Positions 1 through 64,000 of a stretch of DNA of 64,000 nt are shown here, in pieces (positions within the stretch are counted from its first letter, which is position 1; each line of letters opens with the position of its first letter). Both the position numbers and the translations under genes were made by a program. The notes beneath the pieces are model-generated. The model saw nothing but the letters and a program-made list of their open reading frames with translations. It did not search any database and was not told the DNA's origin. The stretch comes from Alphaproteobacteria bacterium (lineage in GTDB: Bacteria > Pseudomonadota > Alphaproteobacteria > JBMOFM01): NCBI GenBank assembly GCA_049318825.1, contig JBMOFM010000006.1, positions 50,013 to 114,012 on the forward strand, written 5' to 3'.

Positions 1-646
1 CCATCACGCCCCAAAATATAGCATAAGAAAGATGATCGTCGCGCAATATGGGTGCTGCCCCCAAGGGTTTTACCCCCGATGCTTCTATGTTGGCTGCTTC
101 TGTAGTACTGGCTTTTAGATAATATTCAGGCACCGCTCCTTTTTCCATGGCCGAAGGATCAATATAGTACCATACATTATTAGCGGGTTGATTGTTGGGG
201 AAAAAAATATTGGGCTTTCCCGCTTGATATAGCCAACCATCCACCAGCACATCGCCGCTTAATGGCGCTGGTTTGGCCGTTTTTTGCGGCAACCACCCAA
301 TATTCACCATCAGTTTTTTGCCATCATTTAAGGCTAGCGGTTGCAACCAATAATAGCCGGGCTGCCCTTGTTCAAAACGGTTTTGTAAGAAAAACTGCTG
401 GGGCAACCATATTCCCTGCAAGCGCGCATGGCGATAAAGTAAAGAAACAGAATCAGGCGATAAATCATTGATAACTTCATGCTCATAACGAGCAATCTGC
501 TGTTTTATTCCCGCCTTCCATTCTGCCCGCTTCACCTGCCAGCAAGATAAACCAACCAGCAAGGCAAAGCAAAAGGCTACAAATAGCAGGCGGAAAAAAC
601 GGCTCAACCGCCCCACCAATAAACAGCGGTAAAGAGAAACAACCAC
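1..646 (-). CDS. SURF1-family cytochrome oxidase assembly protein. N-terminus is in the window; the C-terminus runs off the left edge. The ORF track misses it because it has no ATG start.
   Basis: Manual minus-strand translation, frame of codon 476-478, gives ...[108 protein letters not shown]...NNVWYYIDP...[15 protein letters not shown]. This has the SURF1 hallmarks: a TM helix, then W-Q-x-x-R-x-x-W-K, an L-Q-N-R segment, and a C-terminal H-L-x-Y-A-x-x-W. There is an in-frame stop at 653-655. The start is probably GTG/TTG at about 646, 619 or 616, overlapping the ctaE stop. It sits downstream of ctaE as in many alphaproteobacteria. Confidence 0.6.
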
Positions 647-1416
647 ACCACATCAACAAAATGCCAATACCAAGCAGCGGCTTCAAAACCAAAATGGCTT
701 TCCGGGGTAAAATGATCTTTACTGGTGCGCCACAAACAAACGGCCAGAAAAATTGTACCGATAATCACATGGAGGCCGTGAAAGCCAGTAGCCATATAAA
801 AAGTTGCGGCGTAAATCGTATCTTTCAAGCCAAAAGAAGCATGGTGATATTCATAAGCTTGCAACAAGCTAAAAGAAAAACCAAGCGCCACGGTTATTTT
901 AAGGGCAGTAATGGCGGCTTTTTTATTGCCTTCAATTAAAGCGTGATGCGCCCATGTGACCGTGCAACCAGAAAGCAACAGAATAAGGGTCATCAATAAA
1001 GGAAAGTGAAAGGGATCAAAAGTATGAATGGATGGCGGTGGCCATACACCTTGGATAGCCGCGCTAGGGAAAAGGGCAGATTTGAAAAATGCCCAGAAAA
1101 ATGCCGCAAAAAACATAACTTCAGAGGCAATGAATAACGCCATCCCGTAACGAAAACCGATACGCACAATCGGGGTGTGGACTTTTTCCTTCACGGCTTC
1201 AAAAAGCACATCGCGCCACCAGCCAAACATCACGCCCAGAACGCCTAAAAAACCAGCAATCAATAACCAATTGCCTTCCTCATGCATAGCCATCACCGCA
1301 CCGCCAGCCAAAGCACCAGCAGAAAGGGCAGCCAATAATGGCCAAGGGCTAGGACGTACCAAATGGTAAGGGTGTGGAGTGCCGCTATCCAGCAAATATT
1401 CAGGTTGATGTGCCAT
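604..1416 (-). CDS. ctaE: cytochrome c oxidase subunit III
   Basis: ORF 604..1431 contains [14 protein letters not shown] and C-terminal [11 protein letters not shown]...YWWGG, both COX3 hallmarks. The likely true start is the MAHQPEY methionine at 1416; the track start at 1431 is also possible. Confidence 0.85.
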
Positions 1417-1604
1417 GCGTAATAAAGCCAAAAAATTCTGTAACCACGATAATCTAGCATTATAAAATTAACATACCAGTATTTTTTAATGCACGAGGCG
1501 TCGCGCCTCAAATAATTACAATACCCCCATTGCGCCATAAAAAATCGGTATATCTTTCATCTTGTTTGCCTAATTTTTATAAATTCCCCGATATGATATA
1601 AAAA

Positions 1605-2840
1605 ATGACCGCTCATATAGGGGATCAGATGCCCAATCGTGCTGCCCACATATTTAATAGTAATAATATTGATGATTATGGAATGAACCTGTTTCGTGCT
1701 GGCTTATATGAAGAAGCAGCCAGACATTGGCAAAAAACTGCCCGCGCCAACCAGCATGATCCGGTGTTTTATTATTATCGTGGGTGGTGCCGCTTATTTT
1801 TAGGAGAAGCAGGCGATGCTTCGGTGGATATGGAAACCGCCTGCTCGATGTTTAGGCGCTTTTATATGGAAGATTGGCAGGCAAAAGCGGAAACTATTTT
1901 TTATCTCACCGCGGGCGATTATGAACGTAGCCTCAAAAACTGTCAGCAGTTACAATCACAAATTCTTCAGTTTAATCAAGAATTCAGTTTTATTGCTGGC
2001 CTTAATTGCTTTTACATGAAAGACATGCAACAAGCGGCTCACCACTGGCAAATGCTGCTTGCCCATATTGGGGATAAAAACCAACCAACAGAAAATAATG
2101 GCTGGATTAATGCCGCGCTAATTAATAAATGGGTGGCGCAAGCATTGCTGGAAATTGGCGATGCTCAAGCCGCAGATATTGCGGCCACCACTGCCATTAG
2201 CGCCGGTTTTGCTGCGGCTTCTGTTTATTTAATCCGCGCCCAAGCCAGAAAAAAAATGCAACGGTTTGAAGAAAGTCTGCATGATATATCCCTTGCGATT
2301 GAGATGAATTCATCATCGCCAGAATTTTTTCAATGCCGCGGTGATTTATTATGTGATATGGGACGCCATGAAGAAGCCTTAGCTAGCTTTAACACCGCCC
2401 ACAAGCTTAATCCTGAAAATAGTACAATATTACTGAGCCGCGGCCGTTGCTGGCAACACCTTAATTTTGCCGATCGCGCACTGGCCGATTACAGCACAGT
2501 GATTGCTCGCCAAGAAAATATTGATCAACATTTTAAGGCCAGTGTTTGGCATAAAAGAGCTTTACTATATGCTGAACGTGGTCAGATAGAAATGGCGATA
2601 CGCGATTTTGATGCCGCGGTGATTCATTCGCCACATAATTTGGAATTGCGGCAAGATCGGGCTATTTTTCTGCTGCGTCAAGGACGGTCGATGGAAGAGG
2701 CAGAAAAAGATTTTTCTTATATATTAGAGAAACAACAGCATGATGATCCTTTATTATATTGGTATCGTGCGCAATGTCGCTTTGCCCTTAAACGCATCGA
2801 TGACGCCAATGAAGACATGAAAAAAGCCAGCCACGCTTAA
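1605..2840 (+). CDS. tetratricopeptide (TPR) repeat protein, function unknown
   Basis: 411 aa, helical and repeat-rich, with 34-residue TPR-like units (A..Y/F..A..P pattern), e.g. AIRDFDAAVIHSPHNLELRQDRAIFLLRQG. Confidence 0.5.
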   Translation: MTAHIGDQMPNRAAHIFNSNNIDDYGMNLFRAGLYEEAARHWQKTARANQHDPVFYYYRGWCRLFLGEAGDASVDMETACSMFRRFYMEDWQAKAETIFYLTAGDYERSLKNCQQLQSQILQFNQEFSFIAGLNCFYMKDMQQAAHHWQMLLAHIGDKNQPTENNGWINAALINKWVAQALLEIGDAQAADIAATTAISAGFAAASVYLIRAQARKKMQRFEESLHDISLAIEMNSSSPEFFQCRGDLLCDMGRHEEALASFNTAHKLNPENSTILLSRGRCWQHLNFADRALADYSTVIARQENIDQHFKASVWHKRALLYAERGQIEMAIRDFDAAVIHSPHNLELRQDRAIFLLRQGRSMEEAEKDFSYILEKQQHDDPLLYWYRAQCRFALKRIDDANEDMKKASHA

Positions 2841-2919
2841 ATTATAGCTACGTTTAACATCTTATAAACTACACCAAAATAAAACTGTACGAATATAGCT
2901 GAAGGCTATTGTCAAGCAA

Positions 2920-3969
2920 CTATTCTTCTGATTCTGAAACGATATCTGGCCATAATTCTGGCTGTAGCGTCGGGGCGTTTGTGGGCGGCTCTAATTGTAA
3001 ATAGCGAAAGCCCGATAAGGATAACATGCGCCCTCTTGGTGTGCGTTGTACGAGGCCTTGTTGTACTAAATAAGGTTCAATCACTTCTTCCAGCACATCG
3101 CGTTGTTCGGCTAAAGCGGCGGCCATGGTTTCTACCCCCACTGGTCCCCCGCCATAATGTTCGGCCATCAGGCGTAGATAACGCCGATCCATCATATCCA
3201 GCCCTTGTTCATCCACATCCAGCCTTTTTAAGGCCATATCCGCCACGTCGCGGTTAATAGGTAGCGATTTGGCCACCACAGCAAAATCGCGCACGCGCCG
3301 CAATAGACGCCCTGCTACCCGTGGTGTGCCCCGCGCACGGCGGGCAATTTCCATGGCACCATCATCAGTAATGCCCACCCCCAATACGCCGGCACCACGT
3401 TTCACAATGCGTAATAAATCGGGCACATTATATAAATCAAGACGCAGGGGAATGCCAAAACGATCCCTTAAGGGGGTGGTGAGTAAACCCGCCCTTGTGG
3501 TGGCGCCCACCAAGGTAAAAGGTGGTAAATCAATGCGCAAAGAACGGGCGGAAGGGCCTTCACCGATCAAAATATCCAGCTGAAAATCTTCCATCGCGGG
3601 GTAGAGAATTTCTTCTACGGCTGGGTTTAGGCGGTGAATTTCGTCAATAAATAAGACATCTCTGGCCTGCAAATTGGTTAAAATAGCAGCTAAATCGCCA
3701 GCTTTGGCAATAACTGGGCCAGAAGTTGCCTTGAAGCCCACTTGCAATTCACGGCTGATAATATGGGCAAGGGTGGTTTTACCAAGGCCGGGTGGGCCAT
3801 GTAACAGCACATGATCCATGGCTTCTTGCCGGCCTTGTGCAGCTTGAATAAAAACCGCCAGATTATCCATTAAATGGGGTTGGCCAACAAATTCTTTCAA
3901 ATATTGTGGGCGCAAGGCTGCTTCGCCTGTATCTTCGCCCTTGATTGCAGCATCGGTTATACGGCTCAT
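2920..3969 (-). CDS. ruvB: Holliday junction branch migration ATPase RuvB
   Basis: Walker [18 protein letters not shown], plus FIDEIHRL and the RuvB C-terminal winged-helix region. Length 349 aa. Confidence 0.9.
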
Positions 3970-4574
3970 TGTCTCACCCCTTTCAATATGGCTAAGCTTT
4001 GGCGTATTAACTCGGCAAAATCAATGGGTGGTTTTTCTTGAATGGCCTTATTAATGGCGGCATAGGCTTCGCTACGCCCATAACCCCAATTCACTAAAGC
4101 CGATAAGGCATCTTGCACCAGCCCTTGTTCGGCGCTGGCGGGGGCGCTAGAATTGCTGAGGGTTGCGGGGGGAAGGCTTTTCACTTTTTCCTGCAATTCG
4201 GCTAATATTCGCGCGGCCAATTTGGGCCCTACGCCATCTGCCCGTTGAAAAGCGGCCTTATCGCTGGCATGGGCAGCGGCAACAATATCGGTGGGGGCAA
4301 GCACGGTTAAAATAGCTAAGGCTGCCTTAGGCCCCACCCCTTGAATGGTGGTAAGCTGGCGAAACCATTGTTGCTCTTCCACGCTGGCAAAACCATAAAG
4401 CTGGGGCATTTCTTCCCGCATGCGGGTATCCACCCATAGTCGGCACACCTCGCCAAGGCCAAAGCTATTTAGGGTTCGGCCACTGCACCAGAGTAAATAG
4501 CCCACACCATTCACATCAATAATCAGCCAATCGTCACCTTGGCTATCTACCACGCCGTTTAATTTGGCAATCAT
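3966..4574 (-). CDS. ruvA: Holliday junction DNA helicase RuvA
   Basis: [32 protein letters not shown]-terminus and paired HhH region ([22 protein letters not shown]). It overlaps the ruvB start by 4 nt. The internal Met at 4574 is preferred over the track start at 4619. Confidence 0.85.
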
Positions 4575-4642
4575 GTTTTTATCTTTTTGTTTTTTTGCAA
4601 TACCACTTACTATATCCAAAAAATAAGGGGAGAGAAGAAAAT

Positions 4643-6616
4643 ATGGATAAGCCGCTATTAATTGCTAATCGTGGAGAAATAGCCTGCCGCATTATAAAAA
4701 CCGCGCGGCGCATGGGCATTAAAACCGTGGCGGTTTATTCAGAAGCCGATAGTAGCGCGCGCCATGTGCGCCTTGCAGATAGTGCATTATGTATTGGCGC
4801 GGCCGAATCTAAGGCCAGCTATCTGAATATTCAGGCAATATTGCAAGCTGCCAAAATAGCAGGGGCGGGGTGGGTGCATCCGGGCTATGGTTTTTTGTCA
4901 GAAAATGCTGAGTTTGCCGAACAAGCCAAGGCAGAGGGGTTGATTTTTGTGGGGCCATCGCCGGCGGCGATTCGTGCCATGGGAGAAAAAAACACTGCAA
5001 AAAGTTTGATGCGTGATGCTGGCGTGCCCCTTATTCCGGGGATAGATAATATCACAACGGTGGATGATGATATATTGCAACATGTGGCCGATATTGGTTA
5101 TCCCCTGATGTTAAAAGCCGTGGCTGGCGGTGGGGGCAAGGGCATTCGGCTGGTTGAAAAAGCTGAAGATTTAGCCGAAGCATTAGAATCGGTGAAGCGT
5201 GAAGCCATGCGGGCTTTTGCGGATGATCGCATCATGGTGGAAGCTTTTATTCAGCAGCCACGCCATGTGGAGGTGCAAATTCTGGCCGATCATCATGGCA
5301 ATGTATTAACATTATGGGAGCGGGATTGTTCGGTACAACGCCGGCATCAAAAATTATGGGAAGAAGCACCAGCCCCCGAACTCAGCGCACAGCAACGCCA
5401 AGAAATGTCAGAAGCTGCGGTATTGGCAGCCAAGGCAGTATTATATACCGGTGCAGGCACGGTGGAGTTTTTGCTTGGCCCCGATGGCCGATTTTTCTTT
5501 TTAGAAATGAATACAAGGCTGCAGGTAGAGCACCCTGTTACGGAAATGATTACAGGGCTGGATTTAGTGGAATGGCAATTGCGCATAGCCCGCGGCGAGA
5601 GTTTACCAGCGCAATCTTCCGTGCAGCTTAATGGCCATGCTATAGAGGTGCGTATTACGGCAGAAGATGCCGATAGAGGCTTTTTGCCTGCCAGTGGTAC
5701 ATTACAAGAATTGTTAATACCCGCCGAGCAACCGTGGCTGCGGGTGGATCATGGCTTGATAGAAGGGCAGGAGGTAAATTTAACCTATGATCCCCTATTG
5801 GCTAAATTAATTGTATGGGGGCAAGACCGAGCGCAGGCAATACGACATTTGCAAGAAGCCCTTAACCAGTTTTTTATTGCGGGCGTTGCCACGAATTTAG
5901 GTTTTTTACGTCGCCTCGCTTATCACCCCCATATTGGTAGCGGGGCGGTGGATACAGGTTTTCTGGCCGCTAATCCCAATCTCACCACGGCGGATGGGGT
6001 GGGTATAACCAGTAAGGCATTGGCGGCATTGGCCTATATTTATCGGTTGGCTGCAGCTGGCGGGTCAATCTCTTGGCAGGGGTTTTGGGCCAATATGCAG
6101 CAAAAAATATATTGTTTTGCAGAAGGCTTAGTATTAACCGCAGAAGAAGATAGCCCCGCTTTGGGTGTAGCCCCTGCTTTTTGGCAGGCTACCAGCCCAG
6201 ATGGCGAAATATTGCTTTATATCTGGCGGGTGCGGGCGGAAAATAATGTGGTTACCTTGGAATATAGTGAAAATAGTGAACATGCGCCCAAAAAATTGAT
6301 GCGGGTACTTACTGTGCAAGGCTTGCATGTATTGCAAGGTGAGGGCGTAAGCTTGGCCTTGCCGTGGCATGGGTTGGATTCATATGACCATCATCAACAA
6401 GCACAAGGAAGCCTAGAAGCCCCGATGCCGGGCATGGTGGTGGCTTTATTGGCGGATGTTGGCAGCACGGTAGAAATTGGCACACCCTTATTGGTGCTAG
6501 AGGCCATGAAAATGGAGCATAGAATCAATAGCCCCGTGGCGGGCACGCTGCAACGCTTTTTCTTTCAACAGGGGGAGCAGGTGAAAGAAGGCATGGTGCT
6601 GGCGGAAATTCTATAA
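4643..6616 (+). CDS. biotin-dependent acyl-CoA carboxylase alpha subunit (biotin carboxylase plus C-terminal BCCP). PccA/MccA-type; substrate is not assignable.
   Basis: The N-terminus MDKPLLIANRGEIACRIIK matches biotin carboxylase, and the ATP-grasp motifs are present. The C-terminal biotinyl domain has EAMKMEH. No carboxyltransferase partner is adjacent. Start moved to the Met at 4643, which is preceded by an AAGGGGAGAG RBS. Confidence 0.8.
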   Translation: MDKPLLIANRGEIACRIIKTARRMGIKTVAVYSEADSSARHVRLADSALCIGAAESKASYLNIQAILQAAKIAGAGWVHPGYGFLSENAEFAEQAKAEGLIFVGPSPAAIRAMGEKNTAKSLMRDAGVPLIPGIDNITTVDDDILQHVADIGYPLMLKAVAGGGGKGIRLVEKAEDLAEALESVKREAMRAFADDRIMVEAFIQQPRHVEVQILADHHGNVLTLWERDCSVQRRHQKLWEEAPAPELSAQQRQEMSEAAVLAAKAVLYTGAGTVEFLLGPDGRFFFLEMNTRLQVEHPVTEMITGLDLVEWQLRIARGESLPAQSSVQLNGHAIEVRITAEDADRGFLPASGTLQELLIPAEQPWLRVDHGLIEGQEVNLTYDPLLAKLIVWGQDRAQAIRHLQEALNQFFIAGVATNLGFLRRLAYHPHIGSGAVDTGFLAANPNLTTADGVGITSKALAALAYIYRLAAAGGSISWQGFWANMQQKIYCFAEGLVLTAEEDSPALGVAPAFWQATSPDGEILLYIWRVRAENNVVTLEYSENSEHAPKKLMRVLTVQGLHVLQGEGVSLALPWHGLDSYDHHQQAQGSLEAPMPGMVVALLADVGSTVEIGTPLLVLEAMKMEHRINSPVAGTLQRFFFQQGEQVKEGMVLAEIL

Positions 6617-6652
6617 AAAACCAATAATTAAATTGGATTGAACGCTAAAATC

Positions 6653-8488
6653 CTATACCAAGAAAGCAGAAAGCTGTTGCAACATGGCGCCGCCCAATTG
6701 TTCGGGGGTTTGTAGGGTCACGGCTTTTTTGTAATAACGGCTGACATCATGCTGAATGCCAATGGCCAGCAATTCAATGCGGCCGGCTTCTTCAATCTGT
6801 TCCACCACTTGCCGTAAATGCTTTTCCAAATAATTACCATTATTAACGGAAAGGGTAGAATCATCCACTGGTGCGCCGTCGGAAATCACCATTAAAATGC
6901 GCCGTTGTTCACTACGTTGTTCTAACCGCTGTACGGCCCATAATAAGGCTTCACCATCAATATTTTCTTTCAAGATTCCTTCGCGCAGCATTAACCCCAA
7001 ATTGCGTTGTGCTCTGCGCCACGGGGTATCGGCTGCTTTATAAATAATATGGCGTAAATCATTCAATCGCCCTGGTTTTATGGGTTTGCCTGCCTGTAGC
7101 CATTGTTCACGCGCTTGGCCACCTTTCCATGCTTTAGTGGTGAAGCCCAAAATTTCTACTTTCACACCGCAGCGCTCTAAGGTTCTGGCCAAAATATCGG
7201 CACTGATGGCGGCAATAGTAATGGGTCTGCCCCGCATGGAGCCGCTATTATCTATCAGTAAGCTCACCACCGTATCGCGAAATTCAGTGGATTTTTCCTG
7301 TTTATAGGCAAGGCCAAGGGTGGGGTCGGCTACAATTCTGGCTAAGCGGGCAGCGTCTAGCAACCCTTCTTCGCAATCAAATAACCAACCACGGCTTTGG
7401 CGCGCCATTAATTGCCGTTGCAGCCTATTGGCCATGCGGGTGATCATGCCCTTAAATGGCAATAATTGTTGATCTAACAATTGATGTAGCCTTTCCATTT
7501 CTTCGGCATCGGCTAGGGTTTCTGCCCCTACCACTTCATCAAAGCGTTGGGTAAAAATCTGGTAACGCCAGCCTGCATGATGACCATCTGGCTGCGGGGT
7601 GGGTGGTTGAAAGAAATTTTCACCACGCGGGCTGATACCGGCCAATAAATCATCTTGGCTATCGCCGTCGCTTTCGGCGGCTTCTTCTTGTTTAGGAGCG
7701 GATGTTTTTTCTTCCCGCCCATCACTGGTTGAAGCGCTGCTGCTTTCTTGGGTTTCGTTATTATTGTCATCAGCATTATGTTGCTGATCATCACCTTCTT
7801 GTTGGTGTTGAGGATAATTGAGGTGGCTGGCTTCATCGCCAGCAATGAAGCCCAAATCCTGCAATAAACGTTTGATCTGTTGACCAAAATTTTCCTGATG
7901 ATTAATTTTTTGGCGTAAACTGGTTATATGACGGTCTATAACCCCGCGTTCTTCTGGTGCTATTAAAGCGAGATGGGCATTAACCCGTTGTGGCAGGCCT
8001 AGCCCTGTGAGTTCTTGCCATAATAACAAAGGAAAATAGTCACTAATTTGTGGTTGCGGCGAAATTTCTGCCGAGGTTAAGGGTAAGTTCGCTTCTTTAA
8101 GCATTAATTGCTTGAGATTATGGGCAACCCCTTGAAACTCGCCACAAGCCAGTGCCTGACAGCGAACATCTTCTGCTTGATCGAATAAACGGGCGGGCAA
8201 TTCATCAAGCGGGCGCATGGCATGGTGAAGACGCTGTTGATGGTGGCGCCAATACACTGCTTGCCGGTCTAATATTCCCCGCAATTGCTGTTTTTCGCTT
8301 TTACTAATGCCTTTGGCCGGTGCTTGAGCGCGAATACGCCCAGGGGTTTTATTGGGGTTAATAATGCCCTGTACCGATAACACCACTTCAAGCCGCGGAT
8401 TAGCAGAAATGGCACGCGCAGCCGCGCTCATTGATTGCTTGAGCTGGTTGGTTTGTTGCGTATCTTGATCATCACTATTATTCAGCAT
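6653..8488 (-). CDS. cobT: CobT-like VWA-domain protein (aerobic cobaltochelatase CobT family)
   Basis: 611 aa with an acidic low-complexity middle ([21 protein letters not shown]) and a C-terminal VWA/MIDAS region [14 protein letters not shown]. Architecture is typical of alphaproteobacterial CobT. No cobS is adjacent. Confidence 0.65.
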
Positions 8489-8537
8489 TAACCAATTATA
8501 CGCAAAGATTACATTTGTGCGATAAAAAAAATCGCTT

Positions 8538-8945
8538 TTATTCGCAAAAAGCCGTGCAATAAGTGTAGGTTTCTATTTTGCCACCGCAATTACTATGACA
8601 TAAGCGATAATCATTGCTGCATTCTGCCTTACAATGATAGCTATCGCAGTTGCTGGAATGATTAAAATAGCTTTCAGATTTTTTGATTTCTTTGCCTTCG
8701 CTTTTGCGGGTGGCTAAATATTCAAGATAATCAATAAACTTTTCAGAATTAGCGATTTTGCGGCAATGGTTAGCCTCTATGGTGCAGTCTTGGCGGCAAT
8801 TTTGTTGCATTAATAAACAATTATTGGCACAGAGGCGGCCAGTTTCATTGGTGGGGGGGATTATTTTATAATCGGTGTCATACATTGGGCTGCATCCCAC
8901 CAACATGAATAATAAATACAACCATAAGCGCATTGTCGGTCTCAC
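8538..8945 (-). CDS. small cysteine-rich lipoprotein, function unknown
   Basis: Signal peptide with lipobox LVGCS. The roughly 110-aa mature part contains 16 Cys in C-x3-C / C-x(n)-C patterns (CANNCLL...NCRQDC...[23 protein letters not shown]...YCTAFCE). Confidence 0.45.
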
Positions 8946-9078
8946 GAATCATTGATGATTAAGCTTGCATCCTACCTTAAAGCAAATTAACAAAAAATTA
9001 TGCGGCCTTTTGCTTGTTGCTGCAGCCATGCATTTTATTACTAATTGAGTGTTATTTTTTTCATGTGAGTGGCAACGA

Positions 9079-10314
9079 ATGAATAAAAGCGGGATCAAGA
9101 AAATAGTATTGGCATATTCGGGTGGCTTGGATACATCGGTTATTCTGAAGTGGTTGCAAATTAACTACCAATGTGAGGTGGTAACTTTTACCGCGGATAT
9201 TGGTCAGGGCGAGGAGTTGGAGCCAGCCAGAGCCAAAGCAAAGTTGCTGGGCGTAAAAGATATTTTTATTGAAGATCTCCGCGAAGAATTTGTGCGCGAT
9301 TATGTGTTCCCTATGTTTCGGGCCAATACCCTTTATGAGGGTTGTTATTTGCTGGGCACATCGATTGCACGGCCATTAATTGCTAAAAGGCAAATTGAAA
9401 TTGCCCGTGCCGTTGGTGCGGATGCTGTTGCTCATGGCGCAACGGGTAAGGGTAATGATCAGGTGCGGTTTGAATTGGGTTATTATGCCCTTGAGCCCCA
9501 CATAAAAGTGGTGGCGCCGTGGCGTGAATGGAATTTGAACTCACGCACAAAATTATTGGAATTTGCCGAGCAGCACCAAATTCCAGTGGCGCGGAATAAA
9601 GCAGGCGAGCCGCCTTATTCTACCGATGCTAATTTATTGCATATTTCTTATGAAGGCCGCGTGCTGGAAGATCCATGGGTGGAGCCAGATGAAAGCATGT
9701 ACACCCGTTCAGTGAGCGTGGATAATGCCCCTAATGAGCCAGAATATATAGAAGTTACCTTTGCCGCTGGCGATGCTGTGGCTGTTAATGGTGTGCCTCT
9801 TTCGCCTGCTACCTTGCTCACCCGCTTGAATGAATTGGGTGGCAAGCATGGTATTGGACGTTTGGATTTGGTTGAAAATCGCTATGTTGGGATGAAAAGC
9901 CGTGGTGTTTATGAAACCCCAGGTGGTACCATATTGCTTTCAGCGCATCGGGCCATTGAAAGCATCACGCTTGATCGCGGAGCGATGCATCTGAAAGACG
10001 AAATGATGCCGCGTTATGCTACATTAATTTATAATGGCTATTGGTTTTCGCCAGAACGTAAAGCCTTGCAGGCATTAATTGATGAAACCCAGAAAAGCGT
10101 GAATGGCGTGGTGCGGTTGAAACTGCATAAGGGTAATGTTTCCGTTGTTGGCCGTCGTTCAGCAAATTCCTTGTATCGCTTGGATTATGTTACCTTTGAA
10201 GAAGATGAGGTATATAATCAAAAAGATGCTGAGGGCTTTATTAAATTGAACGCCTTGCGCCTGCGCCTAGGGGCATTGGCTGGTAATGATGGACAGGAGA
10301 TTGCGGCTGAATAA
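9079..10314 (+). CDS. argG: argininosuccinate synthase
   Basis: [11 protein letters not shown]-loop and [13 protein letters not shown]; ArgG type I length. Start moved to the MNKSGIKK methionine. Confidence 0.9.
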
Positions 10315-11377
10315 TAATAGCGCCTTCCCCACCATTGCAAAGCCAGAAGATATTGGGCAGGCGCTTCGCCATGATGTTGTCCATGTATCAATGTTGCTTC
10401 ATGCCTTGCGCATTGGTGGGGTGGTGCCTATTGAGGTTGCTGGCGAGTTTTTTTTATTGGCGGCGTCCAGAGGCGCTAACCAATTTTTTGAAGATATAGA
10501 GCGTTATTCTTCTCCTTCCCCTTTGTGTTACCGTTTTTTTCCAGAACAAGAAGAATTGCGCTTGGAAGTTCATGCTGTTGCTCCCAGCGCTGTTGTTGCT
10601 GAGGTTAATCCTAGGCCTGAGCCTGAGTTATTACAATTTGTGCGTCTTTTATTGCAGCAGGCTCAGATAATGCCCAAGGGGTGGTTGTATCCATTGCCTG
10701 CTCATATTGTAGCGCAGCAAACAGATTTAAAATTTTTGACGCCGCAGCAATTTAATTGTTATCTGCAGCATAAGGATGATCTGGTTGCTGAAAATAGCGT
10801 TTTTATTCCGTTGCCACAAAAAGTGAATGCAGAAATAACAGCATTTAGGACAATTTTTACGGATGAAACCCATGCTGCCCTTAGTTTTTCTGGAAAAAAT
10901 AACCAAGTAGAGCAGCCTTTGTTGGTGCGCATTCATTCAGCTTGTTTTACTGGGGATATATTTCACAGTTTGCGTTGTGATTGTGGCGCCCAATTAGAAT
11001 CAGCTATTAATATGATGGCTGAAGCTGGTGGTATTATTCTCTATCTCATGCAAGAGGGGCGCGGTATCGGTTTGGCCAATAAGTTGCACGCCTATCAATT
11101 GCAAGATCGGGGGTTGGATACTTATCAAGCGAATCAGCAAATAGGTTTTCCTGAAGATGCAAGGGATTATGCTTTAGCTGCTCATATGCTACAAAAAATG
11201 GGCATCACGGATATACGTTTGCTCACCAATAATCCCGATAAAGTCGCAAAATTGCAAAAATTAGGGATAAATGTTGCGGAACGAGTGGGTATTGTGATTG
11301 CGGCCACCCCAGAAAACCGTGATTATTTAGCCAGTAAACAAAAAAAATCCGGCCATTTTTTAGGCCAAGATGTGTAG
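10286..11377 (+). CDS. ribA: GTP cyclohydrolase II (RibA) with a roughly 170-aa N-terminal extension of unknown function
   Basis: The C-terminal 190 aa match RibA: [25 protein letters not shown], the zinc Cys triad, and [11 protein letters not shown]. The N-terminal part lacks RibB (DHBP synthase) motifs. The track start overlaps argG by 29 nt, so the true start may be later. Confidence 0.7.
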
Positions 11378-11531
11378 CCATTTTGGGTGTATCGGCAAGT
11401 GGGCTTTCGTCTTGGCTGGTGGTGTGATCAAGATATTGTCTTTTTTGCGGCAAAATAATACTGGATTTTAAGATCCTACTTCCATTAAAACATAAAGCTT
11501 AACTTTTTATAAGTAAGAGCGTTGTCTGCAA

Positions 11532-13982
11532 ATGTCATCTCAAAATAATTTTTTTCTGAATAAATTACTTATCGCCAGTTTGGCAGCTCCTTTAGTGTGT
11601 TGGGCTGCTGTTGCTGATGCAGCTTCAAGTAAAGCCAGTCATCCGGCGCATGTATCGGTGGCGCAATCAGGTGCTAAAGGCACTGTGGCCGCAAAAGAAA
11701 GCAAGCGCTCGGCAGTGCAAGCCGAGTCGCCAGAAAAAAATGAGGTAAAATCCTCTGTAAGAGAATCATCGCAATTAATTGATGATTGGGTGCGTAAACT
11801 GGTCGCCTCCAACTACTTATACCACACCAATATTTTAGGCTTGGGCGTGGATAGAGGCACGGAGCTTTCTTTTGTAGAAGGTGAAGCAAAATATTTCTTT
11901 CCAGTGCCTTCAGGGGTGCAGCCTTCAGAGGCCAGTTTTGATTTAGGTGCATCCTATCAATCGGCATTTGCTGGTCAGAGTCACTTACAATTATCCGTTG
12001 AGGATATGCCATTGGCAACCGTTGGTTTAACCTCTACGGATCAGGTTTTATCTTCTCGCTATCCGCTTTCTGTGGCCAATATTTCTCCTTGGATTAAAGA
12101 TGGTTTCTTAGCGGTAAAAGCTAGATATTCAGGCGCCTTCACTAAGGATAGATGCTATGATCAGCGCGTATTGGGGGATCGTTTATATATAACACCGCAA
12201 ACTGGTATCACCTTGTCTTACCCATCCTACCGTATTGATGGTTTAGAAGCGGCGATGCGCTTGTTGCCTCATGAAGTTACCATCAGTTTACCTGCGGGCC
12301 AGTTGGATGAGGGTGGTTTTGAAACAGCCCTGAGCATGGCTTCAAGCTTAACCTCGGCTGGTCATCAGGTGCGCTTTGAGCGTTTGCCACATGCGGGTAT
12401 GTTGGTTAATGCTGTTGGTGGTGCTGCTGAAAAGGCATTGGTTGCTGTGCAGGCGTTATACCCCGATGTGCAAAAAAATGAACGCGGCGTGGTTAATCTC
12501 CCCGATGATCGTTCGGCTTTAGCTTGGGCTTTGGCTATTACCGCTTACGAGGTGGATGATCGTCCATTGTCGGATCATGATAAGCGTCCGGCCAATGGTA
12601 GTATTGGTCAGATTGTGTTAGCCAGTCAGGCTGATCTTGATGCGTTGCGTTCTGTAGCGCAAAATCTGGGGGTGGTAGCTGATCAGCATAATGCCAAAGA
12701 ATTATCGGCATTATTAAAACAGCGTTTCTTGGTGCCAGCAGCATCCACGGCGTTGCAGCAAGATGCCAATGTTTCCCTGTTACGTTTGGGAACACAGCCT
12801 TTGGTGTGGTTGAAGCCTTCAGTGCAAGTTGCAGGTGGTACAGTTACTGGCCAGCCAGCCGCCGCTTGGTTGGGTGGTGTTTGGCAGCCAACGGCTTCTG
12901 GTCAGACCGCTGCTTTAGTGAGCGTGTCGCGTGATCACAATACCGGCAAAAACTTTGTGCCATGGGAAGAATTGCCCCAACAATCAACGGCTATTCAGGA
13001 TATATCCTACCGTGGTAGCTGGGTAGCTTCTGTTCCTTTGTATGCTTTGCCAGCAGGTACCCGCCCTGAGCGTTTGGTGTTGGATATTATGCCGGGTGTT
13101 GATAGTGTTTCCGGCCCAACTATTGCTCAGGTTGAGGTGAATGGTGTATTACTTTACGCTGAGCGTGTAGAACAAGGTAAGGTTCACCGGATTTCTGTGA
13201 CTATTCCAGTGGCTTTGGTTCGTTTGTTTAACACGGTTGAGGTTACTGTTCAGCGGGCATTAGATGGTGGTGATTGCTTGCGCACTCCCGCTTCTTACTC
13301 AGCGCAGCTGTTGCCATCAAGCCGTGTTGAATTATCGGATATGGGCGAGGCATCGGCTTTCCATGATTTAAGCAGCTTGTTTCGTCAGGGGTTGACTATT
13401 TATCTGCCGCAATATGCAGCAGAGCAATCGGAAATATGGTTGGAAGCTTTATCGGCTCTTTCTCCCGGTTTGATTAGCCCTAATATTAACTCAAAAATCC
13501 AGTTTGTGGCTTCTGGGTCAACGCCGGCTAAACCAACTAGTCACTTCCTTGCTTTTGGGGTGCCATTGCCAGAGGGTGTTGTGGAGCCACCAATTTTGTT
13601 GGATAAAGGCCGTGTAACAGTACGTGCTTTGGATAATTCTGTGTTGCTTGATCTTGTTCCTGCTCAACCTTTGTGGGTGGCTCAATTAACCAAAATGAGC
13701 GATTATCAAGGCTTATGGCTATCCAGTCAAGCCATGGTGCCACCTCCAACTTGGAACAAGATTGGTTTGGATAGGGGGGATACTGCATTCTTAGATCGCG
13801 AACGTATTTCCTTATACCTACATTTGCGGTCACCAGCAGAGGCGCGGGTTGAATACCCAGCCACCAGTACAGTTCAGGATGTTTTGAAGCGTTATTGGAC
13901 CGCAGCTTTGGTGTTGTTGTGGTTGGTATTGAGTTTGGTGTTTGCCTTGTATCTGAAGCGGCACTACCGTTCTAAAAACTAA
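11532..13982 (+). CDS. large periplasmic protein with signal peptide and a single C-terminal TM anchor. BcsB-like architecture (putative polysaccharide synthase periplasmic subunit).
   Basis: 816 aa. N-terminal signal LLIASLAAPLVCWAAVADA, then a soluble part of about 770 aa, then a C-terminal hydrophobic helix ALVLLWLVLSLVFALYL followed by KRHYRSKN. It is immediately upstream of a BcsA-like GT2 synthase. The assignment rests on architecture and context only. Confidence 0.4.
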   Translation: MSSQNNFFLNKLLIASLAAPLVCWAAVADAASSKASHPAHVSVAQSGAKGTVAAKESKRSAVQAESPEKNEVKSSVRESSQLIDDWVRKLVASNYLYHTNILGLGVDRGTELSFVEGEAKYFFPVPSGVQPSEASFDLGASYQSAFAGQSHLQLSVEDMPLATVGLTSTDQVLSSRYPLSVANISPWIKDGFLAVKARYSGAFTKDRCYDQRVLGDRLYITPQTGITLSYPSYRIDGLEAAMRLLPHEVTISLPAGQLDEGGFETALSMASSLTSAGHQVRFERLPHAGMLVNAVGGAAEKALVAVQALYPDVQKNERGVVNLPDDRSALAWALAITAYEVDDRPLSDHDKRPANGSIGQIVLASQADLDALRSVAQNLGVVADQHNAKELSALLKQRFLVPAASTALQQDANVSLLRLGTQPLVWLKPSVQVAGGTVTGQPAAAWLGGVWQPTASGQTAALVSVSRDHNTGKNFVPWEELPQQSTAIQDISYRGSWVASVPLYALPAGTRPERLVLDIMPGVDSVSGPTIAQVEVNGVLLYAERVEQGKVHRISVTIPVALVRLFNTVEVTVQRALDGGDCLRTPASYSAQLLPSSRVELSDMGEASAFHDLSSLFRQGLTIYLPQYAAEQSEIWLEALSALSPGLISPNINSKIQFVASGSTPAKPTSHFLAFGVPLPEGVVEPPILLDKGRVTVRALDNSVLLDLVPAQPLWVAQLTKMSDYQGLWLSSQAMVPPPTWNKIGLDRGDTAFLDRERISLYLHLRSPAEARVEYPATSTVQDVLKRYWTAALVLLWLVLSLVFALYLKRHYRSKN

Positions 13983-13990
13983 TTTGATGA

Positions 13991-14024
13991 AAGGGTAGCG
14001 TGCATGGGTGCGCCGCCCTTTTAA
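13991..14024 (+). terminator. possible intrinsic terminator or attenuator between the BcsB-like gene and the GT2 synthase
   Basis: 10-bp stem (aagggtagcg / cgccgccctt, one mismatch and one G-T pair), 10-nt loop, followed by a T-rich ttaattattggttt. Confidence 0.3.
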
Positions 14025-14119
14025 TTATTGGTTTGCTCTGATGCCATTCTACGCTTTTAATTACATCTAGCTAACCATCGTGCTTCATGTGTCTTTAATG
14101 GCTTGAGGCTTTTTTATGT

Positions 14120-16072
14120 TTGCTCTCGAATAAAGTATTTTTCATGTTACGTGCAGACAGTGATATAGGTCAATTTTTGATTGCTAAGGGGTTATTGAGA
14201 TCTGAGGCATGGTTGTCAGCTATTGCCAATGCCAAGATAGATAATAAACCATTATCCGAGGTTCTTCAGCGTGAAGCGGGGATAAATAAGGATGAGTATT
14301 TTCAGTCAACGGCTCAGTATTATAACCTGCCTTATGCAGATCTTGCTGCTTTTCCACCTGATATTTCCTTGTTTAAGTTGGATGATATGCAAGAATATGT
14401 CACCAATCAGGTGGTGCCATGGAAGATGGAAAATGGCAGAATGCTATTGGCAACCGCCTATCCAGGGCCAGATACTTTATTGTATGCCATGCGCCGCTAT
14501 GGTTCTTCTGTTGGCTTGGCGGTAGCTTCCGATGTGGCGGTAAAAAATGCACTACAGCATTTATATGGTGATGAAGCCTCGCATCTGGCTGTGCATGGTT
14601 TGAAAGAGAAGGATATAGACTCTTCTGCTTCTACCGTGTTGACTTTTCCCCAAAAGATATTTCTTTATATTCTTGCGTCTTGTATCCTATTGGGTTTCGC
14701 TTTTGATGGTTGGCGTACCTTATTGGTGATTAATATTGTGATGACATTCTTTTATTTGGGCAATTTTGTGCTTAAATCAGCCTTATTGTGGGTTGGTGGA
14801 CGTACTCGCCGCGTAGAAAATGATCGCTTGCAGTTGATGGCTGATAATCTACGGGATGAAGATTTGCCTGTTTATAGTATTTTAGTGCCTATGTACAAGG
14901 AAGCTCGAATATTAGAGGGGTTGGTGCAAAGTTTGCAGAAACTGGATTATCCGCCAGAAAAGCTTGATATTAAATTGGTGCTTGAGCAAGATGATTTGGA
15001 AACATTAGAAGCGGCCAAAGCCATGAATTTGGATAGCCGTTTTGATGTGGTGATAGTGCCCACAACTTTGCCCAAAACCAAGCCTAAGGCCTGTAATTAT
15101 GCGCTGCATTTTTGCCGTGGCGATTATATTGTTATTTATGATGCAGAAGACAAGCCTGAGCCGGATCAATTGCGTAAGGCTGTGGCGACTTTCAATATTT
15201 CCTCCCCTAAGGTTGTGTGTTTGCAGGCCTGCTTAAATTATTATAATGCCGAAGAAAATTGGCTGACGCGATTATTTACCTTGGATTATTCTTTATGGTT
15301 TGATTTTTTGCTCCCCGGCTTAGAAAAATGGAATATTCCTATTCCGCTGGGAGGGACATCCAACCATTTTAGGATCGCTGCTTTACGTGAGGTATGGGGC
15401 TGGGATCCATATAATGTGACGGAAGATGCGGATTTGGGTTTACGTTTAGCGCGTAAAGGCTATAGCGTTAGTATTGTGCCTTCTACCACTTTTGAAGAGG
15501 CCAATTGCCATATGGGTAATTGGGTAAAGCAGCGTTCTCGCTGGATTAAGGGATATTTTCAAACATTTTTTGTGCATTTACGCACCCCCATTGCTTTGTG
15601 GAGAACCTTGGGAACAAGGGGCTTTTTCGGCTTTTTGTTTTTTATTGGTGGCACCATGCTATCGGGTATCCTTAACCCCATATTCTGGGCAATGTATATT
15701 TTTTGGCTAGTCAGCGGTACCAGTGCCCTTGATCCCATGTTTCCCGGACTATTATTCCATATCAGTTTGTTTAACTTGATGATTGGCAATGGTATATTTA
15801 TTTTCTTGATGTTGGCGGCTCCGGTACGTAGAGGCTGGCTGGAATTGGCACCATTTGCTCTTACCGTATTTTTATATTGGGTGTTGATGTCGATTGCCGC
15901 ATGGCGTGCGCTCATTCAGCTGGTTAAAAATCCTTTTTACTGGGATAAAACGGTGCATGGTATCAGTAAACATAAGAATCAAGAAAATGATAAGGGGGGG
16001 CCATCCTCTGGTAATTTCTCATCGCACAGCTTTAATGACCGCTTGCGTAGTTTGCGTCAAGGGAGGCCATAG
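14120..16072 (+). CDS. processive family-2 glycosyltransferase (BcsA/CrdS-like beta-glycan synthase) with an N-terminal T2SSE_N/MshEN-like cytoplasmic domain
   Basis: 650 aa. About 170-aa N-terminal soluble domain containing IGQFLIAKGLLRSEAWLSAI...PLSEVLQ; two TM helices; a GT-A core with acidic D motifs (DAED) and QRSRW (Q-x-x-R-W); four C-terminal TM helices; then a short tail with no PilZ domain. Confidence 0.7.
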   Translation: MLSNKVFFMLRADSDIGQFLIAKGLLRSEAWLSAIANAKIDNKPLSEVLQREAGINKDEYFQSTAQYYNLPYADLAAFPPDISLFKLDDMQEYVTNQVVPWKMENGRMLLATAYPGPDTLLYAMRRYGSSVGLAVASDVAVKNALQHLYGDEASHLAVHGLKEKDIDSSASTVLTFPQKIFLYILASCILLGFAFDGWRTLLVINIVMTFFYLGNFVLKSALLWVGGRTRRVENDRLQLMADNLRDEDLPVYSILVPMYKEARILEGLVQSLQKLDYPPEKLDIKLVLEQDDLETLEAAKAMNLDSRFDVVIVPTTLPKTKPKACNYALHFCRGDYIVIYDAEDKPEPDQLRKAVATFNISSPKVVCLQACLNYYNAEENWLTRLFTLDYSLWFDFLLPGLEKWNIPIPLGGTSNHFRIAALREVWGWDPYNVTEDADLGLRLARKGYSVSIVPSTTFEEANCHMGNWVKQRSRWIKGYFQTFFVHLRTPIALWRTLGTRGFFGFLFFIGGTMLSGILNPIFWAMYIFWLVSGTSALDPMFPGLLFHISLFNLMIGNGIFIFLMLAAPVRRGWLELAPFALTVFLYWVLMSIAAWRALIQLVKNPFYWDKTVHGISKHKNQENDKGGPSSGNFSSHSFNDRLRSLRQGRP

Positions 16073-16079
16073 GGTAATA

Positions 16080-17915
16080 ATGGCTGATCAAAATAACATG
16101 CACGGTGCGGGTAAGGTTGTCGTTGATTATGATCTTGCGCAATATCGTGGCTTAAAACCATCGGCTGCCGGTAATGTGGCTGAAGAGGCCTCTTTTTTTG
16201 CGGGGGAAGGGCGCATAAAAAAATCTAGCCGTGCATCTGTGTATGATCAACGTCCAGCTTTATCGCGTGGGCAATTGCAGATGTTATTGTGGATGGCCTT
16301 CTTTTTTATTGCCGTGGTGATGGGAAGCTTGTGGTTAATGCATGCTCCATTTTCTCCTGATAATTTGGAAAATTGGGCGGCGGCGATTATTACCCGTGAT
16401 AATATGGATAGTTTTCGGGCTCGTTTTGCGGTGCAGGTATCGCCCTTACCCTTCTGGATCCATTATTTTTTACAATCATTTCCGGGTTTGGGGAATGTGC
16501 CGTCCTCGTGGTTAGCTGCTACTATCGTTCACTCTTTATTATTAATGCAGTGGTACGGCTTGCTGAAAAAAACCAAGGTAGGGCAGTTTTACAGTGTAGC
16601 CTTTGCTCTATTAGCTGGTTTGAACCCCATGGTATTATGGGCGATATGGCAAGGCACGGGCTGTGCTTTGTTGCTTTTCTTTTTTACATGGGCCGCGCGG
16701 GCAGCCTTCTTGGTGCGGCAATTACCCAATGAACGCTCGGTAATGGGGTTTGCGGTGGCGCTTTGTGGGATGTGTTTATCCCACCCCTTGGGTTATTATA
16801 TTTTATTTGGGATGATCCCATTTCTATCCTGGCTGGCAGCCCCGCAGATGCTTGCGCGCAGCATTCGCGGTTATCTCTCGATTATTTTATTCCCTTCCAT
16901 GTTATCCTTAGGGGCTGTGGTTTATCTGCACTGGCTATTTTTGGGCGATGGTTTAATTTTTATTCGTGATGCACAAGGCCCATTTGCAGGTGCTATGCGT
17001 ACCTTGCAACAATCAATATGGGCGATGCGTAATCAGGGCAAAATTATTGAACCCATGGCCTTTTTCTTTGTAGCGTCGGTATTTATTACCCCAGCCTTAA
17101 GCCGTGCATTCTGGTTAAGCAGAGCAAGGTTGTTACGGTTGGTGCCTGCTGCTGTGATGATGATGGGGATTATAGCCGGCGGTACCTTGGCTTCTTCCTT
17201 GGCGTATTTAGATCACCCAGCCACTATTTTATGCTTATATATCAGTTTATTGGCAGCTTTTACGGCCACGGGCGACCGTCCACCACCAGAGCCGCAGCGT
17301 TTGCTTGGCTTAATGTCTGTGGGTTGGTTTGTGGGCTTATTTATTTTATTTGTGTTTCCCAGCAAAAACACGGCTGATTTTTTAAGCGCGATTATTGGCC
17401 GAGAAAGCGAAGAACGGTTGGTTCAAAATCGTTTGATGGCCTTTAGTAGCCATTTTAAGGATTGTGATACCGTGTTGGTGGATGAAGAAGGGGCGTCGAT
17501 ATTAATAGACGGCTATGGGGATGGAAAAAAATTAATGCCGGGTGCTTCCCCTGGATTCTCCCGTTCCGTGTTATCTCGTCGTCCTGAGGGGGATTGTATT
17601 TTAGTGCCGCACCCTGGCAGTAGTGCAGGGAAAAAAGATCGCCTTAATCATGCTTGGCCTAATTTATACAAAGATGGTATTAATGGATATTTTCTGGTGG
17701 GTGAGCAAGATGATTGGCGTTTATATCAACGCTACGGCATGTTGAGAAAAAATCAGAAAATTCAGTTGTTACCAACTTATACACCAAATTCTGCTACACC
17801 AGAAACAGGTAAGCTAGAAAAGGCTACGCCGACAATAGTAAAACCAGAAGAAATAAAACCAGAAACAGTAAAAAATGTAAAACCATTATCGGTTGAAGAA
17901 AAAAAGCTAGATTAG
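16080..17915 (+). CDS. polytopic inner-membrane protein (about 12 TM) with a C-terminal Pro/Lys/Glu-rich tail, function unknown
   Basis: Start reassigned to ATG 16080, 8 nt after the GT2 stop and preceded by GGGAGG. The first 400 aa are many hydrophobic segments, followed by a roughly 200-aa soluble region ending in the repetitive ATPETGKLEKATPTIVKPEEIKPETVKNVKPLSVEEKKLD. The track ORF 15894.. overlaps the GT2 gene and is taken as an over-extension. Confidence 0.5.
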   Translation: MADQNNMHGAGKVVVDYDLAQYRGLKPSAAGNVAEEASFFAGEGRIKKSSRASVYDQRPALSRGQLQMLLWMAFFFIAVVMGSLWLMHAPFSPDNLENWAAAIITRDNMDSFRARFAVQVSPLPFWIHYFLQSFPGLGNVPSSWLAATIVHSLLLMQWYGLLKKTKVGQFYSVAFALLAGLNPMVLWAIWQGTGCALLLFFFTWAARAAFLVRQLPNERSVMGFAVALCGMCLSHPLGYYILFGMIPFLSWLAAPQMLARSIRGYLSIILFPSMLSLGAVVYLHWLFLGDGLIFIRDAQGPFAGAMRTLQQSIWAMRNQGKIIEPMAFFFVASVFITPALSRAFWLSRARLLRLVPAAVMMMGIIAGGTLASSLAYLDHPATILCLYISLLAAFTATGDRPPPEPQRLLGLMSVGWFVGLFILFVFPSKNTADFLSAIIGRESEERLVQNRLMAFSSHFKDCDTVLVDEEGASILIDGYGDGKKLMPGASPGFSRSVLSRRPEGDCILVPHPGSSAGKKDRLNHAWPNLYKDGINGYFLVGEQDDWRLYQRYGMLRKNQKIQLLPTYTPNSATPETGKLEKATPTIVKPEEIKPETVKNVKPLSVEEKKLD

Positions 17916-17970
17916 GGTGTTTCGCTGTACGCAGCATTATCTGCGGTGAATTTTGGATGAGGTGTGGTGC

Positions 17971-18978
17971 ATGAGGCTGCTTGTTGTAGATGATTCTGAT
18001 ATTTCGCGTGCCATGATTGGTGCTATTCTTAGCCGTGCTGGTTATGAGAATATTATTTTTGCCAATAGTGCCGATGAAGCCTTTGCTATTTTGGATATAG
18101 ATAATAACGCAGAAAAATCAGGCCCGTTGGTGGATTTAATTCTGCTGGATGTGTTAATGCCTAAGGTAAATGGCTTGGAAGCCTGCGCTAGAATTAAGGC
18201 CAATGTGCGTTATCGTCATGTGCCGGTGATTATTGCCACCACTTTAGTGGATGAAGAATATATGGCACAGGCTTTTACAGCGGGTGCTATCGATTTTGTT
18301 ACCAAGCCAGTTTCAGCGTTGGAATTGGTGTGCCGCACCCGCAATGCGCTGAAATTGAAAATGGAGATGGATCGCGCCTTGCAGCGTGAAAATGAATTGG
18401 TGTTATTATTGGCGGAAGCCCGCAGCACTGGTTCTGCTATTGGGATGAAGCTACCGCAGGTAAGCATAGATGTAACCACGGGGTTGCCCAATTTATTAGT
18501 GTTGGAGCATACGGTAGAATGGTTGTGCCAAAACAAGCTGTTTTCGCCCCTATCATTAAGTTTTTTTGAGATTAATGATTTTGCGGCCTATCAAACCTAT
18601 CAAGGGCATCCCGCGGCGGATCGTTTATCATTTTTAGTGGCCACGGCGTTACAGCGCCAATTATTGCATTTGGGGGCCAGTTTATTTCATGTGCGGGCGG
18701 GATTATTTGCCGTGATTGACCGCGATGCAGAATGGGAAAAATTACAACAGAGCGTGCCCGCCATTGTGGATGCTGTTTCTACGTTGCGTTTACCCCACGC
18801 TCATGCCACCGAGGGGGAGATTGTGACCTTGTCGGCGGCGGCGGTTTTTGCGGATAGTGGTCAGCGTTTGCAGCATCACTGGTTGATCAGGGGGGCAGAG
18901 GCCAATTTAGAAGACGCCAAAAAACTGGAAGATAAGCTAAAATTGGTGAAGTTGGTTGATTGGTTAGCGGTGAATTAG
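17971..18978 (+). CDS. response regulator: REC receiver domain plus a degenerate GGDEF-like C-terminal domain
   Basis: REC features: VVDDSD, phospho-acceptor D in LILLDVLMP, and T/K positions. The C-terminal half has a GGDEF-like fold signature (GLPN, INDFAAYQTYQGHPAADRL) but the catalytic GG(D/E)EF position reads RAGLF, so it is probably not an active cyclase. Confidence 0.6.
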   Translation: MRLLVVDDSDISRAMIGAILSRAGYENIIFANSADEAFAILDIDNNAEKSGPLVDLILLDVLMPKVNGLEACARIKANVRYRHVPVIIATTLVDEEYMAQAFTAGAIDFVTKPVSALELVCRTRNALKLKMEMDRALQRENELVLLLAEARSTGSAIGMKLPQVSIDVTTGLPNLLVLEHTVEWLCQNKLFSPLSLSFFEINDFAAYQTYQGHPAADRLSFLVATALQRQLLHLGASLFHVRAGLFAVIDRDAEWEKLQQSVPAIVDAVSTLRLPHAHATEGEIVTLSAAAVFADSGQRLQHHWLIRGAEANLEDAKKLEDKLKLVKLVDWLAVN

Positions 18979-19057
18979 GCTGCATGGATAAGACCCCCAT
19001 AGCCTGCGCTGAGCAGTGGATGGGGGGTATTTTTTACTGGTTGGATTTTTAATAATG

Positions 19058-19864
19058 AAGAACATAACAACATTAAAAATAGTCACATTATTGGCTTGGG
19101 GCGCTGTATTTGGTGCTGGGGAAGCAAGAGCGGGTGCTTGGACATTAAACCCTGGGGTGGGGCAGGTGATCACCAGTATTACCGCGGGTAATGCCAGCAG
19201 CTATTATGCTGATAATAGTGGCAAGAAATTGAATAAAACCGAGCTAACGGTTTATGGCGAATATGGGGTGAACCCATGGCTTACGGCCATTGTTGCGCCG
19301 CGCCAACAATGGTTTCGTTACAAACAAACTGGCTTTGCTAATAATGGCGATTTTACCTCGGTAGAGGCTGGCTTTCGCATGCGTTTATGGCAAAGCAATG
19401 CTTCGGTATTTTCGTTTCAGCTCACTGGTATTACCTCGTTGCGTGATTCTAGCAGTGGCGGTAATAATTTTGGCGGCAAGGGCGTGGAATATGATGTGCG
19501 TGGCTTATATGGCTATGGTATTTCGCCATTTATGGTCTCGAAGGGTGAACATGCCGATTTGTTTAGCCTGCCCATGTATGTGAATGCCGAAATCGCTTTC
19601 CGTGGGCGACCATCGCCATTATCGGATGAGGTGCGCACCGATATTGCCTTGGGCATTAAACCCAGCGATCGTTGGGAAATTCCTTTGCAATATTATGGCA
19701 TTTATGGGTTGGATGATGGTTATACCGGCCATAAGCTGCAATTATCTGGCATTTATGCCGTGGCGCCCGATTGGTTGGTGCAAGGCGGTGGCTATTACAC
19801 TTTTGCGGGGTCTGATTTCCCTAAAGAGCGCGGTGGCTTGCTGGCCGTGTGGAAGAAATTTTAA
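19058..19864 (+). CDS. small outer-membrane beta-barrel protein (possible porin or exporter)
   Basis: Signal peptide LAWGAVFGAGEARA; alternating amphipathic beta-strand pattern; C-terminal aromatic residue (...LAVWKKF), which is the OMP signature. Start moved to MKNITTLK. Confidence 0.5.
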   Translation, partial: KNITTLKIVTLLAWGAVFGAGEARAGAWTLNPGVGQVITSITAGNASSYYADNSGKKLNKTELTVYGEYGVNPWLTAIVAPRQQWFRYKQTGFANNGDFTSVEAGFRMRLWQSNASVFSFQLTGITSLRDSSSGGNNFGGKGVEYDVRGLYGYGISPFMVSKGEHADLFSLPMYVNAEIAFRGRPSPLSDEVRTDIALGIKPSDRWEIPLQYYGIYGLDDGYTGHKLQLSGIYAVAPDWLVQGGGYYTFAGSDFPKERGGLLAVWKKF

Positions 19865-19897
19865 GCCTGCGGCGGAAACTATTGCAAAATAGGGGCA

Positions 19898-21214
19898 ATG
19901 TGTTACACATTGCCCATGCCTTTATCCAGCCCTTCACCAAACCCTAGCGCGGCCGCTTCTGCGGTTGATTCCCTGCAGCAATATCGCTTGCAACAAGTGG
20001 AACAAGAGTTGCAAGAGCTGAAAGCGCGCGCGCAGGAAAGCCAGAAAGACTGGTTGCAGCGTTTAGAAAATAGCCAGAAAGAGTGGCGCAACGAAATTCA
20101 GGTGGAGCGGGATCAATATAACAAATCCGATGAACACCACCTCAATTTATACGAAAAACACCTCAATACGATTAGCGTTATTTTGGGTTTATTCGCAGGT
20201 GTGGTTGTGCTACTGAACTTTTTAGGGTGGCTGTTCGGGCGAAAATGGGTGAATGATTTTCTTGCTAAAAAAATCAATGAAAGCTTGGATAAAAAAGTAG
20301 ATGAACATATTAAAACATTCATTGACCCTCTTGAAACAAAGTTAAAGCAGAAAATTGTAGATCTTGAAGAACAAGGCCAACAGCTAATAGCTGAGCAAAA
20401 ACAGCAAGGCAAGTATCTACAAGCAACCCAATATTATGTGGATGCTGGCCGAGCGCTTGAAGAAAGAAATTATCTCCAAGCGATTGATTTATATAATGAC
20501 GCCATTGAGCTGAACCCGAAATTTGCTGAAGCCTATAATAATCGTGGGAATGCTAAGGCCGCGCTTGGTAAGCATGAAAAAGCAATCGAGGATTATAATG
20601 AAGCGATTAAGTTGAATGAGAATTATGCTGAGGCCTATAATAACCGTGGGAATGCTCATAGAAATCTTGGTGAGCATGAAGAGGCACTGGCAGATTATAA
20701 TAAGGCGATTGAGCTAAATGAGAATCTTGATATGCCCTATAATAATCGCGGGGTTGCTAAAGCAAGCCTTGGGAACTATGAAAAGGCAATCGAGGATTAT
20801 AATGAAGCGATTAAGTTGAATGAGAATTATGCTGATGCCTATCATAATCGTGGGAATGCTAAGGCCGCGCTTGGTGAGCACGAAGAGGCAATCACGGATT
20901 TTGATAAGGCGATTGAGCAGAACCTCAATGATGCCGAGACCTATAATAATCGTGGAGTTGCTAAAGCAAGACTTGGGAAGTACGAAGAGGCATTGGCGGA
21001 TTTTGATAAGGCAATCAGCTTGAAGCATGATTATGCTGGTGCTCATATTAATAAAGCTCGTATTTTTGCGCAGCAAAATCAGCCAACAAAGGCCTTGGTG
21101 GCCTTAGAACAAGCTATTCTCTATGATAAAGGCTTCAAAAAGCAAGCTAAGGAAGAAGCTGTTTTCAAGGTTTTGCAGGATAATCCAGAGTTTATAAAAT
21201 TAACAAAAGAATAG
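19898..21214 (+). CDS. membrane-anchored coiled-coil plus TPR-repeat protein
   Basis: N-terminal coiled coil and one TM (VILGLFAGVVVLLNFLGWLF), then at least 7 near-identical 34-aa TPR units (AEAYNNRGNAKAALGKHEKAIEDYNEAIKLNENY). The DNA-level repeats create antisense shadow ORFs. Confidence 0.6.
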   Translation: MCYTLPMPLSSPSPNPSAAASAVDSLQQYRLQQVEQELQELKARAQESQKDWLQRLENSQKEWRNEIQVERDQYNKSDEHHLNLYEKHLNTISVILGLFAGVVVLLNFLGWLFGRKWVNDFLAKKINESLDKKVDEHIKTFIDPLETKLKQKIVDLEEQGQQLIAEQKQQGKYLQATQYYVDAGRALEERNYLQAIDLYNDAIELNPKFAEAYNNRGNAKAALGKHEKAIEDYNEAIKLNENYAEAYNNRGNAHRNLGEHEEALADYNKAIELNENLDMPYNNRGVAKASLGNYEKAIEDYNEAIKLNENYADAYHNRGNAKAALGEHEEAITDFDKAIEQNLNDAETYNNRGVAKARLGKYEEALADFDKAISLKHDYAGAHINKARIFAQQNQPTKALVALEQAILYDKGFKKQAKEEAVFKVLQDNPEFIKLTKE

Positions 21215-21299
21215 GGTGGCTAGGGCGCGTTACTCTTAAGGCTTGTGTGCGAACAATTTATTGCCCTTCATTCTTTAGCCTTCAGTCCCTTAGAGCTCT

Positions 21300-21660
21300 C
21301 ATCCCCCCCCCTCACCCCTACCCTCTCCCAGAGGGAGAGGGGAAAATAAGGGCAGTCTCTCTCTCAGAGTGAGAGGGAGAAATAAGCGAGCACTTCTCCC
21401 AGAGGGAGTAAAATACTACCCTCTCCCATAGGGAGAGGGGAAATAAGGGGGTACCCTCTCTCCCAAAATTATAAAAACTGGGAGAGGGCTGATACATTTA
21501 CCCCCTCTCCCTTTGGGAGAGGGCAGGGTGAGGGTGTGCTTTCCCAAAAAAGAGACGGGAAAGGGATAAAAAAGGACGGCACTATCCAATTTATAAAAAA
21601 CGCAATTTTACTTAAACTCCCTCTCCCCCAAATTATAAAAACTGGGAGAGGCTGATGGTT
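21300..21660. repeat. cluster of short palindromic (hairpin-forming) repeats built on CCCTCTCCC-N3-GGGAGAGGG
   Basis: At least six units, at about 21321, 21354, 21393, 21419, 21453, 21501 and 21619. Variants include ccctctcccagagggagagggg and ccctctcccatagggagagggg (both followed by gaaaataaggg), ctctctcagagtgagaggg, and ccccctctccctttgggagaggg. Two larger-loop copies share about 35 bp (tcccaaaattataaaaactgggagagg, at 21463 and 21624). The cluster lies in the 480-bp gap between convergent genes. Confidence 0.7.
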
Positions 21661-21695
21661 GCTTATAAGTGGGCGCACCATAATCCCGCTTTTAT

Positions 21696-22271
21696 TCAAC
21701 TCATGGCGGGGAGGCCAGCCTGCATCACATATAACAGGGTGAACAGGCGGCGGGCGGTATCGATATTAATATCCACCTTGCCTTTTAACCGCTCTTGCAG
21801 CATGGCGGCCCCTTCATTATGCAGGCCACGGCGTCCCATATCCACGGCTTCTATCTGGGTGAGGCTGCAGCCACGGCTTACGGCCGCATAATAGCTATCG
21901 CATACCATGTGATAATCGCGAATAATGCGGCGGAAAGGGCTCAGCGATAAGCCCAATATGCCCAATATTTCCCCTGCCTGATTGGCCAGCGTTAAAATTA
22001 AGCGGTTATCCTTCACGCCCAATGTTAAGGAATAGGGCCCTTCAGGGAAATGATGCGGGGCAAAATAATTATCTTCCAGCAAATCATACACGGCCACCAT
22101 CCGCTCATGCCCCATTTCTGGGGTGGGCGAGGTTTCGCAGCCTTCGTCGAAGTTGAGTTTGATGATTTTCAGATTGGCCGATGGCACGGCAGCACTATCC
22201 TTATTCCCACTTATATTGAGGTTTTTAACAGGCTGCGGGGCAGCAGAAGACGTACAACCATCAGGGCACAT
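21696..22271 (-). CDS. UPF0262-family protein
   Basis: Conserved HERMVAVYDLLEDN, GPYSLTL, PFRRIIRDYHMVCDSYY, IEAVDMGRRGLHNEG and TARRLFTLL. Adjacent to hisG, as in many alphaproteobacteria. Confidence 0.6.
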   Translation of the reverse strand: MCPDGCTSSAAPQPVKNLNISGNKDSAAVPSANLKIIKLNFDEGCETSPTPEMGHERMVAVYDLLEDNYFAPHHFPEGPYSLTLGVKDNRLILTLANQAGEILGILGLSLSPFRRIIRDYHMVCDSYYAAVSRGCSLTQIEAVDMGRRGLHNEGAAMLQERLKGKVDINIDTARRLFTLLYVMQAGLPAMS

Positions 22272-22354
22272 TGTTTAACCATTATTTTCCATTAGCCCAT
22301 CATAGCGCAAATTATTCTTCTTCGCAACTGCAACATAAAACAGTGTCAATAGCG

Positions 22355-23029
22355 TTAGCCACGGATGGAAAGCTGTTGGCATACATCTGTAAACTTTGCA
22401 ACCCAGCCATGCACTTCATGTGAGCGGGTTTTACTGGCCGAGCGGTTAACCACCAACCGTGAAGAAATATCGGCAATAATTTCTACCTCTTCCAGCCCAT
22501 TGGCCTTTAAGGTGGAGCCAGTGGAGACCAAATCCACAATGTAATGGCATAAACCCAGCAAGGGGGCAATTTCCATGGCACCATTCAGTTTAACGCATTC
22601 GGCCTGAATGCCCTTATTGGCAAAAAAATTGGCCGTGAGGTGGGGGTATTTGGTGGCCACGCGCACATGGCTTGCGCCATTACCCACCGCCCCAACCCCT
22701 GAAGGGGCAGCCAAGCTCAGGCGGCAATGGCCGATATTAAGATGCAAGGGGGCGTAAATTTCACTATAATTAAATTCCATCAATACATCCGAGCCACACA
22801 CCCCTATCTGTGCGCCGCCAAAAGCCACAAAAGTGGCCACATCAAAAGAACGCACCCGCACCAAGCGCACATGCGGGTGTTGGGTGGCAAACATTAATTG
22901 GCGGCTATGCTCATCGTAAAAAGCGGGTTCTGCTTCTATGCCCGCCATGCTTAACAGGGGCATTAACTCGCGGGCGATGCGCCCTTTGGGAACGGCAATG
23001 GTTAAGGGAGACAATGCAAAACAACCCAT
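22355..23029 (-). CDS. hisG: ATP phosphoribosyltransferase (short form)
   Basis: LTIAVPKGRI, RLVRVRSFDVATFVAFGGAQIGVCGSDVLMEF; length 224 aa. Confidence 0.85.
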   Translation of the reverse strand: MGCFALSPLTIAVPKGRIARELMPLLSMAGIEAEPAFYDEHSRQLMFATQHPHVRLVRVRSFDVATFVAFGGAQIGVCGSDVLMEFNYSEIYAPLHLNIGHCRLSLAAPSGVGAVGNGASHVRVATKYPHLTANFFANKGIQAECVKLNGAMEIAPLLGLCHYIVDLVSTGSTLKANGLEEVEIIADISSRLVVNRSASKTRSHEVHGWVAKFTDVCQQLSIRG

Positions 23030-23155
23030 GAATATCTATATATTTCACTATACCAACCTCGTGCCAGCTATTCAGCATGGGATTTGCCGCAGATAGAAGA
23101 GATTGCCAGAAACCTCCCATTGCTATAATATTCATAAAAAATATGGAAATAAAAT

Positions 23156-24412
23156 ATGCTAAGCTATCACCAGAATATCTTGCATCTTGATGATGTGCCC
23201 CTGCCCCTTATTGCCGAAAAATTTGGCACGCCATGCTATATTTACAGCCAAAAAAAGCTGCATGAGCAATATCACCTTCTGGCTAATGCCCTAAAGGGGG
23301 TGGATGCCCGCATTTGTTTTGCGGTAAAGGCCAATAGTAATTTAGCCGTGTTGAAAGCCTTGGGTCAATGGGGGGCTGGGGCGGATATTGTTTCAGCGGG
23401 GGAAATGAAGCGGGCACTGGCGGCAGGTATAAAAGCCGAGCATATGGTATATTCTGGCGTGGCTAAAACCACTCAAGAAATGGAATTTGCCCTTGGGCAA
23501 GGCATTGGCCAAATTAATGTGGAAAGCGTGCCAGAAATAGCCGCTTGGTCGGCCGTGGCCAGCCGTTTGAATAAAATTGCCCCTATTGCTATTCGCGTGA
23601 ACCCCGATGTGGATGCCGGCACCCACGCTAAAATTACCACGGGGCTAAAGCATAATAAATTTGGCATTGATTTGGCCATGGCACTGGAAGTTTGCCGTAT
23701 TGCCCAAACGCAGCCCCATGTAAAATTGGTGGGGTTGGCTTGTCATATTGGCTCGCAGCTTACCAGCCTTACGCCATTTCGCCGTGCTTTTAAGCGTTTG
23801 CATAAAGCGGTGTTGATGTTGGCAGAACAGGGCATCACGCTGGAGCGGTTGGATATTGGCGGTGGTTTGGGGGTGGCGTATAACACCGAAACCCCGCCCC
23901 CCGTGGAAGATTACGCTAAGCTTATTCGTGAAGAATTGGGCGATTTGGGGCTGAAATTGGTGTTGGAGCCGGGGCGTTTTCTGGTGGCAGAAGCGGGCAT
24001 ATTGCTCACACAAGTGGTGGTGGTAAAAACATTGCCCGAACGCCGTTTTTTACTGGTGGATGCGGGCATGAATGATTTGGTACGCCCCGCCATGTATGAT
24101 GCGTGGCACAATATTTTGCCCGTGCAGCAGAATAACAACAGCGAAACACTAGATTTTGATGTGGCAGGGCCGGTGTGTGAATCATCGGATGTGTTTGGCT
24201 ATGATCGGCTATTTCCTGCCAATATTGCCACGGGCGCGCTGTTGGCTATTACCCATGCGGGGGCTTATGGCTCGGTGATGTCTTCTTTTTATAATAGCCG
24301 CGCGCTTGTGCCAGAAATATTGGTGCATAATCAACAATTGGCGATGACCAGACAACGTGTTAGCATTGAAGAACAGATGAACTGGGAAACAATACCGGCT
24401 TGGCTCACATAA
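23156..24412 (+). CDS. lysA: diaminopimelate decarboxylase
   Basis: CFAVKANSN PLP-lysine motif, GGGLG, EPGRFLVAEAG, CESSD; 418 aa. Confidence 0.9.
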   Translation: MLSYHQNILHLDDVPLPLIAEKFGTPCYIYSQKKLHEQYHLLANALKGVDARICFAVKANSNLAVLKALGQWGAGADIVSAGEMKRALAAGIKAEHMVYSGVAKTTQEMEFALGQGIGQINVESVPEIAAWSAVASRLNKIAPIAIRVNPDVDAGTHAKITTGLKHNKFGIDLAMALEVCRIAQTQPHVKLVGLACHIGSQLTSLTPFRRAFKRLHKAVLMLAEQGITLERLDIGGGLGVAYNTETPPPVEDYAKLIREELGDLGLKLVLEPGRFLVAEAGILLTQVVVVKTLPERRFLLVDAGMNDLVRPAMYDAWHNILPVQQNNNSETLDFDVAGPVCESSDVFGYDRLFPANIATGALLAITHAGAYGSVMSSFYNSRALVPEILVHNQQLAMTRQRVSIEEQMNWETIPAWLT

Positions 24413-26880
24413 AAACTGTACATAAAGCACCTTTATTTGGTGCATCCCCCCATTCTACCCCCGCCGCTACGCCTTCTATTAGTGGCTGGCGGCTTGGGTT
24501 GGCCTATGTTTTTGTGGCCATAGAACAGATATGGGGCTGTTACTGGCCGCTCACCGCCCTATGGGGGGCATGGTTGGGGCTGGCGTTGGCGGGCATCATT
24601 GCTTTATTGCCCTTCTGGTTGCATGGCTTGTTATTATTGGGTTTGGTGGCTGCCACGGTGTTTTTAGGGTGGCGGGCAAGCCGCCATTTATCATGGCCGA
24701 ATCGTTACCATATCTGGCAACGCATGGAAAAAGCGGGAGCGATTTTGCATCAACCCAGCCTGCAATTAATCGATAAACTGCCCAGCACCATGGCGCACAA
24801 CCCAACCACGCAGGCTTTATGGGCACTGCAACAGCAAAAAAACCGCGTTTTATTGCGGGGGATGCGGGTATTCTGGCCGCGGCCTGTTTTATTGCCCGCC
24901 GATCATTACTGCCTATTACCCATGGCGTTGATGTTGGCTTTGTTGGGTTTAGCGGTGGCACGGGGCAATTGGCAGCCCTTGCAGCAATCTTTCCTGCCCC
25001 AATGGCCCAGCATGGTGGCCATGAATACGCAACATATCAGCGGTTGGGCTGTGCCCCCGCAATATACCGCCTTGCCGCCTATATTGCTGGCAGAAGGGGG
25101 CAGTGCTAGCCCTGTGGCCATCCCCATTGGTAGTGCTATTACCATTACCGCTAATGGGGATGCTGATGGCCTAAAGCTGGTGATAAACCGTGAACATAGC
25201 CCCTTGAAAAAACAGGCAGAAGATAGCTGGAAAGCCGAAGCCAATTTTACGGGCGGCGATTCTATTGCTGTGGCCTCTTATTTTTTTACTAAAAGCCGTT
25301 GGCCAGTGCAAGCTGTTGCCGATGCTCCGCCCCGTATCAGCTTTAAGGAATATCCCACCATTAATCAGCAAAACCGCATTAATATTGCCTTAGATGTGCA
25401 AGATGATTATGGGGTGAAGGATATTATTATCAAAGCCAGATTGGCGGATGTAGAACAAGCCACCAGTGAAATATTATGGTCTTTAACCCTCAGCCCCACC
25501 CTTGCCCAGAAACAGCAATTGCTCACCTTGGATTTAACCAGCCATTATTGGGCGGGCAATCCCGTGATTTTATGGGCGGAGGCCAGTGATGCTGCCGCCC
25601 ACACCGCAAAAACCGATGAGGTGCGCCTCAGCCTACCAGAAAAAACATTCAATAATAAAATTGCCAAATTATTGATTGAAGAGCGCAAAAGGCTGGAAAA
25701 AACGCCCCAAGATTGGCTGAAAACCGTAGAAACCTTGCATAATATTGCCGCCAAACCGCAAGAATTTAATGAAGATAGCAGCATTTATCTGGGCTTGAAG
25801 GTGGCATCGCAAATATTATGGCGCCTTGGCAGTGGTGAGCATTCCAATATTAACCCTGAAAATATTGAGCCCGTACGGCAGATGTTATGGCAAATGGCCT
25901 TGGCTTTAGAAAATAGCAGCGCGGGGGCTAAATTGCAGGCCATGCAGCGGCAATTGGAAGAAATGTTGCAAAGCCAGCAAACCACCCCCAAGCAATTATC
26001 GGAAAGCTTGCAGCGTTTACAGCAAGCCATGGGGGAGCAATTTGCCAAATCGTTACAGGAATTACAGAAAAAAATGGCTAAAGCGGGGTTAAAGCCAGAA
26101 GATTTTGCTAACCAACCCGCCGAAGATATGGGCAATAATTTAAGCCAAACCCTGAAAGATATGCAAAAAATGGCCGAAATGGGGGATAAGCAGGGCATGG
26201 CCGAAAAACTGAATGAATTACAACAGATGATGGAGAATGTACAAAAAACGCCCACGGTTGAAGAGCTGAAAAAAATGGCCGAAATGAATAAATTGGCGCA
26301 AAAACTCAAAGATATTACCCAAAAGCAGCAATCTTTACTGGATAAAACCTACCCTTCTGCCACTAAAGGCCGTTATATGAGTGAGCAGGATGGCCAGCAA
26401 TTGCAGCAATTGGGGCAAGAACAGCAAAATTTGCGCAAAGAGCTGGGCGATGCCATGCAGCAAATGGATGAAGCCGGCGGCGATATTCCTAAAAACTTGC
26501 AAGAAGCCGATAAGCATATGCGTGAATCACGCCAGAATTTACAGCAAGAAGATGCAGGCGCGGCGGTTTTTTCACAAAATTCGGCATTGAAATCATTGCA
26601 AGAGGGGGCAGAAAAATTAGGCCAGCAACAGCGTAAAATGAGCCAAGGCATGTTGGTGCCCATGCCCTTGAATAATGCGGGCAATAATAAAGATAAGGAT
26701 CCATTTGGCCGTAAGGGCGCATCGGGTAAGGATTTGGATGATGAACGGGTAAAAGTGCCAGAAGAAATTGCCCGCGAGCGCGCTCGCGAAATTTTGCAGC
26801 AATTGCGTAACCGTTCTGGCGATCAACATCTATCGCCCATGGAGCGGGAATATTTAGAAGGGTTGATGAAACAGTTTTAG
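24400..26880 (+). CDS. large membrane-anchored, Gln-rich coiled-coil protein (possibly TIGR02302/DUF4175 family)
   Basis: 826 aa. N-terminal TM helices; a long Q/E/K-rich helical C-terminal half. Overlaps the lysA stop, which is the typical alphaproteobacterial lysA neighbour arrangement. The family call is from memory and is weak. Confidence 0.35.
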   Translation: MAHIKTVHKAPLFGASPHSTPAATPSISGWRLGLAYVFVAIEQIWGCYWPLTALWGAWLGLALAGIIALLPFWLHGLLLLGLVAATVFLGWRASRHLSWPNRYHIWQRMEKAGAILHQPSLQLIDKLPSTMAHNPTTQALWALQQQKNRVLLRGMRVFWPRPVLLPADHYCLLPMALMLALLGLAVARGNWQPLQQSFLPQWPSMVAMNTQHISGWAVPPQYTALPPILLAEGGSASPVAIPIGSAITITANGDADGLKLVINREHSPLKKQAEDSWKAEANFTGGDSIAVASYFFTKSRWPVQAVADAPPRISFKEYPTINQQNRINIALDVQDDYGVKDIIIKARLADVEQATSEILWSLTLSPTLAQKQQLLTLDLTSHYWAGNPVILWAEASDAAAHTAKTDEVRLSLPEKTFNNKIAKLLIEERKRLEKTPQDWLKTVETLHNIAAKPQEFNEDSSIYLGLKVASQILWRLGSGEHSNINPENIEPVRQMLWQMALALENSSAGAKLQAMQRQLEEMLQSQQTTPKQLSESLQRLQQAMGEQFAKSLQELQKKMAKAGLKPEDFANQPAEDMGNNLSQTLKDMQKMAEMGDKQGMAEKLNELQQMMENVQKTPTVEELKKMAEMNKLAQKLKDITQKQQSLLDKTYPSATKGRYMSEQDGQQLQQLGQEQQNLRKELGDAMQQMDEAGGDIPKNLQEADKHMRESRQNLQQEDAGAAVFSQNSALKSLQEGAEKLGQQQRKMSQGMLVPMPLNNAGNNKDKDPFGRKGASGKDLDDERVKVPEEIARERAREILQQLRNRSGDQHLSPMEREYLEGLMKQF
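26797..26880 (+). repeat. left copy of an 84-bp direct repeat (the 3' end of the 826-aa gene)
   Basis: cagcaattgcgtaaccgttctggcgatcaacatctatcgcccatggagcgggaatatttagaagggttgatgaaacagttttag recurs at 28003..28086 with 81/84 identity. Confidence 0.85.
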
Positions 26881-26970
26881 GGATATTGGCGGCGCGTGGC
26901 GTTGTTGCTGTGGTGTTTTTGGTGTAAATAAATTATTTATTTTAGGTAAATAATTTTTTACTACCATCGG

Positions 26971-27837
26971 GTGTTATGCGTTATGGCCGAAATTCTGGAT
27001 AAAAATGGGGATGTTATTTTTTCTATGAAGGGTTCCGATCTGGAAGCCGTATCTTACCTGCAAAATAATACAACTATTTCTATGCGTGGTATAGCCTTAG
27101 AAAAATGTAAGGGTAGTTTTTTTGATCAATTGGGGAAACTGCAATCCAGATCTGCTAATGTTTTTTCCAGCACTTCTCATAGACCCAAAGATATGCGGGA
27201 GGGTAGCTTTGTTCAATGCTGGCATGAAAACTATTATCCGATATCAGCCTATGATTTTTCTGGGGCAATTTTTAAGGATTGTTTTATAAAGGTTTCTTCT
27301 TCAAAAGCAGATGGTTTTCACTTATGTAATTTCCGCGCTGCGCAATTTATTAACTGCACCATCACCGGAAATTTTCATTATTGCGATCTTTCAGGGGTAG
27401 ATTTTAGTAACAGTAATACAGCCAGGGTTAAATTTGGTGATAATTGGTATGATGATAATAGTCATTTAGTTAGTTATGGGGTTGCTCTACCCAAAAAAGT
27501 GGAGCGCGTAAAAAAAAGAATAGAGCAAATTTTCAATTGGGATAAAATTATTCAAACACCGCCGCAACATGTTGGCGGTATTACGCCAGCCCTACAACAA
27601 CAGCTGGAAGCTATTATTAATGCTTCGCCTGAGCAGGCACAGCGATTATTACATGAAGCGAGACCGCAAGATATATTGGCTCTGGAATTGGCGGCTGATC
27701 TTTCTACGCTTTACAATAAAGTTGCCTTACCCGCCGATGATTCACTTGAAAATCACCAGCAGCGGCCTGATTTAACCAACCAACAAATTGCTGATATTGT
27801 GCGTATGGTCATGAAAAATCGCGGCCGCCGTCCTTGA
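26971..27837 (+). CDS. hypothetical protein with pentapeptide-repeat-like segments, carried on a roughly 1.1-kb insertion
   Basis: 288 aa. Central CNFRAAQFINCTITGNFHYCDLSGVDFSNSNTARVKFGD resembles pentapeptide-repeat units. Flanked by the 84-bp direct repeats. Confidence 0.45.
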   Translation: MLCVMAEILDKNGDVIFSMKGSDLEAVSYLQNNTTISMRGIALEKCKGSFFDQLGKLQSRSANVFSSTSHRPKDMREGSFVQCWHENYYPISAYDFSGAIFKDCFIKVSSSKADGFHLCNFRAAQFINCTITGNFHYCDLSGVDFSNSNTARVKFGDNWYDDNSHLVSYGVALPKKVERVKKRIEQIFNWDKIIQTPPQHVGGITPALQQQLEAIINASPEQAQRLLHEARPQDILALELAADLSTLYNKVALPADDSLENHQQRPDLTNQQIADIVRMVMKNRGRRP

Positions 27838-27888
27838 ACTGCCTTTTAGCGAAATCATTGCTCAAGCGGAATAAACATTAAAGGCTTG

Positions 27889-27933
27889 TTATAGTAGATG
27901 AACTATAAGGATGCTTAAGTTCATCTACTATAA
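27889..27933 (+). terminator. perfect 16-bp inverted repeat (stem-loop) downstream of the inserted gene
   Basis: ttatagtagatgaact - 13-nt loop - agttcatctactataa, followed by an A/T-rich stretch. It could be a terminator or a recombination site. Confidence 0.5.
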
Positions 27934-28002
27934 AATCTATAATTTACGGCACAAAGAGTGCCGCAGCGGCAGTCGCTGCTGTGATATAGTGGGCAAGATG
28001 GC

Positions 28003-28086
28003 CAGCAATTGCGTAGCCGTTCTGGCGATCAACACCTCTCGCCCATGGAGCGGGAATATTTAGAAGGGTTGATGAAACAGTTTTAG
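28003..28086 (+). repeat. right copy of the 84-bp direct repeat
   Basis: 81/84 identical to 26797..26880, including the TAG stop of the upstream gene. Confidence 0.85.
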
Positions 28087-28114
28087 TTTTTGCCTAGATC
28101 GTAAAGCACTAGAT

Positions 28115-28564
28115 TCATTGAGGCGGCATCATGGGTGGGGGCATCATGGGATCTAATTTCTTGAGATGCTCTGCTAGTTTTTTTCTTTCTTCACCATTCA
28201 AGCCCCTGATAAATACCACTAAATTCTCCATAATTTCATTTTGCAGGTCATCACGCATAGTGTTCATTTGCTTGAATTGTTTGCGAAAACTTTCTTCATC
28301 AAAATCTGTTGCCGTGATAATGGCAAATAATTTTTCTCTCATTTCATCCATCTCGGCTTTAGATGCCTGATGTTTTGCGATAGTGCGCAGCATTGTTTGA
28401 TGAAACATTTCAGCTTTTTCTGGTGGCAGAAAACGCAGTAATTCCTGATGTTGCCGTTCAATGATAAAGGCAGGCATCATCAAAGGATTCAGACCAAATC
28501 TTGCAACATGGCCAATAAAAACTGCCAGCAGCAAACAATTAAGCCCAATAGAAAGCAACAGCAA
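28115..28564 (-). CDS. membrane-anchored periplasmic helical protein, Spy/CpxP/ZraP-like (metal or envelope-stress associated)
   Basis: N-terminal TM, a helical domain, and a C-terminal Pro/Met tail DPMMPPPMMPPQ. Located downstream of the ECF sigma / anti-sigma pair. Confidence 0.4.
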   Translation of the reverse strand: MLLLSIGLNCLLLAVFIGHVARFGLNPLMMPAFIIERQHQELLRFLPPEKAEMFHQTMLRTIAKHQASKAEMDEMREKLFAIITATDFDEESFRKQFKQMNTMRDDLQNEIMENLVVFIRGLNGEERKKLAEHLKKLDPMMPPPMMPPQ

Positions 28565-28581
28565 TATTTTAAGCGATCTAC

Positions 28582-28890
28582 TTATAGCAAGCCTCCATTA
28601 TCATATATCATTGTGGGGAGTGGAGAAATCTGTTGTTTCTGGCTAATGCCAACAATACCAGAAAACCCAATAAGAAAACCAATAATCATCAAAGAAGCCA
28701 TGGTAGGCATAAGATAAGGAATGTTAAATTCACGCAAGAAACCCATGGATTGTAGACTAAAACGGGTTTTTTCCATTTGTTGATGGTGATAGCTGCAAGC
28801 AATAATCCGTGACAGAAAATCTTCTGATGGCGTGAATTTCTTACGTTCAAGTAATATTTTTTCGAGTTCAGCATCGCTTAAATTTTTCAT
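28582..28890 (-). CDS. putative anti-sigma factor (single-pass membrane)
   Basis: 102 aa with a cytoplasmic N-terminus and one TM (YLMPTMASLMIIGFLIGF). Translationally coupled to the ECF sigma gene (ATGA overlap at 28890). Confidence 0.4.
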   Translation of the reverse strand: MKNLSDAELEKILLERKKFTPSEDFLSRIIACSYHHQQMEKTRFSLQSMGFLREFNIPYLMPTMASLMIIGFLIGFSGIVGISQKQQISPLPTMIYDNGGLL

Positions 28891-29468
28891 TACTTTACCC
28901 TCACATCATTATGCTCATTTAAGGACGCTAATTTTATGCGCAGTTTATTTTTTGCCCGCATAATTAAAGATTGTAAGGCTTTTACACTCATGCCCATGAT
29001 ACTGGCCGCTTCCTGATTACTGAATTCTTCATAAAAACACAAATTCAATGCCATTTGTTGATGCTGTGGTAAGGATAAGATTGCCGCCCCCAGCATTTTT
29101 TGTTTTGCTTGTTCCTCGATTTTTACATCAATGGCCATGCTCTCATCCTGCAATTCTTCTAGGGCTTCATTCACCGTATTTTTCTTGGATTTTATGAGGT
29201 TTAGTGCCCTATTGGTAATAATTTGATAAAACCATGTGGTAAATTTTACCCCTCTATGAACATCAAAACGCCAAGGCTCTTTCCATAATTGTAGAAATGC
29301 CTCTTGTACAACATCTTCAGCGTCTTGAGAATGCTGAACAATACGCTGCGCTACCCGAAAAAAACGCACACCATGCCGTTGAACCAGTTCAGCAAATGCA
29401 GAATGAACCCCCTTTGAAATATCGACAACCAACTCTTCATCCGTGAATGAACGAAAATTCTCCTGCAT
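28890..29468 (-). CDS. ECF (sigma-70 family group IV) RNA polymerase sigma factor
   Basis: Region 2 (DAEDVVQEAFLQLW) and region 4 HTH (QEAASIMGMSVKALQSLIMRAKNKLR). Confidence 0.8.
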   Translation of the reverse strand: MQENFRSFTDEELVVDISKGVHSAFAELVQRHGVRFFRVAQRIVQHSQDAEDVVQEAFLQLWKEPWRFDVHRGVKFTTWFYQIITNRALNLIKSKKNTVNEALEELQDESMAIDVKIEEQAKQKMLGAAILSLPQHQQMALNLCFYEEFSNQEAASIMGMSVKALQSLIMRAKNKLRIKLASLNEHNDVRVK

Positions 29469-29494
29469 TTGCCAAACTTTACCAACAGAGAATT

Positions 29495-29764
29495 TTAATC
29501 ATGGCATATTTTTTCTTTCAGCTTTTGCTGATGCAATGATTTAGCTTCTTCTCTGGTGACAATTCCATCCTTGTTTTTATCCATTTGTGTGAATATTTTG
29601 CTGTGAAAATTAATAACTTCTTCTTTGGTTAGCTGACCATCGCCATTAACATCCATTTCTTTGAACATATCTTCTGGGGGAAAAGGCGGCTCAAAAGCCC
29701 TAACCTCAGCGATCATTCCAACCCATAATGATGCAATCAACAATAAAACTGTACTTTTTTTCAT
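29495..29764 (-). CDS. secreted EF-hand calcium-binding protein
   Basis: Signal peptide, then two canonical EF loops: DVNGDGQLTKEEV and DKNKDGIVTREEA. Confidence 0.7.
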   Translation of the reverse strand: MKKSTVLLLIASLWVGMIAEVRAFEPPFPPEDMFKEMDVNGDGQLTKEEVINFHSKIFTQMDKNKDGIVTREEAKSLHQQKLKEKICHD

Positions 29765-30002
29765 TAAACCTCCTGAAATTGAGTTAAGTTAAATACACAT
29801 CTTATTGTTTATACAAACCACTACTCACAAATCTTCGGTTGGTTTGAAAATAAATCTCGCACGGAAATTATCCCCCGCACCCCTTTTTTATTTCTGGCAC
29901 GATTCTTGCTAGGGTTACAATCGTGCCATGTTTTAAGCATTGGCTCGTTACTGGGCATGGAATGATCCATGCCCAGCGTATTTTTGTAAAAAGGAGAAGT
30001 TA

Positions 30003-30608
30003 ATGAATATTTCAGGTTTTTCATCCCTGAGTAGTGCTGGTTTTGATCCTTCAAAATTCAGCCAGAAAATTCAGGATAAGTTTACCAAAGATTTTGGTAG
30101 TGAGGCCTTAGCAGGGGTTCAAGATAAAGATGGCAATATTGACCCTAGTAAAATGAAAAGTTTTATGGAAAGCAAAGGCATGAAACCCCCAGCAGGTGCG
30201 CCGCCATTTGGCCAGATGGGTGGTGCTGGTGGCCCACCTTCTGGTATGGGTGGCCCTGATGGGGTTAGTAAAAGTGCTGGTGGGGATCAGAAAATTCTTG
30301 ATCTATTTAAACAAAGCTCGGATGAAGATGATGATGATGACTCATCAAACAAAATAACCGATAGCAATGGAAAAGTAGATTATAGCAAATTAAAGGATTT
30401 TCTTGATAAAGCTATTAATTCATTACAGAGCAATGCCAAAAGCTATTCAGCTGATGGCGCAGGTTCTGGTTTTGACCTCACCAGCTTTCTTGGTAAGCAA
30501 TCTTCGAACACAAGCAGCAGTAGTGATGATCTACAATCTCAATTGCTGCAAAGCCTATTTGGTAATAATGGCAGCAAAAATGGCTTATTTACCGATCTTA
30601 ATGCCTAG
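30003..30608 (+). CDS. low-complexity acidic, Gly/Ser-rich protein (likely disordered), function unknown
   Basis: Start moved to MNISGFSSL, preceded by AAAGGAGAAG. Contains SSDEDDDDDSS, GGAGGPPSGMGGPDG, and a poly-S stretch. Confidence 0.4.
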   Translation: MNISGFSSLSSAGFDPSKFSQKIQDKFTKDFGSEALAGVQDKDGNIDPSKMKSFMESKGMKPPAGAPPFGQMGGAGGPPSGMGGPDGVSKSAGGDQKILDLFKQSSDEDDDDDSSNKITDSNGKVDYSKLKDFLDKAINSLQSNAKSYSADGAGSGFDLTSFLGKQSSNTSSSSDDLQSQLLQSLFGNNGSKNGLFTDLNA

Positions 30609-30724
30609 AAACCTCTAGGTGAGACTCAGTGCCAGATATTCATCTTGCAAACGAAACAATCACTGAGCCCCATTATCATACAATTTTTCTACAGATTATC
30701 TTCGATGCTTACAGTAGATATTTT

Positions 30725-32125
30725 TTAAACAGGTAAAATAATTTCCACCATCAATCCTCGATTCCCATCGCTAAACATCGGATTGTTCAATAGTGTGAGT
30801 TTACCCTGATGCATTTTTACAATCGCTTTTACCAAACTTAAACCCAAACCATTGCCGGGAGAATTTCTGGCTGGATCAAGGCGAGTAAAAGGCTCGGTTA
30901 CCTTTTCTCTGGCCGCGGATGGAATACCGATACCCGTATCGGTAATAGTGATAACAACGTAATTCATGTTTCTCTTTAGGCTTAAAAAAACCTCCCCTCC
31001 TTGCTGATTATATTTGATAGCATTATCAATGAGATTAGAAATGGCTTGAATAAGAAGTTCTCGATGAACCTTACCCATCACTTCAGAATCAATAGAAGCG
31101 GTGAATTTTAACCCTTCATCCTCCACTAATGGCTGGTATAAATCAACTATATCTTCTACCAATTGTGAGAGATCAATTTCTGCAAGCGTTGATATTTTTC
31201 TACCCGCTTCAATTTCTGCAATCGATAATAAGGCTTGGAAGGTACGCAATATTTGATCTGTTTCTTGAATAGCGTGATCAATGGCTTGTGAACGGTTTTC
31301 TTCATCCTTATCTTCTAATGCCAGTTCAAGCCTTGTTTTTAAGCGGGTGAGGGGGCTGCGCAAATCATGGGCAATATTATGGGTGACATGACGAATGCCA
31401 ATCATTAAGCGTTCAATATCCGCCAACATATTATTCAAAATTTCCCGCAAGCGATCAAACTCATCTTCCGCGCCGGAAAGCGGAAAACGGTGGCTAAAAT
31501 CCCCCGCCATAATTTCACGGGCATTTTCAGTCACCACATCAATCTGGCGTAACATCCGGTGTGCCATTAACACGCCGCCCACCGTGCCAAAACCTGCCGC
31601 AATTAACAGGGAAGAAATCATGGCATCGAGAATAAGTAGGCGTAAATCTTCCCGCTGTTGTACATCGCGGCCAACGGCTAGGATGCCTTTATCCACAGAA
31701 ATCAATTGTGCCTGCATTAAATGGCCAGAGCGTTTCCCTGAATTGTTGCTAGCAACAAAGCTTTTCCACCCCTTTATTTCATTGGAGAGTAAAGGGTAAG
31801 CTTCGCTGCTATCCACATGTATTCCTGCTATTTCATCCACATATAAATAGAAATTTTCTTCACTTTGTTGTGATTTTTGTTGTACCAGATTAGCCAAGGC
31901 TTGTTTGCCGTCGGTTTTATAAACCGACATCAGCTCATCCATTTCCGTGTACACATGGGCATAGGTTTTGGTGTCGATTTTATCAATAGTGCGCCAGTAA
32001 ATATTGGCCAATACTGCAAGCAGCGAGACATAAAATAACCATGCATACAAAATAATCAGCCGAAAACTGCTGGTGCGTACAAAACGGCGAATGGTTTTTA
32101 ATACATTACTCGGCTTCATGATCAA
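30725..32125 (-). CDS. sensor histidine kinase
   Basis: Two TM helices plus HAMP; HisKA H-box HDLRSPLTRL; HATPase motifs GIGIPSAAREKVTEPFTR and GNGLGLSLVK. Confidence 0.85.
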   Translation of the reverse strand: MIMKPSNVLKTIRRFVRTSSFRLIILYAWLFYVSLLAVLANIYWRTIDKIDTKTYAHVYTEMDELMSVYKTDGKQALANLVQQKSQQSEENFYLYVDEIAGIHVDSSEAYPLLSNEIKGWKSFVASNNSGKRSGHLMQAQLISVDKGILAVGRDVQQREDLRLLILDAMISSLLIAAGFGTVGGVLMAHRMLRQIDVVTENAREIMAGDFSHRFPLSGAEDEFDRLREILNNMLADIERLMIGIRHVTHNIAHDLRSPLTRLKTRLELALEDKDEENRSQAIDHAIQETDQILRTFQALLSIAEIEAGRKISTLAEIDLSQLVEDIVDLYQPLVEDEGLKFTASIDSEVMGKVHRELLIQAISNLIDNAIKYNQQGGEVFLSLKRNMNYVVITITDTGIGIPSAAREKVTEPFTRLDPARNSPGNGLGLSLVKAIVKMHQGKLTLLNNPMFSDGNRGLMVEIILPV

Positions 32126-32798
32126 TCTTCAACATATAGCCATTACCCCGCATGGTGTGCAGCAACATGACATCAAAATCCTTATCCAGCTTTTGCCGTA
32201 GGCGCGAGACATGCACATCAATGACGTTGGTTTGTGGATCAAAATTAATATTCCACACTTTTTCTAGCAACATGTTGCGGGTTACCAATTGTTGGGGGTG
32301 GCGCATAAAAAATTCTAACAGGGCAAATTCTCTTGGTTTCAGCTCTAATTCAATGCCCTGCCGCCATGCTTGCCTTGTAATTAAATCTAAGGTTAATTCT
32401 CCCAATGTAAGCCTTGTTTGCGTGCTATTCGCATTTCGTCGCCGCCCTAATACTTCTATTCTGGCCAGTAACTCAGTAAAAGCAAAAGGCTTGGTGAGAT
32501 AATCATCGCTACCACCTTTAAGGCCGGTGAGGCGATCATCCAACTGCCCCAAGGCACTTAAAATAAGGATGGGTGTATCATTACCATCTTCTCGTAAGGC
32601 TTGGATGACCGATAAACCATCTTTTTTGGGGAGCATGCGGTCAATGACCAACACATCACATAATTTTTGGCGAGCAGCTTCTAGGCCAGATTCACCATCC
32701 GCACAATGCACCACCTGATGACCAGCATCTTGCAGGCCCTTTACCACTAAGGCGGCTGCTTTTTCATCATCTTCTACCAAAAGGACATTGAGCCCCAT
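32106..32798 (-). CDS. OmpR-family response regulator
   Basis: REC (LLVEDDE, D in VLVIDRMLP) plus a winged-helix C-terminus. Overlaps the kinase gene. Confidence 0.85.
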   Translation of the reverse strand: MGLNVLLVEDDEKAAALVVKGLQDAGHQVVHCADGESGLEAARQKLCDVLVIDRMLPKKDGLSVIQALREDGNDTPILILSALGQLDDRLTGLKGGSDDYLTKPFAFTELLARIEVLGRRRNANSTQTRLTLGELTLDLITRQAWRQGIELELKPREFALLEFFMRHPQQLVTRNMLLEKVWNINFDPQTNVIDVHVSRLRQKLDKDFDVMLLHTMRGNGYMLKIDHEAE

Positions 32799-32851
32799 AT
32801 TTTTCTCCATGTTGGTATATCGGTAACCATTTTTCTCTATGATCTACCATA

Positions 32852-34450
32852 ATGGATAATAGTCAAGAAAACCAACCGCTAATCGCTTTAGGCTCGCTGC
32901 GTGCAAAATATTTGCCACGGGTGAAAGATATTATCACCATGGAAAAAATCTCCCGCATGCATCGGGGGGATTTGGCCTATGAGGTAAAAAAAATTATCAC
33001 CGAAGAGTTGGCGCGCGACGGGGTGGAGCTTAACCGCCTCGATCAGCGGGATTTAATCACCCTTGTGTTGAATTTATTGGTGGCAGAAACCAGTGCTACC
33101 CCCACAGCAGAAATACCCGCGCCCACAATCATTGAAAAACCAGCCCCCATTGCTGAAATACCAGCTCCACCACCGCCAGCTGCATCTTCTGCTCGCCCAC
33201 GGGTGGAAGCAGCGCGCAACCAAATACAAGGGTTATTGCTGGATAGAATTGATGCCAGTGCCGCAGCACGGCTACCACGCAATGAGTTGCAGCAACAAAT
33301 TATTGAGTTGGTAGGCGATTTATTGGTTGAAAAAAGAATGCAGCTTACCGGCCCTGAAACCTTAGAGCTGGTAGAAAAGCTGCTGGATGATATGCTGGGT
33401 TTTGGGCCATTAGAACCTCTATTGGCCGATGAAACCGTAACCGATATTATGGTGAACGGCCCAGCCAATGTGTATGTTGAGCGCAAAGGCAAGCTAACAC
33501 TTACCGATGTAAAATTTCGTAATAATGCGCATGTGATGGCGATTGCCACCAGAATTGTAACAGGGGTGGGGCGGCGGGTGGATGAATCGGTACCCCTGTG
33601 CGATGCCCGCTTACCAGATGGTAGCCGCGTGAACATCATTATTCCGCCACTTGCAATTGATGGGCCTTCTATTTCTATTCGTAAATTTTCTAAGAAAAAA
33701 ATTACCTTAGAAACCATGGCCAACCAAAATAATATTTCCCCTGCCATGCGCCGCGTTTTAGAAATAGCAGGGAAATGTCGCCTGAATATTTTAATTTCTG
33801 GCGGTACGGGTTCTGGAAAAACCACCATGCTGAACGCCATTTCAAAAATGATTGATGAGCAAGAACGCATTGTTACCATTGAAGATGCCGCTGAGCTGCA
33901 ATTACAGCAGCCGCATGTGGTGCGCTTGGAAACAAGGCCAGCCAATTTAGAAGGCGATGGCGAAATTTCCATGCGTGATTTAGTAAAAAACTCGCTGCGG
34001 ATGCGCCCCGACCGTATTATTCTAGGCGAGGTGCGCGGCGCAGAAGCGGTGGATATGTTGCAGGCCATGAATACAGGCCATGATGGCTCGCTGGCAACTA
34101 TTCACGCTAACCGCCCGCGTGAAGCCATTACGCGGTTGGAGAATTTGGTGGGCATGGCTGGTATTAATTTAGCGCCGCGCGCTATTCGCATGCAAATTGC
34201 CTCGGCTGTGGAAATTATTGTACAAATCAGCCGCATGCGCGATGGTGTGCGCCGCGTGACCTATATCACTGAATTGGTGGGGCTGGAAGGCGATATTATT
34301 TTAATGCAGGATTTATTTACCTATGAGGTAACAGGTGAAGGCGAAGATGGTAAGCTGATTGGCCAATTCAAATCTTCTGGCTTGCGCCCACATTTTTACC
34401 CCAAGGCAGAATATTTTGGTTTGGGAAAAGCCCTCATGGAATTGATTTAG
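32852..34450 (+). CDS. cpaF: CpaF/TadA-type secretion ATPase (type II/IV secretion NTPase), orphan
   Basis: Walker A ILISGGTGSGKTT; Asp/His boxes (IVTIEDAAEL, GHDGSLATIHANRPREAITRL). There is a long N-terminal region with a Pro/Ala-rich linker (IPAPTIIEKPAPIAEIPAPPPPAASSARP). No other tad/cpa genes are in the window. Confidence 0.75.
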   Translation: MDNSQENQPLIALGSLRAKYLPRVKDIITMEKISRMHRGDLAYEVKKIITEELARDGVELNRLDQRDLITLVLNLLVAETSATPTAEIPAPTIIEKPAPIAEIPAPPPPAASSARPRVEAARNQIQGLLLDRIDASAAARLPRNELQQQIIELVGDLLVEKRMQLTGPETLELVEKLLDDMLGFGPLEPLLADETVTDIMVNGPANVYVERKGKLTLTDVKFRNNAHVMAIATRIVTGVGRRVDESVPLCDARLPDGSRVNIIIPPLAIDGPSISIRKFSKKKITLETMANQNNISPAMRRVLEIAGKCRLNILISGGTGSGKTTMLNAISKMIDEQERIVTIEDAAELQLQQPHVVRLETRPANLEGDGEISMRDLVKNSLRMRPDRIILGEVRGAEAVDMLQAMNTGHDGSLATIHANRPREAITRLENLVGMAGINLAPRAIRMQIASAVEIIVQISRMRDGVRRVTYITELVGLEGDIILMQDLFTYEVTGEGEDGKLIGQFKSSGLRPHFYPKAEYFGLGKALMELI

Positions 34451-34540
34451 GCGGTATTACAATTGAAAAATTATAAATGTTGATAAAAAAATCAAGCCAC
34501 GGTATAAAAATTTATCATAATTTTATGTAGTAACACTAAT

Positions 34541-35029
34541 ATGTATTCAATTCTTAATAACGGTATTTCCAGCGACCAGAAAAAAGATATTGATTGTCCT
34601 AGTTTGCAAAGAATATTTAACCACTCTATAATAGATGAATTGCAACCTGCCGATAACCCAGTTTTATGGGATGGGATTGTACATATTTGTAATGAATTAT
34701 CGGTTGCTATGCCGGTTATTTATATTATTGAACACCCTATTCCAAGAATTAACACGATTAACGTCACCGGCTCTATAGCAATAACCAGTTCTTTTCTGGC
34801 ACTGCCTGACGCCGAGATCCGCCATCATTTAGCAGCGATTGCCCATGAAATAGGTCATAGTTTTTGTGAACCAGAAGAAAAATTATCTAAAGAGTATTTG
34901 GATATTGCCCTTTTATATGGGGAGTACGCCCTTTTATATAGGGATACCATACAAACAATGATGCAATTAGAAAAATATGCAGCAGCACCGTTGTTTTTTG
35001 CTTTGGTTGAAAAAAACTCACCTACATGA
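34541..35029 (+). CDS. M48-like zinc metallopeptidase, N-terminal part (HExxH); split gene
   Basis: IAHEIGHSF zinc-binding motif. No signal peptide or TM. Confidence 0.4.
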   Translation: MYSILNNGISSDQKKDIDCPSLQRIFNHSIIDELQPADNPVLWDGIVHICNELSVAMPVIYIIEHPIPRINTINVTGSIAITSSFLALPDAEIRHHLAAIAHEIGHSFCEPEEKLSKEYLDIALLYGEYALLYRDTIQTMMQLEKYAAAPLFFALVEKNSPT

Positions 35030-35337
35030 TTGCTTTTTATGAAGCAGATGAAAAAATGCAAGAACATGGCAAGGAAGCAGCAAAAATAAAGCGACGCATA
35101 GAAATGAAAGCAGATAGAGTAGCCGTGCAGGCTGTTGATCCAAGGGATTTAGCTGAAATATTGCATATAATGTGTCCAAACTGGTTGCATGAAGACCAAC
35201 TTTCTAAGAAAAATCCTTATGCGCCTCATCCAACATTAAAAGAGCGTTTTTGTCAGTTAGCTGGTTTGGCCTTGGAGAAATCTTCCACCCAAAACCCTGC
35301 TAAACCCCAAAATAGGCGGATGCAAAATAGCGGCTAA
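35026..35337 (+). CDS. M48-like zinc metallopeptidase, C-terminal part (ExxAD); split gene
   Basis: EMKADRVAVQAVDPRDLAEIL lies about 87 codons after the HExxH of the upstream ORF, which is M48 spacing. The two ORFs overlap by ATGA: either a frameshift/pseudogene or a translationally coupled pair. Confidence 0.35.
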   Translation: MIAFYEADEKMQEHGKEAAKIKRRIEMKADRVAVQAVDPRDLAEILHIMCPNWLHEDQLSKKNPYAPHPTLKERFCQLAGLALEKSSTQNPAKPQNRRMQNSG

Positions 35338-35971
35338 AAACAGCTTGTAATTGCCCAGTATCTGGATTGTCCAGCCATGGTACCCAGCCCAATGAAGGAA
35401 CATCGCCCATGGTGGTGATGGTGTGTATATTATCCTTATTGTCAGGCCCCACAAACACCATCCCTAATAGGGGGATGCTGGCCGCGCGCAGCGCTGCTAA
35501 GGATAAGAGGCTGTGATTAATTGTGCCCAAACCCGTGCTAGCTACCAGCAACACGGGCAATTTCCATTGTTGGTACAGTTGATATTGTAATAATTGACGG
35601 GTGATGGGCACCATAATACCACCCGCACTTTCAATAATTAGCGGGGCATGGGGTATGTTGGGCAATCGGAACAGGCTAGCTGTATCAATTGGCCGATTTT
35701 CTAATTCAGAGGCAATATGGGGGGATAGGGGCGCTTCAAAATTATATGTTTCGGGTATAAAATGTTGCGGTGGCAAACTAGATAAACGCTGCACTGTGGC
35801 GCGATCTGAAGCAATATCGATAGTTGCAGGGGAAATACCTGTTTGGATGGGTTTCCAATAGCAACCTTGCAATACGCTCATCAACAAAGCCGATACCATG
35901 GTTTTTCCAACATCCGTACCCGTGCCCGCTATAATAAAGCCAGAGGAGGTAAATGGTTGAGGAATAACCAT
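35300..35971 (-). CDS. bioD: dethiobiotin synthetase
   Basis: GTGTDVGKT P-loop and the BioD family pattern. Start moved to the internal Met (MVIPQPF), avoiding overlap with yceI. Confidence 0.75.
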   Translation of the reverse strand: MVIPQPFTSSGFIIAGTGTDVGKTMVSALLMSVLQGCYWKPIQTGISPATIDIASDRATVQRLSSLPPQHFIPETYNFEAPLSPHIASELENRPIDTASLFRLPNIPHAPLIIESAGGIMVPITRQLLQYQLYQQWKLPVLLVASTGLGTINHSLLSLAALRAASIPLLGMVFVGPDNKDNIHTITTMGDVPSLGWVPWLDNPDTGQLQAVFSRYFASAYFGV

Positions 35972-35987
35972 GGTGTTTATAAATATA

Positions 35988-36680
35988 TTAGCGCACAAAC
36001 TCTGCTTCTAAACGTAGGCTTACTTCATCGCCCACCGCAGGCAGTAATGCCTTCATACCAAAATCAGAACGATTAATTTTACCCGTGGCACTAAAGCCCA
36101 ACACTTTTTTGCCTGAAAAAGGGTTGCCCCCTGCTGCATTAAATACCACATCCAAGGTTATGGGTTTTTCAACACCCAATAACCGCAAATTGCCCGTAAC
36201 CTTGCCTTTACTATCGGAAATTTTTTGAATATGGGTAGAGGTAAAAGTAATCTCGCCATAGCGCGCTACATTAAAAAAATCCTCGCCCTTGAGTTTGTTT
36301 TTTAACTCCTCGCTTTGCACTTGAATGCTGCTTGCATCTATGCGCACTTCCAATTTGCTGTTTTCAGGCTTTTTATTATCAAAAGCCAATTGTCCAGTAA
36401 TATTATTAAAGCTACCCGTGTAATTGCTGAAGCCCAAATGTTTGATAAAAAACAGAGCGGCAACATGGGTGGAGTCTATTTGATATAGGCCGGGTTCAAC
36501 CTGCTCTAACACCTCTGCTACTTGACCAGCCTTAGCCACCATGGGGGATGCTGCTTTTGCCGCATGGCTAATGGTAAAGGCAGACATGGCAAGCAACCCG
36601 CCGATTAATAAACAGCGTACAGGCTTAAAAAACCCCGCTTTTGCATTGATATATAATGCTTTTTTATAAGATTGTTGCAT
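35988..36680 (-). CDS. YceI-family periplasmic protein
   Basis: Signal peptide; YQIDSTHVAALFFIKHLGFSNYTGSF...GNLRLLGVEKPITLDV match the YceI-like fold motifs. Confidence 0.7.
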   Translation of the reverse strand: MQQSYKKALYINAKAGFFKPVRCLLIGGLLAMSAFTISHAAKAASPMVAKAGQVAEVLEQVEPGLYQIDSTHVAALFFIKHLGFSNYTGSFNNITGQLAFDNKKPENSKLEVRIDASSIQVQSEELKNKLKGEDFFNVARYGEITFTSTHIQKISDSKGKVTGNLRLLGVEKPITLDVVFNAAGGNPFSGKKVLGFSATGKINRSDFGMKALLPAVGDEVSLRLEAEFVR

Positions 36681-36789
36681 TGTTCTGTCCTTAATCTACT
36701 TGCGATGATTTGTTTGTAGATTGATATGTAAATAAATGCAATGATTACCATCACTATTATTGTGTTTTTATGGCATAAAAGCAGCGAGT

Positions 36790-37221
36790 ATGAAAATCAT
36801 GAAAAAAACAACAACAATCATGGCCGCCTTTTCTGTGTTGGCTGTGTTATCCGTTACCAATAGTCACTACGCACAAGCAGAAGCTGTTAAAGCTGGATCT
36901 CATGTAGCAACCCCAGCTCTTGGTGTGGCGGCTAAAAAAGCAGCGCCCAAAATGGCAGACCCGCAGAAAGTAGATTGCAATGGTTTTAGTGAAAAAGAAT
37001 TGATGGAAAATGCTAAAATTCCAGATTTTAGAAAATCTAACGGTTCAATTTACTATAATGAGAGATTGGGTGGGGTGGATGTTGGTCAACAAAATGTGAA
37101 AGCCAAACGTGCCGCTTTAGTGAATGCGTTGGATCAAACCACCAAAGAAGAGCGCAATAAAAAAGCGATTGATGAATTTTTTAAGGCACAGCGCGCGCAA
37201 ATTCGTAAGCGTTGTTTATAA
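36790..37221 (+). CDS. small secreted protein, unknown
   Basis: Signal peptide MKKTTTIMAAFSVLAVLSVTNSHYAQA. Basic and helical, with two Cys near the ends. Confidence 0.35.
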   Translation: MKIMKKTTTIMAAFSVLAVLSVTNSHYAQAEAVKAGSHVATPALGVAAKKAAPKMADPQKVDCNGFSEKELMENAKIPDFRKSNGSIYYNERLGGVDVGQQNVKAKRAALVNALDQTTKEERNKKAIDEFFKAQRAQIRKRCL

Positions 37222-37242
37222 AAATAGCGGAAATAAGGGGCG

Positions 37243-38391
37243 GTGGCCATGCTGCTCGTTCTCAATATTGGCTCTTCTAGCATCAAATTTGCTTTATTTC
37301 ATGCGAAAGAGGCGATTGTTGCCAGTGTGGGTTATTGGAGTTTTGCCAATAACCAGTTGGTTGTGGATGGGATAAAATACCCGTTTTCTGATACTGCTGG
37401 CACCGATAAGCTGTTGGTATTATTGGAATATTTGCAGCGTCTTAACCCTAGTTATTTAGCGCCTGAAGCCATTATTCACCGCGTGGTGCATGGCGGTAAT
37501 ATTTATACAGGCATTACGGAAATTAATGATGCGGTACTGCAAGATTTAGAGCAATTTTCTAGCTTTGCGCCTTTGCATCAGCCCATTGCTTTAGCGGCTA
37601 TACATGTTTTGCGGCAGAAATTTCCAACAATCAGGCAATATGCTTGTTTTGATACCGCATTTCATCATCATCAGCCGCGGTTAAACCGTTTATTTGCCTT
37701 GCCCTTGGCCATGGAAGAACAGGGTATTGTGCGTTATGGTTTCCATGGTCTTTCTTACGGCTACATTACGGGGCAATTACAGCAACTGGTTACAAATTAT
37801 GCGCAGCAACGTTGGATTATTGCCCATTTGGGCAGTGGTGCCAGCGTGTGTGGTTTGAAAAATGGCAAAAGTTTTGCCAGTAGCATGGGGTTTTCTGCCC
37901 TTGATGGTTTAATGATGGGCACGCGCTGTGGCCGGTTGGATGCAGGGGTTTTATTGCATTTATTGCGGGCTGGGTGGGATGTAAAACAGCTGGAACAATT
38001 ATTATACAAAGAATCTGGCTTACAAGGTATCTCTGGCATTTCGGGGGATATGCAAATATTGCAGCAGAGTTCTGTGCCCAATGCGGCCTTAGCCGTGGAA
38101 TTATTCATTGAACGCTTGGTAGAAGAAATTGGTTTAATGGTGGCAAAGCTCAATGGTGTGGATGGCTTAATATTTACTGGTGGTATTGGTGAGCATAGTG
38201 CTTCAATTCGTGCGCAAACAGTAGCCCGTTTGGGTTGGTTGGGGGCAACGCTGGATGAAGAAGCCAATAAAGAAAGAAGAATGCGTATAGATTCTGCATC
38301 CTCTCTTGTTTCTTTATGGTGCATGGCCACTAATGAAGAGCAGCAAATGGCAGAGGAATATAAAAAATGGATAAGCCAATTATCGATTTAA
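37243..38391 (+). CDS. ackA: acetate (or short-chain acyl) kinase
   Basis: LVLNIGSSSIKFALF, HLGSGASVCG and the ASKHGT-fold motifs. 382 aa, slightly short. No pta is adjacent. Confidence 0.75.
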   Translation: MAMLLVLNIGSSSIKFALFHAKEAIVASVGYWSFANNQLVVDGIKYPFSDTAGTDKLLVLLEYLQRLNPSYLAPEAIIHRVVHGGNIYTGITEINDAVLQDLEQFSSFAPLHQPIALAAIHVLRQKFPTIRQYACFDTAFHHHQPRLNRLFALPLAMEEQGIVRYGFHGLSYGYITGQLQQLVTNYAQQRWIIAHLGSGASVCGLKNGKSFASSMGFSALDGLMMGTRCGRLDAGVLLHLLRAGWDVKQLEQLLYKESGLQGISGISGDMQILQQSSVPNAALAVELFIERLVEEIGLMVAKLNGVDGLIFTGGIGEHSASIRAQTVARLGWLGATLDEEANKERRMRIDSASSLVSLWCMATNEEQQMAEEYKKWISQLSI

Positions 38392-39155
38392 CGGGTAAAA
38401 AAGCCTTGGTGATTGGGGTGGCTAATGCTGCATCCTTAGCTTTTGGTTGTGCCCAGCAATTAAAACAGGCAGGGGCAGATATTGCCTTAACCTATCTCAA
38501 TGAAAAGACCAAAAACTATATACAGCCATTAGCGGTTGAGCTTAATGCCACTACACACCCTTATGATGCTCGTCAGAAAGATCCTGATGCCGAAGATAGT
38601 CTAGAGCAGTTGATTGAAGGGGTAGTAAAACCGTGGCAACAGGTGGATGTTGTCATTCATTCCATTGCTTTTGCGCCGTTACCAGATTTGCATTTACCTT
38701 TAAGTCAAGTATCGGCCGCTGGCTTTGCGGAGGCCATGGATATTTCGTGTCATTCTTTTATTCGTTTGGCGGGGCTGGTACAGCCTTTCATGAAAAAAGG
38801 TGGCTCCTTAATCACCATGAGCTATTATGGAGCAGAAAAAGTGGTGCCCAATTATGGTATGATGGGGCCAGTAAAAGCCGCATTAGAAGCCACGGTGCGC
38901 TATTTGGCTTATGAAATGGGCGACGCGGCTATTCGCGTGAATGCTATTTCAGCAGGGGCAGTGGCCACCCGTGCTGCGGGCGGCCTCAAAGATTTTTCCC
39001 ATTTACTGGATGAATCGGTGAAAAAATCCCCTATCCATCGCCTAGTACAGCCCAGCGATATAGGGGCATTAGCTGCTTTTCTTGCCAGCCCAGCCGGCCA
39101 AGCCATTAGTGGGGAAACCATTTATGTGGATTCAGGTTACCATGTGGTGGATTAG
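38367..39155 (+). CDS. fabI: enoyl-[ACP] reductase (NADH) FabI
   Basis: GKKALVIGVAN, YYGAEKVVPNYGMMGPVKAALEATVRYLA (Y-x6-K). Overlaps the ackA 3' end by 25 nt. Confidence 0.85.
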   Translation: MDKPIIDLTGKKALVIGVANAASLAFGCAQQLKQAGADIALTYLNEKTKNYIQPLAVELNATTHPYDARQKDPDAEDSLEQLIEGVVKPWQQVDVVIHSIAFAPLPDLHLPLSQVSAAGFAEAMDISCHSFIRLAGLVQPFMKKGGSLITMSYYGAEKVVPNYGMMGPVKAALEATVRYLAYEMGDAAIRVNAISAGAVATRAAGGLKDFSHLLDESVKKSPIHRLVQPSDIGALAAFLASPAGQAISGETIYVDSGYHVVD

Positions 39156-39247
39156 ATAGGGGAATGAGGGGCAAAAAAACATTGCTTGGGCACAAAACAT
39201 CGCTATAATAATGAAAGTTTATTTCAATAAAGAAAGGTTAAAATATT

Positions 39248-40036
39248 GTGAGTAATGAAGCAGCCGAAATGGAAGCACAGGAAAAATATAGCACAATGAT
39301 GCTGGCGGTGGATGCGATCAGAGCCTATCAAGAAAAAAACTCTGATTTTATTTGGCAGAGAAAAGAAAATTTTCTGAGCGAATATCGACAGGGTCGGCGT
39401 GATTTTGCAGGTGAAGATTTGCGCGGGTTGTGCCTTGAATATAGCGGTATCCCACAATTTGAGAATTTAGTGCTGGATGATGCTAATGTAAGTGGCAGTC
39501 AATTCACAAGAGTAAAGTTCATTAATTTAAGCGCGAAAAATGCCCTATTCACTGATGTGGAAATGATAGAGATTATTGCTGAAGGGGCTGATTTCAGCGG
39601 TACTAATTTAGATAATATTGATGGTCATGAAGCCAGATTAGGCGGTTCAAATTTTTTTGGTGCGTCCCTCATTTATGCAAGTTTACGAAAAAGCAGTTTA
39701 TGGGAGTGTAATTTTACCGATGCGGATTGTACTTATGCCCAATTGAATGAGGCAAGCCTGAGAAGAGCAGATTTATGGAAAGCGTGTTTCTTGGCCGCCG
39801 GTCTTACAGAGGCTAAATTACAAGAAGCGAAATTGTACGATGCGGATTTTAGATTAGCGAACATTAGCGCCGCAAAATTTGAAAAGGCCGTGCCCAATAG
39901 CCAAACAATATGGACGGGCAGCCGCAATAGCCCTGAATCATTGCCAGAAGGCATGACGGCAGAGGCATTCAGCCAATTACAAAACCCTTCTGTAAAAAAA
40001 GCTGCCCCTAAAAGAAAGTTGGGATTGTGGTGGTAA
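39248..40036 (+). CDS. pentapeptide-repeat protein, paralog 1
   Basis: 262 aa, possible GTG start. The central region has runs of A-[DN]-[LF]-x-x pentads (ADFSGTNLDNIDGHEARLGGSNFFGASL...ADLWKACFLAAGLTEAKLQEAKLYDADFRLANISAAKF). Confidence 0.65.
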   Translation: MSNEAAEMEAQEKYSTMMLAVDAIRAYQEKNSDFIWQRKENFLSEYRQGRRDFAGEDLRGLCLEYSGIPQFENLVLDDANVSGSQFTRVKFINLSAKNALFTDVEMIEIIAEGADFSGTNLDNIDGHEARLGGSNFFGASLIYASLRKSSLWECNFTDADCTYAQLNEASLRRADLWKACFLAAGLTEAKLQEAKLYDADFRLANISAAKFEKAVPNSQTIWTGSRNSPESLPEGMTAEAFSQLQNPSVKKAAPKRKLGLWW

Positions 40037-40189
40037 TTATTGCGTTTTTTACTTGAATAGGGACTGAAACTTTTAATGCAAAAATCGAGGCCAAAATCAG
40101 GAAGAACATCACCCGCCGCAAAAAAATATTGCGTGGTCACGAAAAATCGCTACAATAAAAAAATTTATTTCAATGAAAGTTAAAATATT

Positions 40190-40966
40190 ATGAGCAATGA
40201 AGCAGCCGAGATGGAAGCACAGGAAAAATATCGCACAATGATGCTGGCGGTGAATGCGATCAGAGCCAATGAAGGAGTGTCTGGTCAGGCAGCACAAAGT
40301 TTTGCTAGCGATTATCAACATGGGCGGCGTGATTTTGCAGGCGAAGATTTGAGTGGGTTGTGGCTTAACTATAGCGGTATTCCACAATTTGAGAATTTAG
40401 TGCTGGATGGTGCCAAAGTAACTGGCGGTGTATTCACAGGAGTAAAGTTCATTAATTTAAGCGCGAGAGATGCCCTATTCACTGATACGCAAATGCAAAG
40501 GGTTATTTGTGAAGGTGCTGATTTCAGCGGCGCTAATTTAGATAATATTGATGGTCATGAAGCCAGATTAAATGGTTCAAATTTTTTTGGTGCGTCCCTA
40601 ATTCTCGCAAGTTTACGAAAAAGCAGTTTATGGGAGTGTAATTTTACCGATGCGGATTGTACTTATGCCCAATTGAATGAGGCAAGCCTGAGAAGAGCAG
40701 ATTTATGGAAAGCGTGTTTCTTGGCCGCCGGTCTTACAGAGGCTAAATTACAAGAAGCGAAATTGTACGATGCGGATTTTAGATTAGCGAACATTAGCGC
40801 CGCAAAATTTGAAAAGGCCGTGCCCAATAGCCAAACAATATGGACGGGCAGCCGCAATAGCCCGAAAACCTTGCCAGAAGGCATGACGGCAGAGGCATTC
40901 AGCCAATTACAAAACCCATATGTAAAAAAAGCTGCTCCCACAAAAAAATGGGGATTGTTGTGGTAA
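40190..40966 (+). CDS. pentapeptide-repeat protein, paralog 2
   Basis: 258 aa. The N-terminal 20 aa and C-terminal 150 aa are near-identical to paralog 1; the middle has diverged. Confidence 0.65.
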   Translation: MSNEAAEMEAQEKYRTMMLAVNAIRANEGVSGQAAQSFASDYQHGRRDFAGEDLSGLWLNYSGIPQFENLVLDGAKVTGGVFTGVKFINLSARDALFTDTQMQRVICEGADFSGANLDNIDGHEARLNGSNFFGASLILASLRKSSLWECNFTDADCTYAQLNEASLRRADLWKACFLAAGLTEAKLQEAKLYDADFRLANISAAKFEKAVPNSQTIWTGSRNSPKTLPEGMTAEAFSQLQNPYVKKAAPTKKWGLLW

Positions 40967-41017
40967 TTATTGCGTTTTTTACTTGAATGGGAATGAAATT
41001 TATTGGCGCGCAATATA

Positions 41018-41926
41018 CTATCTCAGGCTTTGTGGGCGCTGCCATAAACAGGCGGTAAATAATAGAAGCCCTGCCACCAATACCATCATGGGGGCGGCCA
41101 CAAAAGCATGTTCTATGCCTAGCCATGCGGGCAGTAATATAGCCAAACTATAACCAAGAGTGGCACTGAAAGCAGCCAATATGGAACTTAAAATAATTTG
41201 GTGGGCAAGATTTTGGGTAAGCAAGCGCGCGGTTGCTGGGGGGCATACCAGAAAGCCTACCACCAGAATAGAACCCACCGCTTCAAAAGCAGCCACCAAG
41301 CATAACACTAATAAACCCAGAAAAATCAATTGCCATAAGCCCACTTGGTATCCAGCCACCCGTGCAAAAATGGGATCAAAACATATAAGACGTGTTTCTT
41401 TGAATAATAGGAGTAGCAATACGCCTAATCCCAGCAATAATAACCACAACATCGCCAATTGGCGGGGCATATTTAATAGGGTTTCTGTATGAAATAGATC
41501 CTGTATCTGTTGCAATTCTGGCCAATATACCATTTCCAGCGCCCCATAAAGGGCATGTTGTGCATCTAAATGCACCTGTCTGCCCAATTGTTGCTCTAGC
41601 AGCATTACCCCCAAGGCAAACATGCCGGTTAGTACCACCCCCATGGCCATTGACGGTTGTAAGCCCCCCCAGCGGCTAAGGGCAGCCATTAGTAAAACCG
41701 CCAGTAAACAGGCGGCGCCTGCCCCCAACATCATGAATAAAGGCGAAATAATACCAGTAAGCAAAAAGGCAACCGCTAGCCCCGGTAGCACCACATGGCT
41801 TAGGGCATCCCCCAGTAAGGCATGGCGGCGCAATAATAAATAATTACCCAACAGGGCACAATTCATGGCGGCTAAAATCGCCACCAGTAAAGGGGCGGCA
41901 TCTACAGCCCAAAAACTACTCATCAT
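41018..41926 (-). CDS. metal ABC transporter permease (Znu/Mnt/Tro-type), subunit 2
   Basis: 302 aa, polytopic, ABC-3 family pattern. Adjacent to a second permease, an ATPase and a cluster-A-1 SBP. Confidence 0.7.
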   Translation of the reverse strand: MMSSFWAVDAAPLLVAILAAMNCALLGNYLLLRRHALLGDALSHVVLPGLAVAFLLTGIISPLFMMLGAGAACLLAVLLMAALSRWGGLQPSMAMGVVLTGMFALGVMLLEQQLGRQVHLDAQHALYGALEMVYWPELQQIQDLFHTETLLNMPRQLAMLWLLLLGLGVLLLLLFKETRLICFDPIFARVAGYQVGLWQLIFLGLLVLCLVAAFEAVGSILVVGFLVCPPATARLLTQNLAHQIILSSILAAFSATLGYSLAILLPAWLGIEHAFVAAPMMVLVAGLLLFTACLWQRPQSLR

Positions 41927-42772
41927 TTAGGCTATTCTCCGCAATAAACGAACGGGTAGGGCTAATAACACTAGGCCAAAGCCCAATAAAACAATCATTG
42001 AACCGGTGGGAATATTGGGGTAGCGGCTGGATAATATAACCCCTAACATGGCACTGGTTACACCCAATAAAGCGGCCATAGCAAAAAGTGGCCGCAGGCG
42101 TTGGGTTAGCATTTTAGCGGCGGCGGCTGGCATAATTAACATGGCTAATACCAATACTACCCCCACGGTTTTTAAGCCCAAACATACAACCACCAGCATT
42201 AAGGATGTCATCACCCCATCCAGCCTAGCTGCTTGATAGCCTTGTAAATGGCTGAAATTGGGATCAAAAGCCAACATGATATATTGCTTGCGTAGAATGA
42301 AGGCAATGAATAATACCGCCACCATGGCAAGGCTTAAAAAAATAATCTCATCCTTTTGCAAGGAAGCGGTTTGCCCTAATAAAAAAGAATCCAGCCCCGC
42401 AATGCTGCCTAGCGGTAAATGTTGAATATAGCCCAATAATAAAAGACCTGCCGCAAAAAAAACGCTTAAGACCACGGCTATGGCGGTATCAGCACTTAAT
42501 ATGCTGCGCCGCTGCAGCCAATTGACGGTAAACATGCCAAGCCAAGCAGTGAGAAAAGCCATGAACAGCATGAGGGGTAAATGTCGTCCCTCGTGCCAGC
42601 CTAAGGAAAGTGCCAGTAAAAAACCCAGTGCCACCCCCGGTAGGGTGGCATGGCTAGCGGCATCTGCGGCCATGGCGCGGCCACGCAGCATCATGAAAAC
42701 GCCGATTACTGCTGCCCCTAAGCCTAAAATAGCGGTACCCAATAACACTAAAAGAGAATTGTAACCAATCAT
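41927..42772 (-). CDS. metal ABC transporter permease, subunit 1
   Basis: 281 aa, polytopic, ABC-3 family. Confidence 0.7.
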   Translation of the reverse strand: MIGYNSLLVLLGTAILGLGAAVIGVFMMLRGRAMAADAASHATLPGVALGFLLALSLGWHEGRHLPLMLFMAFLTAWLGMFTVNWLQRRSILSADTAIAVVLSVFFAAGLLLLGYIQHLPLGSIAGLDSFLLGQTASLQKDEIIFLSLAMVAVLFIAFILRKQYIMLAFDPNFSHLQGYQAARLDGVMTSLMLVVVCLGLKTVGVVLVLAMLIMPAAAAKMLTQRLRPLFAMAALLGVTSAMLGVILSSRYPNIPTGSMIVLLGFGLVLLALPVRLLRRIA

Positions 42773-43716
42773 GGCGCCACAGCCCGAGCACGGGGGGCAG
42801 AATAATGAGGGGCTGCTTGGGCAGCAAACCCTTCTATTTTTTTGGCGTCTGGTGAAAAAACGCCTTGCCTGATGTGGGGAATATTTCTTAACCTTGCCTC
42901 AAATGACCCTGCTTCAAATGCCTGCACCAATTCTCTACCCGAATAAATTTTCCCATCCTTGCTATGGTCAATCACAACTGATTCTGAATGAGCTGCAGCC
43001 ATTACTCGATCATGGACTTGAGGATAAAACTCTTGCCATTGATTTAAGAAGGCATTGATTTCTGGATTATTGAAATTTTTCCAGTAACCGGGCCATAATA
43101 TTTCCTGAAATTCAGGCATTTTTTTTGTTTCTAGATGTTCTATCTCTAAAGAGGCTTGGGCATATTCTTTGGGTTCTTTTGTAGGGTTTTCCAATATTAA
43201 TTGTCTTTCTTCTCTGGCTTCCTGTACCAATTTTCTAAAGGGTTCAAGCATGGGATTAACAATATAGCTAAGGTTTGTTTCAAAACGTTCAAGTATGAAC
43301 ATCATTTTATGAAAATCTGCTTTGGCCTCAGCCTCAATCACCTTTTCAACAAACCCTTCTTTATCCAGCCGATAAGGATTGAGGTGTAAATTATCTTTAT
43401 TGCGATGATGACCCTCTAACTCATGGGGTAAGGTTTCAGCATAATGGAGGACTATTAATGGCTCCAATGGATTATCCAAGTTACAATTAGCCGTTACACG
43501 ATTAGGGTTCAAATTAAGAAATAACTTATTATCATCACTATTCCATATTGAAGCATGAGGACCGTTTTCAGAAATAAGAACGGGCACATCATGGGTTTTC
43601 AGATATTCTATCGATAATTTGCCTTTATTGGTTTTATTTAGCTCAATCAGAATATTAAAAAACCAAAGAACATGGCGTTCTTTATCGCTATCGCCTTGCC
43701 AATCAAATGGAAGCAT
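42769..43716 (-). CDS. hypothetical 315-aa cytoplasmic protein inserted between the ATPase and permease genes of the metal ABC operon
   Basis: No recognisable motifs except LPHELEGHHRN. ATGA overlap with the permease start. No signal peptide. Confidence 0.4.
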   Translation of the reverse strand: MLPFDWQGDSDKERHVLWFFNILIELNKTNKGKLSIEYLKTHDVPVLISENGPHASIWNSDDNKLFLNLNPNRVTANCNLDNPLEPLIVLHYAETLPHELEGHHRNKDNLHLNPYRLDKEGFVEKVIEAEAKADFHKMMFILERFETNLSYIVNPMLEPFRKLVQEAREERQLILENPTKEPKEYAQASLEIEHLETKKMPEFQEILWPGYWKNFNNPEINAFLNQWQEFYPQVHDRVMAAAHSESVVIDHSKDGKIYSGRELVQAFEAGSFEARLRNIPHIRQGVFSPDAKKIEGFAAQAAPHYSAPRARAVAP

Positions 43717-43788
43717 CGTTTTATGCCCTTATGGCTATTGTTATGCTTAACAATATATCATTTATGTAAAATATACTCAACCTATCTG

Positions 43789-44523
43789 TCACCCAAATAA
43801 TAGTTGGCCAGCATAGGCTTGTTGTAATATAGCGGGGGTAAATACTTCTTTTACCGTGCCACAGCCATAAAGATGACGGTTCAAAATAACAGCATGGCTA
43901 AAATATTGAGGCACGCTAGGCAAATGATGATGTACACAAATAATGGTTTTGCCTTTTTGCTGTTCGGCTAGCATCAGCTTAAATAATAATTCTTCACTGG
44001 CAGCATCCACACCCGCCAGTGGTTCATCCATGATATAACAATCAGCCTGTTGTACTAAGGCTCTGGCAAAAAACGCCCGTTGCTGTTGCCCGCCCGATAG
44101 GGCACCAATCGAGCGGCGGGCAAAATCGGCTAGCCCCACCGCTTCTAAAGCAGCATGGGCTTTTTCTTTATCCTGCTTATTCAGCCCCCGCAACCAACCG
44201 CGTTGGCGGTATAAACCCATGCCGACCACCTCGGCGGCGGATACTGGAAATTGCCAATCCACCGCTGCCCGTTGTGGTATATAGGTAATGCGTTGGCGGA
44301 TGGAATCTAGCGCTTGATTCCAAAATAGCACCTTGCCTTTTTCTTTAGCCACCAACCCCACCATGGCTTTTACCAGCGTGCTTTTACCCGCACCATTAGC
44401 ACCGATAACCGCAGTAAGGCTGGCAGTGGGCAGCGAGAAACTCACATCAATTAAAGCGGGTTGGTTTTGGTAAGAAACCGATAAATTTTCAACATTCAGG
44501 CATATATCGGGGCTGGCATTCAT
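43789..44523 (-). CDS. metal ABC transporter ATP-binding protein
   Basis: Walker A GANGAGKST, signature LSGGQQQR, Walker B YIMDEP. Confidence 0.85.
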   Translation of the reverse strand: MNASPDICLNVENLSVSYQNQPALIDVSFSLPTASLTAVIGANGAGKSTLVKAMVGLVAKEKGKVLFWNQALDSIRQRITYIPQRAAVDWQFPVSAAEVVGMGLYRQRGWLRGLNKQDKEKAHAALEAVGLADFARRSIGALSGGQQQRAFFARALVQQADCYIMDEPLAGVDAASEELLFKLMLAEQQKGKTIICVHHHLPSVPQYFSHAVILNRHLYGCGTVKEVFTPAILQQAYAGQLLFG

Positions 44524-45473
44524 GGCTGTGCTGCCTCGCTGGTTAATTTTCCGCTCATGCCATTGGCGGGAACATTACCGCCCAGTGCCTTGCCAATCAT
44601 GGTCACATTATGGTCAATCATGCCCACATAAGTGCCTTCATAGGTTAAGGGTTTGCCCATGGCATCAGAAAATAAATGGCCGCCAATCAGTAAGCGGTGA
44701 TTTTTTGCGGCCGAGCCTTCTACCAAGGCCTTGATGTTGCGGTCACTTACCGAAGTTTCGGCAAATACGGCTGGTATATTGCGGGCTACAATTAAGGCCA
44801 CCAGCTCTTCAATTTGCTTTAAGCCTGCTTCGCTATCGGTTGAAATGCCTTGTATGCCATGCACTTCAATGCCATAACGCTGGCCAAAATAATGAAACGC
44901 ATCATGAGCGGTAATTAAAGCGCGTTTTTCGGCAGGAATAGAAGCAATAACCTGTTTGGCATAGGCATCAAGCTGTTGTAATTCTTGATCATAGGCCGTT
45001 AAATTGCGGGTAAATTCGGCTTCATGCTGGGGCAAGGCCTTGATTAAGGCAGCGGCAGTTTTGTGTAATGCTGCGCGCCAGCGTTCAACATCCATCCACA
45101 CATGCGGGTCGATGCCATGATGGGCATTGCCGCTACCATCATCGGCCACGGCCAGCACCAATTTGTTGGCGGCTAATTTTTCCAACAAATCAGTCATTTT
45201 TCCTTCTAAATTCAGGCCGCTATAAAACACCATATCGGCTTGTTGTAGCTTTACCATATCGCTGCGGGTGGGGCGGTAGAGATGGGGATCCACCCCTTCA
45301 CCCATCATGATGTCCAACCTTACATGATCGCCGGCCACATGGCGCACTAAATCCCCCACCTGTGCGGTGGTGGTCACAATAAATAACGGCGGGGCAGCAT
45401 GGGCATAAGCCGCAAAAAATAGCCAACCTAGACCCAACACAGCCCATAAACAGAAACGATAACAAAATTTCAT
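44520..45473 (-). CDS. periplasmic metal-binding protein (ZnuA/MntC/TroA cluster A-1 SBP)
   Basis: Signal peptide; His-containing metal-site motifs; HDAFHYFGQRYGIEVHGIQGIS. Confidence 0.8.
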   Translation of the reverse strand: MKFCYRFCLWAVLGLGWLFFAAYAHAAPPLFIVTTTAQVGDLVRHVAGDHVRLDIMMGEGVDPHLYRPTRSDMVKLQQADMVFYSGLNLEGKMTDLLEKLAANKLVLAVADDGSGNAHHGIDPHVWMDVERWRAALHKTAAALIKALPQHEAEFTRNLTAYDQELQQLDAYAKQVIASIPAEKRALITAHDAFHYFGQRYGIEVHGIQGISTDSEAGLKQIEELVALIVARNIPAVFAETSVSDRNIKALVEGSAAKNHRLLIGGHLFSDAMGKPLTYEGTYVGMIDHNVTMIGKALGGNVPANGMSGKLTSEAAQP

Positions 45474-45523
45474 GGGATAAACTCAAGCGAAAACTATCCC
45501 TTGATGTTTACCATCGGCTTCTA

Positions 45524-45543
45524 AATTTAGCAATGGCTAAATT
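45524..45543. promoter_or_regulatory. candidate DtxR/MntR-family operator in the metal ABC operon promoter
   Basis: Perfect palindrome AATTTAGC-aatg-GCTAAATT (TTAGC...GCTAA core resembles DtxR/MntR boxes). It lies 50-70 bp upstream of the SBP start. A DtxR-family regulator is encoded 0.5 kb away. Confidence 0.4.
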
Positions 45544-45554
45544 GCGTTTTGGAG

Positions 45555-45860
45555 CTAACCAATCCTGAAACGTGGCTGAATACGATAGATCCCATCGGCC
45601 GCTTTTTCTACATAAGCATTGAGGCGATCTCCTTTTACGTCCATTGTACTCATCATCCCAGGTAACCACAAACGTAACCTCAATCCAGCTTGATGGGCGC
45701 TGTGTTTCAAATCTTCAACCACAGGGTCTGGTCCAACCAACTGAGGCACAACAAAGCTTCCACGGGATGTATCGCGGGTTGTTTCAATAATATTGACTGA
45801 AAGACCAGAAAAACGGTTAAATTCTTCGCTAATTGAAGGAGGAGCCATTTGTGATCTCAT
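45555..45860 (-). CDS. peptidase inhibitor I78-family protein
   Basis: C-terminal LRLWLPGMMSTMDVKGDRLNAYVEKAADGIYRIQP matches the I78 signature (PG.MVTMDYR.DRLN...D..G.I). Confidence 0.45.
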   Translation of the reverse strand: MRSQMAPPSISEEFNRFSGLSVNIIETTRDTSRGSFVVPQLVGPDPVVEDLKHSAHQAGLRLRLWLPGMMSTMDVKGDRLNAYVEKAADGIYRIQPRFRIG

Positions 45861-46016
45861 ATTTTAGGGGTGTAAATTATCTTGGTGTTTCTATAATATA
45901 GCCACGGCAATTTCAATGTTTAAGTTTTTGGGGCTAAATATTGGCAGGGGTGAAGTGCTTGCATCCTGCTATTATTCGGGTTATGCAATAGGCAAAAATA
46001 GATTAAAGATATAAAA

Positions 46017-46439
46017 ATGAAACAAAAACTTGTTGATGCTAGCACCCAAGCCAAGCGTTTTGAGACATTGCGGGTGGCGCATCAAACAGAAACCACCGAA
46101 GATTATGTGGAATTGATTGCTGATTTATTGGCCGCCAATGGTGAAGCCAGATTGGTGGATTTATCGCGCCGTTTTGGGGTTTCACATGCCACGGCTAATA
46201 AAATTATTGCGCGGTTACAAAAAGAGGGGTTTGTAGAAAGCCAGCCTTACCGTTCATTGTTTTTAACCCCTGAAGGGCTGGCCCTAGCGCAAGCATGCAA
46301 AAAACGGCACAATATTGTGTTGCAATTTTTGCTGCATATTGGCGTAAGCCGCGAAAATGCTGAAACCGATGCAGAAGGCATCGAGCATCATGTTAGTCAA
46401 GAAACCCTAGCGGCTTTTGCCCGCTTTACAACCGCCTGA
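46017..46439 (+). CDS. mntR: DtxR/MntR-family metal-dependent transcriptional regulator
   Basis: HTH VDLSRRFGVSHATANKIIARLQKEGFV plus a dimerisation/metal-binding helix region. 140 aa, no SH3-like domain, so MntR-type. Confidence 0.75.
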   Translation: MKQKLVDASTQAKRFETLRVAHQTETTEDYVELIADLLAANGEARLVDLSRRFGVSHATANKIIARLQKEGFVESQPYRSLFLTPEGLALAQACKKRHNIVLQFLLHIGVSRENAETDAEGIEHHVSQETLAAFARFTTA

Positions 46440-46483
46440 TTTTTCTTACAAATGTTTTTTTTATAATGATGGATGCCGAATAG

Positions 46484-47791
46484 ATGAAGGGTTTAACGCG
46501 CCAGCAATGGATTGTTTTTATTGCGGCTTGGTTGGGTTGGGGCTTTGATGTTTTTGACGGATTGCTGTTCAATTACGTTGCCCCCAATTGCGTGCCAACC
46601 CTGTTGGGGCTTGAGATTGGCTCTCCTGCTGCCAAGGCTGCCACTTTGTATTGGACAGGCCTCATCACCTCTATGCTATTGCTGGGCTGGGCGGCAGGTG
46701 GAATTATTTTCGGCTATATTGGCGATAGGTTAGGGCGCAGTAAAACCCTGTTGCTCACCATGTTATTATATGCTTTGGGTACTGGCTTATGTGCTTTTGT
46801 GCCGAATATGGAATTATTATTACTGTGCCGTTTTATTGCCAGCCTTGGTATTGGTGGGGAATGGGCAGCGGGGGCTTCCATGGTGGCCGAAGCCATGCCC
46901 GAAAAATACCGCGTGGAAGCAGGGGCGTTGTTATATACCTCTGCGCCCATTGGGTTGTTTTTGGCCACAGCGGTGAATGCGATGATTACTGGTTTATTTC
47001 CTGATCAACCTGAGGTCTCGTGGCGTTATGTTTTTCTTTGTGGGTTAATTCCTGCTGCTTTAGCCTTTGTTATCCGTTTTTTCTTAAAAGAACCAGAACG
47101 CTGGCAAGAGGTGGCACAAAAGACAAAACCACCCCGTATTAGTGAATTATTTTCAGCCGAAAACCGCCGCTTTACTCGCAGCGGCGTATTAATGGCTTTG
47201 ATTGCTTTGCTCACATGGTGGAGTTGCAATGCTTTTATTCCCGTGGTGGCGGTGGGTCTAGGCCATGCCAGTGCAGAGGCTACAGGCATTATCGCCACGC
47301 AAGGCTTATTAGAAGGCTGGAAATCATGGCTTACTTCTGGCTTTAATTTGGGTGGCTTATTGGGTACATTGCTCACTATTCCAGCGGCCAAAATATTGGG
47401 CAGAAAAAAAATGTTCAGCCTTTATTTTGCGCTGGCTTCTCTTGCGTTACTCACGGCTTTTAGTGGGTTCATGCCGCAAGAGAAAATAGTGTGGACGGGC
47501 TTATATTTTGTGATTGGTCTCACGGTTTTTGGCGTATTTGGTAGTTTTACTTTTTACCTACCGGAACTTTTTCCTACCAGATTGCGCGCTACGGGTTCGG
47601 GCTTTTGCTATAATATTGGCCGCGTGATTACCTCTGTGGGCCCTTTTTTGGTCGGCAGCATCGCCGCACAAAAATCCAACGCCCTGCAAGGCGCGTTGGA
47701 TTTATTATTCTGGGTGGGCTTTATTCCCTTAATTGGCATTTTACTGATGCCTTTAGTGATAGAAACAAAAGGCCAAACATTGCGGGATTAG
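46484..47791 (+). CDS. MFS transporter
   Basis: 435 aa with 12 predicted TM and MFS loop motifs (G-x-x-x-D-R-x-G-R-like GDRLGRSKTLL). Confidence 0.7.
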   Translation: MKGLTRQQWIVFIAAWLGWGFDVFDGLLFNYVAPNCVPTLLGLEIGSPAAKAATLYWTGLITSMLLLGWAAGGIIFGYIGDRLGRSKTLLLTMLLYALGTGLCAFVPNMELLLLCRFIASLGIGGEWAAGASMVAEAMPEKYRVEAGALLYTSAPIGLFLATAVNAMITGLFPDQPEVSWRYVFLCGLIPAALAFVIRFFLKEPERWQEVAQKTKPPRISELFSAENRRFTRSGVLMALIALLTWWSCNAFIPVVAVGLGHASAEATGIIATQGLLEGWKSWLTSGFNLGGLLGTLLTIPAAKILGRKKMFSLYFALASLALLTAFSGFMPQEKIVWTGLYFVIGLTVFGVFGSFTFYLPELFPTRLRATGSGFCYNIGRVITSVGPFLVGSIAAQKSNALQGALDLLFWVGFIPLIGILLMPLVIETKGQTLRD

Positions 47792-49593
47792 TTGGATTGG
47801 CCATTATCAATTCTCTCCCCCATGAGGGCGCCATAGGCGGTGCTGAAGCCGGGGGTAGTGGCACCATTATATACCCCGCCTTCATGGGTGAAGTTCTGCA
47901 ATAGTTGGGTGTGTACCACCGCTATACCCGCTTGTACCAAATGCTGAACAAGTTGTGCCAATTCTATTCTGTTTTCTATAGCGGTGCCTTGATTTTTTAA
48001 CAGAAAGCGGCAGCGTTGATGATCCACCAGATAGGGGTCCATCAAGCTGGGCCACACCTCTTGCCCACGGTTGGTGATGCGTTGTAGCACATAATTTTCT
48101 CCCGCTGCTTCTTGCAATTGCTGCGCTAAAGATTGCAGAGCAATGATGGTTAATAACCGCCCCTGTTCTTGATATTTTTTCAATAGGGCAAGGGCTTCTG
48201 GTGCTGGCATTTGCTCAATAGATGCCGTGAAATAGCTATTATTAAACGACAAGCCGGCTTTTAAGGTGCGCACCCCCCAACTGATATATTCGCGTACACT
48301 CTCTGTTGTATGAAAATGGCTCACATTTAAGATGTCTTCATAATTTAAGCCTGTTTTCTGGTGCCAATATTGTAGAATATTGGCCTCTAATCCGTGCCAT
48401 TCAATAAACACATCCATCCCTAGAATATCGGTTTTTTGGGCTTTTACCAACATGGGTGGCGCCACGATTTTTTCTTTATGCGCGCGAAACTTATCCCATT
48501 TCAAGCAGCGTGCCTGTAGTGCCCCTTCTGGCACTTTTTGGCCGGATTTTATTTTTTCTAAACGCTGGGCAATTTCATCGCCAAATTCGTGGCAACCACG
48601 CTTTAATGAAACCGATGTTTCTTTCTCTTTTTCTTCTTGGTAAGCCCCGCGAATATCGCCAGTATGCACACCGTCTTGTAATGTCCATAACAGGGCATGG
48701 TATAAATGGCGCGCCGCTGTTTGATTACCATCGCCAATATGCACCAGCATATCAATAGCGGCCATTAATAAAGCCGTGGGGTTGGCCAGATTTTTGCCAG
48801 CAATATCGGGCGCGGTGCCGTGCATGGCTTCAAACATGGCATAATCTTGACCAATATTGGCTGAGCCCACCAAGCCAACGCCCCCCGCTAATTTTGCTGT
48901 AATATCTGAACCAATATCCCCAAAAATATTACTGGTAACCACCGCATCATATTTTTCTGGTTTAACTGCCAGTTCTGCTAGGCCATCATCAATATTTTTG
49001 AAAAATGAGGTGATGTGGGGCTCATATTCTTTAGCCAATTGCCAGAATATTTTTTCAAATAACCCGCCAGTATTTTTCAAAATATTGGGTTTTTCTAGCC
49101 CCAACATGGTTTTTCTACCCTGCTGCAGGGCCAATTCAAAAGCAATACGAATCGCTTTTTCACAGCCTTGATGGCTCATTAAACGCAAGGCCATTTTTAC
49201 ATTGGGGCTTTCATCATATTCAATGGCGGCGTATAAATCTTCAATATTTTCGCGCACAAATAATAAATCCATTTGTGGAAAATGGCTATCCACCACGGGG
49301 TAGAAGGAAGCACAGCGGCGCACCGAAACGCTTTGTTCAAAACCCTTACGCACCGTTACATTAAAGCTTTTACTGCCACCAATAGAAGAGGGGGTTTCTG
49401 TTGGCCCTTTCAGCACTATTTTATGCTTGCGAATAAGCGCAAAACAATCAGTAATTTCTTGCGCGCTGGCTTCTTTACCCAAATGGGCAGGAATAAAATC
49501 GATTTTCGCGCCCACTTTTTGTAAAAGACTAACCACCACATCACTAATTTCAGGCCCAATACCATCACCTTTAACCAAAACCACTGAACGCAT
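47788..49593 (-). CDS. isocitrate/isopropylmalate dehydrogenase-family enzyme fused to a roughly 255-aa C-terminal domain of unknown function
   Basis: N-terminal 345 aa: VVLVKGDGIGPEI, NIFGDIGSDITAKLAGGVGLVGSANIG, GTAPDIAGKNLANPTALLMA. The C-terminal 255 aa have no recognisable motif. Start set to ATG 49593 (RBS ggaga); the track extension to 49794 reads antisense through tRNA-His. Confidence 0.65.
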   Translation of the reverse strand: MRSVVLVKGDGIGPEISDVVVSLLQKVGAKIDFIPAHLGKEASAQEITDCFALIRKHKIVLKGPTETPSSIGGSKSFNVTVRKGFEQSVSVRRCASFYPVVDSHFPQMDLLFVRENIEDLYAAIEYDESPNVKMALRLMSHQGCEKAIRIAFELALQQGRKTMLGLEKPNILKNTGGLFEKIFWQLAKEYEPHITSFFKNIDDGLAELAVKPEKYDAVVTSNIFGDIGSDITAKLAGGVGLVGSANIGQDYAMFEAMHGTAPDIAGKNLANPTALLMAAIDMLVHIGDGNQTAARHLYHALLWTLQDGVHTGDIRGAYQEEKEKETSVSLKRGCHEFGDEIAQRLEKIKSGQKVPEGALQARCLKWDKFRAHKEKIVAPPMLVKAQKTDILGMDVFIEWHGLEANILQYWHQKTGLNYEDILNVSHFHTTESVREYISWGVRTLKAGLSFNNSYFTASIEQMPAPEALALLKKYQEQGRLLTIIALQSLAQQLQEAAGENYVLQRITNRGQEVWPSLMDPYLVDHQRCRFLLKNQGTAIENRIELAQLVQHLVQAGIAVVHTQLLQNFTHEGGVYNGATTPGFSTAYGALMGERIDNGQSN

Positions 49594-49717
49594 ATATTCT
49601 CCTATTGATAAAAGGGCAGTTAGAGAGCCATTTTTCTTTGCATGTGTCATCCTGACTTGAAAACAATATTGACGAAAGAGTAAAAATCTGAATAATGCAG
49701 TTTTATTAGTTAAGCAT

Positions 49718-49793
49718 GGCGGTTGTAGCTCAGCGGTAGAGCCCTCGGTTGTGGTCCGAGTTGTCGTGGGTTCGAACCCCATCAATCGCCCCA
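49718..49793 (+). tRNA. tRNA-His (GTG anticodon), with encoded G-1 and CCA
   Basis: Cloverleaf: G-1, acceptor gcggttg/caatcgc, D-arm tagctcagcggtagagc, anticodon stem ctcgg/ccgag with loop ttGTGgt, T-arm gtgggttcgaaccc, discriminator C, CCA. Confidence 0.85.
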
Positions 49794-49812
49794 TTCTTCA
49801 ACGATAATCTAT

Positions 49813-49885
49813 TCGAACCCACGAATTATTTTTATGTTTTGTTTCGTTGAACGAAACGGGGGTATCGAACCCCATCAATCGCCCT
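49813..49885 (+). repeat. partial direct repeats of the tRNA-His 3' end (att-like scar)
   Basis: ttcgaaccca at 49812-49821 and atcgaaccccatcaatcgccc at 49865-49885 repeat the tRNA segment ttcgaaccccatcaatcgccc (49771-49791). A palindrome gtttcgttgaacgaaac lies between them. Confidence 0.6.
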
Positions 49886-49903
49886 GTTTTTTTGACAATT
49901 TCC

Positions 49904-50491
49904 TTATGGCACACCCGCCAGATAGCCTTCCACCAAAGCAAAGGCCATGGCTTCTGGTGAAGAAGCGCCGGTAATCGCCAATTTGCCTGAAAGAGCTAAA
50001 ATAGTGATGCCATGAATACCCGCCCATAATATTTTGGCGGTTTGTTTTATGCTGGCTTCATCTTGCAGATTGGGGGCAATAGCTGTTTCTAATTGTTGGA
50101 AAAACCGTTGTAATTTTTCTTGATACCATAAGGGTATCTCATAATCTGGGCTGGCATGATACTCAAATAAGCCAAGCCAAGATTGTTGATGCTGCTCGCT
50201 ATATTGCAGATAAAATCGTGCCAAGCGGTGAATTAAGGAAAGATTATCTTCTTGCGCCAAGGCGGCCATCATGGCTTCATACCAATGGTCAAGGGTTTTG
50301 GCGTTAATATGGGTCATTAAATGATCGTAACTACCAAAAACATGATATAAAGTGCCCACGGAATAGCCTATTTTATTGGCCACCGCGCGGGCACTGAAAT
50401 TTTTTATTCCCTGTTCGCTAATCAGTTCATGCCCTGTATCAATAATCAGCTGTACCAATTCATCACGGCTATGATCCGAGCGTCTGGCCAT
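49904..50491 (-). CDS. TetR-family transcriptional regulator
   Basis: N-terminal HTH ...FSARAVANKIGYSVGTLYHVF. About 195 aa. Confidence 0.75.
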   Translation of the reverse strand: MARRSDHSRDELVQLIIDTGHELISEQGIKNFSARAVANKIGYSVGTLYHVFGSYDHLMTHINAKTLDHWYEAMMAALAQEDNLSLIHRLARFYLQYSEQHQQSWLGLFEYHASPDYEIPLWYQEKLQRFFQQLETAIAPNLQDEASIKQTAKILWAGIHGITILALSGKLAITGASSPEAMAFALVEGYLAGVP

Positions 50492-50493
50492 GG

Positions 50494-51555
50494 CTAGCCC
50501 CCCCATAAATGGCGTAAAGATTCTTCAGCTTTTTTATGTTGCGGGGTGAAGTCTATATCCCCCTTACCACCAGCTTGTGGATCGGTGAGCCAACGCCAGA
50601 TTAATACATGGCTGATATAGGGTTTGTTCAGCGTTTCAATCCACCAGCTTAAAATCTTGGCCTGCAACAGCTCATCAAATGGTGCTTGCCGTTCTTCGGG
50701 GCTGCGCCATGGTTCTGCTTGGGCATTTTGTGCCGACATCAAACCAATTTCGGTAATACTCACCGGCTTTTTATAGCGGGCGGAAAGGCGGGCTATTTGC
50801 TGTTCGGTTTGTTGCATTACCCCTTTTATATATTGCTCGTTCGGGGTTTCCCCCATTTTGGGGTAAAGGGTGATGCCAATCTCATCCACCAATGGCCAGA
50901 AAGGAACGCTGAGCGCGCCTTCTATACCATGAGCAACATAGATAATTTTACCGCGATAAACCCGCCTCACCCGCTCAATTAATAAAGGCCAGCGCGGGTG
51001 ATCTTGCGATTTATTCAACTCGGTACCCACGGCAAAATAAGCGCAACCAGCCTGTTGGGCAAGGGTGGCATAATATAAAATCACGCGTTCATAGGCATCA
51101 AACCAATGTTCCCACGCCTCACCATTGGGCGGTTCTATGGCACCCGCCCAACTGCCTTCTACCCATATATGGGGCTTTAGCATAATGGTAAAGCCTTGTT
51201 CGTGCGCCTGTTTAATGCCTTGCAATAAATCATTATCATGCACGGCCCTACCAAAATCTACCCGTGCGGCGCGGTTATTTTCCATCCACGCAAAAGGAAT
51301 AAAGGCCAGAACCCTAGCCCCCACAGAATCGGCCAATTGTAGCGATTGGCGAAACCCAGCACTGCCATAGGGCACATGATCGGCTTGAATAAGGTTAAAA
51401 CCACCCATGGGTTTAATAATGGTGGGGTTACGGGTGGTTTTTTTAAGGGGTGATTTGTTGTATAACCTGCCACCATTCAGTAATAATCCAGCCCCGCCCA
51501 AAATCCCCACAAGGCCAGTAAACATAATTTGCCGCCTGCTCAGCCATTTTGCCAT
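50494..51555 (-). CDS. secreted (Tat-type signal) glycoside hydrolase, clan GH-A-like (GH5/GH26/GH113-type (beta/alpha)8)
   Basis: N-terminal SRRQIMFTGLVGILGGAG looks like a twin-arginine signal. Candidate catalytic acid/base is GTELN and candidate nucleophile is TEIG. Confidence 0.4.
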   Translation of the reverse strand: MAKWLSRRQIMFTGLVGILGGAGLLLNGGRLYNKSPLKKTTRNPTIIKPMGGFNLIQADHVPYGSAGFRQSLQLADSVGARVLAFIPFAWMENNRAARVDFGRAVHDNDLLQGIKQAHEQGFTIMLKPHIWVEGSWAGAIEPPNGEAWEHWFDAYERVILYYATLAQQAGCAYFAVGTELNKSQDHPRWPLLIERVRRVYRGKIIYVAHGIEGALSVPFWPLVDEIGITLYPKMGETPNEQYIKGVMQQTEQQIARLSARYKKPVSITEIGLMSAQNAQAEPWRSPEERQAPFDELLQAKILSWWIETLNKPYISHVLIWRWLTDPQAGGKGDIDFTPQHKKAEESLRHLWGG

Positions 51556-52232
51556 CAGCTTAAAGCCTTACTTAAACTGGCCGCCAGTTTGCGGTATAAT
51601 AGTGTTTCTGCAGTATAAGCTTGCTGCATGAGTTGATAATCAGGGTCAAGCGGCAGTAATTCCCGCGCTACATCGGTCAAATGGCCTTCTTCTTCTTGTA
51701 ATAGGCCTGCCAATGAAAATTCAGAGGGGGTGTATTGTTGATAAGCCCACACCGCCCGTACTTCAACCAACCCCGTTACCAATAAATAACAAGTGCGGGT
51801 AATATGCTGGCTGCGGTTTTTCTGCACCAACCGATTGACCGTGGCATCCAACCGTGCAAAATAGAGGCGGGCGGCACTGGCGGCCAGTAGCTCATCATTT
51901 TCCCATCCCAAGCTTTTTTCGGCCAGTTTTTCTGCTTGCCGCTTAAAGAAAAAAGCATGGCGTGCCTCTTCAGCTAAATGCTGTAATACATCCTTATCGG
52001 GTTGAAGCCCATGCGAATGCGTCGCCATAATTTTGCGGCTGCCAATATGTTCCATCATGGATAGGGTATTGCAAAATTTAGCATGGGTTATTTTATTAGC
52101 CACCACCCGTTGCAATATATGCTCCAGCAATAAATTATCAGGATTGCTGGGGGCAAGCAGGCCAAAAACCTGCCATGGCTCATGCAGCGGCGATGCGGGT
52201 TTGGTCGGTATAGGCGCGGTCGATAAGCTCAT
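51555..52232 (-). CDS. hypothetical protein with two E-x-x-H motifs (possible ferritin-like/di-metal carboxylate protein)
   Basis: EEARHAFFF and EEEGH on predicted helices. Start uncertain (track 52316; MSLSTAP at 52232; later Mets possible). Overlaps the bioA 3' end. Confidence 0.3.
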   Translation of the reverse strand: MSLSTAPIPTKPASPLHEPWQVFGLLAPSNPDNLLLEHILQRVVANKITHAKFCNTLSMMEHIGSRKIMATHSHGLQPDKDVLQHLAEEARHAFFFKRQAEKLAEKSLGWENDELLAASAARLYFARLDATVNRLVQKNRSQHITRTCYLLVTGLVEVRAVWAYQQYTPSEFSLAGLLQEEEGHLTDVARELLPLDPDYQLMQQAYTAETLLYRKLAASLSKALS

Positions 52233-53466
52233 AAACCCGTTCCAATTCTTCAGTGGGGGTACAATAGGGCGGTAATATATATAGCACATGCCCCAATGGC
52301 CGCAATAGCACCCCATGCCTCAGAAACCAGTGCCGCAGGGAAGGGCCTAAACAGGCCAGATAACCAGCATCATCGGCTGGAAATTCAATGGCGGCCATCA
52401 CCCCGCAGCTACGGGTGACGGCATGGTGCTTATTGGCAAAATCCTTCACAAAATCTGCATGTAAGCCGCTAATACGCTTGATCTGTGTGTGGGGTTCATC
52501 GGTTTCCCATATTTTGCAATTGGCTACGGCCGCAGCACAGGCCAAAGGGTTTGCCGTGAAGGAGCTGGAATGGAAAAAACTGCGCGCGCGCGAGGTGCTA
52601 TAAAAGGCTTGATAAATTTCTTCACTGCATAAAGTGGCGGCCAAGGGTAAAAAACCAGCGGTTAAACCCTTGGCGGTGCATAAAATATCTGGCACAACGC
52701 CGGCTTGTTCACAGGCAAATAATGTACCGCTGCGCCCCCAACCTGTCATCACCTCATCAGCAATCACATAAATGCCATGAGCACGCACCATGGCCACCAT
52801 TTGGGCAAAAATTTCTGGCCGCCACATTAACATGCCGCCCGCGCCCAAAATCAAGGGTTCTACAATCATCGCCGCTACTTCTGTGCCATGCTTTTGTAAA
52901 TAATCGGCCAGCCATGCTAGGCTGGCTTGTTCATTGGCTGGGTGCGGAAAAGGAATGCGATCCACCGCAAAAAGCAGCGAATCATAGCTTTGTGAAAAAA
53001 TATTACGCGCTCCCACCGCCATGGCACCAAAACTATCCCCATGATAGGCATGCTCCATGGCTAAAATTCTGGTGCGTGGCGGTTGCTGGTGATCCATAGC
53101 GTGGTGATAATGTGCCCCCACCGCCATTTTCAGGGCAACTTCTACCGCCAAAGAGCCGGAATCAGTAAAAAATACTTTGGATAATCCCTTAGGAGCAAAT
53201 TTCAGCAAATATTGCGCCAATTCTTGTGCAGGGGGGTGGGTGAAACCCGCAAAAATTACCTGATCCAATCGAGCCGCCTGCTCACTAATGGCCTTGACCA
53301 ATCGTGGATCTCCATGGCCATGGGTAATCACCCACCATGAAGATATAGCATCCAGAATGGGGGTGCCCTGTTCAGGAAACAACCAGCACCCTTCAGCACT
53401 TTCTATACTGATAATATTTTCTTCTAACCCATGTTGGGTAAAAGGGTGCCAAATAACAGAGCTCAT
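52180..53466 (-). CDS. bioA: adenosylmethionine-8-amino-7-oxononanoate aminotransferase
   Basis: Class-III aminotransferase with N-terminal IWHPFTQH, DEVMTGWGRSG, and PLP-Lys in CTAKGLTAG. Start moved to MSSVIW (53466). The track start at 53493 lies inside a tandem repeat array. Confidence 0.75.
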   Translation of the reverse strand: MSSVIWHPFTQHGLEENIISIESAEGCWLFPEQGTPILDAISSWWVITHGHGDPRLVKAISEQAARLDQVIFAGFTHPPAQELAQYLLKFAPKGLSKVFFTDSGSLAVEVALKMAVGAHYHHAMDHQQPPRTRILAMEHAYHGDSFGAMAVGARNIFSQSYDSLLFAVDRIPFPHPANEQASLAWLADYLQKHGTEVAAMIVEPLILGAGGMLMWRPEIFAQMVAMVRAHGIYVIADEVMTGWGRSGTLFACEQAGVVPDILCTAKGLTAGFLPLAATLCSEEIYQAFYSTSRARSFFHSSSFTANPLACAAAVANCKIWETDEPHTQIKRISGLHADFVKDFANKHHAVTRSCGVMAAIEFPADDAGYLACLGPSLRHWFLRHGVLLRPLGHVLYILPPYCTPTEELERVYELIDRAYTDQTRIAAA

Positions 53467-53472
53467 TATTGT

Positions 53473-53541
53473 TCCATAAAAAAGACTAGCCATAAAAAAG
53501 GGTTGGCCATAAAAAAGGGTTGGCCATAAAAAAGGGCTGGC
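53473..53541. repeat. 17-bp tandem repeat (about 4 units) in the bioA leader
   Basis: (t/g)ccataaaaaag(a/g)(c/g)t(a/t)g units: tccataaaaaagactag, gccataaaaaagggttg x2, gccataaaaaagggctg. The last unit merges into a terminator hairpin. Confidence 0.7.
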
Positions 53542-53561
53542 ACAATGTACCAGCCCTTTTT
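53535..53561 (-). terminator. intrinsic terminator of the curlin-like gene (bidirectional hairpin)
   Basis: gggctggcacaatgtaccagccc stem-loop flanked by T-runs on both strands, 20 nt after the stop at 53582. Confidence 0.65.
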
Positions 53562-53581
53562 AGGCGAAACCAATAGAAATA

Positions 53582-54691
53582 TTACTGCGTAATAGAAGCA
53601 GTGTTGCTATTGCCTTGTTGAATAATACCAGCAATGTTACCAAAACCAGTTTGTATGAAGCTTTGGTAGTTGCTATCACCAATTTGTGAAGCGGTAATCA
53701 CGTTACCACCACTATATTGGCTAGCATAAATGCTGTTGAAATTACCAATTTGTTCGCCAGAGAAGCTTTGGTAATCATTTTCTTGATACAGCACGATGAT
53801 GTTGCTGTTGCCATTTTGGTAGGCATAAGCATAATCATAATTGCCCAATTGGGTAATATCAATCAGGTTATTTTCACCAAAGCTGTATAAATTAGTTGTA
53901 TTAAATTCACCCACGCGGAACAGGTTAATCACGTTGAACGTGCCAGCACCGCCCGTGCTATCTTGGTAAATAGAATCGGAGTTATTATCCCCAGTTTGGA
54001 TCAGGCTGTAGCTGTTGCCATCGCCATATTGAGAAATCAAACCAAAATTATTATTACCATCTTGCTCTAAATAAGCCTGATTATTGGAGCCATTTTGGTA
54101 CAAAATACCAAGGTTATAATTACCATTTTGCAAAATGCTGGCTAGGTTATTATCGCCATTTTCCTGCACGATGCTGGCGGCATTACCATCGCCATATTGG
54201 CTGATGGAGCCACTATTGCCCGAACCATTATATTGGGTAAGGAAAGTAGCGTTGCCATTGTCTTGGCTGTAAATAGAGCCAATGTTAGAATCGCCAAACT
54301 GAAGAGCATTAGATTGGTTATCATCGCCATATTGGGTGATAGAAAACACATTACCATTACCCACTTGGAAACCATATTGGTAGCCCGAATCGGTAAAATA
54401 AATACCGGGGCCTACAGAATTGCCATTACCATATTGGTTAACGCTAGCATTGTTGCTGTTGCCATTTTGTAAAAAAGGTTGAAACACACCTTCATTCAAA
54501 AAACCAATAATGTTGCTATCGCCTTGCTGATTGCCATAAAAGCTGTTGCCCTCACCGCTTACCTGATCGATACCCACTTGGTTGTTGAGGCCAGATTGGC
54601 TGATGGTGCTGGAGTTGCTATCAGCGTGCGCTGCGCTTGCTGCTAGGGTTAGCACCAACGCCATGGTGCCAAATAGAAAATTCTTGCTCAT
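53582..54691 (-). CDS. secreted curlin-repeat protein (CsgA/CsgB-like functional amyloid subunit)
   Basis: Signal peptide ...AASAAHA, then at least 10 imperfect 20-23-aa repeats with the curlin consensus S-x-I-x-Q-x-G-x-x-N-x-A-x-I-x-Q (ISQYGDGNAASIVQENGDNNLASILQNGNYNLGILYQNGSNNQAYLEQDGNNNFGLISQYGDGNSYSLIQTGDNNSDSIYQ). Confidence 0.6.
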   Translation of the reverse strand: MSKNFLFGTMALVLTLAASAAHADSNSSTISQSGLNNQVGIDQVSGEGNSFYGNQQGDSNIIGFLNEGVFQPFLQNGNSNNASVNQYGNGNSVGPGIYFTDSGYQYGFQVGNGNVFSITQYGDDNQSNALQFGDSNIGSIYSQDNGNATFLTQYNGSGNSGSISQYGDGNAASIVQENGDNNLASILQNGNYNLGILYQNGSNNQAYLEQDGNNNFGLISQYGDGNSYSLIQTGDNNSDSIYQDSTGGAGTFNVINLFRVGEFNTTNLYSFGENNLIDITQLGNYDYAYAYQNGNSNIIVLYQENDYQSFSGEQIGNFNSIYASQYSGGNVITASQIGDSNYQSFIQTGFGNIAGIIQQGNSNTASITQ

Positions 54692-54799
54692 TGAAGACCC
54701 CCTTAATTTTAATTTGGTTAATTTTTTAACCTAGATTAATTTTAAGCAAGCAGCGCGGCAAAAGCAAGCATAAGAGTATGTGTGGAACGCGGTATTCAG

Positions 54800-55876
54800 C
54801 TATGCGTTTTTAGAATAGCTGTGTTCGCTACCTTTCACATCTTGTACTATGGTGGTTTGGGGGGAATAATAACAATAATCCACGGGCACTTTGCCTGCCC
54901 CGCCGGGTATATCCAGCATATAGGTTGGTAAACATAAGCCCGATACGGTGGCCCTAAGCGTCCGCATTAATTCTTGGCCTTCTTCAATACTCAAGCGAAA
55001 ATGGCTGGTGCCCGGTGCAAGATCAGGGTGATGCAAATAATAAGGTTTGATCCCCAGCTCCACTAAGCGGCGAAACAAATTTTCTAAGGCGGCAACATTA
55101 TTATTCACCCCCTTCAGCAATACCGATTGCCCTATTAACTGAATGCCAGCCATGCGCAAGGCTTTAATGGCTTCTATCACTTGGGGCGCTTGTAATTCAT
55201 CCGCGTGATTAACATGCAAGGCTAACCAAGAAGATGGATGCAGGGCCAATACCCGCACCAGATCAGCCGTTATTTTTAGAGGCTCTACCACTGGCAACCG
55301 CGTATGAAAACGCAAGATTTTCACATGGGGGATGGCGATTAAACGTTGCACCAATTTTTCTAAACGCCGTACCGACATCACCAACGGATCACCGCCAGTA
55401 AGGATAACCTCCCAAATGGTGGGGGTGGTTGCAATATAATGAAGAGCGGCTTCCATTTCGGCATCATTCAATACCTCGCCCCCATTGCCCACCATGGCGC
55501 GGCGAAAACAAAAACGGCAATAAACCGCGCATTGATGCACGGGCTTGAATAGCACGCGATCGGGGTGACGATGAACAATACCCTTAACAGGCGAATGCAC
55601 TTCATCGCCAATAGGGTCGGCATTTTCTTGAGGAGTGGTATATAATTCAGCCACTTGCGGTAGATATTGCTTGGCAAGAGAGCCATCAATGCCCTGTTGT
55701 TTAATCTGGTCGGCCAAAAAATGGGGGAGGCGCACATCGTAAATGGCTGCTACCTTCTCTAAGGCCTCTGCTTGTTGCGGTGCTACCAAACCGGTTTCAA
55801 CAAGGTCATGAATATGGGTAAGAGGGCGGGCATTGGCCCTGTTGGGCACAACATCCTGCTGGGGTAATGTTTTCAT
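54800..55876 (-). CDS. KamA-family radical SAM protein (lysine 2,3-aminomutase / EpmB-like)
   Basis: CAVYCRFCFRR is the CxxxCxxC of KamA type. About 358 aa, with a C-terminal zinc-binding Cys region. Confidence 0.75.
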   Translation of the reverse strand: MKTLPQQDVVPNRANARPLTHIHDLVETGLVAPQQAEALEKVAAIYDVRLPHFLADQIKQQGIDGSLAKQYLPQVAELYTTPQENADPIGDEVHSPVKGIVHRHPDRVLFKPVHQCAVYCRFCFRRAMVGNGGEVLNDAEMEAALHYIATTPTIWEVILTGGDPLVMSVRRLEKLVQRLIAIPHVKILRFHTRLPVVEPLKITADLVRVLALHPSSWLALHVNHADELQAPQVIEAIKALRMAGIQLIGQSVLLKGVNNNVAALENLFRRLVELGIKPYYLHHPDLAPGTSHFRLSIEEGQELMRTLRATVSGLCLPTYMLDIPGGAGKVPVDYCYYSPQTTIVQDVKGSEHSYSKNA

Positions 55877-55935
55877 AAAATAGCCATTTTTTACTGGAAG
55901 ATAGCAAATAAACAGGTTGTTGAATAGGAGTATCC

Positions 55936-56523
55936 ATGCCGCGGTTTAACCAACATTTTGCTTTGTGTTTAGTGATGGGGTTGTTATTGGCCGCTTGCGC
56001 TAAGCCGCCAGCCTCATCCATTCCACCCGTTTCTATCCAGTCCAAAGCACCAGTGTTACTGAATGTTGCCCAAATTCAAGTGGTGAATGAAATTCCACCG
56101 TCCAATTCTTCGCGCCAAGTAGAGCAGTGGTTTCCTACCCCGCCATATCAAGCCCTACGCCACATGGTAGAACAGCGTTTTAAGGCCGTGGGTAGTGAAG
56201 GCATTGCCACCATTCATTTGAAAGACATAAAAGTGGTGGAAGAAAATTTGCCCGTTACCGATGGTGTGGCCGGATTATTTGTGAGCGAACCATCCGAGCG
56301 TTACCGTGCTACCCTTAATGTGGCCGTGGATGCCGTTTCTGGCGATAGAACCCGTACCGCCAGCACCGAAATTCGCGCCGAGCAAACCACCACCGTACAA
56401 AAAGGGGCAACCCTTGCGGAACGGGAAGTGGTATGGGATAAATTGCTACAAGATATGCTGCGCCAGTTGGATAATAGCCTGAGTGAAGGGGTGCGGAAAT
56501 ATTTAGGGGCTTTTGTTCAGTAA
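55936..56523 (+). CDS. lipoprotein, unknown function
   Basis: Lipobox LLLAAC; 195 aa. Confidence 0.5.
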   Translation: MPRFNQHFALCLVMGLLLAACAKPPASSIPPVSIQSKAPVLLNVAQIQVVNEIPPSNSSRQVEQWFPTPPYQALRHMVEQRFKAVGSEGIATIHLKDIKVVEENLPVTDGVAGLFVSEPSERYRATLNVAVDAVSGDRTRTASTEIRAEQTTTVQKGATLAEREVVWDKLLQDMLRQLDNSLSEGVRKYLGAFVQ

Positions 56524-57537
56524 AGCTTTGGGGGCAACAGGTAGGCTGGTACGGGGGGCAGGTTCTAACTTGCCTGTTTCAGAATCGAGGCGTTCAAACC
56601 AGTGGGCAGAGCCTTGATACGCCCAAGCTTTACCCTTTTTATCTTCTTCTCCCACTGCTTTCCAGCTTTCAATAAGTTCCATGGTGCTGGCGGGGCATGG
56701 CGTGAGATCGGACGATTGGTTGACAGTTTCACAAAAAGCAGTGAGCGTGTGCATGGCTTGCACTGCTCGGTATAGCCACCAACCATGTGGTTCTGGGATG
56801 CCAAGAAGATTTTTCCTAGAATAGGGCGTTAGAGGAATGCGTCTTGGGGTATCTGAACCAATAATATCAGTTATTTTTTTGAATGCCAACACCAGTGATT
56901 CAGGCGGGTACCCAGCTTCATATAACCGGCGAATGGCGGAAAGATCGGCATTACGTTCATTGGCAGAAAGAGCCATTTCTGTGCCATCCGTGAATTTTAT
57001 TGTGCCGAATCGGTCGATGTTATGAAGGTTATCAATAGCGATAAATTCCCCTTCTTTAGCCGCCACTTCCCAATGGCCATATTCATGGGCCAATACTGCT
57101 GCCAATTGATTATCATTCAGCAATTCCAAGAACATTCTGGTAATGCCCAAATTGGGAAACTCAGCTGGGTATTGAGGGGCATACCATGCACTTATTTCGG
57201 TTTTGGTGCTGATTTCGATGACCATTTTTTGCAAGTTAAAGACCGCATGGTTAAGAGTTGAACCTGGGTAGGTATTGCTAGCTTTCGCCAAGCGCTGCGC
57301 GATTGCGATTAACCGTTTTACATCGGGATCTTCTGCCAGCCCTGACGCTGATTGTTGCGGTTTGGGGTTAAAAATAAAAGGCGATGATGGCTGCGATGAC
57401 GGAACGATGTTGCTATCATCGGCAAAAACGGGGCGGTTTATGGCAAAAATCGCAAGGGTGCTAGCTGAAATCACAGTCACCATTGCTGCACGATTGAAAA
57501 TCTTATGAAGATGCATGTGTTTACCGCTTGCCTGCAA
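56503..57537 (-). CDS. secreted M48-like zinc metallopeptidase-domain protein, tandem paralog A
   Basis: Signal peptide; AHEYGHWE (HExxH); ERNADLSAIRRLYEAGYPPESL (M48 ExxAD...AGYxP); C-terminal Cys pair AFCETVNQSSDLTPCPASTM. Confidence 0.55.
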   Translation of the reverse strand: MQASGKHMHLHKIFNRAAMVTVISASTLAIFAINRPVFADDSNIVPSSQPSSPFIFNPKPQQSASGLAEDPDVKRLIAIAQRLAKASNTYPGSTLNHAVFNLQKMVIEISTKTEISAWYAPQYPAEFPNLGITRMFLELLNDNQLAAVLAHEYGHWEVAAKEGEFIAIDNLHNIDRFGTIKFTDGTEMALSANERNADLSAIRRLYEAGYPPESLVLAFKKITDIIGSDTPRRIPLTPYSRKNLLGIPEPHGWWLYRAVQAMHTLTAFCETVNQSSDLTPCPASTMELIESWKAVGEEDKKGKAWAYQGSAHWFERLDSETGKLEPAPRTSLPVAPKALLNKSP

Positions 57538-57628
57538 TGCTGTAAACGCATAGCAATATTTCTTTCATAAGGCCAGTATAAATAATTATTCTTTGTGCTC
57601 TGCAACCATAAAACCAGAATATAGAAAA

Positions 57629-58768
57629 TTATGGGGTGTTTTTCAGTAATTTCGGGCGGGGTAGTGTGTTGATGGGTACTGTTATTGTAGCAACTGGTCT
57701 TATCTCGCCGCTATCGGCATTAACGCGTTCAAACCACTTGGTTGTGCCCGTAAACTCCCAAGCTTTAGCCTTTGTATCCTCTTCTCTGGCTATTTTCCAG
57801 CTCTCAATAAAATTCATGGTGCTGGCGGCGCAGGGTGGTAAATTGGGTGAATTTTCAATGGTTTCACAAAAAGCGGTAAGCGTTTGCATGACTTGATTAA
57901 CCCTAACAATATTCCACCCTTGCGGCACAGGAAAGCCCCCCAAGGGCGTGAGCATATCCTGCGGGGTTAATGGAATGGGGTTAGGGGTATCCGAGCCATT
58001 AATATCCTCCATTTTCTTGAAAAAAAGTACTAGTGACTCAGGCGGGTATCCAGCTTCATATAACCGGCGAATGGTGGAAAGATCGGCATTACGTTCATTC
58101 GCGGCTTGTGAAATTTGGCTGCCATCAGCAAATTTTACTGTTCCCACCATTTTCGAGCTTTGTGTATCGAATCTCGCATCTACCCCACTATTATCATTGT
58201 CCTTTTTCAGCACCTCAACATCAATAATTTTTGCCCCTGCTTTTCCAGTTATTTCCCAATGGGCATATTCATGCGCGAATACGGCGGCTAATTGTTGTTC
58301 GGTTAATAACTTTAATAATTTGGCATGCATGCCAAATTTGGGGGTCGCGGCACTGAATAAGGGGTCGTGCCAAGCGCCCTGACCTTTTTCCGACCTGATT
58401 TCCACCGTCAGCTGGTGAAGATCGAAGCTGGGCGGCGTGACCGTGGAATCTGGAAAGCTATTGGTGCCTTGCATCAGCTGCTCCATAATGTGGGGCAAGC
58501 GGTTGATCATGGCATTAATTGTTGGGTCTGCAACATCATCGCCGGTGCGTTTATCTACCATTGTGATGCCGTTATCGGCAGAATATTGAATCCCTTCGGC
58601 AGCTTTTAATTCGTCTGCTGGCGTTTGGTATGATGCCGGTGCAACGCTGCTATCACTGGGCAAGGGCGGTAAAATAATGGGAGATTGTCCTTCTGCCTGT
58701 AGAGTGCCAGCCATAAGCGTTGTAGTTATAGTAATGGAAGCCGCCGCGATATTAAAAAACTGTTTCAT
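57629..58768 (-). CDS. secreted M48-like zinc metallopeptidase-domain protein, tandem paralog B
   Basis: Signal peptide; AHEYAHWE; ERNADLSTIRRLYEAGYPPESL; AFCETIENSPNLPPCAASTM. About 60 percent identical to paralog A in the C-terminal 150 aa. Confidence 0.55.
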   Translation of the reverse strand: MKQFFNIAAASITITTTLMAGTLQAEGQSPIILPPLPSDSSVAPASYQTPADELKAAEGIQYSADNGITMVDKRTGDDVADPTINAMINRLPHIMEQLMQGTNSFPDSTVTPPSFDLHQLTVEIRSEKGQGAWHDPLFSAATPKFGMHAKLLKLLTEQQLAAVFAHEYAHWEITGKAGAKIIDVEVLKKDNDNSGVDARFDTQSSKMVGTVKFADGSQISQAANERNADLSTIRRLYEAGYPPESLVLFFKKMEDINGSDTPNPIPLTPQDMLTPLGGFPVPQGWNIVRVNQVMQTLTAFCETIENSPNLPPCAASTMNFIESWKIAREEDTKAKAWEFTGTTKWFERVNADSGEIRPVATITVPINTLPRPKLLKNTP

Positions 58769-58858
58769 GGCTGTAAGGTGCTAAGGCAATTAAAAAACTC
58801 TATCATTTTACGATAATTAACGAGCAAACTCAAGTTGCTTTCTGCGCACAGCGATTTC

Positions 58859-60007
58859 CTATCGCTTAAAAGCGGGTTTTGAGGATTGTTTAGGCCGCGT
58901 GGTGGCTGTAGATAAAGGCGCGGTTGGTTGTAAAACCGGAGATAGAGATTGTAGATTGCGCAGCCATTTTTCTGTGCCCTGATATGCCCATGCTTCACCT
59001 TGCTGGTCTAACGCTTGTGCTTCTTGTTGCCAGCTGGCCACCAATTTGTTAGTGCTTTCGGGGCAGGTTTCAATAGCACAGAACCCAGCCAGAGCATTCA
59101 TTACCTGTGCTACCCTGAATATTGGCCAACCATGCGGACTACGAGAGCCATCACTAGAGACCACGTCAAAAGGCGTGGTGGGGATAGGGGCAGGGGTTTT
59201 GTCTCCCCACACTTTTTGTAATCGTACCATCGCTAATATAAAAGCTTCAGGGGGCAAGCCGCCGGCATGTAGGCGCTTGATGCTGGCTAAATCGGCGTTG
59301 CGTTCATCGCCAGAGGCCAGTAATTTTGTGCCATCATCAAAATGGAAGCCCATAAACTCACGGCTGGCATGGTAATATTTTTCATTAAAAATAGGCATGT
59401 GAAAACCATTTTTGCCGTCTATTTTTCTGTAAAAACTTGCGGGGTCTGCTGGAGCTAAAGGTTGATTGTTAAACACTCCCTTTTTACCGTGAACCTCTCT
59501 ATGGCCAAATTCATGCGCCAATATTCCCGCCAGTTCAATCTCATTAACCTCTTTGAGTAACGCTGTTGTGATTTCAAAAGCTGGCTGTTCTGCTGGAAAA
59601 CTATGGTCATAAAAGGCATTGGGGTCTTCACTTGCGCTAATTAGAATTTGCATGTGATTGATATCAAGCTCACTAGGGGTAATGGTAGAACCTGGGAAGC
59701 TATTGCTGCCCCGTAATAGCTTTTTTAGTATTTCTGGGAGTTGGGCAATGTTTTCATTCATTCTTTTATCGGTTAGATCACCGCCGCTGCGTTGATCGAT
59801 AATCGTAAAACCATGGCGCTGCGGTGCGATATTTTCTAAAGCTGGCGCATTGGCGGTGGTGGGGGCAGACTGTTCTACAGCCAAAGACGGCATGCCAGTG
59901 AACATGACCGAGCCAATGGCAAAAGACATGGCAACACGGGATGCAATGCCGTTGGCCGCTTGATTAAATGCCTGTTTAATGCCCATATATTTACAATAAA
60001 TATGCAA
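58859..60007 (-). CDS. secreted M48-like zinc metallopeptidase-domain protein, tandem paralog C (more divergent)
   Basis: Signal peptide; AHEFGHRE; ERNADLASIKRLHAGGLPPEAF; GFCAIETCPESTNKL. Confidence 0.5.
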   Translation of the reverse strand: MHIYCKYMGIKQAFNQAANGIASRVAMSFAIGSVMFTGMPSLAVEQSAPTTANAPALENIAPQRHGFTIIDQRSGGDLTDKRMNENIAQLPEILKKLLRGSNSFPGSTITPSELDINHMQILISASEDPNAFYDHSFPAEQPAFEITTALLKEVNEIELAGILAHEFGHREVHGKKGVFNNQPLAPADPASFYRKIDGKNGFHMPIFNEKYYHASREFMGFHFDDGTKLLASGDERNADLASIKRLHAGGLPPEAFILAMVRLQKVWGDKTPAPIPTTPFDVVSSDGSRSPHGWPIFRVAQVMNALAGFCAIETCPESTNKLVASWQQEAQALDQQGEAWAYQGTEKWLRNLQSLSPVLQPTAPLSTATTRPKQSSKPAFKR

Positions 60008-60029
60008 CTTATATTGATTTTACAATAAT

Positions 60030-60515
60030 TTGCATTTAGGTTCAATGAATATTTTGCTGGAGACACCTTCAATGAGCAGCGATTTTACTGAAGAACAACA
60101 ATCACGTAATTATTATCGTTTATGGTTGCAGGATGAGGTGCGCTTTAGCGATTTGGATGCGTTGGGGCATGTCAGTTCGGTGCGTATGCACGAGTTTTTA
60201 GCCACCGCCCGCACCATGCTGTTTGTAAAAGCCATCCCCGATTATCCCCATGCTGCCATTATTCCCATTCTCAAAAAACAATTGGCGGTGCATCAGCATG
60301 AAATTAACTACCCCGCTAGTTTGGATATTGGTCTCACCATAGAGCGCATGGGCAATAGTTCTGTCACTTTTTGTTTGGGTATTTTTCAAGGCACGCAATG
60401 CGCCGTGCTGGCACGCAATGTTTTTGTGTTTAGTGATCGGCAGGCACGCCGATCACACGCCCCGCCGCAGCAGGTAGTCGAAAATTTTATGACATTGGCA
60501 GGGCGTATTTTATAA
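60030..60515 (+). CDS. hotdog-fold acyl-CoA thioesterase (YbgC/4HBT-like)
   Basis: DLDALGHVSSVRMHEF matches the 4HBT D-x-D-x-x-G-H-V-N-N pattern. About 150 aa. Confidence 0.5.
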   Translation: MHLGSMNILLETPSMSSDFTEEQQSRNYYRLWLQDEVRFSDLDALGHVSSVRMHEFLATARTMLFVKAIPDYPHAAIIPILKKQLAVHQHEINYPASLDIGLTIERMGNSSVTFCLGIFQGTQCAVLARNVFVFSDRQARRSHAPPQQVVENFMTLAGRIL

Positions 60516-61712
60516 GCCCATATTTCTTTTTATATGCCACCATCGGGCTTGAATTTTTTCAGTCCACTCTTGCCCTTGTTGTAACACACCTTCAAATTTT
60601 TGCGTGAAGGATTGAGCCGTGCCAATTTTGGGAAATTGTCTAAACGCACAATCCATCCGTTGCCAATATTTTGTTGCAAAAGAATCCATGCCTATCCGTT
60701 CATAGCGGTCACAAGTGAGCTGATCCACCGCTACAGAATTGGCCTTGATGGTAAAAATAGGGCTCTTTTTATCTGCTTGTGTGCAAGTAAAAGGGCACAC
60801 CGCTGTTGCAACGCCTTCTTTGAGTTCTTGTAGGGATGTATCTGGCTTAAATAAAGTGCCGTCTCTCGCAAGCAATGCACCATTACTGGCTGGCCGCTGA
60901 AACTGTACATGATAAACACCAGTAAATAAGCCATCTGTTACCTGAGCGGCAATATTGGGGGGCAATGGAAAAGAAGGCAGGGGCGCTTCAACATTTTTGT
61001 AAATAGAGGCACTGCTGGCTTCTATGGCGGGGAAACAATCAAGCGATTGAGAGTTGATGAGCTCAGCCGCCGCGCCCATGGCAAAACATAGGCTGATTTG
61101 GGTAAGAATTTTGGGATCTTTATATTGTCGAACCACATCCAACCAGTCAATTTCCAACAATAGTTCTTGATCAGCAGAAACGGCCATGGCCGTAATACCG
61201 ATAGAATTGAGAGAATTGACCACAGTTCCCACTGCCATTCCACCAAAATTGAGGGGGGATATAACAAGGGTGCGCTCATATTTTTGTGTGCAATAATTAT
61301 AATCGCCAGAAAAATTGGTGTTATTATTTTTGTATAATAATACAGCCAAGGCACGGTTTAACATGTGTGCACCATATTCAATGGTTTCACTCGGTAATGG
61401 TATTTTATTAAGCCGTTGACAACGGGCAATCAATTCGCTTTTTTCACTGGCTTGCAGATAGCTTGTTTCAGAAAACACTCGGCCTGAGGCTTCATCGAAT
61501 TTGGTTCGGTTATAAAATTCGCCGATATTGCCAGCAAAAACAGCCACAATTTCATGGGCCGCAATATCAGGCAAGGGTTGGGTATAGATGACTTCTCTAC
61601 CGGAGTGTGGGTCTTTATAAAATGACCATAAATCACCACTGCTAATGAAACGCTGTGCAAATTCTTTGCTGTGTGTATTCACCACCCGCAGCAATTCTTT
61701 ATGGTCCATCAC
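60510..61712 (-). CDS. hypothetical 400-aa cytoplasmic protein
   Basis: Long ORF with good codon periodicity; no motifs recognised; no signal peptide. Confidence 0.4.
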   Translation of the reverse strand: MMDHKELLRVVNTHSKEFAQRFISSGDLWSFYKDPHSGREVIYTQPLPDIAAHEIVAVFAGNIGEFYNRTKFDEASGRVFSETSYLQASEKSELIARCQRLNKIPLPSETIEYGAHMLNRALAVLLYKNNNTNFSGDYNYCTQKYERTLVISPLNFGGMAVGTVVNSLNSIGITAMAVSADQELLLEIDWLDVVRQYKDPKILTQISLCFAMGAAAELINSQSLDCFPAIEASSASIYKNVEAPLPSFPLPPNIAAQVTDGLFTGVYHVQFQRPASNGALLARDGTLFKPDTSLQELKEGVATAVCPFTCTQADKKSPIFTIKANSVAVDQLTCDRYERIGMDSFATKYWQRMDCAFRQFPKIGTAQSFTQKFEGVLQQGQEWTEKIQARWWHIKRNMGL

Positions 61713-61778
61713 ACAATACTTCCCATTTACAAGTAATAATTTGGGAAATATTGTGTAAATTTTGCTGTAATAGCAATA

Positions 61779-62358
61779 TTATTTTAGCCGCACATAAGTT
61801 ACCACCCGCCGAACATCGGCAATGGCGCGGGCATGGTTGGTAACGCGGTCAAGCTCTTGCTGGTTTTGGGCAATACCCATTAAATACACCACCCCGCCCA
61901 CTACTTCTAAATTATAATTCACCGATTTTACCTCGCCATCAAAAGCGAGGCGGCTGCGTAATTGGGTTAAAATCCAGCTATCGCGGGCATAGCCGCCGAT
62001 GCCTTCGCTGTCGGCTATGTCCACTTCATTCAGCACTTCGCGCACGCCATTGGCTTGCCACGCTAAACGCACGGCATCGAGACGCATTTCTTGCGTGGGC
62101 ACGCGGCCAGTGATTAATACCTTGCCTTCATGCACGCTCAAATTCAGGCTATTATAGAGCACGCGGTTGGTTTCAATCCATTTGCGGCTAATATCGGCAC
62201 GAATAATATTATCATCAATGGTTTGCCCCACGGGGCGATCTTGGGCAATAACCCCAACCCCTGTGCCAGCAGCCCCCAACACCAACGGGCCACAGCCAGA
62301 AAGTAAAATAGAGCCAGCAAAAGATATTGCAATCATTGCGTGAAACTTCTTCATTATT
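61779..62358 (-). CDS. BON-domain lipoprotein (OsmY/YraP-like)
   Basis: Lipobox LLSGC; two BON-like segments. Gene order rsmI-yraN-BON is conserved. Confidence 0.6.
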
Positions 62359-62728
62359 CGCCCCATATATTTTTTAAGTGTTGTGGTAAGCCCCATGGTT
62401 TTACGAGCACGGCATCAATGCGAATAGAATGGGCATGATGCACGGTTAATAAGGGTTGCACCGCTCTTGCTGCCTTTAATAACCTCTCCCTCTTAGCCGA
62501 TGTTAATGTTTCTGGCAAGTGAGAAGCATTATGGCGGGTTTTTACTTCCACCAGCACCAATGTTTGGCGGTGACAAGCCAAAATATCAACCTCTACCCCA
62601 GCAAAACGCTTTCTTGTGGCTAAAATATGGTAGCCTTTCAACCATAGCCAAGCAATGGCCAGCCTTTCACCCCATTGCCCTAATTGATGGTTGGCCGGCG
62701 GATTTTTCTTTTTAGATGTCGCCGTCAT
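62354..62728 (-). CDS. YraN-family (UPF0102) endonuclease-like protein
   Basis: GQWGERLAIAWLWLKGYHILATRKRFAGVEVDILA...LVLVEVKTR matches the UPF0102 consensus. Confidence 0.7.
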   Translation of the reverse strand: MTATSKKKNPPANHQLGQWGERLAIAWLWLKGYHILATRKRFAGVEVDILACHRQTLVLVEVKTRHNASHLPETLTSAKRERLLKAARAVQPLLTVHHAHSIRIDAVLVKPWGLPQHLKNIWGE

Positions 62729-63663
62729 GCCTGATTTTCATGCCTGACTTTCATGGCTAAGGCTAGATCATAAATATGTTGGCGGGGCAGGGAAAATTCA
62801 GCCGCCACCAACCGTGCCGCTTTAGCGGGGGGGTGGTCAATCAGCAGGGTAGCCAGTCTGGTTTTTATGGCCAATTCATCGGTTGGTTGTTCATCGCCTG
62901 CTGCTGGTTTAGCATCAATCACCACCACATATTCACCGCGAATAATCGAATCGCTTTGCTGGCACATGGCCATCAGTTCTGCTATGGTGCCGCTTTGCAC
63001 CTCTTCAAATTTTTTACTAATTTCCCGCACCAAGGCTGCCTGACGGTTTCCCAAAGCGGCATGAGCATCGGTTAATAAATCAAGGATACGTCGCGCTGAT
63101 TCATAAAACACCAAGCTGGCCTCAGCCTTAGCAAGGGTTAAGATTTTTTCTTTGCGGGCACCAGATTTTACTGGCAGAAAACCACCAAAAACAAAAGGCA
63201 TGGGTGCAAGACCCGATAATAACAACCCCGGCAATACAGCATTTGCCCCCGGTAATACCGTGACCGCCAAACCTTCTGCCCGACAATCTTTCAGTAATTG
63301 CCAACCGGGGTCGGAAATACCCGGCATGCCAGCATCGCTCACTAGGGCCACGGCGTGCCCCTCGCGAATGAGGCTGCGAATATATCCCCCCTGTTTTTCA
63401 TGGGAATGGTCATCATAACGGCATGTTTTTGCTTTAATGCCGTAATGGCGCAGTAATAAACCCGTTACCCTTGTATCTTCAGCGGCTATAAGATGAGCTT
63501 GTTGCAATACCCGTAAGGCACGCAAACTTATATCTTCAAGGCAGCCAATAGGGGTGGGCGTCAGATACAACCCCGCCGCTAGCGGTTCTTCATATTTTTT
63601 TATTATTTCTGGCATAAACAACGGGGCGGAAACCTTATTGAATAAAATGAGCCTGCTGGACAT
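62725..63663 (-). CDS. rsmI: 16S rRNA (cytidine1402-2'-O)-methyltransferase RsmI
   Basis: GLYLTPTPIGCLEDISLRALRVLQQAHLIAAEDTR and the tetrapyrrole-methylase fold motifs. The true start may be the Met at 63615 (MPEIIKK). Confidence 0.75.
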   Translation of the reverse strand: MSSRLILFNKVSAPLFMPEIIKKYEEPLAAGLYLTPTPIGCLEDISLRALRVLQQAHLIAAEDTRVTGLLLRHYGIKAKTCRYDDHSHEKQGGYIRSLIREGHAVALVSDAGMPGISDPGWQLLKDCRAEGLAVTVLPGANAVLPGLLLSGLAPMPFVFGGFLPVKSGARKEKILTLAKAEASLVFYESARRILDLLTDAHAALGNRQAALVREISKKFEEVQSGTIAELMAMCQQSDSIIRGEYVVVIDAKPAAGDEQPTDELAIKTRLATLLIDHPPAKAARLVAAEFSLPRQHIYDLALAMKVRHENQA

Positions 63664-63720
63664 AAGAAACAGGCTGTGGCATTAATAGATGTGATATACA
63701 ATATACGGCGTATCAATACG

Positions 63721-64000
63721 ATGATAAAATGGCAAGCTTTTACATATGTGGCTCTGTTGGCTTTTACTATACAGTTAACCGCTTGTACTACCCCCCGTTT
63801 GCCAGAACGCCCGATTGATCGGCCGATTGTGGGCACCATTTCCAAAAATCAGAATAACCGCTTATATAGCGCGCCTTTACCGCCACAGCCTGCTGTACCG
63901 CCAGTTTCAACCCCAGCGCAACCAGCCCCACCCCCCATATTACCAGAAATCACAACCCCCAACCTCCCCATAGAAACTTCGGCCTTGCCGGCTGTGCAAG
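63721..64000 (+). CDS. lipoprotein, N-terminal part only (LppC/LpoA-like PBP-activator candidate), runs off the window
   Basis: ATG 63721, lipobox LTAC, then a Pro-rich linker. Divergent from rsmI, as yraM/lpoA is in enterics. Confidence 0.35.
   Translation, partial: MIKWQAFTYVALLAFTIQLTACTTPRLPERPIDRPIVGTISKNQNNRLYSAPLPPQPAVPPVSTPAQPAPPPILPEITTPNLPIETSALPAVQ

Follow-up and report, generated by a model that had tools for sequence, protein, structure and literature searches.

A tandem trio of divergent M48-family metalloproteases with predicted export signals

Exported proteases are often expanded in tandem, and three neighbouring same-strand genes in the window (the whole stretch of 64,000 nucleotides that has been analysed here) raise the question of which family such an expansion belongs to, where its products may act and how far the copies have diverged. 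The original prediction had described a triplication of secreted, minimal M48-like zinc peptidases. The overall best explanation, which we regard as quite likely, is that the three genes (g1, g2 and g3) encode exported soluble M48 proteases that stem from an old triplication, have diverged in their lids and probably take part in protein degradation or processing at the cell envelope.

Three neighbouring genes of the M48 family

The three open reading frames of 344, 379 and 382 aa have been found exactly as claimed. The g1 frame (56503-57537, minus strand, 344 aa) extends upstream to a TTG at 57537, and its probable true start is the ATG at 57516, seven codons downstream, which yields 337 aa as in public record P0002, to which g1 is identical. 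Likewise, the g3 frame (58859-60007, minus strand, 382 aa) extends upstream to a TTG at 60007, with the probable true start at the ATG at 59986, again seven codons downstream, giving 375 aa as in public record P0003. NCBI annotates the records of g1, g2 and g3 (P0002, P0001 and P0003) as "M48 family metalloprotease". The features of the locus are:

56503..57516, minus strand: g1, M48-like metalloprotease, 337 aa, lid segment 38 aa
57073..57087, minus strand: g1 HEYGH zinc-binding/catalytic motif, invariant in the family
56944..56958, minus strand: g1 ERNAD (ExxAD; Glu as putative third zinc ligand)
56767..56787, minus strand: g1 HGWWLYR, putative counterpart of the H-P-x4-R plug, residue-level alignment of low confidence
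57629..58768, minus strand: g2, M48-like metalloprotease, 379 aa, lid segment 54 aa, public record P0001
58259..58273, minus strand: g2 HEYAH zinc-binding/catalytic motif
58082..58096, minus strand: g2 ERNAD, putative third-ligand motif
57902..57922, minus strand: g2 QGWNIVR, Gln in place of the putative plug His
58859..59986, minus strand: g3, M48-like metalloprotease, 375 aa, lid segment 65 aa, most diverged copy
59501..59515, minus strand: g3 HEFGH zinc-binding/catalytic motif
59291..59305, minus strand: g3 ERNAD, putative third-ligand motif
59114..59134, minus strand: g3 HGWPIFR, plug-like motif

Every copy thus carries the HE(Y/F)xH site that had been described, as HEYGH, HEYAH and HEFGH. 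The ExxAD motif is also present downstream of it, but the spacing is not the uniform "about 50 aa" that had been proposed, since 38, 54 and 65 residues have been measured. The longer ERNAD...PPE motif ends in AGYPPE in g1 and g2 and in GGLPPE in g3 as expected, and only its "S-x-I" part is slightly off, because the g3 motif reads ERNADLASIKRL.

The Pfam Peptidase_M48 profile (PF01435) matches g1, g2 and g3 with 27.8, 24.6 and 25.5 bits, all above the gathering cut-off of 20.3, and these matches span only ~30-55 residues around HExxH. A profile search of the PDB has aligned 3C37, a Geobacter M48 protein, with HExxH, ExxAD and AGYxP at E=1e-4, and hhalign of the trio family against 17 canonical M48 sequences has given Prob 99.4% and E=6.6e-22 over residues 73-261 (~190 residues). 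The predicted fold is nearest to 3C37 and BepA and has the layout of the M48 (gluzincin) catalytic fold. HExxH and ExxAD are invariant in all seven members of the family and likewise in the canonical M48 sequences aligned with them, as are G-x-x-P and one Arg. The ERNAD...AGYPPE stretch, which ends in GGLPPE in g3, is matched in the alignments with E-x-x-A-D...AGYNP of 3C37 and with the region around E201 of BepA, in agreement with the proposed third-ligand helix of M48 proteases, in which the Glu would be a putative zinc ligand. On both counts that could have spoken against the assignment, a missing M48 profile hit and a lack of conservation of HExxH and ExxAD in homologs, the opposite has been found. 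g1-g3 are members of the M48 family, with the M48 fold and its HExxH and ExxAD motifs.

The more specific NCBIfam models score far lower: the BepA model NF052400 (M48 plus TPR) reaches 17.6 bits (cut-off 570), the HtpX models at most 21 bits (cut-offs 245-422), and the LoiP model gives a weak match of 11.4 bits (cut-off 365). As the Pfam matches are short and the NCBIfam scores lie far below their cut-offs, the trio is regarded as a divergent M48 branch. The same two observations would be what favours fortuitous HExxH and ExxAD matches in proteins that are not M48 peptidases. Such a coincidence has next to no probability, however, as sequence-profile, profile-profile and fold comparisons independently indicate M48 and both motifs are invariant in every family member; the 3C37 profile match, hhalign and the fold comparisons effectively refute it.

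Predicted export and domain layout

Signal peptides have been called by rules (charge, hydrophobic run, residues at -3/-1). By these rules the signal that had been proposed for each of the three proteins is of Sec type. All six full-length family members start with positive charge; a stretch of 18-27 aa, hydrophobic and free of charge, follows, with small residues at -3/-1, and none of the six has a second hydrophobic segment. The predicted cleavage in g1 is VFA|DD after residue 32, and candidate cleavage sites are LQA|EG after residue 25 in g2 and SLA|VE after residue 36 in g3. A lipobox ([LVI][ASTVI][GAS]C) is absent from the first 50 residues of every family member. The proposed lack of TM helices and of a TPR domain has held as well: beyond the signal peptide no 19-residue window exceeds a Kyte-Doolittle hydropathy of 1.6, and Pfam gives no TPR match in g1-g3. 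Accordingly, we infer export from these N-termini, and g1-g3 would be Sec-exported soluble M48 zinc metalloproteases that are neither lipid-anchored nor membrane-spanning.

The mature proteins would follow a cleavable signal peptide and begin with a disordered linker of ~35-40 residues with many Pro, Ser and Gln. The M48 catalytic domain would come next, with the HExxH helix and then a helix bearing the ExxAD Glu as third zinc ligand, and the variable segment between both zinc-motif helices would be the counterpart of the flexible lid at the active site of BepA and 3C37. Further on, [H/Q]-G-x4-R may stand where canonical M48 proteases carry the auto-inhibitory H-P-x4-R plug. A family-specific two-helix extension at the C-terminus would hold both conserved cysteines. 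The common C-terminal region of ~85-90 aa with a conserved Cys pair had already been noted and is borne out, since the only two cysteines of the trio sit there; they probably form a disulfide that staples the extension.

The claim of a distinct soluble M48 subfamily holds insofar as the proteins are signal-bearing and devoid of TM and TPR elements, but being soluble without TM or TPR does not by itself define a distinct class, because 3C37 is a lone protease domain and YcaL and LoiP are outer-membrane lipoproteins. YcaL and LoiP are small and are not known to have a TPR domain or TM helices. The stand-alone protease domain 3C37 (Geobacter sulfurreducens Q74D82) shares 16-21% identity with the trio, which adds the disordered N-terminal linker and the two-helix C-terminal extension with its Cys pair and has HG/QG-x4-R instead of HP-x4-R. 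Identity to E. coli BepA (YfgC), an M48 protease that acts in the periplasm in the quality control of outer-membrane proteins, is 15-19%; BepA has a C-terminal TPR domain, which the trio lacks, and the canonical H246-P-x4-R252 plug in contrast to HG/QG-x4-R. E. coli YcaL and LoiP (YggG) resemble the trio in being M48 proteins and are located at the cell envelope, but they are lipoproteins, whereas the trio is without a lipobox. The membrane-embedded M48 proteases HtpX and Ste24 differ in the transmembrane helices that flank the catalytic domain and that are missing from the trio.

Age, rarity and surroundings of the triplication

The proposed origin by tandem duplication is in line with a pairwise protein identity of 36-46% among g1-g3 and with direct DNA repeats that recur at 1135-1242 nt spacing across the trio. 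The duplication is old (pS 0.65-0.76, dS saturated), and all copies are under purifying selection with catalytic residues intact; the dN/dS comparison suggested for the paralogs has given ~0.31. In the two relatives with readable contigs, P0033 and P0004, the gene is single-copy on its own contig, so an old, lineage-specific tandem triplication of such a gene would explain the locus, with the three copies diverging mainly in lid length and N-terminal linker. Each copy has its own upstream spacer of ~90 nt holding a promoter-like match. Such matches are not enriched (11 found against 8.7 +/- 3.0 expected in shuffled sequence), and the terminator scan has likewise shown no enrichment over shuffled sequence.

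The subfamily comprises seven sequences from four lineages among 1.84 billion representatives, that is, four sequences from three lineages beyond the trio. Protein searches by word index, started from g2, from a six-sequence family alignment and from the alignment of the relatives, have yielded no more than these few sequences again, along with generic M48 proteins. Among the matches listed in a scan of genome contigs there were two weak, unrelated M48 proteins (Deinococcus, UBP9), and two scans of metagenome contigs have found no relative. For the contigs encoding P0001 there is no record, and for P0002 and P0003 there are only short Logan contigs from the same sample. A 367-aa gene at 2784-3887 of contig L003, considered as a second copy in a relative, has been rejected as an unrelated protein. 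This is a very rare subfamily with unusual details, yet an ordinary kind of enzyme that is already named in public annotation.

A BON-domain gene lies ~1.8 kb from the trio, followed by YraN and RsmI genes. The relative P0033, which is 27-30% identical to the trio, adjoins the same RsmI/YraN/BON cluster plus an LppC/LpoA-like gene, with the trio on the opposite side of the RsmI/BON cluster, and P0004, from the third lineage, is not near this cluster; proximity to it is a weak hint from genomic context. A possible functional link to curli secretion has found no counterpart, as no curli secretion genes lie beside the curlin-repeat gene, and scanning the whole window for Rfam families and tRNAs has given nothing relevant to the trio locus.

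A fourth, split copy had also been proposed:

34541..35337, plus strand: separate two-frame M48-like gene; piece one has HEIGH, piece two EMKAD and HPTLKER

This is a real two-piece M48-like gene, with a frameshift within the A7 run at 35010-35016, but it lies outside the trio's subfamily. It has been rejected as a paralog, as profile comparison aligns just 10 columns around HExxH and the rule-based check calls no signal peptide.

Probable role, lid and plug

From the analogy with BepA, YcaL and LoiP we infer envelope substrates, as well as functions for the lid and the plug-like motif, and a role in periplasmic protein quality control or processing is the most likely one. The three copies would then differ in what they cleave or in how they are regulated. 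BepA is found in the periplasm, YcaL and LoiP are lipoproteins of the outer membrane, and HtpX resides in the inner membrane (bioRxiv 10.1101/2020.07.30.230011). The trio might instead be released outside the cell, as substrate-diversified proteases or as effectors directed at a host or competitors. Predicted Sec signals without lipobox or membrane anchor, the conserved cysteine pair, and a conserved Pro-Lys-containing tail at the extreme C-terminus that could be a sorting signal would all suit such a fate, as would the lineage-specific expansion and the faster evolution of these proteins compared with neighbouring housekeeping genes (27-30% identity between two lineages, where RsmI and the BON protein have kept 43-54%). 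We nevertheless consider release improbable: no secretion-system genes adjoin the trio, none of the characterised M48 proteases considered here (BepA, YcaL, LoiP, HtpX) is extracellular (bioRxiv 10.1101/2020.07.30.230011), and a dN/dS of ~0.3 gives no sign of gene-wide diversifying selection. For the secreted effectors of the original prediction in particular, the Sec signal is the only support.

The greatest difference between the paralogs is found in the segment that joins the zinc motifs, the counterpart of the BepA active-site lid, which measures 38, 54 and 65 residues in g1, g2 and g3 versus 28-29 in the relatives. The plug-like motif is H-G-x4-R in g1, g3 and all four relatives and Q-G-x4-R in g2, with the His at residue 244 of g1 and the Gln at residue 283 of g2. 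It sits 57-68 residues after the third-ligand Glu; its Arg is invariant and aligned with the canonical Arg, and the plug-motif Pro is missing in all family members. The confident hhalign region stops before this motif, and the global alignment, of low confidence there, offsets the His. Lid and plug concepts for BepA-type M48 proteases, with H-P-x4-R defined as the active-site plug motif, have been put forward previously (bioRxiv 10.1101/2020.07.30.230011).

It could therefore be asked whether at least one copy departs from canonical M48 regulation, with g2 being constitutively "unplugged" or a non-proteolytic binder, so that regulated and unregulated forms would share the work. The g2 sequence QGWNIVR, where g1, g3 and the four relatives have HG-x4-R, invites this thought, as the BepA counterpart, His246, binds the zinc as its fourth ligand and an H246N mutant shows de-regulated behaviour (bioRxiv 10.1101/2020.07.30.230011). 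Such a departure is unlikely all the same, since the equivalence of HG-x4-R and HP-x4-R is based on spacing and the invariant Arg at low alignment confidence, Gln could still contact zinc, and g2 keeps HExxH and ExxAD under purifying selection. A more far-reaching proposal, which we hold to be quite doubtful, is that the clade has rewired auto-inhibition through a His-Gly plug and a disulfide-stapled extension, and that loss of the plug His in g2 and growth of the lids from ~28 to 38-65 residues have produced a differently gated series, one member constitutively open, with distinct envelope or extracellular targets.

If envelope M48 proteases from an old triplication are indeed at hand, they extend a well-studied protease family by a small, divergent branch. 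They would also provide a natural experiment on M48 regulation, as paralogs with differing lids and one without the putative plug His, and so bear on current work on plug and lid gating of BepA-type proteases. No new kind of system is opened; public annotation lists the genes as M48 metalloproteases already. The lid insert of g2 has low pLDDT in the predicted structure, which is consistent with a flexible element.

Three adjacent M48-like genes

On the minus strand, three adjacent protease genes have been recovered by the ORF listing, reproducing exactly the lengths of the original prediction:

56503-57537, minus strand: g1, 344 aa in the mechanical listing, TTG start
57629-58768, minus strand: g2, 379 aa
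58859-60007, minus strand: g3, 382 aa in the mechanical listing, TTG start

A downstream ATG seven codons in (57516 for g1, 59986 for g3) yields proteins of 337 and 375 aa, the same as the public records P0002 and P0003. The intergenic spacers measure ~90 nt each, and every one holds a promoter-like match, yet such matches are no commoner there than in shuffled sequence. The proteins are 46% (g1/g2) and 36% (g1/g3) identical and have in common an HE[YF]xH site, ERNAD, G-x-P-P-E, a G-W-x3-R element and two cysteines, all invariant; the latter, the sole cysteines of each protein, correspond to the Cys pair predicted for the C-terminal region. The proposed tandem triplication is confirmed at the nucleotide level by direct repeats at 1135-1242 nt spacing.

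Assignment to the M48 peptidases is based on partly independent profile and annotation tests. Pfam PF01435 has matched g1, g2 and g3 with 27.8, 24.6 and 25.5 bits, above the gathering cut-off of 20.3, the match being limited to the HExxH region. A profile of the three sequences has found the Geobacter stand-alone M48 structure 3C37 (E=1e-4), with an alignment spanning from the strand preceding HExxH to E-x-x-A-D and AGY-x-P, and with BepA chains as weak matches below it. Profile-profile comparison of six family members with 17 canonical M48 proteins has given Prob 99.4% and E=6.6e-22 over g2 residues 73-261, and NCBI already names the three proteins 'M48 family metalloprotease'. A chance origin of the HExxH and ExxAD motifs, to which we attach a very small probability, is effectively refuted. 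Because the scores against the NCBIfam equivalog models HtpX, BepA and LoiP are far under their cut-offs, the trio stands outside every named subfamily.

Probable export, rarity and age of the triplication

Export has been judged by explicit sequence rules (N-terminal charge, hydrophobic run, -3/-1 residues, lipobox). All six full-length family members carry a positively charged N-terminus and a hydrophobic, uncharged stretch of 18-27 residues, soon followed by small -3/-1 residues (g1 VFA/DD, g2 LQA/EG, g3 SLA/VE), while neither a lipobox nor a second window hydrophobic enough for a membrane helix has been found in any of the six, in agreement with the predicted signal peptides and lack of TM helices. 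These signal-like N-termini, together with a Cys pair conserved in otherwise Cys-free proteins, which fits an oxidising compartment, make Sec export of the trio to the periplasm or beyond likely.

When 1.84 billion representative proteins were searched exhaustively by HMMER with the trio profile, 32 matches at E<=1e-3 were returned. Six reach E<=1e-10, namely g1, g2 (public protein P0001), g3 and the relatives P0004, P0005 and P0006 from other lineages; the remainder are generic M48 proteins (E 1e-7 to 1e-3). The sole addition from word-indexed protein searches is P0033, a full-length relative of P0006, and no further member is among the matches listed for the species-representative genomes and JGI metagenome contigs scanned. 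As the relatives keep every motif at 27-30% identity to g2, the family is real and conserved and, in these searches, very rare. P0033 and P0004, the relatives with informative contigs, are each single-copy on their own contig, and by this comparison the triplication appears confined to this MAG.

Nei-Gojobori analysis of the trio codon alignment has given pS values of 0.65-0.76, with dS at or near saturation, which indicates that the triplication is old, and a dN/dS of ~0.31, which points to purifying selection maintaining every copy. Within the ERNAD...PPESL segment (56890-56960 vs 58030-58100, minus strand), g1 and g2 share 82-83% nucleotide identity, synonymous sites included, compared with ~50% outside it, which suggests that the paralogs have undergone local gene conversion or that constraint on this segment is unusually strong.

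Putative lid and plug, probable function

The segment from HExxH to ExxAD comprises 38, 54 and 65 residues in g1, g2 and g3, respectively, vs 28-29 in the single-copy relatives, and over part of it in g2 (residues 185-207) the pLDDT of the model stays below 50. The equivalent segment forms a flexible 'active-site lid' in BepA (~145-195) and 3C37 (bioRxiv 10.1101/2020.07.30.230011). As it varies most among the paralogs, divergence is greatest where substrate access would be gated. According to the same study, an auto-inhibitory plug motif, H-P-x(4)-R, is found throughout the family, with the His as fourth zinc ligand, and the BepA H246N mutant shows de-regulated behaviour (bioRxiv 10.1101/2020.07.30.230011). 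Members of the trio's family carry H-G-x(4)-R at a matching distance, its Arg being invariant even against canonical M48 sequences; g2 alone reads QGWNIVR, i.e., Q-G-x(4)-R (57902-57922, minus strand, residues 283-289), whereas g1, g3 and all relatives retain H-G-x4-R. Their His is a putative counterpart of the zinc-coordinating H246, an equivalence held only as a lead because the residue-level alignment there is not confident.

Quite probably, g1-g3 encode three soluble M48 zinc endopeptidases that are exported by Sec, arose through an old, lineage-specific triplication and have since diverged chiefly in the lid and the N-terminal linker. Cell-envelope proteins are their most likely substrates, by analogy with BepA, YcaL and LoiP. 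That the three are truly extracellular proteases or effectors we regard as improbable. Slightly less doubtful, and compatible with envelope proteases, is a differentiation in regulation, for which the absence of the plug His from g2 speaks to the extent that the plug equivalence holds. Systems of this kind are well known, and the genes already carry annotation; what is new is modest, namely how rare the subfamily is, its non-canonical plug motif, the expanded lid and a C-terminal extension.

This extension has been seen in the g2 model, in which two additional confident helices (315-333 and 340-348) extend the chain beyond the M48 C-terminal helix that comes after the plug-like Arg. Cys 301 and 313 of g2 bracket the inter-helix connection, and a second, upstream Cys pair is present in the relatives. 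Disorder is predicted for the first ~60 and last ~20 residues; all members, g1-g3 (56503-56560, 57629-57690, 58859-58920) and relatives alike, end in such a tail. Nearly all members carry a conserved Pro-Lys motif at the extreme C-terminus (RPK..., with PKM or PKL as last residues of the relatives), which might serve in sorting or interaction.

Genomic surroundings and a separate M48-like gene

Downstream of the trio lie a convergent lipoprotein gene, a lysine-2,3-aminomutase-like radical SAM gene and a curlin-repeat protein; upstream, a thioesterase gene is followed by a 400-aa ORF, a BON-domain gene and the YraN and RsmI genes:

53582-54691, minus strand: curlin-repeat protein, 369 aa, multiple Curlin_rpt repeats (Pfam E=2e-32), signal peptide
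55936-56523, plus strand: predicted lipoprotein gene, 195 aa, signal ending LLAAC, no Pfam match
60510-61712, minus strand: 400-aa ORF flanked by the BON-domain gene and the thioesterase/M48 trio, no Pfam match
61779-63663, minus strand: BON-domain, YraN and RsmI genes, ~1.8 kb from the trio

The lipoprotein gene overlaps the 3' end of g1 by 21 nt, and the pair recurs on an independent Logan contig (L006); the 400-aa ORF recurs as a 399-aa gene call on another, L008. No Pfam match to curli-secretion genes (CsgG/E/F) has been found among the scanned neighbours of the curlin-repeat gene. The P0033 gene is separated by 5 bp from an LppC/LpoA-like gene beside RsmI-YraN-BON (L003/L004 11109-14707), with RsmI 43% and the BON protein 54% identical between the two lineages, while the P0004 gene is located elsewhere, near SmpB and DapA genes. 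Of the three lineages for which gene neighbourhoods are available, two thus carry the M48 gene within a few kb of this envelope-related cluster, on opposite sides, an arrangement that hints weakly at a role in the envelope or may simply reflect inherited synteny.

A fourth, split copy of the trio had further been predicted:

34541-35029 and 35026-35337, plus strand: split M48-like gene, ORFs in different frames, frame change in an A7 run at 35010-35016

Addition of one A to this run fuses the ORFs into a protein of ~265 aa with HEIGH, EMKAD and a canonical HPTLKER, which scores 21.6 bits against PF01435 (cut-off 20.3, profile positions 47-183). The split M48-like gene is real, but we have rejected it as a trio paralog, as only 10 columns around HExxH can be aligned and the rule-based scan finds no signal peptide. 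The split reflects either a pseudogene or an assembly error in the homopolymer, and the gene appears AT-rich by eye.

Elsewhere, a tRNA-His (GTG; 49719-49793, plus strand) lies wholly inside the 5' end of a minus-strand ORF (47788-49794) mechanically called as a 668-aa isocitrate dehydrogenase; as its Pfam domain begins at residue 71, the true start is probably further downstream.
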